Origin: an uncultured virus (IMG/VR IMGVR_UViG_3300035661_000052) | Lineage: Duplodnaviria; Heunggongvirae; Uroviricota; Caudoviricetes | IMG/VR virus record: IMGVR_UViG_3300035661_000052 | Reading direction: 5' to 3' (one strand) | Length of the DNA stretch: 20,000 bases | Shown: positions 1 through 20,000 of the stretch, piece after piece | How the letters are laid out: every line of letters starts with the position of its first letter | Numbering within the stretch: the stretch's first letter is position 1 | The notes under the pieces: generated by a model | What the model was told of the DNA's origin: nothing | Seen by the model: the letters and a program-made list of their open reading frames with translations, nothing else | The model's database searches: none | Translations under genes and position numbers: made by a program

Positions 1-174
1 TTCATACAGAGAAGAAGCTCCGATGTATTTCTGTTGATTGAGAGTGTAAACATGTTCAGCATCATCATAGACTACAGGAGTAGTTATAGGTATCTGCTGT
101 TCAGTACCACACAGTAGTTTACTATCCATCTCTTTAGATGCAAACTCACGTTGTATGTTTTCTGCCCAACTCAT
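1..174 (-). CDS. 5' part of a probable PD-(D/E)XK-type phage nuclease (runs off the window)
   Basis: Manual translation MSWAENIQREF...VVYDDAEHVYTLNQQKYIGASSLYE. The 'YD..H.YT....Y...S' pattern resembles the N-terminus of phage PD-(D/E)XK exonucleases. Its start overlaps the stop of the upstream ORF (TAATG). Confidence 0.5.
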   Translation of the reverse strand, partial: MSWAENIQREFASKEMDSKLLCGTEQQIPITTPVVYDDAEHVYTLNQQKYIGASSLYE

Positions 175-332
175 TACAAATAGTATCTTATTGGCATGAT
201 AAACTTCTTGGCAGCTTTCACAGCACTGCTCTTACGTTTGTAAGTCTCACTGGTAGCAATGGTCTTACCGTTGCGTGCGTGAATAGTGAAGAATATCTGA
301 TTGTCGAGTGAACGTTTAATATGTATTTTCAT
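174..332 (-). CDS. YegP/DUF1508-like small protein (52 aa)
   Basis: Manual translation MKIHIKRSLDNQIFFTIHARNGKTIATSETYKRKSSAVKAAKKFIMPIRYYL. The 'F.I.A.NG..IA.SE.Y..K.SA' motif is typical of DUF1508. Below the ORF-track length cutoff. Confidence 0.75.
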   Translation of the reverse strand: MKIHIKRSLDNQIFFTIHARNGKTIATSETYKRKSSAVKAAKKFIMPIRYYL

Positions 333-342
333 AGTTGTAGAT

Positions 343-666
343 TTATCGAGTGACGGCTTTCACTGCATACATCTGAGCAGTCTCCAGGTTAGTCTTGGCA
401 ATGGAGGCAAGCCGCATCATGTCTGAATGTTGTAAATCTCTTGAAGTAAAAGTTCTTTCAATGTTTTCCTTAACCTCAGGGTCAGTAGTAGAAGTCATAT
501 CAATATGCCTCTGTCGTACCCACTTATCAATTTCATCAAATGCATCAGCGAAGATCTGTTTGATTGCAGCCACGTCCTCACGCTGACCGGGATTGAAGGA
601 TACGGACATTATATGTTGTCCTCTGGTGAGAGTCTTCGAAGACTCCTGTGTAGATTGTGAATCCAT
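343..666 (-). CDS. Acb2/Tad1-like helical hairpin protein (candidate immune-signal sponge)
   Basis: N-terminal 'SFNP' and C-terminal 'RLASIAKTNLETAQMYAVKAVT' resemble the Acb2-type C-terminal helix pattern (R..A/S.A.T..E/Q...M...KA). Confidence 0.55.
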   Translation of the reverse strand: MDSQSTQESSKTLTRGQHIMSVSFNPGQREDVAAIKQIFADAFDEIDKWVRQRHIDMTSTTDPEVKENIERTFTSRDLQHSDMMRLASIAKTNLETAQMYAVKAVTR

Positions 667-752
667 AGTTGTAAAGATTTAATATTAGGTAGTTAAGGTA
701 CACCTGCTGGGTAGTGAGAAAATTGTTACCCACACGGTGTTGGTAAATAACA

Positions 753-779
753 ATGCCCCAGAGTATTAATCTGAGGCAT
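753..779. terminator. Hairpin between leftward genes (possible terminator or processing site)
   Basis: ATGCCCCAGA-gtattaa-TCTGAGGCAT imperfect inverted repeat just downstream of the 796-1266 gene. No clear U-tract. Confidence 0.35.
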
Positions 780-795
780 CTGTCATCTGGTTAGG

Positions 796-1266
796 TTAGA
801 CTGTTGGCGGAGTTGGGTCTGTTACTACTGGAGTTGGGTCAACTACCGGAGCTGGTGTTGGAGCCGAAACAGTACTGGCTACATCAGTTGTAATAGTATC
901 CAGGCCCTGGCTTACTACACCAAGAGATTCTCTTAGTGTTTGTACTCCTGCTGGTGATATACCACTGGCTAACTGTCCCTGCAAATCAAGGATGGTTGCT
1001 TTCAGTGTTTCGTTTGCTGCTTGTGCAGTAGCAATGGTTACATCTTTTGCAGCCATAGTGTCGGTGAGAGTTTGCTGTACACTATCAAGTGTAGTTTGTA
1101 ATGTCGCTTCTTTAGCTTTCAAGGCTTCTACCTCAGCTAAAATTTCTTGTTCTGCATCCATGATTTTGTCGAGTTTTGAGTTAATAGATTGTAATAGAGT
1201 TACCAACTGTGCACCGGGTTCATCTCCAATGAATCTGTGCTCATGTTTGAATAGACCGAGTACCAT
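796..1266 (-). CDS. Hypothetical coiled-coil protein with Pro/Thr-rich C-terminal tail
   Basis: ORF track. Heptad-like central region and a PTPAPVVDPTPVVTDPTPP tail. Confidence 0.75.
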   Translation of the reverse strand: MVLGLFKHEHRFIGDEPGAQLVTLLQSINSKLDKIMDAEQEILAEVEALKAKEATLQTTLDSVQQTLTDTMAAKDVTIATAQAANETLKATILDLQGQLASGISPAGVQTLRESLGVVSQGLDTITTDVASTVSAPTPAPVVDPTPVVTDPTPPTV

Positions 1267-1945
1267 AATGTGTGTTTGAATTGAGTGTGAAAGTAGAGAG
1301 ATAATTGAGCCATGTAGCCCACTCTCTATACAGCAGATGTCCCCTCAATGACAATTTACTGCATTCTTTCCATACGTCTGCTGGATACCAAGTGCCGAGG
1401 ATTGGGTCATACACAGATCCTCCAGAGTAAACTATTCAGTGCCAGTTTCCTGGATACTCTTGCTGGACGAGAGATGCGGAGGCACACTTTATGCTTAACA
1501 GGAGTCTTTGAATACCTTACAATCAAATATGCAAGTAGCGTGTTCCCTTCTTGTGTCCTATCAGTTCAATGCCCCTATCTAAGGTAATACTTAGGAGAAT
1601 AGCCTGGCAACAGAGAGAGATGAATTGAGTGGTTGTTGTATTATAGGAATAGATTGAGTGCAAGGTAAAAAATTTCTAAAATTTTGAAAATATATTTTGA
1701 AGAAGTGTGTGTTGTTAACTGGTGGGACCACCTCCGTGAAGAGCCCCCTACTAAGTTTTGCGGGTGAAGGTGTCCGTCATCAGCAATTCAGCTAATCTGG
1801 TTGAGTTGTCTTCTTTGTTGCCAGTAATCAATACTGGATGAAAGCCAATAGAACATGGCAGCGTTAACCGGCTTCACGGTTGCCCTTTTTAATTCAACGC
1901 ATCTTAACTTTAAACCTTTCGGTCATAGGTCAACCGAGTCATATT

Positions 1946-2503
1946 ATGAGCACACGCATCAACATCGACGCAGCAAGAGCAATTGCCATCATCAACAGCA
2001 GAACACCACTGTCACGTACACACGTAGGACAACAGGTGTTGCTCACTGTACAAGGCGCAGGAACATTTCAATCTGCTACACAGCAGGAAGCCAAGACTCC
2101 AGGCCAGAAGGCGTACTTCGACAAGTACATCCACAACCTGAAAGCCAACAGTACAGAGGCCATGAGCCGTCCAGAGAACAAAGCCATCTTCGCCGCAGCA
2201 ATGAAAGCTGAAGCAGCAGGCAATGTGGATGAAGCATCTGAACTTTTCAATGAATACCTGAACAATGTACAGGTGAGCTTCAACGCCATCGCACGTCCGG
2301 GTGTACGCAAGTTCGAAGATGGAGACATGTGTACTGCACTTGTTGAAGAGGCAGATACCAAGAGTGGCAACAGAGCCATCGTGGTGAACCAGGTGAAGTA
2401 CAAGGCTCCAACAACTGTGGAGAAAGTGAAGTTCAGTATCACAGACCTGTTGGGAGAAGAGGCACCAGTTGCCGTAGACAATGCAGCTGTAGTAACAGAG
2501 TAG
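1946..2503 (+). CDS. Hypothetical protein, first rightward gene (possibly nucleic-acid binding)
   Basis: ORF 1880-2503. The likely start is ATG 1946 (MSTRINIDAAR) after an AT-rich leader. Strong C/G-ending codon bias and an acidic tail. Confidence 0.8.
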   Translation: MSTRINIDAARAIAIINSRTPLSRTHVGQQVLLTVQGAGTFQSATQQEAKTPGQKAYFDKYIHNLKANSTEAMSRPENKAIFAAAMKAEAAGNVDEASELFNEYLNNVQVSFNAIARPGVRKFEDGDMCTALVEEADTKSGNRAIVVNQVKYKAPTTVEKVKFSITDLLGEEAPVAVDNAAVVTE

Positions 2504-2507
2504 CATT

Positions 2508-2843
2508 CATCTGCTGTAGAGAATTGGAGGAGAAGTCGGTAATCCTTCAATACACAGCAGGAGTCTTAACGTCAGGGCACACAGTCGAGAGATTGTGTGC
2601 TCTTTTTAACAGATCAATCGTTCAGGATAGATACACAGCGGGCTTCACAGAGATGTGGAGTCCATTTTTTCCAGGGTACGGAGTATACTACTCCTGCTGT
2701 AGAGAGTGAGAAGATGAGATCTGCTGGTGATCGAGAGGCGTGTCCTCAATACACAGCAGGCAGGAGTGGTGCGGTAAGAGTTGGAACTGGTGCAGTACGC
2801 AATGAGAGGTGGTGCACTAACCCCTCTTTCTACGCAGCAGATG
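2508..2843. repeat. Cluster of TACACAGCAG(G/ATG) motifs in both orientations
   Basis: Forward copies at 2551 (TACACAGCAG), 2632 (TACACAGCGG), 2750 (TACACAGCAG) and 2831 (TACGCAGCAG). Reverse cores CTGCTG at 2511, 2694 and 2721. Confidence 0.75.
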
Positions 2844-2894
2844 AATTTTTACTGGCCTCAGAATATACTAGTCAGAATTCCATACCTTAGTGAG

Positions 2895-3005
2895 ATGAAA
2901 CAAGAAGATGACAATGGGGTTGCACTGATCGGGATTGTCTGTGTATGGGTATTTGGAGCTTACGTGTTTGGTAGGGTAGTGCTGTGGTTAGTGAGCCTGA
3001 TGTGA
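2895..3005 (+). CDS. Small membrane peptide (MKQEDDNGVALIGIVCVWVFGAYVFGRVVLWLVSLM)
   Basis: C-terminal part of ORF 2781-3005, with an internal ATG and a single hydrophobic helix. Confidence 0.4.
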   Translation: MKQEDDNGVALIGIVCVWVFGAYVFGRVVLWLVSLM

Positions 3006-3197
3006 GGATCTATTTGAAATTTAATTTCAAGTGCTGATGCGTAAGTGACTGAGTCTGTGGCTCTTCGAGCCTGGACCTACACATCCCTCTAACACCTATT
3101 CAATACTACCTCAGATACTACCCCACTATTCTCTCAACACATCTATCACAGCTTCTATTCTTTCCCGTTATCCTACTATTCACTGAAACAGTAGCCG

Positions 3198-3239
3198 ATT
3201 TCACTACTAAATAGCACATTTGTAGTGAATTTCACTACT
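3198..3239. promoter_or_regulatory. Overlapping direct and inverted repeats (ATTTCACTACT x2; GTAGTGAA)
   Basis: atttcactactaaatagcacatttgtagtgaatttcactact: TTCACTAC/GTAGTGAA pairs both ways. Confidence 0.6.
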
Positions 3240-3253
3240 GGCAATTCACAAAT

Positions 3254-3739
3254 TCAATCATTTAACTCCTTCTGTGTAACATACACGGTTTTTAGTTTTA
3301 ACTTACGATCCTCAAACATAGTAAGTCTATTTCCTGCACAATAGAAACGTGGATTGTACCAAAATGAGTTATCCTTCTTATTTCTAATACTAATCACATC
3401 ATGCCTGATAAGTTCGCGTATAGTATCTTCATACTTTCGTTTAGATACCTTCTCTGGATGTCGGAGTTCTTTTATCTTATCCAAAGAAAGAATCACATAC
3501 TCATAAGAGTCATTGGTAAAATACTGAATAGTTAAGAACATATCTCTGGCATAAATTGTCATCTTTAAGATAACATCTCTATATTTCTTGGCAGTATACA
3601 TCCTGGTATAATCCTCAGCTTCAGTTTCAAAGCCATAAAGTATTTTAGAATTCTTACCTTTGATAGGTATAATATCAGTGACATTTTTAATATACTTCAC
3701 TACTAAAGGAGCAGTGAATGGATTGGTTGGTTGATACAT
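3254..3739 (-). CDS. RepL-like winged-helix protein (putative replication initiator or DNA-binding protein)
   Basis: C-terminal wHTH-like 'SKRKYEDTIRELIRHDVI...FWYNPRFYCAGNR' matches the RepL-type '(Y/W).NP.F...G.R' ending. Lies opposite to its neighbours. Confidence 0.65.
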   Translation of the reverse strand: MYQPTNPFTAPLVVKYIKNVTDIIPIKGKNSKILYGFETEAEDYTRMYTAKKYRDVILKMTIYARDMFLTIQYFTNDSYEYVILSLDKIKELRHPEKVSKRKYEDTIRELIRHDVISIRNKKDNSFWYNPRFYCAGNRLTMFEDRKLKLKTVYVTQKELND

Positions 3740-3771
3740 TTGAGTATGATTTGAATAAAGGTATGTATTTT

Positions 3772-3818
3772 ATGCAGTAATTCTACACGATTTAAAAAAG
3801 TGTGTAGAATCTCTGCAT
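3772..3818. promoter_or_regulatory. Long inverted repeat upstream of the RepL-like gene
   Basis: ATGCAG-ta-ATTCTACAC ... GTGTAGAAT-ct-CTGCAT. Confidence 0.55.
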
Positions 3819-3924
3819 ATCAAATCAGCTATAATGCACTGGTAGTAAGCATTTCAGAAATATCCTTCCCTAAATAGTACATTGAGGGAAGCCAACAATT
3901 ATTATCACTTTCAATTACACTCCA

Positions 3925-4308
3925 ATGAGTAATCAAAATCCATTTGTAACAGGAGAATATATTCCACCGGTAAATAAGGTGCCTCAAGACAGGGCAGATA
4001 AAATAACTAATGAAATACTTGAAACACTTACATCTGACCAGTTATTAACTGTAATAGCCGAAGTAATTGGACCTTCCAGTAACAGTGTACTTGTAAGAGT
4101 ACAAAGTTTAGAATATGGTGTAGTGGATGTATCTATAGATTTGAACATTATATTCTTACTACTACTTAAAACAATCCCTTGCAACAATCGCAAACAAGTA
4201 GAAAAATTATTAATGGGAAATAAAGTTTGGCCAAATCATATCTACTTATTCGATGAAGATGAGTCAATAGCTGAACCAGATTATCCACCAATGTGTGTGA
4301 CAAGTTAG
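3925..4308 (+). CDS. Hypothetical protein
   Basis: 127-aa ORF with an AT-rich leader, followed by a terminator. Confidence 0.75.
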   Translation: MSNQNPFVTGEYIPPVNKVPQDRADKITNEILETLTSDQLLTVIAEVIGPSSNSVLVRVQSLEYGVVDVSIDLNIIFLLLLKTIPCNNRKQVEKLLMGNKVWPNHIYLFDEDESIAEPDYPPMCVTS

Positions 4309-4332
4309 CACATTTTAAATATTTATAGTTTC

Positions 4333-4359
4333 AAGCCTCACCTAACCGTGGGGCTTTTT
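4333..4359 (+). terminator. Intrinsic terminator
   Basis: AAGCCTCAC-ctaacc-GTGGGGCTT followed by TTT. Confidence 0.75.
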
Positions 4360-4482
4360 CAATTCCATCCACTTAATTCCATAACAACTTAAATCAACTC
4401 CAATGAGCGCAATTATCAATGGCACACTCATGAGCACAACTGATGCTCAGAGCTGGGACTTTCAATAGTCCACTTAATTCAC

Positions 4483-4513
4483 AACATCTGCTGGTCAATG
4501 AGTAGCAGATGTT
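4483..4513. other. Hairpin built from the CAGCAGATG-type motif
   Basis: AACATCTGCT-ggtcaatgagt-AGCAGATGTT. Confidence 0.55.
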
Positions 4514-4561
4514 TACCTTCACAATTCAATCAATTAACATAGGAGCAGACAAACATTTAAT

Positions 4562-4722
4562 ATGGAAAAGAAACCACGTAAACCAATGATTAAAGCTATC
4601 CGCAAATGTCTCAGATGGAACCATGACTTCCAAAGCTGAAGCCTATTAAGACTCAACTCACAGGTACAAAGACACCTGTTATTGATATTGTTCTCAGGGG
4701 ACAGATAATTACCCGGCTCTAA
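4562..4722 (+). pseudogene. Small basic protein, probably frameshifted
   Basis: MEKKPRKPMIKAIRKCLRWNHDFQ stops at TGA 4637-4639. The -1 frame continues KLKPIKTQLTGTKTPVIDIVLRGQIITRL* to 4722. One extra A at 4632-4634 would fuse the two. Confidence 0.35.
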
Positions 4723-4878
4723 CCTCTAATCCAAACGTCTTCCTATGAGCACTCCTTAATTACACGAATCTCTTAATTCTTAATGGTACAGGTACTCTGT
4801 ATAAATGAATGTTCGCACACATCTGCCGTGAGTTACGGACTCCGGCAGATATATTCCTCAAATTAAAAACCCCGCTAT

Positions 4879-5301
4879 ATGCAAAATCTATTCAACTGGG
4901 TTACCGCACACCCATACAAAGCCGGTACATTACTATGTGTAATGATCATATTCGCAGTATCAATGTGGTACTTCTTCGCCAGCAGAGCCATTCCCCTTGA
5001 AGAGGAACAATTAGATGACTATGAGTCACCCGAGCCTGCTGTGCAGAAAGAGAGGAACTACATCAATATACATGCAGGCTGCTTAGGCACATGCTGTGTG
5101 GTTTATGAATATACGCCTGGGATTCCTACATTGAGTGGGCATCCTATTCGATTTGGAGAGATCAATCTGATCAGGGTAAAACTGTCTTTTGGACTCACAT
5201 CCAGTGAGGACATTCTTCCCCTGCTTACATTTCATCAAAGAGATTTGTTAGCTCAGAGTGTTTATAAAGAACATGAATTAAGAGCATTATTACAGAATTA
5301 A
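4879..5301 (+). CDS. Hypothetical membrane-anchored protein
   Basis: N-terminal hydrophobic helix (TLLCVMIIFAVSMWYFF). Confidence 0.75.
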   Translation: MQNLFNWVTAHPYKAGTLLCVMIIFAVSMWYFFASRAIPLEEEQLDDYESPEPAVQKERNYINIHAGCLGTCCVVYEYTPGIPTLSGHPIRFGEINLIRVKLSFGLTSSEDILPLLTFHQRDLLAQSVYKEHELRALLQN

Positions 5302-5315
5302 TTTACTAACCCAGT

Positions 5316-5432
5316 AAACCGGAGAGAGGGATCGTAGCCTGATAGGATATGTGAAAAAGTGATGTGAGTAAATGTATCCGAGGGATAGGATTTTGTGGAG
5401 GCACCACAGTCCCTCTCTCTCTTTCGGTTTTT
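5316..5432 (+). ncRNA. Intergenic multi-stem RNA element closed by a long stem
   Basis: AAACCG-GAGAGAGGGA (5316-5331) pairs with TCCCTCTCTC-tttt-like bulge-CGGTTT (5410-5430). Internal hairpins TATCC-gagg-GGATA and TGTGG-aggca-CCACA. Confidence 0.5.
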
Positions 5433-5445
5433 AAAACTTAATGAC

Positions 5446-5760
5446 ATGCTAACTAATGAACAAAAGATTGAAGCTTATAAGTATGTGCTTGAATGTCTGG
5501 CAGATGATAGAAATCTGAAAGAATACTCCGGTATCTGCTGGTATTTAAAAAAATGAGTGAATGGCAGTACCGACTATATTATACATGATTTTTTAAGACT
5601 TCCAGAATTCTTTCCTGAGTTTTTTATATTACCTCAAGTAAGAAATCTATTTGAATTCTGGTGGCCGAAAACAGAAGAAGGTTACCAGGAACGTGTAAAA
5701 GCTATTAATTCAATTCTTAAAACTCTTAAATCCACAGCAGATGTCGCAATTATTAAGTAA
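5446..5760 (+). pseudogene. Paralog of the 'FPEF' family with an internal TGA
   Basis: MLTNEQKIEAYKYVLECLADDRNLKEYSGICWYLKK*VNGST...FFPEF...WWPK. The TGA at 5554-5556 aligns with Trp in paralog 6553-6823 (CGRLQTWLN). Confidence 0.65.
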
Positions 5761-6034
5761 AGAAGAAAGACTTGCTGCCTATGAGAAGGCACTGGCTTGG
5801 TATACAGCAGATGAACAGAACAATACTGGACTGTGTGTTGTTTTAGGAAGATCTCATTGGAGAAATTTTATGGATTCTCCACTAACATACTGGTATAATA
5901 TGGAAGAGTACTTTCCAGAAATATTTATTCAGGGACATCCTTACCCTCATAATACAAGCTATGAAAAGACAAGAAATAGACGTATTTTCTGGCTTGAAAA
6001 TGCAATAATGCAATTAACACAACCTATAAATTAA
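5741..6034 (+). CDS. Hypothetical protein, 'FPEF' paralog family
   Basis: LSKEERLAAY...GLCVVL...YFPEI...RIFWLE. Confidence 0.8.
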   Translation: MSQLLSKEERLAAYEKALAWYTADEQNNTGLCVVLGRSHWRNFMDSPLTYWYNMEEYFPEIFIQGHPYPHNTSYEKTRNRRIFWLENAIMQLTQPIN

Positions 6035-6035
6035 T

Positions 6036-6323
6036 ATGGCTAGAGGACCCGTTGGGCATACATGCCCTGATATTGATGCAGTGATAAATGGTATTTCATA
6101 CGCTATGAGTGATTTGAGAGGACTTGAATCTATTTTAGAGAGTTTACGTAGTGACAACGATGCATTACGTACTTGGGGATCTGAATGGGAAAATAAGGCC
6201 AATGATACAATTAGTGATCTACAATCAGACTTAAAAGATGCCAAAGAACAAATAGAATCACTCAAAACAAAACATGATGAACTCAAGGAAGAGCTTGAAC
6301 GTCACAAATTATCTAATTACTAA
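6036..6323 (+). CDS. Hypothetical coiled-coil phage protein
   Basis: PVGHTCPDID...LRSDNDALRTWG, with a C-terminal coiled coil. Confidence 0.8.
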   Translation: MARGPVGHTCPDIDAVINGISYAMSDLRGLESILESLRSDNDALRTWGSEWENKANDTISDLQSDLKDAKEQIESLKTKHDELKEELERHKLSNY

Positions 6324-6333
6324 ATCAATTAAC

Positions 6334-6552
6334 ATGATAACAGGAACAATCTTAAAGAATGGAGTGATCAAACTGTTCCTCACGGGAACAGACTCCATTG
6401 ATGAGGCCATACTCAAGGAGTTGAATGGTGCTCATTGCAAATTAGTCACGGAAAATTTCAGGCTTGGAGATAAAAGTATCACTGGTGCACTTATCATTGA
6501 AAAGCCTGTGAACGGAACTGGAAATGATTCTTCATTTAAAACTGCTGAATAA
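6334..6552 (+). CDS. Hypothetical protein
   Basis: ORF 6274-6552. The likely start is MITGTILK. Confidence 0.7.
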   Translation: MITGTILKNGVIKLFLTGTDSIDEAILKELNGAHCKLVTENFRLGDKSITGALIIEKPVNGTGNDSSFKTAE

Positions 6553-6553
6553 T

Positions 6554-6823
6554 ATGATACTAACTAATAAACAAAAGAAAGCTGCCTATCAATTTACTAT
6601 AAATGAGCTTAATCGTGGGTATAAAAGTGTATGTGGGAGACTGCAAACTTGGTTAAATATCAATTTACAGTTGCACTTTAATACTTGCGCAGAAGTTCTT
6701 AACTGCTTTCCAGAGTTTTTAGTGTTAAAACCTAAAGATACATACATAGATGGCTTTTGGTGGCCAAGTATTGATAAAAAAATTAGAATTAAGCATCTTG
6801 AATCAATTATCTCAAATCTTTAA
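6554..6823 (+). CDS. Hypothetical protein, 'FPEF' paralog family
   Basis: MILTNKQKKAAY...SVCGRL...CFPEF...FWWP...RIKHLE. Confidence 0.75.
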   Translation: MILTNKQKKAAYQFTINELNRGYKSVCGRLQTWLNINLQLHFNTCAEVLNCFPEFLVLKPKDTYIDGFWWPSIDKKIRIKHLESIISNL

Positions 6824-6825
6824 TC

Positions 6826-7263
6826 ATGGAAAGCAGAATATCATCGGAACATGTGTACGACTATTTGCTGAGCGGTAGAGTACACGCCAACTTCTACAAT
6901 ATACTTACTAACAATCAGCTTCACGTCAACATCAACCGTAAAAATGCAAGCCTGGTGTGGTATGTGTACGCTGTGGATAAAAGTTACCTTGGGTACATTC
7001 GTGGAGATGTGTTTATCTGGGCAACACCAGGCAGTGGATTCGTATCATCAAACGGTAAGCTTGCAATGCAGAGATTTAGCTGGATCTGGAAACAGATTGT
7101 GGCTAAAACTATACCTGATACTATGTACATATTACATGATGGTAGCTGTGGACATTGCGGTCGTACACTGTCAGACGCGACAAGTCTCAAGGTTGGCATT
7201 GGCCCATCATGCAGGAAGAAACTTGGAATCGTATATTCATCACAAACTCAACTTGAACTTTAA
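6826..7263 (+). CDS. DUF6011-like zinc-finger protein
   Basis: C-terminal CGHCGRTLSDATSLKVGIGPSC motif. Confidence 0.8.
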   Translation: MESRISSEHVYDYLLSGRVHANFYNILTNNQLHVNINRKNASLVWYVYAVDKSYLGYIRGDVFIWATPGSGFVSSNGKLAMQRFSWIWKQIVAKTIPDTMYILHDGSCGHCGRTLSDATSLKVGIGPSCRKKLGIVYSSQTQLEL

Positions 7264-7265
7264 TA

Positions 7266-7619
7266 ATGGAACTGATACCAGCAGATGATACTATCAAATC
7301 CGAAGTAGTTATTCCTGCAAAGACAGAACATAAGTTCATCGGTACGCTTACACCACATCCAGGGCACACCTGTTATCAGTTCAATCTTATAACTAAGAAG
7401 ATTACGCTTGCTGTATTTGAAACAACCACTTCTAATCTGAGTGGAAAAAACGGGCGTAAGCTTATCGTTCAACCTGACTGCATCTACTGTACTGCGTTGA
7501 ATCCGAAGAATGCTATCAAGAGATTTTTCAAGATGCTGCAACTGAATGCGGCTATTCAAATGATTAAACCTAAAACCGATGAGAAAGATCTTAATCTCAG
7601 TAAAACAGAAACTCAATAA
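7266..7619 (+). CDS. Hypothetical protein
   Basis: 117-aa ORF, tightly packed in the operon. Confidence 0.75.
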   Translation: MELIPADDTIKSEVVIPAKTEHKFIGTLTPHPGHTCYQFNLITKKITLAVFETTTSNLSGKNGRKLIVQPDCIYCTALNPKNAIKRFFKMLQLNAAIQMIKPKTDEKDLNLSKTETQ

Positions 7620-8085
7620 TGCTATTCAACGTAGTATATTGGTGAATTGTCCTCAAGGGCATCATGATTGGGGATTCTCCGTACAAGATAGGTGGAATAA
7701 GCCTAAAACAAGAAAAATAGCTAAGGTTCAAAGGATTTGCTATGAGTGCATTCGAATTAGACAACGAAATAAAATGACTCGGGAAAAAGCCAAGGTGAAA
7801 AATGCCAGAGATAATAAAATTCGTAACCTTAAAATGAAAAGAGATCCTGAATATGCTCAAAAAATACGAACTTCATTTGTCAGAAGAAGTACTAATGCAT
7901 GTAAAATTTTAAATGATGGTTATATCAGACAATACATAAGGAAAACTTTTGCTGAGAAGAGTTTAAAAGCTTTAGAGATACCAGATCAACTGGTGGAGAT
8001 TACCAGATATTATTTACAACTAAATAGAACCTTTAATGACAAAAGCACAATTAATAGGGAAGTCACAAGCCCAACACATCCGTGA
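7579..8085 (+). CDS. Basic hypothetical protein with a CxxGH...CxxC zinc motif
   Basis: CPQGH...CYEC, Lys/Arg-rich. Confidence 0.65.
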   Translation: MRKILISVKQKLNNAIQRSILVNCPQGHHDWGFSVQDRWNKPKTRKIAKVQRICYECIRIRQRNKMTREKAKVKNARDNKIRNLKMKRDPEYAQKIRTSFVRRSTNACKILNDGYIRQYIRKTFAEKSLKALEIPDQLVEITRYYLQLNRTFNDKSTINREVTSPTHP

Positions 8086-8263
8086 AGTTTCATACCAAGA
8101 TGGAATGAAGTATAGAGAACTGGCTTTGAAAACTGGAAGTAAAGATCATGCAATGTTTGCGATTTTAAATTTCAGAATTTGGATTCGAGCTGCTGTAATA
8201 GATCTTATTGAGACTAAACAGTTAGCTTCTGGTACAGTGAAACCAATCAAACAATTAAAATGA
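8036..8263 (+). CDS. Hypothetical protein
   Basis: 75-aa ORF whose stop overlaps the next start (ATGA). Confidence 0.65.
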   Translation: MTKAQLIGKSQAQHIREVSYQDGMKYRELALKTGSKDHAMFAILNFRIWIRAAVIDLIETKQLASGTVKPIKQLK

Positions 8264-8469
8264 ACTGGAATCTATTTAATCCCACCGGCGTAACGGGAGG
8301 AGATGATGAAGATCTCCTCTACAGATCCGAAATCACTGGTCCACAGGGTGCCAGATATGAATTACTACGGGAGAAAACTCACATCCATGCTGACGTGGAA
8401 AAAGCTAAAAGGTATTTAAGAAGAAACTTTGATGTAGTGAGTATCCAAATAATTCATGAAACTGATTAA
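8260..8469 (+). CDS. Hypothetical protein
   Basis: 69-aa ORF with ATGA coupling. Confidence 0.7.
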   Translation: MNWNLFNPTGVTGGDDEDLLYRSEITGPQGARYELLREKTHIHADVEKAKRYLRRNFDVVSIQIIHETD

Positions 8470-8474
8470 CTTTG
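8467..8474 (+). promoter_or_regulatory. Bacteroidota -7 promoter element upstream of the structured RNA
   Basis: TAACTTTG fits TAnnTTTG. No well-spaced -33 TTTG was seen. Confidence 0.4.
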
Positions 8475-8479
8475 TAAAT

Positions 8480-9125
8480 CAATCACAACTCTGCGGGTAG
8501 GTGGATAACAAGATACCGGCCCCCATGCCAGGCTCACTGAAAGCAGTTTAAAATGTATCCATGATTGAATTTGTTGCAATGAGCCATGCTTTTACCTACG
8601 AAGACTAAGCAAACCTCAAGTGTCTGGGATGCTAAAACCTACCCAGTTAAACTATGAGTTTAGCTTAGCCAGTGGTTTTAAGACCAGTGTTCAAGGTGAT
8701 GATGCCAGTACTATTGAGTTATCCCCTTAGATCAGAAATGAACCTATCGTAAAGGGCATACTTCACTTTATCCTGATTGAAGTTATCGTAAGATGGAGGT
8801 CAAAATGAGTTCTTTAAGGAGCAGTACCATATATGTAAGTGGTACGTCCCGGTAACGGCACAAACTGGAGCCGAAAGCAAAGTCGAGCATACCTCTTTGG
8901 ATATGAGCAATCATTGAGAAAGTCGCTAAGCCTCGATCGGGTGCCCAACGTTAGGGCCGCATGTACAAGAACGACGTAAGAGATTGGTGGATGTTAGTAG
9001 AAAACCGAGGCTGGCCAGCCGGAGTATCAAAAACATACACCTGCAAAACGGGTGAGATCCGTACGTTGGTGAAAACTCTCTCAATGCCCGGTGTCCCAGT
9101 GATGGGTATCCGGGCACTAACCACA
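8480..9125 (+). ncRNA. Large structured non-coding RNA candidate (family not recognised)
   Basis: Dense nested helices: GGCTCA/TGAGCC, CTAAGC/GCTTAG, CTGGG/CCCAG, GTACCAT/GTGGTAC, TCGAG/CTCGA, GCCC/GGGC, TGCCCGG/CCGGGCA. GNRA loops (ATC-GTAA-GAT, CCG-GTAA-CGG, CCCA-GTGA-TGGG). No credible ORF. Confidence 0.6.
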
Positions 9126-9151
9126 CACTTACTGTTCAAATCACACGTAAA

Positions 9152-9382
9152 TTGGAAATTATCGTCCTTAATGTCACACCTATGCCATTCAGAAAAGCAA
9201 TTGAAAGAGCACTTACTGAAATTCACCAAGTTCAAGCACTCAACATACAAGCCGCATAGAAATTCATCAATGCACGCAGACATCTTGAGGAGTTGTTTGC
9301 AAACGTTCAACCTCGCAGATCTCCTAATGTTTTGACGGATACGGAGATCACTCGGCCTCTGGAGAAGAAGCTAAAGAGATAA
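9152..9382 (+). pseudogene. Small ORF interrupted by an in-frame TAG
   Basis: (TTG)EIIVLNVTPMPFRKAIERALTEIHQVQALNIQAA*KFINARRHLEELFANVQPRRSPNVLTDTEITRPLEKKLKR*. The TAG is at 9257-9259. Confidence 0.4.
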
Positions 9383-9407
9383 TTTATTCACCATTTAATT
9401 AACATTG

Positions 9408-9896
9408 ATGCAAACATTATTAAAATCTCACAATGCTTGTGAGGAGGCCAGAGAATGGGCCCTAAATAAATCCTGGAAACAAATCTTTAAAACTTGTCAT
9501 AGAGGAGATTGGTTTCTATGGCTATTTAAAAAGACTAATCCAAATGACTTACAGTTACTGACTTTAGCAAAAGGACATTGCGCTAATACTGTTAGACATC
9601 TAATGAAAGATGCTCGAAGTATTAAAGCTGTTGATATTTCTATTGGTTTTGGGGAAGGTAAAAATACAAGAGAAGAACTTAGTGCTGCTGGTGCTGATGC
9701 TTATGCTGCTTATGCTGGTGCTGATGCTTATGCTGGTGCTGATGCTTATGCTGCTTATGCTGCTGCTTATGCTGCTGATGCTTATGCTGCTATTTCTAAT
9801 AGAGTAAATACTATGAAAGCCAATCAACTTTTAACAGCAAATATCTGTCGGCAATATTTACCGTTAGAAGTTTGGAACATACCTCAGGACTTATAA
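9408..9896 (+). CDS. Hypothetical protein with an Ala/Tyr/Asp repeat tract
   Basis: ACEEAREWA...RGDWFLWL N-terminus and an AGADAYAAYA repeat. Confidence 0.8.
   Translation: MQTLLKSHNACEEAREWALNKSWKQIFKTCHRGDWFLWLFKKTNPNDLQLLTLAKGHCANTVRHLMKDARSIKAVDISIGFGEGKNTREELSAAGADAYAAYAGADAYAGADAYAAYAAAYAADAYAAISNRVNTMKANQLLTANICRQYLPLEVWNIPQDL
9684..9791 (+). repeat. Tandem GCT-based coding repeat (GCTGATGCTTATGCT...)
   Basis: Repeated GCT/GAT/TAT/GGT codons encoding AAGADAYAAYAGADAYAGADAYAAYAAAYAADAYAA. Confidence 0.85.
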
Positions 9897-9968
9897 TCTA
9901 TAATAGACGATAAGTTTTCTATAGAGGAGACCAAGAAAATAATTTACTTAATACTTAATTAACAATTA

Positions 9969-11180
9969 ATGGAATTTCCAACACTATACAAACGCACTAA
10001 GACAGGTGCGATACAACAATGGTCTGTCTTTGTCACAATTGGTTTAGCGGGAGCAATTATTATTAAAAGAGCAGGTCAACTTAATGGTACACTTACTGAA
10101 CACAGAGAAGTAATATCTGTAGGTAAGAACATAGGTAAGAGTAATGAAACCACTCCTTTACAGCAGGCAGAAGCACAGGCTCAATCTGACTGGACAAAAA
10201 AACATGATGAAGGATATAAGAGTTTAAATGATTTGGACATTGTATTATGTACTGATAAAATTCATTTTCCAGGATTGTATATGTATCCAGGATGTGGTAT
10301 TATGTTTATGAATTTGGAGTATTCATTGAATCAAACTTTACCAAAATTTAATTCGGATGCTGCTGGAAATGCAAAACCGATGCTCGCGAAGCCCGTAGAC
10401 TGGAAGAAGGTTACATACCCATGCTATGTGCAACCAAAACTGGATGGTGTACGGTGTTTGATGATTGTGAAATCATATCATCTTACAGCGGATATAACTT
10501 TTCTAAGTCGGAGTGGTAAAGAGTATACAACACTTAATCACATTAAAGATGATGTTCTCAATTATATCGCCGGTAGTGAGCAAGAGTTTATTTTGGACGG
10601 GGAGATATATTCAGAAAATCTAAGTTTCCAGGAAATTGTATCTGCTGTAAAGAAGCAACGACCGGAGTCACTAAAACTTCACTTTCGTGCCTACGACATT
10701 GTAAATGATAAGAAGCAACATCAGCGCATTGAACAGGTTCGTGAATTAATTGATCTAATTGATTCAAAGTATATCCAGTATGTAATCACAATTACAGCTG
10801 CTGTTAAAGATGATGTCACTCATCACCATGATAAGTGGGTATCTGAAGGAAATGAAGGCGCTATGATCAGACACTACAATGGTATCTATGGACAAGGCCA
10901 ACGTTCATCTGACTTACTGAAAGTGAAAGAATTTGATGAGACTGAGTTTGAGTTCAAGTGTTTTGAACAAGGACAACGTGAAGAAGATCTCATTGCTGTA
11001 TGTGAAACTCTTGAGAAGAAAGAGTTCCGTGCAAAGATGATTGGTAACAAACTATCTAAAGCTACAATGCAAACTGAGTGTGGTGAGCTTCTGGGTACTC
11101 AACTTACAGTGAAACATTTCGGTTGGACTACTGATGGTCTCCCACGTTTCCCGATTGGTAAATCATTTCGTGACTATTAA
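9969..11180 (+). CDS. lig: ATP-dependent DNA ligase
   Basis: Motif I QPKLDGVR, SRSGK, LDGEIY, EGAMIR, LLKVK, and C-terminal GLPRFP. Confidence 0.95.
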   Translation: MEFPTLYKRTKTGAIQQWSVFVTIGLAGAIIIKRAGQLNGTLTEHREVISVGKNIGKSNETTPLQQAEAQAQSDWTKKHDEGYKSLNDLDIVLCTDKIHFPGLYMYPGCGIMFMNLEYSLNQTLPKFNSDAAGNAKPMLAKPVDWKKVTYPCYVQPKLDGVRCLMIVKSYHLTADITFLSRSGKEYTTLNHIKDDVLNYIAGSEQEFILDGEIYSENLSFQEIVSAVKKQRPESLKLHFRAYDIVNDKKQHQRIEQVRELIDLIDSKYIQYVITITAAVKDDVTHHHDKWVSEGNEGAMIRHYNGIYGQGQRSSDLLKVKEFDETEFEFKCFEQGQREEDLIAVCETLEKKEFRAKMIGNKLSKATMQTECGELLGTQLTVKHFGWTTDGLPRFPIGKSFRDY

Positions 11181-11190
11181 TACGCAGCAG

Positions 11191-11466
11191 ATGATACGAT
11201 ATGACATATACGATCAGCAACTCAATCCAGGTGACTTCATCTGCTGTATAGTGAGAGGACAGTTCTCAGCAGCAAGGATAGCATCTATTAGTTTGAAAGG
11301 TACTATTCACATCAATCCCTGGAATGACCAGTCAAAGACATACCACAGCGTTGTAAGGCAACTGCGAGGATACAACATTATTAAAACAGCGGGGATGCCC
11401 GTACATCAATTTACTTTATTCAAAACAGATAATTATGCTGGCAAGAAACTTTTGGAATCAGCTTAA
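11191..11466 (+). CDS. Hypothetical protein
   Basis: The likely start is ATG 11191 (MIRYDIYDQQLNPGD), directly after TAATACGCAGCAG. Confidence 0.7.
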   Translation: MIRYDIYDQQLNPGDFICCIVRGQFSAARIASISLKGTIHINPWNDQSKTYHSVVRQLRGYNIIKTAGMPVHQFTLFKTDNYAGKKLLESA

Positions 11467-11605
11467 AGAAATCATAGAACTCCCATTCGAATTGGAAAGT
11501 GTAACTGCTGTGTCCGGTAACTGTGGAACAGTACACATTGATATGGAAGATGGAAGTACTTATTACATTGACATTCAAAAATGTGAGAGTGATGCCAGGG
11601 AATAA
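11435..11605 (+). CDS. Hypothetical protein (56 aa)
   Basis: Manual translation MLARNFWNQLKEIIELPFELESVTAVSGNCGTVHIDMEDGSTYYIDIQKCESDARE. Fills the operon gap. Confidence 0.6.
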   Translation: MLARNFWNQLKEIIELPFELESVTAVSGNCGTVHIDMEDGSTYYIDIQKCESDARE

Positions 11606-11816
11606 GAAGTACATGATATTCAGAAGTGAGGCATCTGGCCATCACTACATATTCAATGGAGAGGATGTCATTGACTTCACCCCCAATCCCAAACAGACCT
11701 GGGATGGTCCTACTGAGAAAGTAGAAGAGGCGTTCAATAATGCCCGAAAGAAAGGTTTCATTACCAGCAGAGGCCGGCACATCGTAGTGTCCAGAGGGAC
11801 ATTCATAGACAACTAA
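11592..11816 (+). CDS. Hypothetical protein
   Basis: Part of ORF 11523-11816. The likely start is MPGNKKY. Confidence 0.65.
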   Translation: MPGNKKYMIFRSEASGHHYIFNGEDVIDFTPNPKQTWDGPTEKVEEAFNNARKKGFITSRGRHIVVSRGTFIDN

Positions 11817-11817
11817 C

Positions 11818-11925
11818 TAAGGGGGGCAGTCAGTGTTTTTCAGAACTTAAACAATCTAAAACCATCCGTAACAGGGTGCAATGGATTATTGATATGGAGA
11901 CGACGGGAGCTGACTGTTCCTCTTA
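11818..11925 (+). ncRNA. Intergenic long-stem RNA element
   Basis: TAAGGGGGGCAGTCAGT (11818-11834) pairs over 17 bp, including G-U pairs, with GCTGACTGTTCCTCTTA (11909-11925). Confidence 0.5.
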
Positions 11926-11951
11926 TTTTACACACTCAAAAACAAGAACAC

Positions 11952-12242
11952 ATGTGGGGATTATTTGAAAAGAAAGAAAGGAAAGAAGATGAATTTCTTG
12001 GAGCTGAGCACGCAGTGGTACCGATGAACTTTGAGAGTACCATTGAAGAAGTTAAGAAGTTAAGTCCAAAGGCACAGGCAACATTCCTGTATAAGCTGGT
12101 AGGCGCACTTCCACAAGGAGTTGCCAGGACATTACATAAATACACGTCAAACAGATTGAGCAATGGTACGTATCCTAACATCAGACAGAAAGAGCGTAAC
12201 CTTGATAGAAGTGTTACGCAGGGGGGTGGCCTCGACAGTTAG
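11952..12242 (+). CDS. Hypothetical protein
   Basis: The likely start is MWGLFEKK. Confidence 0.65.
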   Translation: MWGLFEKKERKEDEFLGAEHAVVPMNFESTIEEVKKLSPKAQATFLYKLVGALPQGVARTLHKYTSNRLSNGTYPNIRQKERNLDRSVTQGGGLDS

Positions 12243-12648
12243 TCCCAACTATTACAACACGCTGTACCAACGGTTCTCAAACATACGTATAGCAAAATTC
12301 TTAAAGACACATACTGAAGAACAGATTAGGGTTTATTTACAGACTCATCCGGAATTACACATCTATACAATCATTGACAATGAGCCACTTTTGTCTGCTG
12401 TTGATCAACAGCAGGTGGATGTTAATATCACAACGAGATCAAAGATAGCTGCCAGGCAACGGGTAAAGGATGAGGATGGAGATGACTACATTGATGAGTT
12501 CGGTCGGTATGTGTATATCACAAGTAGGATTGGTACAGAGGCAGATAAAGATTTGCGGTATGAGGATAAAGCCGATCCTGAATTATTCACAGTTCAATAC
12601 ATAGCAAATGAATTATCGCATAATAGAGACAGGCAGCACATTACCTGA
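12163..12648 (+). CDS. Hypothetical protein
   Basis: 161-aa ORF. Confidence 0.7.
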   Translation: MVRILTSDRKSVTLIEVLRRGVASTVSPNYYNTLYQRFSNIRIAKFLKTHTEEQIRVYLQTHPELHIYTIIDNEPLLSAVDQQQVDVNITTRSKIAARQRVKDEDGDDYIDEFGRYVYITSRIGTEADKDLRYEDKADPELFTVQYIANELSHNRDRQHIT

Positions 12649-12898
12649 TGTTATTCTTTATAGAGAATTCGACTCTGAAACCAATAATTGTGGAGAACAG
12701 GGTCATGTTGTAGTTATCTGTGCAATAGGTGCAATAGGTACAGTAGATCAACAAAATGAGGTTGAAGGACAAGAATATGAGTGGATTGAATTTCAATCTG
12801 CATCCTCAGCTAAGGCATTTATTCAATCTTATACAGTCGCTAACGCAAAGGCTTGGTGCACAGAAAAAAGGAATCACTTATTAATACACAGCAGATGA
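12608..12898 (+). CDS. Hypothetical protein
   Basis: 96-aa ORF with ATGA coupling to the next gene. Confidence 0.7.
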   Translation: MNYRIIETGSTLPDVILYREFDSETNNCGEQGHVVVICAIGAIGTVDQQNEVEGQEYEWIEFQSASSAKAFIQSYTVANAKAWCTEKRNHLLIHSR

Positions 12899-13083
12899 TA
12901 AAGAAATTAAAATGGCTGTTCAGACCATATAAGTACGAAGTGATTTTATTCTCCAGGTTCTCTCTCAATGGTTATAATGTAGTAAGAATAAACAGATACA
13001 CTGGTATACAGAAAATACTGGATGCACAAGTACCCCTGAAGATAGCTGTAAATACTGCTAACCGTTTAAATACTCAAACATGA
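12895..13083 (+). CDS. Hypothetical protein
   Basis: Start MIKKLKW after TAATACACAGCAG. ATGA coupling on both sides. Confidence 0.7.
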   Translation: MIKKLKWLFRPYKYEVILFSRFSLNGYNVVRINRYTGIQKILDAQVPLKIAVNTANRLNTQT

Positions 13084-15272
13084 TACATGTGATAGGAAAT
13101 CCGACAGAGCAGTCTGCTAAATATCAAGCAGGAGATTGGAATCAGTTCAAGCCCTGGATACTGGAATTAGCAGAAGTTGAGTTTGATGTTGAGACCACCG
13201 TGAGTCCATGGTGGTCAGAGAAAAAACTCATCACTGTTCAATTTGGTTGGAATGGTACAGAGTGGGTATTCCAATGGAGTGAACTGTCTGTTGAGCAGAA
13301 AGATTGGATCAAACAGATTTTGGAAAGCAAACGTATCCTCAAACTCATACACAATGCACTCTTTGAATGTACTGTCTGTCTCTTTCATGATATTCGTGTA
13401 CAGAATGTATATGATACTATGTTGGCTGAAATGGTACTACAAGGAGGTGAGCACACAGTAGGCTATGGCCTGGATGACATTTGCTTAAAGAGATTGAACA
13501 TTGTACTCGACAAGTCGCAACAATTGTTATTTGGGGACAACATTCTTAATGAGGCTAAAGTGATTTATGCAGCCCAGGATGTGAAATATCTGAGTAACAT
13601 TCGTCTCTCTATCCAGCAGGAGGCTCAGGCTAAGAACTATGAGACCTTAAACAAAGTGATAGAGTTGGAGAACAGCATTGTACCTGCTTTTGCAGAGATG
13701 GTGTTTCATGGAATGGAACTGGATAAGGAGTGGTGGTTAGGGCTTGCAAGAGAAGCTGAGCCCCTGGTATCCGCTGCACAGCAGAAGTTAAATGAGTGGT
13801 TACAACAGGAGCCATTCAGGACAGTAGCATATCAACTCAATTACCTCAGTGATAAAGATAGAGTACTGATTAACTGGAACAGTCCCAAGCAGAAGGAGAA
13901 ACTCTTTCAGGATTTGTTTCCGGAGTTACCCGGTACCAGTAAGGCTGTATTGAAGAAGTGGCAATCCACTCAACTCAAAGCACAACAGCCGGTACCTGAG
14001 TGGCTCCCCTATTACCTTGATGGTGATAGTACTGAAGTGTCCAAAGTGGTAGTCAATGAGCACAGGGATTACTTGATTGCTGAACAGCAGCTGATTCCTG
14101 CCGGCACGCCTACGATCAATTGGAATAGTACCTATCAGGTATTGCCGCTAATTCAATGTGTGGAACGTGTGAATGATTTGTCTGCTGAGAGTTTAGGTAG
14201 AACATCCCATCCAATTGTTGCAGACTATGAGGAGTACAAAGATACTGCTAAACTACTCTCATCTTTTGGAGAGAAGTGGATAGAAAAATATGTAGAGCCT
14301 GATGGAAAGGTTAGAACATCCTTTAGACAAATTCTCGCTACAGGAAGAACTTCTTCATCTGGCCCCAACCTTCAGCAATTACCAAAGAACAAACGTGTAG
14401 GTAATAAATATCGTAATGCATTTATTCTTCCACCCAAATGGAAATGGGTATCAACTGATTTTGTATCAGAAGAGTTGGTGATTGTTGCTTACTTATCACA
14501 AGAGACTGTATGGCTTGAAGCGTTATCTAAGGGATGCGACTTACACTCGAGTGTAGCTGAAGTTGTGTTCAAGAAGAAGTGGAAAGATGCCGCAACAAGT
14601 ACATGTGAGTTTTATCATCCTCATGTAGATGATAAAGGTGTTTTGTGGCCTGCATATTCACGCAAGAAATGTAATTGCAATGCTCACAAATATCTTCGGG
14701 ACGCTACTAAGACTGTGAATTTCATGTTAGTATATGGTGGGTCTCATTTCAAACTTGCATCAACATTACGCATTACAGTTCCTGAGGCACAGCAGATCAT
14801 TGAAGATTATTTTAAAGCATTGCCGAAACTCAAAAAAGTACTGGATTACTTAGGAGAATTTGGAATTACTAAAGGATACATTCAAACTATTTGGCCCTAC
14901 TATAGGAGACGTTGGTTTCCTAATTGGCAATTCTACACAAGGTTCATTGATGCTCATCTACAAAGTGCACAATTTCATGGTGGATTAGGTGAAATCGAAA
15001 GAGCCAGTAAAAACACCCCGGTTCAGGGTAGTGGGGGGGATATTCTTAAACTCTCTATCAGAAATGTTTACAATTATATTCACGACAACGATCTGTCCTC
15101 TAAGGTTCATCTCAAAATGGAAGTACATGATTCACTTGATACAGCAGCTAAAGAAGAGTATGCTGAAGAGTGGAGTATTATCCAATCACGATTGATGGAA
15201 GATGCTGGTAGAGTATTGATACCGACTGGTATTTTAAAGACTGATACTACACTTACAGTGCGTTGGTCTTAA
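13080..15272 (+). CDS. polA: Family A DNA polymerase with 3'-5' exonuclease domain
   Basis: Exonuclease motifs FDVETT, HNALFE and YAAQDV. Polymerase motifs TGRTSSSGPNLQQLP, motif A (DFVSEEL), motif B (KTVNFMLVYG), NTPVQGSGGD and motif C (VHDS). Confidence 0.95.
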   Translation: MIHVIGNPTEQSAKYQAGDWNQFKPWILELAEVEFDVETTVSPWWSEKKLITVQFGWNGTEWVFQWSELSVEQKDWIKQILESKRILKLIHNALFECTVCLFHDIRVQNVYDTMLAEMVLQGGEHTVGYGLDDICLKRLNIVLDKSQQLLFGDNILNEAKVIYAAQDVKYLSNIRLSIQQEAQAKNYETLNKVIELENSIVPAFAEMVFHGMELDKEWWLGLAREAEPLVSAAQQKLNEWLQQEPFRTVAYQLNYLSDKDRVLINWNSPKQKEKLFQDLFPELPGTSKAVLKKWQSTQLKAQQPVPEWLPYYLDGDSTEVSKVVVNEHRDYLIAEQQLIPAGTPTINWNSTYQVLPLIQCVERVNDLSAESLGRTSHPIVADYEEYKDTAKLLSSFGEKWIEKYVEPDGKVRTSFRQILATGRTSSSGPNLQQLPKNKRVGNKYRNAFILPPKWKWVSTDFVSEELVIVAYLSQETVWLEALSKGCDLHSSVAEVVFKKKWKDAATSTCEFYHPHVDDKGVLWPAYSRKKCNCNAHKYLRDATKTVNFMLVYGGSHFKLASTLRITVPEAQQIIEDYFKALPKLKKVLDYLGEFGITKGYIQTIWPYYRRRWFPNWQFYTRFIDAHLQSAQFHGGLGEIERASKNTPVQGSGGDILKLSIRNVYNYIHDNDLSSKVHLKMEVHDSLDTAAKEEYAEEWSIIQSRLMEDAGRVLIPTGILKTDTTLTVRWS

Positions 15273-15281
15273 ATAACAAAG

Positions 15282-15746
15282 ATGAAGAAGAATATTAATT
15301 ATTTCGGTTTCCCCGGAATGCAGAATGTTGAATGGTCTGACAAAATTGACTTATGGGAATTGAGTCGGGTACGAACTAAAGAGTGTCTTGATATAGTAAG
15401 GGATGTGATCTGCGAACATTATGAAATTACTTCTAAGAATTTTCACAGTAGTGAACGCTTTGAGCCATTTCCTGCAGCTAGACAAGTCTTCTGCTGGATA
15501 GTGAGAATTGAACTGTTCTCTCACATTTATCTCAGAGTAATTGGTGAGTACATTGGTATCAATCCAATTAGTAAGAAGTCTTATGATCACACTACAGTAG
15601 TACATGGGATCAATCAGGTAAAGAACATGCTATTTACCGGGGAAATAACACAACAATGTATTGATAACATTACTGAATTATCTCGTATCAAATTCGCAAA
15701 GTTGTGGGGATTGTATCAGTATCAAAAGAAACAAATTAAACTATGA
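15282..15746 (+). CDS. DnaA C-terminal-like helix-turn-helix protein
   Basis: ARQVFCWIVR...LRVIGEYIG...DHTTVVHGINQV matches the DnaA domain IV signature (DHTTV.H). Confidence 0.8.
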   Translation: MKKNINYFGFPGMQNVEWSDKIDLWELSRVRTKECLDIVRDVICEHYEITSKNFHSSERFEPFPAARQVFCWIVRIELFSHIYLRVIGEYIGINPISKKSYDHTTVVHGINQVKNMLFTGEITQQCIDNITELSRIKFAKLWGLYQYQKKQIKL

Positions 15747-15970
15747 TCATTTCAATATCAGGAAAGATTGAATCTGTCTGTTGTAAGGAAAGCGGGAGGC
15801 ATCACCATTCGAATCAACAGGGTATTTGCGAGACCGTTTAGTGAAAAACACTTGTAAAACATACTTCAGAAACATCATTAGATGATACTCAATTAGATCA
15901 TGTGATCGACAACAAGACGATTGAAGAATTAGCACAGAAACTATTACCAATCATATCAAATCTTAATTAA
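15743..15970 (+). pseudogene. Deoxynucleoside monophosphate kinase remnant (large internal deletion plus frameshift)
   Basis: Three frames give MIISISGKIES | VRKAGGITIRINR | HTSETSLDDTQLDHVIDNKTIEELAQK. These match the N-terminal P-loop start and the C-terminal motifs of phage dNMP kinases. Confidence 0.75.
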
Positions 15971-15971
15971 A

Positions 15972-16415
15972 ATGGGTACAATCAAACAGCCGGGATGTAA
16001 GGATAAGTCCTACATCAAATTAAAGACAATGCATGAAGAATGCCGCTGCTGTGGCAAAGGTCGCGAATGGGTATGCGACAGTTGTAATGCTCTGCTTGAC
16101 AGGGGACATGCATTCTTCATTGAGGTGAAAGATTCCTCAAACGAACAACACAAGAAGCCCACCGGCTATGCGATTGCATTCATTGCAAGAGAAGCCTATG
16201 AACACGGACATCCTGAAGTCACACTGACGCCAGGCATTTACTTCATCAGAGAGAGTGATCTCAAACAATTCTTAGGAGATGGATATAACAAATTTAATCA
16301 TTCCGCCCGATCCGGAGCGCCAGGAAGATTCCTTCACAACGGTGCTGGAAGCCGCCCCCGCGTTAACAGCGGAGCAGCAGATAGTTCACGATCAGCTACT
16401 GAACTGGCTCATTGA
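15972..16415 (+). CDS. Hypothetical Cys-rich protein
   Basis: CRCC...CDSC. The 3' end overlaps the helicase start. Confidence 0.65.
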   Translation: MGTIKQPGCKDKSYIKLKTMHEECRCCGKGREWVCDSCNALLDRGHAFFIEVKDSSNEQHKKPTGYAIAFIAREAYEHGHPEVTLTPGIYFIRESDLKQFLGDGYNKFNHSARSGAPGRFLHNGAGSRPRVNSGAADSSRSATELAH

Positions 16416-16809
16416 TAAGACGAATAAAAAACCAGCAGTCTTTAAAGGATTTGCCGGTGTCGGTAAGAGTTTCACACTGACGTACTTTGTACAATCTGTA
16501 CGTAAGATTTACTCTACTATCTACAATATAGGCATGACAGCGCCAACACACAAGGCTGTTAAAGTGCTCCGTAAGAATGCTATCCTTTCCGTGGACTACC
16601 GCACTCTTCACAGTATGCTTGCTCTCAGGGAGCAGATTAATGAATACACAGGGGAAATCACTTATGAACCAGAGAAGTTTTCTGCTGTTCCACCGCCAAT
16701 TACTGATATTAATCTGCTGATAGTTGATGAAACGTCAATGCTCACAGATCAGTTATTTAATTATCTGGTGCCATGGATCAAGAAAGGGCTCAAGGTAATA
16801 TTTACCGGT
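16279..16809 (+). CDS. dda: Dda/RecD-like SF1B helicase, exon 1
   Basis: Walker A GFAGVGKS, APTHKA, TLHS and IVDETSM. Ends ...IFTG at the 5' splice site. Confidence 0.9.
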
Positions 16810-17789
16810 AGATAAGATTGCCGGTATAAAATCTTTCTAATTGCTGGAAACTCTTGAAGAGGTAGCAACCACAACGCAGAGCCAAAGCTCAATCGTGAGG
16901 GTTTGAAAATGCTACTTTATAAGACAATCAGCAGCGAAGCCTCTTTAATATGAGGAACGTTCAACGACTATCCCGAAAGGGAGTAGGGACAACTGTCCCG
17001 AAACGGAAGAATCTAATAATCATTAACTCTAAAATTATGACAAGAACAATTTTAAGGCACTCAGCAAAGGTTAGAGAGTTGATGACAAAATCTACAGAAT
17101 TATACAAACAAGGAAATCCTAATCATTTCTACGTTTATCAACACCGTATTGGACATAGTATATTCTATGTTGGTATGGGCTCCCATGATAGAGCAGTTCG
17201 TGTTGCCGGACGTTCAGCGGCTTGGAATAACCTTGCAGATCTTGAACAAATCAATGTGATAATAATTTCAAATCTTACCAGCTGCGAGAAAGCTGATATT
17301 ATTGAGAAACAGCAGATTCAAATTTTTGATAAGGCAGTGAATACTCAACATTCCTTTGATAGAGGACATTGCTTTGATCCCATACTTCAATTCTCGAGAG
17401 ACGGAGAGTTGAGGGCTAAATATTTGAGCGCAACAGATGCGCAGTTATTAGGATTTAGTAATGGGTGTATTAGGGCGTGTTGTGATGGAACAAGAGGACT
17501 TCATAAGAATTTTATTTGGATGTATCAGAGTGATTATAACAAATTTGGTTTCCGACATACTGTCAAGCCAAATGAAGTTAAACTTATACAGCAGGTATCA
17601 TTAGATGGGCAAGTCATCAGAGAACTTTCACCAGCATCTGCTTTTAATCAATTTGGATTTACAACTAAGAATGTACAACAAGTTTGTACAGGACAAAAGA
17701 AATCACATGGAGGTTTTAGATTTAAGTATGTAGAAAATTAGATAAGATATAGTCTGATCTTACCAGTAATGGTAAGTTAACAAGAAATG
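16810..17789 (+). mobile_element. Group I self-splicing intron (IA2-like) with homing endonuclease
   Basis: P1 TACCGGT|A...TGCCGGTA with a U-G pair at the splice site. P (AATTGCTGGAAAC), Q (AATCAGCAGCG), R (GTTCAACGACTA) and S (AAGATATAGTCT) elements, P7.1/P7.2 hairpins, P9 TTACCA-GTAA-TGGTAA and terminal G at 17789. Splicing restores FTG-DPFQVPPV. Confidence 0.92.
17037..17741 (+). CDS. Intron-encoded GIY-YIG homing endonuclease with two NUMOD1-like domains
   Basis: FYVYQH...FYVGMG...R nuclease motif. C-terminal repeats PILQFSRDG...CC.G...F.W.Y and IQQVSLDG...VCTG..KSHGGFRFKY. Confidence 0.85.
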   Translation: MTRTILRHSAKVRELMTKSTELYKQGNPNHFYVYQHRIGHSIFYVGMGSHDRAVRVAGRSAAWNNLADLEQINVIIISNLTSCEKADIIEKQQIQIFDKAVNTQHSFDRGHCFDPILQFSRDGELRAKYLSATDAQLLGFSNGCIRACCDGTRGLHKNFIWMYQSDYNKFGFRHTVKPNEVKLIQQVSLDGQVIRELSPASAFNQFGFTTKNVQQVCTGQKKSHGGFRFKYVEN

Positions 17790-18704
17790 GATCCATTTCA
17801 GGTGCCGCCTGTGAAGCATGAAGACTGTATTCCATTCAGAAACTCAGTTGCCTGGGATTTGCCTACATGGCAACTCTCCAATATCATGCGGCAGAAAGAG
17901 GGTAATCCAATTATTGAGTTTGTAACCCTCATCAGGGACAACCCATTTGAAGAACACTATGATCCTAAAGAACACCTGCTGGATAATGGGACAGGGATCA
18001 GTCTTGTGGATGAAGGCAGCCAGAGAGAATCGGCATTGCTTAAAGAATTATTCACTGATCAGGCATTCAAGAAAGACTCTGACTTCATGAAAGTGATAGC
18101 CTGGAGAAATGCTACTGTGAATAAGTACAATGACATCATCCGGTCAATCATCTATCCTCAGCATGAACACCTGCTGAGGATTATGCAAGGTGAGAAGCTC
18201 ATCATGGAAAAGCCGTATGTCATCAATCCGCGATCGTTGCTTACAAAGAACGATGAGATAGAAGTGAAAACTGTCTCCACTCTTAACAAGCAGATCACCT
18301 GGACAGATGCTTATGGAATCTTTGACAATGCTAACTTCAAATTCTACCAGGTAGGCATTGAATGGTACACAGAGAGGGGCATGAAGCAGGGACACATCCC
18401 GATTATTCATGATGACTCTCTACCAGCTTTCGCTAAGCTGATTGACAGCCTGAAACAGATGGCCCTTTCAGCACCGGCAGACAAGCGCAGCCGGATGTGG
18501 AGGCAGTACTATAAGACCATCGGTGAATCCGCATGGACTAAGTACAACTACTCTATAACCACACATTTGTCTCAGGGAAGTACTTATAAACAGTCAATCG
18601 TCCTGCAGTGGGACATATTAGCTAACAAGAAAGTGAGCGAACGTAACAGGATACTGTATACAGCCTGTACGAGAGCTTCTGACACATTATTTATTGAAGC
18701 ATAA
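17790..18704 (+). CDS. dda: Dda/RecD-like SF1B helicase, exon 2 (spliced product about 481 aa)
   Basis: DPFQVPPV, IMRQ, AWRNATV, YSITTHLSQGSTY and LYTACTRA. Confidence 0.9.
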   Translation, partial: DPFQVPPVKHEDCIPFRNSVAWDLPTWQLSNIMRQKEGNPIIEFVTLIRDNPFEEHYDPKEHLLDNGTGISLVDEGSQRESALLKELFTDQAFKKDSDFMKVIAWRNATVNKYNDIIRSIIYPQHEHLLRIMQGEKLIMEKPYVINPRSLLTKNDEIEVKTVSTLNKQITWTDAYGIFDNANFKFYQVGIEWYTERGMKQGHIPIIHDDSLPAFAKLIDSLKQMALSAPADKRSRMWRQYYKTIGESAWTKYNYSITTHLSQGSTYKQSIVLQWDILANKKVSERNRILYTACTRASDTLFIEA

Positions 18705-18892
18705 CAGATCAACAACAAGTCGAGTATTTAGCAAGTCCTTTTCATTGTCCATATTGTAATAGCACTAATATTGATGCGGATACTGTTGAAATGAATGGTA
18801 CTGGAGGTATTTCTAAGATAACCTGTGCAGGGCTTGTCGAAGGAAAGGAATTTGAAAAATCGAATTTCAGCCCTTATTCCACAGCCAAATAG
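18701..18892 (+). pseudogene. Truncated Zn-ribbon gene fused to an attC-like sequence
   Basis: (ATA)TDQQQVEYLASPFHCPYCNSTNIDADTVEMNGTGGISKITC|AGLVEG...*. The second CxxC is cut after its first Cys. The start reads ATA where an ATGA overlap with the helicase stop would be expected. Confidence 0.55.
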
Positions 18893-18952
18893 CGTTACAA
18901 ATGTTCATAGCCTGTTCGTCCAGCCTTTCTTTTGCCAAACCGTTTGTTAGGC
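18817..18952 (+). mobile_element. attC-like (integron cassette) recombination site
   Basis: TAAC (18819-18822) ... GTTAGGC (18946-18952, fits GTTRRRY). Arms GGCTTGTCGAAGGAAAGG (18831-18848) and CCTTTCTTTTGCCAAACC (18924-18941) are complementary at 14/18 positions. Confidence 0.6.
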
Positions 18953-19014
18953 GTTGTTGTGGGTAGTTTAAGGTTCTCAATGGTCGCAATAAAAAAAAGA
19001 TTTTCAAAAATAAA

Positions 19015-19049
19015 TTTGTTCGTTTCAAATAGCTTCACTTATCTTCGCA
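19015..19049 (+). promoter_or_regulatory. Bacteroidota housekeeping promoter
   Basis: -33 TTTG (19015-19018), a 21-nt spacer, then -7 TATCTTCG(CA) (19040-19047), one mismatch to TAnnTTTG. Confidence 0.65.
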
Positions 19050-19081
19050 TAGCAATTAAGCAAAATTAAATTTTAAAGATT

Positions 19082-19705
19082 ATGGAAAAAATGACAATCC
19101 ACAGAGCATTATCAGAATTGAAACTGATTGATGCCAAAATTGAAAAGCAAATTAACGAAGTGCTGCCTTCTGGTATTTTACAGAAAGGAAAATTAGTTAA
19201 CGGTTACATTCAGGAAGCTGAATTTGAAAAATCGGCTAAATCAAAGTACGATTCAGTAAATGATTTGATTGACAGAAAAAACAAAATCAAATCTGCTATT
19301 GTAACTGCCAACGGCGTTACACAGGTAAAAGTTTCTGATAAGCAAATGACCATAGCCGATGCTATCAACTTCAAAGCGGTAATTAAGTTCAAAAAGAAAC
19401 TGATTGCAACCTTAAAGCAAAGGCACTTACAGGCTGTTGGTGAATTAAATAAACACAACGAAGCTGTAAACGCAAACGTACAAAGGATTTTGGAAGCAAC
19501 GTTTGGAAAGGAAAATGTAAAGGTTGGTAAAGAAGATGTTGAATCAGTTAGAAAGCCTTATATGGATGCAAACGAATTTCATTTGTTTGACCCTTTAAAA
19601 GTTGATGCTACTGTGGAAGCATTGGAAAAAGAAGTATCTGAATTTGAGGCAGAGGTTGATGCCGTTCTTTCTGAAATTAACGCAGTAACAATAATTGAGT
19701 TCTAA
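19082..19705 (+). CDS. Helical coiled-coil protein (DIP1984/septicolysin-like; function unknown) upstream of a structured RNA
   Basis: MTIHRALSELKLIDAKIEK...IKSAIVTAN...MTIADAI...LFDPL...EVDAVLSEINAVTIIEF. Confidence 0.85.
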   Translation: MEKMTIHRALSELKLIDAKIEKQINEVLPSGILQKGKLVNGYIQEAEFEKSAKSKYDSVNDLIDRKNKIKSAIVTANGVTQVKVSDKQMTIADAINFKAVIKFKKKLIATLKQRHLQAVGELNKHNEAVNANVQRILEATFGKENVKVGKEDVESVRKPYMDANEFHLFDPLKVDATVEALEKEVSEFEAEVDAVLSEINAVTIIEF

Positions 19706-19709
19706 AAAT

Positions 19710-20000
19710 AATTGATTGGCTGCCCGAAAATCTCAGACACTATTCCTGCCGCTCTAACAGGTAAAATTGAGCAACCTAATGTTAATAGGCAATCAACATT
19801 TAATCAATGTTTTCAAGGTTCAAGTCCTTGCTTCTCGTAAGAGATGTGGCGGAACTGGTAAACGCAATTGATAAAAAAAAACTGAAAAGTTTAAAGATGA
19901 ACGCTTAAAGATAAAAGGTTAAAATTTAAAGCTCTTTACGATTAAAGCTGAAAACGCAAAGTGTAAAGTTCTTTTGAATCTACGGTAAAAGTTTGATAAG
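19710..20000 (+). ncRNA. Structured RNA: tandem pseudoknots, circularly permuted tRNA-like domain and heptamer repeats (truncated by the window)
   Basis: PK1 at 19745-19772 and PK2 at 19775-19799. T-arm CAAGG-TTCAAGT-CCTTG, acceptor-like CTTCTC-GTAA-GAGATG, D-arm GCG-GAACTGGTAAA-CGC, anticodon-stem-like ATCAAT/ATTGAT, then GNTNAAA repeats. Confidence 0.75.
19889..19967 (+). repeat. 7-nt periodic GNTNAAA tract
   Basis: GTTTAAA GATGAAC GCTTAAA GATAAAA GGTTAAA ATTTAAA GCTCTTTAC GATTAAA GCTGAAA ACGCAAA GTGTAAA. Confidence 0.75.

Follow-up and report, generated by a model that had tools for sequence, protein, structure and literature searches.

What kind of genetic unit is formed by a 207-residue protein gene and the long tract that follows it at the very end of a 20,000-nucleotide stretch of tailed-phage DNA (hereafter, the window)? 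The preliminary description of this DNA took the two for a self-contained ribonucleoprotein module. As set out below, the gene and a structured RNA encoded after it are indeed inherited as one unit, while the ribonucleoprotein itself is something that we infer. Our preferred reading, to which we give a probability of about 45%, is that the locus belongs to a very widespread and undescribed two-part module, a helical protein plus an ornate RNA, which would form a ribonucleoprotein with autoregulation. The features on which the argument draws are collected in Table 1.

Table 1. Features of the locus, in order along the window
Feature	Start	End	Strand	Details and basis
Possible Bacteroidota-type promoter	19015	19047	+	TTTG at 19015-19018, 21 nt, TATCTTCG at 19040-19047
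Heptamer-like box TAAAGATTAT	19074	19083	+	Adjoins the start codon; putative operator at which the protein would act
Protein ORF	19082	19705	+	207 aa; PHROG 1491 / T5.085 family; helical bundle, predicted homodimer
Closing helix P1, 5' strand	19712	19725	+	Partner past the window end; covariation in relatives
CGAAAA junction (near-invariant) and P2 5' strand	19725	19734	+	Alignments A4 and A5; P2 partner outside the window
5' pseudoknot domain	19745	19789	+	H1, pairing of the H1 loop with 19769-19772, hairpin H2
Permuted tRNA-like module	19803	19872	+	Read from sequence; sub-threshold YrlA matches in relatives
Heptamer array, about 11 NAAAGNN units	19883	19975	+	Register counts; model R1 match
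Start of 3' domain	19977	20000	+	AATC box and P3 5' strand; remainder past the window

The protein matches the PHROG 1491 profile over its full length (E-value 4.5e-56, residues 1-207 on profile positions 2-209 of 211). This family comprises 2262 clusters at 50% identity and is present in 800 phage records, although Pfam has no family for the protein and searches of NCBIfam and the ESM Atlas returned nothing useful for it. The PHROG label, 'tail fiber protein', is supported neither by the fold nor by the context, namely early and tRNA regions and chromosomal copies. Some deposited records of the family carry the same annotation and others read 'hypothetical protein'. The chain had been described as all-helical; its length stands, but 'mostly helical' is the more accurate term, as the AlphaFold2 model (89 relatives in the alignment, pLDDT 95.9) combines five helices with a small three-part sheet drawn from the N-terminus, residues 81-90 and the C-terminus. 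When modeled as a homodimer, the protein reaches an ipSAE of 0.58, against 0.00 for the best control, with contact agreement between runs of at least 97% and a partner pLDDT of at least 88. Of 30 proteins whose solved structure is a pair of one chain, 20 reach the mark used, as does 1 of 23 with a solved single-chain structure; these counts hold only roughly here because the input was our own alignment. The protein is close to neutral in charge (pI 6.5; family median 6.1), and no known RNA-binding fold was found for it by fold and sequence searches. The sole relative that these searches found is 3kdq (profile E 0.01; Foldseek E 5.5e-3; VIA Z 10.0, rmsd 7.1 over 149 residues), a protein without assigned function; the remaining rows of the fold search are generic helical bundles.

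Structured RNA starts at position 19712 on the plus strand and extends past the end of the window. Consistent with the earlier view of a non-coding tract, the window has no plus-strand ORF of at least 50 aa 3' of position 19705, and in relatives the DNA 3' of the gene is better conserved than the protein. Complete RNAs in relatives run to about 250-490 nt; in these full copies the closing helix covaries, a pseudoknot forms the core, a further pseudoknot domain lies at the 5' end, and there is a variable insertion site. That site is occupied in the window by a permuted YrlA-like tRNA mimic, after which come the heptamers. The nearest virus record (G001) has nothing resembling window positions 19000-20000, and hence offers no source for the missing 3' end of the RNA; a DNA search of the phage collection with the window likewise gave no match. 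One relative, L003, does read on beyond the corresponding position, but it comes from another phage and its insert is not the same.

Across distant phages and chromosomes, the protein gene and the RNA are, with very few exceptions, inherited together. R1, a covariance model built on the 3' half of the RNA, matches the window at 19883-20000 with 87.3 bits, the match being cut by the window end. Among the phage sources, 94 of 96 return a single R1 match, always on the strand of the gene and directly 3' of it, with zero matches elsewhere in the 628,614 bases searched; the two sources with no match have no downstream DNA present. R1 is also found in 33 of the 35 bacterial loci, a set gathered with alignment A2 and so biased towards closer relatives. 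The homologs thus keep the downstream RNA, a point on which the preliminary description had staked its proposal. In three whole genomes, four RNA matches adjoin four protein matches. In the case of 121 genomes from one family, the RNA occurs in 22, of which 21 have the adjacent protein gene; there, an intact protein gene never occurs without the RNA, and the RNA occurs without an intact protein gene in 3 of the 22. A further locus, L131, has the protein and no detectable RNA. Phage members include T5-like phages, Vequintavirinae, Herelleviridae, Bastillevirinae, clostridial, lactococcal and T4-like phages, Otagovirus and jumbo phages, and the hosts belong to Bacteroidota, Bacillota and Pseudomonadota. 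Chromosomal copies, as in Sporosarcina, Lederbergia and relatives, occur as the two-part cassette at different sites amid ordinary genes. Short contigs from three RNA libraries (three studies) fall on 19625-19851, 19734-19978 and 19725-20000, which are hints at transcription only, since such libraries may contain DNA; stretches of the window with no contigs of this kind carry no evidential weight. One DNA run reads straight across the same stretch.

Other features once drawn into the picture find no support as general ones. The Bacteroidota promoter is only a match to a consensus (TTTG and TATCTTCG); no conservation of it is apparent in L001 or L002, a sigma-70 scan of the stretch was uninformative, and as a general feature it is unsupported. 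The same holds for an attC-like site, which amounts to an imperfect inverted repeat with 18-nt arms (18831-18848/18924-18941), 78% complementary and separated by 75 nt; integron attC sites combine such a repeat with R/L core sites and extrahelical bases. A neighborhood of rtcB genes, also suggested, was seen at one locus (L012) among 133 sources.

The fold of the RNA, comprising P1, the P2/P3 pseudoknot core, the 5' pseudoknot domain, helix P4 and an AAAG array in 7-nt register, is under selection. In an alignment of 32 diverse RNAs, 81.6% of the cells at 41 pairs are paired, as against 58.0% after shuffling, with 0 of 500 shuffles reaching the observed value, and 37 of the 41 pairs are changed on both sides. 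Slid controls on this alignment gave 34-46%, a comparison in which the fold has an advantage because it was taken from one aligned sequence. For P1, examined in 32 complete relatives, 94.6% of cells pair and all 13 pairs show double changes. P2 (alignments A4 and A5) is 72% paired, with double changes in five of six pairs, and P3, the helix that makes up a pseudoknot together with P2, is paired in 100% of cells, with double changes in three of four pairs. The 5' domain was examined in 17 sequences: 85.5% of cells are paired versus 73.2% in shuffles, none of 500 shuffles is as high, and 10 of 15 pairs have double changes. Two tandem pseudoknots had been proposed. The first is borne out by covariation, both in H1 (19745-19748/19758-19761) and in the loop-to-downstream pairing (19751-19754/19769-19772), whereas the second pairs in 81.7% of cells with zero covariation. 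The arms of hairpin H2 lie at 19775-19778 and 19786-19789.

The count of about 11 seven-nucleotide repeats is upheld. Exact AAAG cores lie at 19886, 19893, 19907, 19914, 19928, 19944, 19958 and 19965, eight in all, with degenerate units in between, and two copies from the array, AAAGCTCTTT (19928-19937) and AAAGTTCTTT (19965-19974), base-pair with each other to give helix P4. In 30 RNAs, the spacing of successive cores is a multiple of 7 in 119 of 189 gaps; TRF, run on L003, gives modest period-7 and period-21 rows with scores of 30-53. A box resembling a single heptamer recurs in front of the protein gene. The form AAAGAT[TGC]AT or AAAGTTTAT occurs no more than 50 nt from the start at 22 of 47 non-redundant loci, as compared with 1 of 383 other ORFs in the same loci, although the 47 lineages are mutually related and the box count is therefore not a probability. 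Loci that bear the box belong to several clades, with proteins about 30% identical to that of the window; it is missing in the other 25 lineages, including T5-like, Bcp1 and clostridial phages.

It is because of this enrichment at the start codon that we read the pair as an autoregulated ribonucleoprotein. The protein, probably a dimer that multimerises, would bind the AAAG heptamers and so form the particle; by also binding the lone heptamer-like box in the ribosome-binding region of its gene, it would limit its own translation. The proposal that an oligomer of the protein might read the periodic tract thereby gains indirect support from the start-codon box and the dimer model. The module often lies within phage tRNA or tmRNA arrays, a context suggesting that it may serve RNA metabolism or translation while the phage infects its host.

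A permuted tRNA-like fold, as first described, can be read in the window from an outer stem (19803-19808/19867-19872), a T arm (19814-19830), a D arm (19849-19865) and an acceptor-like stem (19833-19844) that is loop-closed by GTAA; the T arm covaries in the alignment. The YrlA model RF02553, whose gathering threshold is 69 bits, matches the same module below that threshold in L003 (30.8 bits, model positions 23-87) and in eight of nine further loci (28.6-48.2 bits), L006 giving no match. Against the window it has no match at E-values up to 10, and ARAGORN calls zero tRNAs or tmRNAs there. In a gut-phage clade, ARAGORN does call odd tRNAs within the RNA, for instance at 3808-3880 of L028. The module accounts for no more than roughly one fifth of the RNA and is missing from L001 and L013, among many family members; being an optional insert, it cannot be the core function. 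The variable insertion site takes tRNA-like modules, whose probable task is to attract tRNA-handling enzymes or to make the RNA more stable. Ro60 (PF05731) was found in none of five relatives' records, two of them estimated to be 100% complete, under a search that matched control genomes. Y-RNA-type tRNA mimics can evidently occur as modular inserts in larger RNAs, independently of Ro60.

The RNA may act without the protein, because one bacterial chromosome (G026) carries it with no protein gene, behind its own promoter (TTGACC-17-TATAAT), and because an intact RNA stands beside broken protein genes in G093 and G119. Such copies, the stronger conservation of the RNA than of the protein, and a phage-borne location with tRNA genes alongside (32 of 67 non-redundant loci), as for GOLLD and ROOL, would all suit an ornate RNA of that general class that is functional in itself and may self-assemble, the protein being a co-transcribed helper or mechanistically unrelated. 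We regard this as unlikely. It has to contend with near-perfect, same-strand adjacency to one protein family across phyla, and neither ROOL nor GOLLD is known to show such fixed adjacency. It also leaves the heptamer-like box at the protein start unexplained, and the Rfam models of GOLLD and ROOL, at gathering or E-value thresholds, do not match the window, L001-L003, L084, L085, L034, L021 or nine additional loci.

That the pair is a selfish or conflict module, its repeat RNA keeping the protein in check in the style of type III toxin-antitoxin systems, or else a defence or counter-defence device, seems improbable to us. Like ToxIN, the locus joins a protein gene to a tandem-repeat RNA in a compact mobile cassette of phages and chromosomes. 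The varied chromosomal sites in Sporosarcina, Lederbergia and their relatives fit such a module, as does the one-sided dependence among the 121 genomes, where only the RNA is ever found without an intact partner. Type III systems, however, have repeats of about 34-36 nt upstream of an endoribonuclease toxin of the ToxN/AbiQ type, whereas the repeats here are 7-nt units, lie downstream of the gene for a helical protein and are part of a large folded RNA. No nuclease or toxin fold is matched among the rows of the fold search, a result that does not extend to families unlisted there. Furthermore, the module is kept throughout large virulent phage groups (the 800 records) rather than scattered, and L131 has the protein where the RNA is undetectable.

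Rather doubtful, too, is the idea that the array acts as a sponge or decoy and draws off a host protein with affinity for A-rich single-stranded RNA (a major endoribonuclease, an RNA chaperone or ribosomal protein S1, for instance), while the fold and the tRNA mimic shield it against decay. Many exposed A-rich units in register would be apt for this, AGAUU and AGUUU units resemble the preference of RNase E, and Aeromonas phage LAh_9 has, immediately upstream of the module, a gene whose annotation reads ProQ-like RNA chaperone. Yet the Bacteroidota, Bacillota and Pseudomonadota that serve as hosts differ in their RNases and chaperones, and the obligatory neighboring protein would go unexplained.

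By analogy with VIPR, the module could be an RNA-guided or RNA-scaffolded machine, in which protomers coat the array, grip the AAAG cores and display about 11 x 3 variable nucleotides as a gapped, noncontiguous code for a nucleic-acid target. According to its preprint, VIPR consists of the RAMP protein Vipr and an RNA, vrRNA, that form a ribonucleoprotein, the vrRNA having 9-16 short-period repeats with a constant core and variable positions, and a conserved, structured pseudoknot tail (bioRxiv 10.64898/2026.04.26.720920). Both systems are minimal, phage-encoded and present on some chromosomes, with the protein gene flanked by a repeat RNA that has a structured part. They differ in that Vipr is an RRM/RAMP protein, while the protein here is helical with a three-part sheet and has no RAMP among its fold matches; in the repeat, YNNGG with period 5 as against NNNAAAG with period 7; and in the RNA, about 100 nt for vrRNAs and far larger here, with tRNA mimics. 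Among close relatives, no hypervariability limited to the N positions of the heptamers was seen. We consider gapped guidance a long shot; if true, it would be a second independent invention with an unrelated protein, in T5 and hundreds of other phages.

Hardly credible is an element acting as DNA or in cis (origin iterons, a packaging site, or the 3' UTR or terminator of the protein gene), for which short periodic A-tracts typical of iterons and bent DNA, a position after replication genes in the window and a T run after P1 in many relatives might be cited, but which is at odds with one-strand compensatory changes in long-range helices and pseudoknots, the tRNA-like modules, the stand-alone chromosomal copy with its own promoter, and the phages that carry the RNA inside tRNA arrays, distant from replication genes.

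Returning to the autoregulated ribonucleoprotein, we asked what is already described that resembles it. No family in Rfam 15 fits the window or its relatives, the sole match being the sub-threshold YrlA, and no characterised family thus takes away its novelty. A literature search, with thin coverage of subscription journals, found no description of the gene and RNA pair. In a set of 10,006 viral candidate RNAs (PMC10690425), six contig names are absent from the files covered, and portions of this RNA may still be listed there unnamed. Two candidates were set aside: AcrIIIA1, a 10-kDa protein that binds tRNA fragments (PMC11662646), is unrelated, and among the phage K lncRNAs beside tRNAs (PMC9241854), the best R1 E-value is 0.2 with filters off, while gp233 is no homolog (hhalign probability 0.2). 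An RNA of 800 nt is also described from ICP1 (PMC7567579).

The likeness to YrlA lies in the inserted module, which has a T arm, a loop-closed acceptor-like stem, a D arm and an 'anticodon' stem that opens into the RNA. YrlA carries a GNCGAAN0-1G motif (PMC4201824), and the RNA of the window has a CGAA-containing junction by its terminal helix. The scores, however, remain below 69 bits, and the partner here is a 207-aa helical bundle, whereas YrlA is encoded next to Ro60 (Rsr), a TROVE ring.

For the array, the analogy is with protein-RNA pairs built on repeats: CsrA with CsrB, TRAP with (G/U)AG repeats, and HutP with UAG at 7-nt spacing. These would share with our locus many cores of 3-4 nt in fixed register, an oligomeric protein and single sites in ribosome-binding regions for translational control. 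No sequence or fold relation to them was found, and here a large folded RNA surrounds the array, in a pair that is phage-borne and mobile.

GOLLD can enclose a tRNA. GOLLD and ROOL resemble the present RNA in their length of hundreds of nucleotides, their several helices with pseudoknots, their presence in phages and their frequent position near tRNA genes (PMC7567579, PMC9241854, PMC12286853). In contrast to them, the RNA of the window is linked to one protein family, has a 7-nt AAAG array and is smaller, mostly about 250-490 nt. If real, this cassette of roughly 1 kb would be among the most widely distributed unannotated features of tailed phages, its RNA carrying no annotation at all in deposited records, and it would add a class to the few large ornate RNAs known from bacteria and phages. 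Unlike the other ornate RNAs, it comes with an evident partner protein and, through T5 in E. coli K-12, with a host amenable to genetics, so that its function is directly testable.

Directly downstream of the ORF at 19082-19705, which does encode the 207 residues first ascribed to it, no further ORF follows the stop codon, in keeping with the proposed non-coding character of this stretch, and the sequence is conserved in relatives whose proteins are just 53-58% identical. ARAGORN finds neither tRNA nor tmRNA in the window, no Rfam family matches in the RNA region, and the RNA is far longer than could be seen from the window. In three relatives' loci (L001, L002, and L003), the bases directly 3' of the stop codon form a helix with bases lying 250-340 nt further on; this helix closes the RNA and varies between the phages by compensatory substitutions. 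RNAalifold, given 17 RNAs of the window clade, returns the closing helix P1, helix P2, the T arm, the array helix P4, and a small 3' hairpin. Because helix P3 crosses P2, the core of the RNA is a pseudoknot. Covariation was counted over 41 pairs in 32 diverse RNAs, drawn from IMG/VR phages, a T5-like phage, phiPsa315, an Acinetobacter T4-like phage, C. botulinum and C. difficile phages, Erwinia Hena1, Lactococcus AM3, and E. coli TH18. Standard pairs occupy 81.6% of cells, against 58.0% in column shuffles, 37 of the 41 pairs show changes on both sides, and the score of 0.567 (0.174 shuffled) is reached by 0 of 500 shuffles, all for a structure drawn from one member and for aligned sequences that are mutually related. 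A control with slid partners gives just 34-46% pairing. P1 is paired in 94.6% of cells, with double changes in 13 of 13 pairs, and P3 in 100%. As for the two pseudoknots originally drawn in the 5' domain, hairpin H1 and its loop-to-downstream pairing covary in the window clade (4/4 pairs), as does the second hairpin; the second pseudoknot is kept but uninformative. The RNA is shown to be conserved and pseudoknotted, and it is several hundred nucleotides long.

R1, a covariance model of the 3' half, was built on the 157 3'-most positions in 30 RNAs. It gives 94 matches in 96 sources, one per source, on the strand of the protein gene and just downstream of it, with no further match in 628,614 bases searched on both strands; the two sources lacking a match end at the gene or 166 nt past it. 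Among the matches, 64 of the 94 lie outside the seed, many of the gut-phage loci being near-duplicates. In bacterial genome contigs, R1 matches 33 of 35 loci; the other two are L132, which is truncated, and L131, where turning the filters off still yields nothing. Three whole genomes contain four RNA matches, each directly downstream of one of four protein matches, and no other match to either. All annotated records inspected have an unannotated gap of 300-1200 nt 3' of the family gene. The RNA is present in 22 of 121 genomes from the family to which one Sporosarcina genome belongs, and in 21 of the 22 the protein gene adjoins it on the same strand. In the exception, G026, a TTGACC-17-TATAAT promoter precedes the RNA and there is no trace of the protein gene; in G093 and G119 the RNA is intact and the protein gene is truncated or in pieces. 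Another genome (G101) pairs a divergent protein with a weak R1 match (15.8 bits) at the expected place, and the Lederbergia genome G009 carries two complete cassettes on different contigs (C4:288140-289061 and C6:122506-123392). That the RNA acts alone is unlikely; its pairing with one protein family is near-obligatory, in phages of three phyla and on some chromosomes. The self-contained protein-plus-RNA module of the preliminary description is supported, and the finding is real and much broader than could have been known from the window.

The window protein belongs to no Pfam or NCBIfam family, but matches PHROG 1491 along its entire length (E 4.5e-56). One library holds 661 near-length matches and another 2262 clusters at 50% identity, and tblastn finds the family in 800 phage records. 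Carriers include T5-like Demerecviridae (T5.085 is the name given in the AKFV33 annotation), Vequintavirinae, Bastillevirinae, clostridial, lactococcal, and T4-like phages, Otagovirus, Thalassavirus, and jumbo phages. Described initially as all-helical, the protein is confidently predicted by AlphaFold2 to be an elongated helical bundle, with a small sheet of N- and C-terminal strands and a hairpin besides. By sequence profile or fold its sole relative is 3kdq, itself without a known function. The two-copy model passes the tool's mark and supports a putative dimer: ipSAE is 0.58 against 0.00 for the best control, contacts agree by at least 97% between runs, and partner pLDDT is at least 88. 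Of proteins solved as one-chain pairs, 20 of 30 reach this mark, as does 1 of 23 of those solved as single chains; for the present model, which used a custom alignment, these rates apply only roughly.

The window itself represents the replication region of a Bacteroidota-type phage, and its last kilobase is not covered by the nearest virus record. Neither the promoter nor the attC-like context formerly assigned to the module is borne out. The 377-nt gap ahead of the family gene has no plus-strand ORF of at least 50 aa; a short Cys-rich open frame, its start codon not obvious, was seen there by eye.

Features of the window and helices of the RNA
Feature	Position	Details
ATP-dependent ligase	9969-11180	
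Family A polymerase	13080-15272	with 3'-5' exonuclease
Dda-like helicase gene	16279-16815 and 17787-18704	two ORFs, interrupted by group I intron
Group I intron	16800-17097	inside helicase gene; Rfam RF00028, 52.2 bits (gathering 50)
Homing endonuclease, I-HmuI/NUMOD-type	16950-17741	ORF carried by the intron
Gap between helicase and family genes	18705-19080	imperfect inverted repeat 18831-18848/18924-18941
Start-codon box	19074-19083	TAAAGATTAT
Permuted tRNA-like unit	19803-19872	stem 19803-19808/19867-19872, T arm (TTCAAGT loop), 4-bp acceptor-like stem closed by GTAA, D arm
P2		GAAAAACAC paired with GTGTTTTGT; RNAalifold, 17 RNAs
P4		the two AAAGTTCTTT copies paired; RNAalifold, 17 RNAs
P3		AAATCC-NNN with NNN-GG just 5' of CTG and the P1 3' strand; added by eye

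Sequences 95-99% identical to 18900-20000 occur in public runs X5-X18, labelled mouse gut, bat gut, wastewater, freshwater, hot spring, and activated sludge, with about 0.26-0.32 of sampled words present in each; the source is a phage of cosmopolitan distribution or else a contaminant from reagents or the laboratory. Short contigs 97-99% identical to the window come from three RNA libraries of three studies (19625-19851, 19734-19978, and 19725 to past 20000), and two of them start 9 nt or less from the CGAAAA junction, which weakly hints at a discrete transcript. Contigs from one DNA run cross the same stretch.

In 32 of 67 non-redundant loci, ARAGORN detects tRNA or tmRNA genes in the flanking 2.5-3 kb, and these are almost without exception on the same strand; they occur at 10 of 12 cultured-phage loci as against only 2 of 19 bacterial ones. 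Phage tmRNA genes lie immediately upstream of the family gene in L017 (2483-2863, circularly permuted) and L020 (2534-2941), giving the order tmRNA, protein, ornate RNA, and about 3.4 kb upstream in L002 (2275-2641). The suggested rtcB linkage is not supported, an RtcB RNA ligase gene being directly upstream only in L012 (1271-2731; PF01139, E 2.8e-43), one of 133 sources. Other RNA-handling neighbours are found in single lineages each: 2',3'-cyclic phosphodiesterase and peptidyl-tRNA hydrolase-like genes in Acinetobacter phage Octan (L087 272-727 and 2182-2418), a gene annotated as a ProQ-like chaperone in Aeromonas phage LAh_9 (L095 2103-2399), and an RNase T-type exonuclease in Tenacibaculum (L103 1856-2422). 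Module-bearing gut phages of 100-150 kb (L028-L083) encode tRNAs in long arrays, among them suppressor tRNAs with a CTA anticodon that ARAGORN labels 'Pyl' (for instance, L034 4484-4560 and L037 4853-4929), which suggests amber recoding. In Sporosarcina, Lederbergia, and relatives, the cassette sits amid ordinary genes that differ between species (LytS-type kinase, acetyltransferases, LuxS, aminoacyl-tRNA synthetase, ABC transporters, ECF sigma factors), with no phage genes around; the pair, roughly 1 kb, is therefore both mobile and maintained as one unit.

An insertion site separates the 5' domain of the RNA from the heptamer array. In the window clade the insert is a permuted tRNA mimic, read from sequence and agreeing with the initial proposal; it gives sub-threshold matches to the Rfam model for YrlA in L003 and 8 of 9 other loci, and the records of five relatives contain no Ro60 gene. 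The 100-150 kb gut phages have an ordinary-order cloverleaf instead, where ARAGORN calls odd tRNAs, and no tRNA-like unit occupies the site in L001, L013, the T5-like phage, or the Sporosarcina copies. These mimics and the tRNA/tmRNA neighbourhood point to a candidate role in RNA metabolism or translation.

The heptamers recognized earlier hold up as about 11 units in the window, with AAAG cores in a 7-nt register. Across 30 RNAs, core spacings are multiples of 7 in 119 of 189, and the three non-core positions are variable (entropies of 1.5-1.9 bits). In many lineages a box resembling one array unit lies 5' of the protein start codon. Of 47 non-redundant loci, 22 have the pattern AAAGAT[TGC]AT or AAAGTTTAT no more than 50 nt from the start; among 383 other ORFs (80 aa or longer) from the same loci, 1 does. 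The box abuts the ATG in the window clade and lies 25-33 nt upstream, ahead of the Shine-Dalgarno sequence, in the gut phages, phiPsa315, and the Acinetobacter phage; T5-like, Bcp1, clostridial, and other lineages lack it. We infer, with a probability of about 0.45, that the protein reads the array: it would recognize the AAAG heptamers, coat the array, and, by way of the start-codon box, repress its own translation. A cassette of toxin-antitoxin-like or conflict type is improbable, a sponge for a host factor slightly more so, and a DNA or cis element very unlikely.

The pair is undescribed in the literature and Rfam searched, including the part covered of a catalogue listing 10,006 candidate viral RNAs without names. 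By the membership criteria tested, the RNA and its module fall outside GOLLD, ROOL, YrlA, and VIPR. The likeness to YrlA is confined to one module of the RNA. GOLLD and ROOL resemble it in size, ornateness, and phage/tRNA context, and the VIPR vrRNAs (bioRxiv 10.64898/2026.04.26.720920) have a like architecture, a short-period repeat tract and a pseudoknotted tail beside a phage protein gene.
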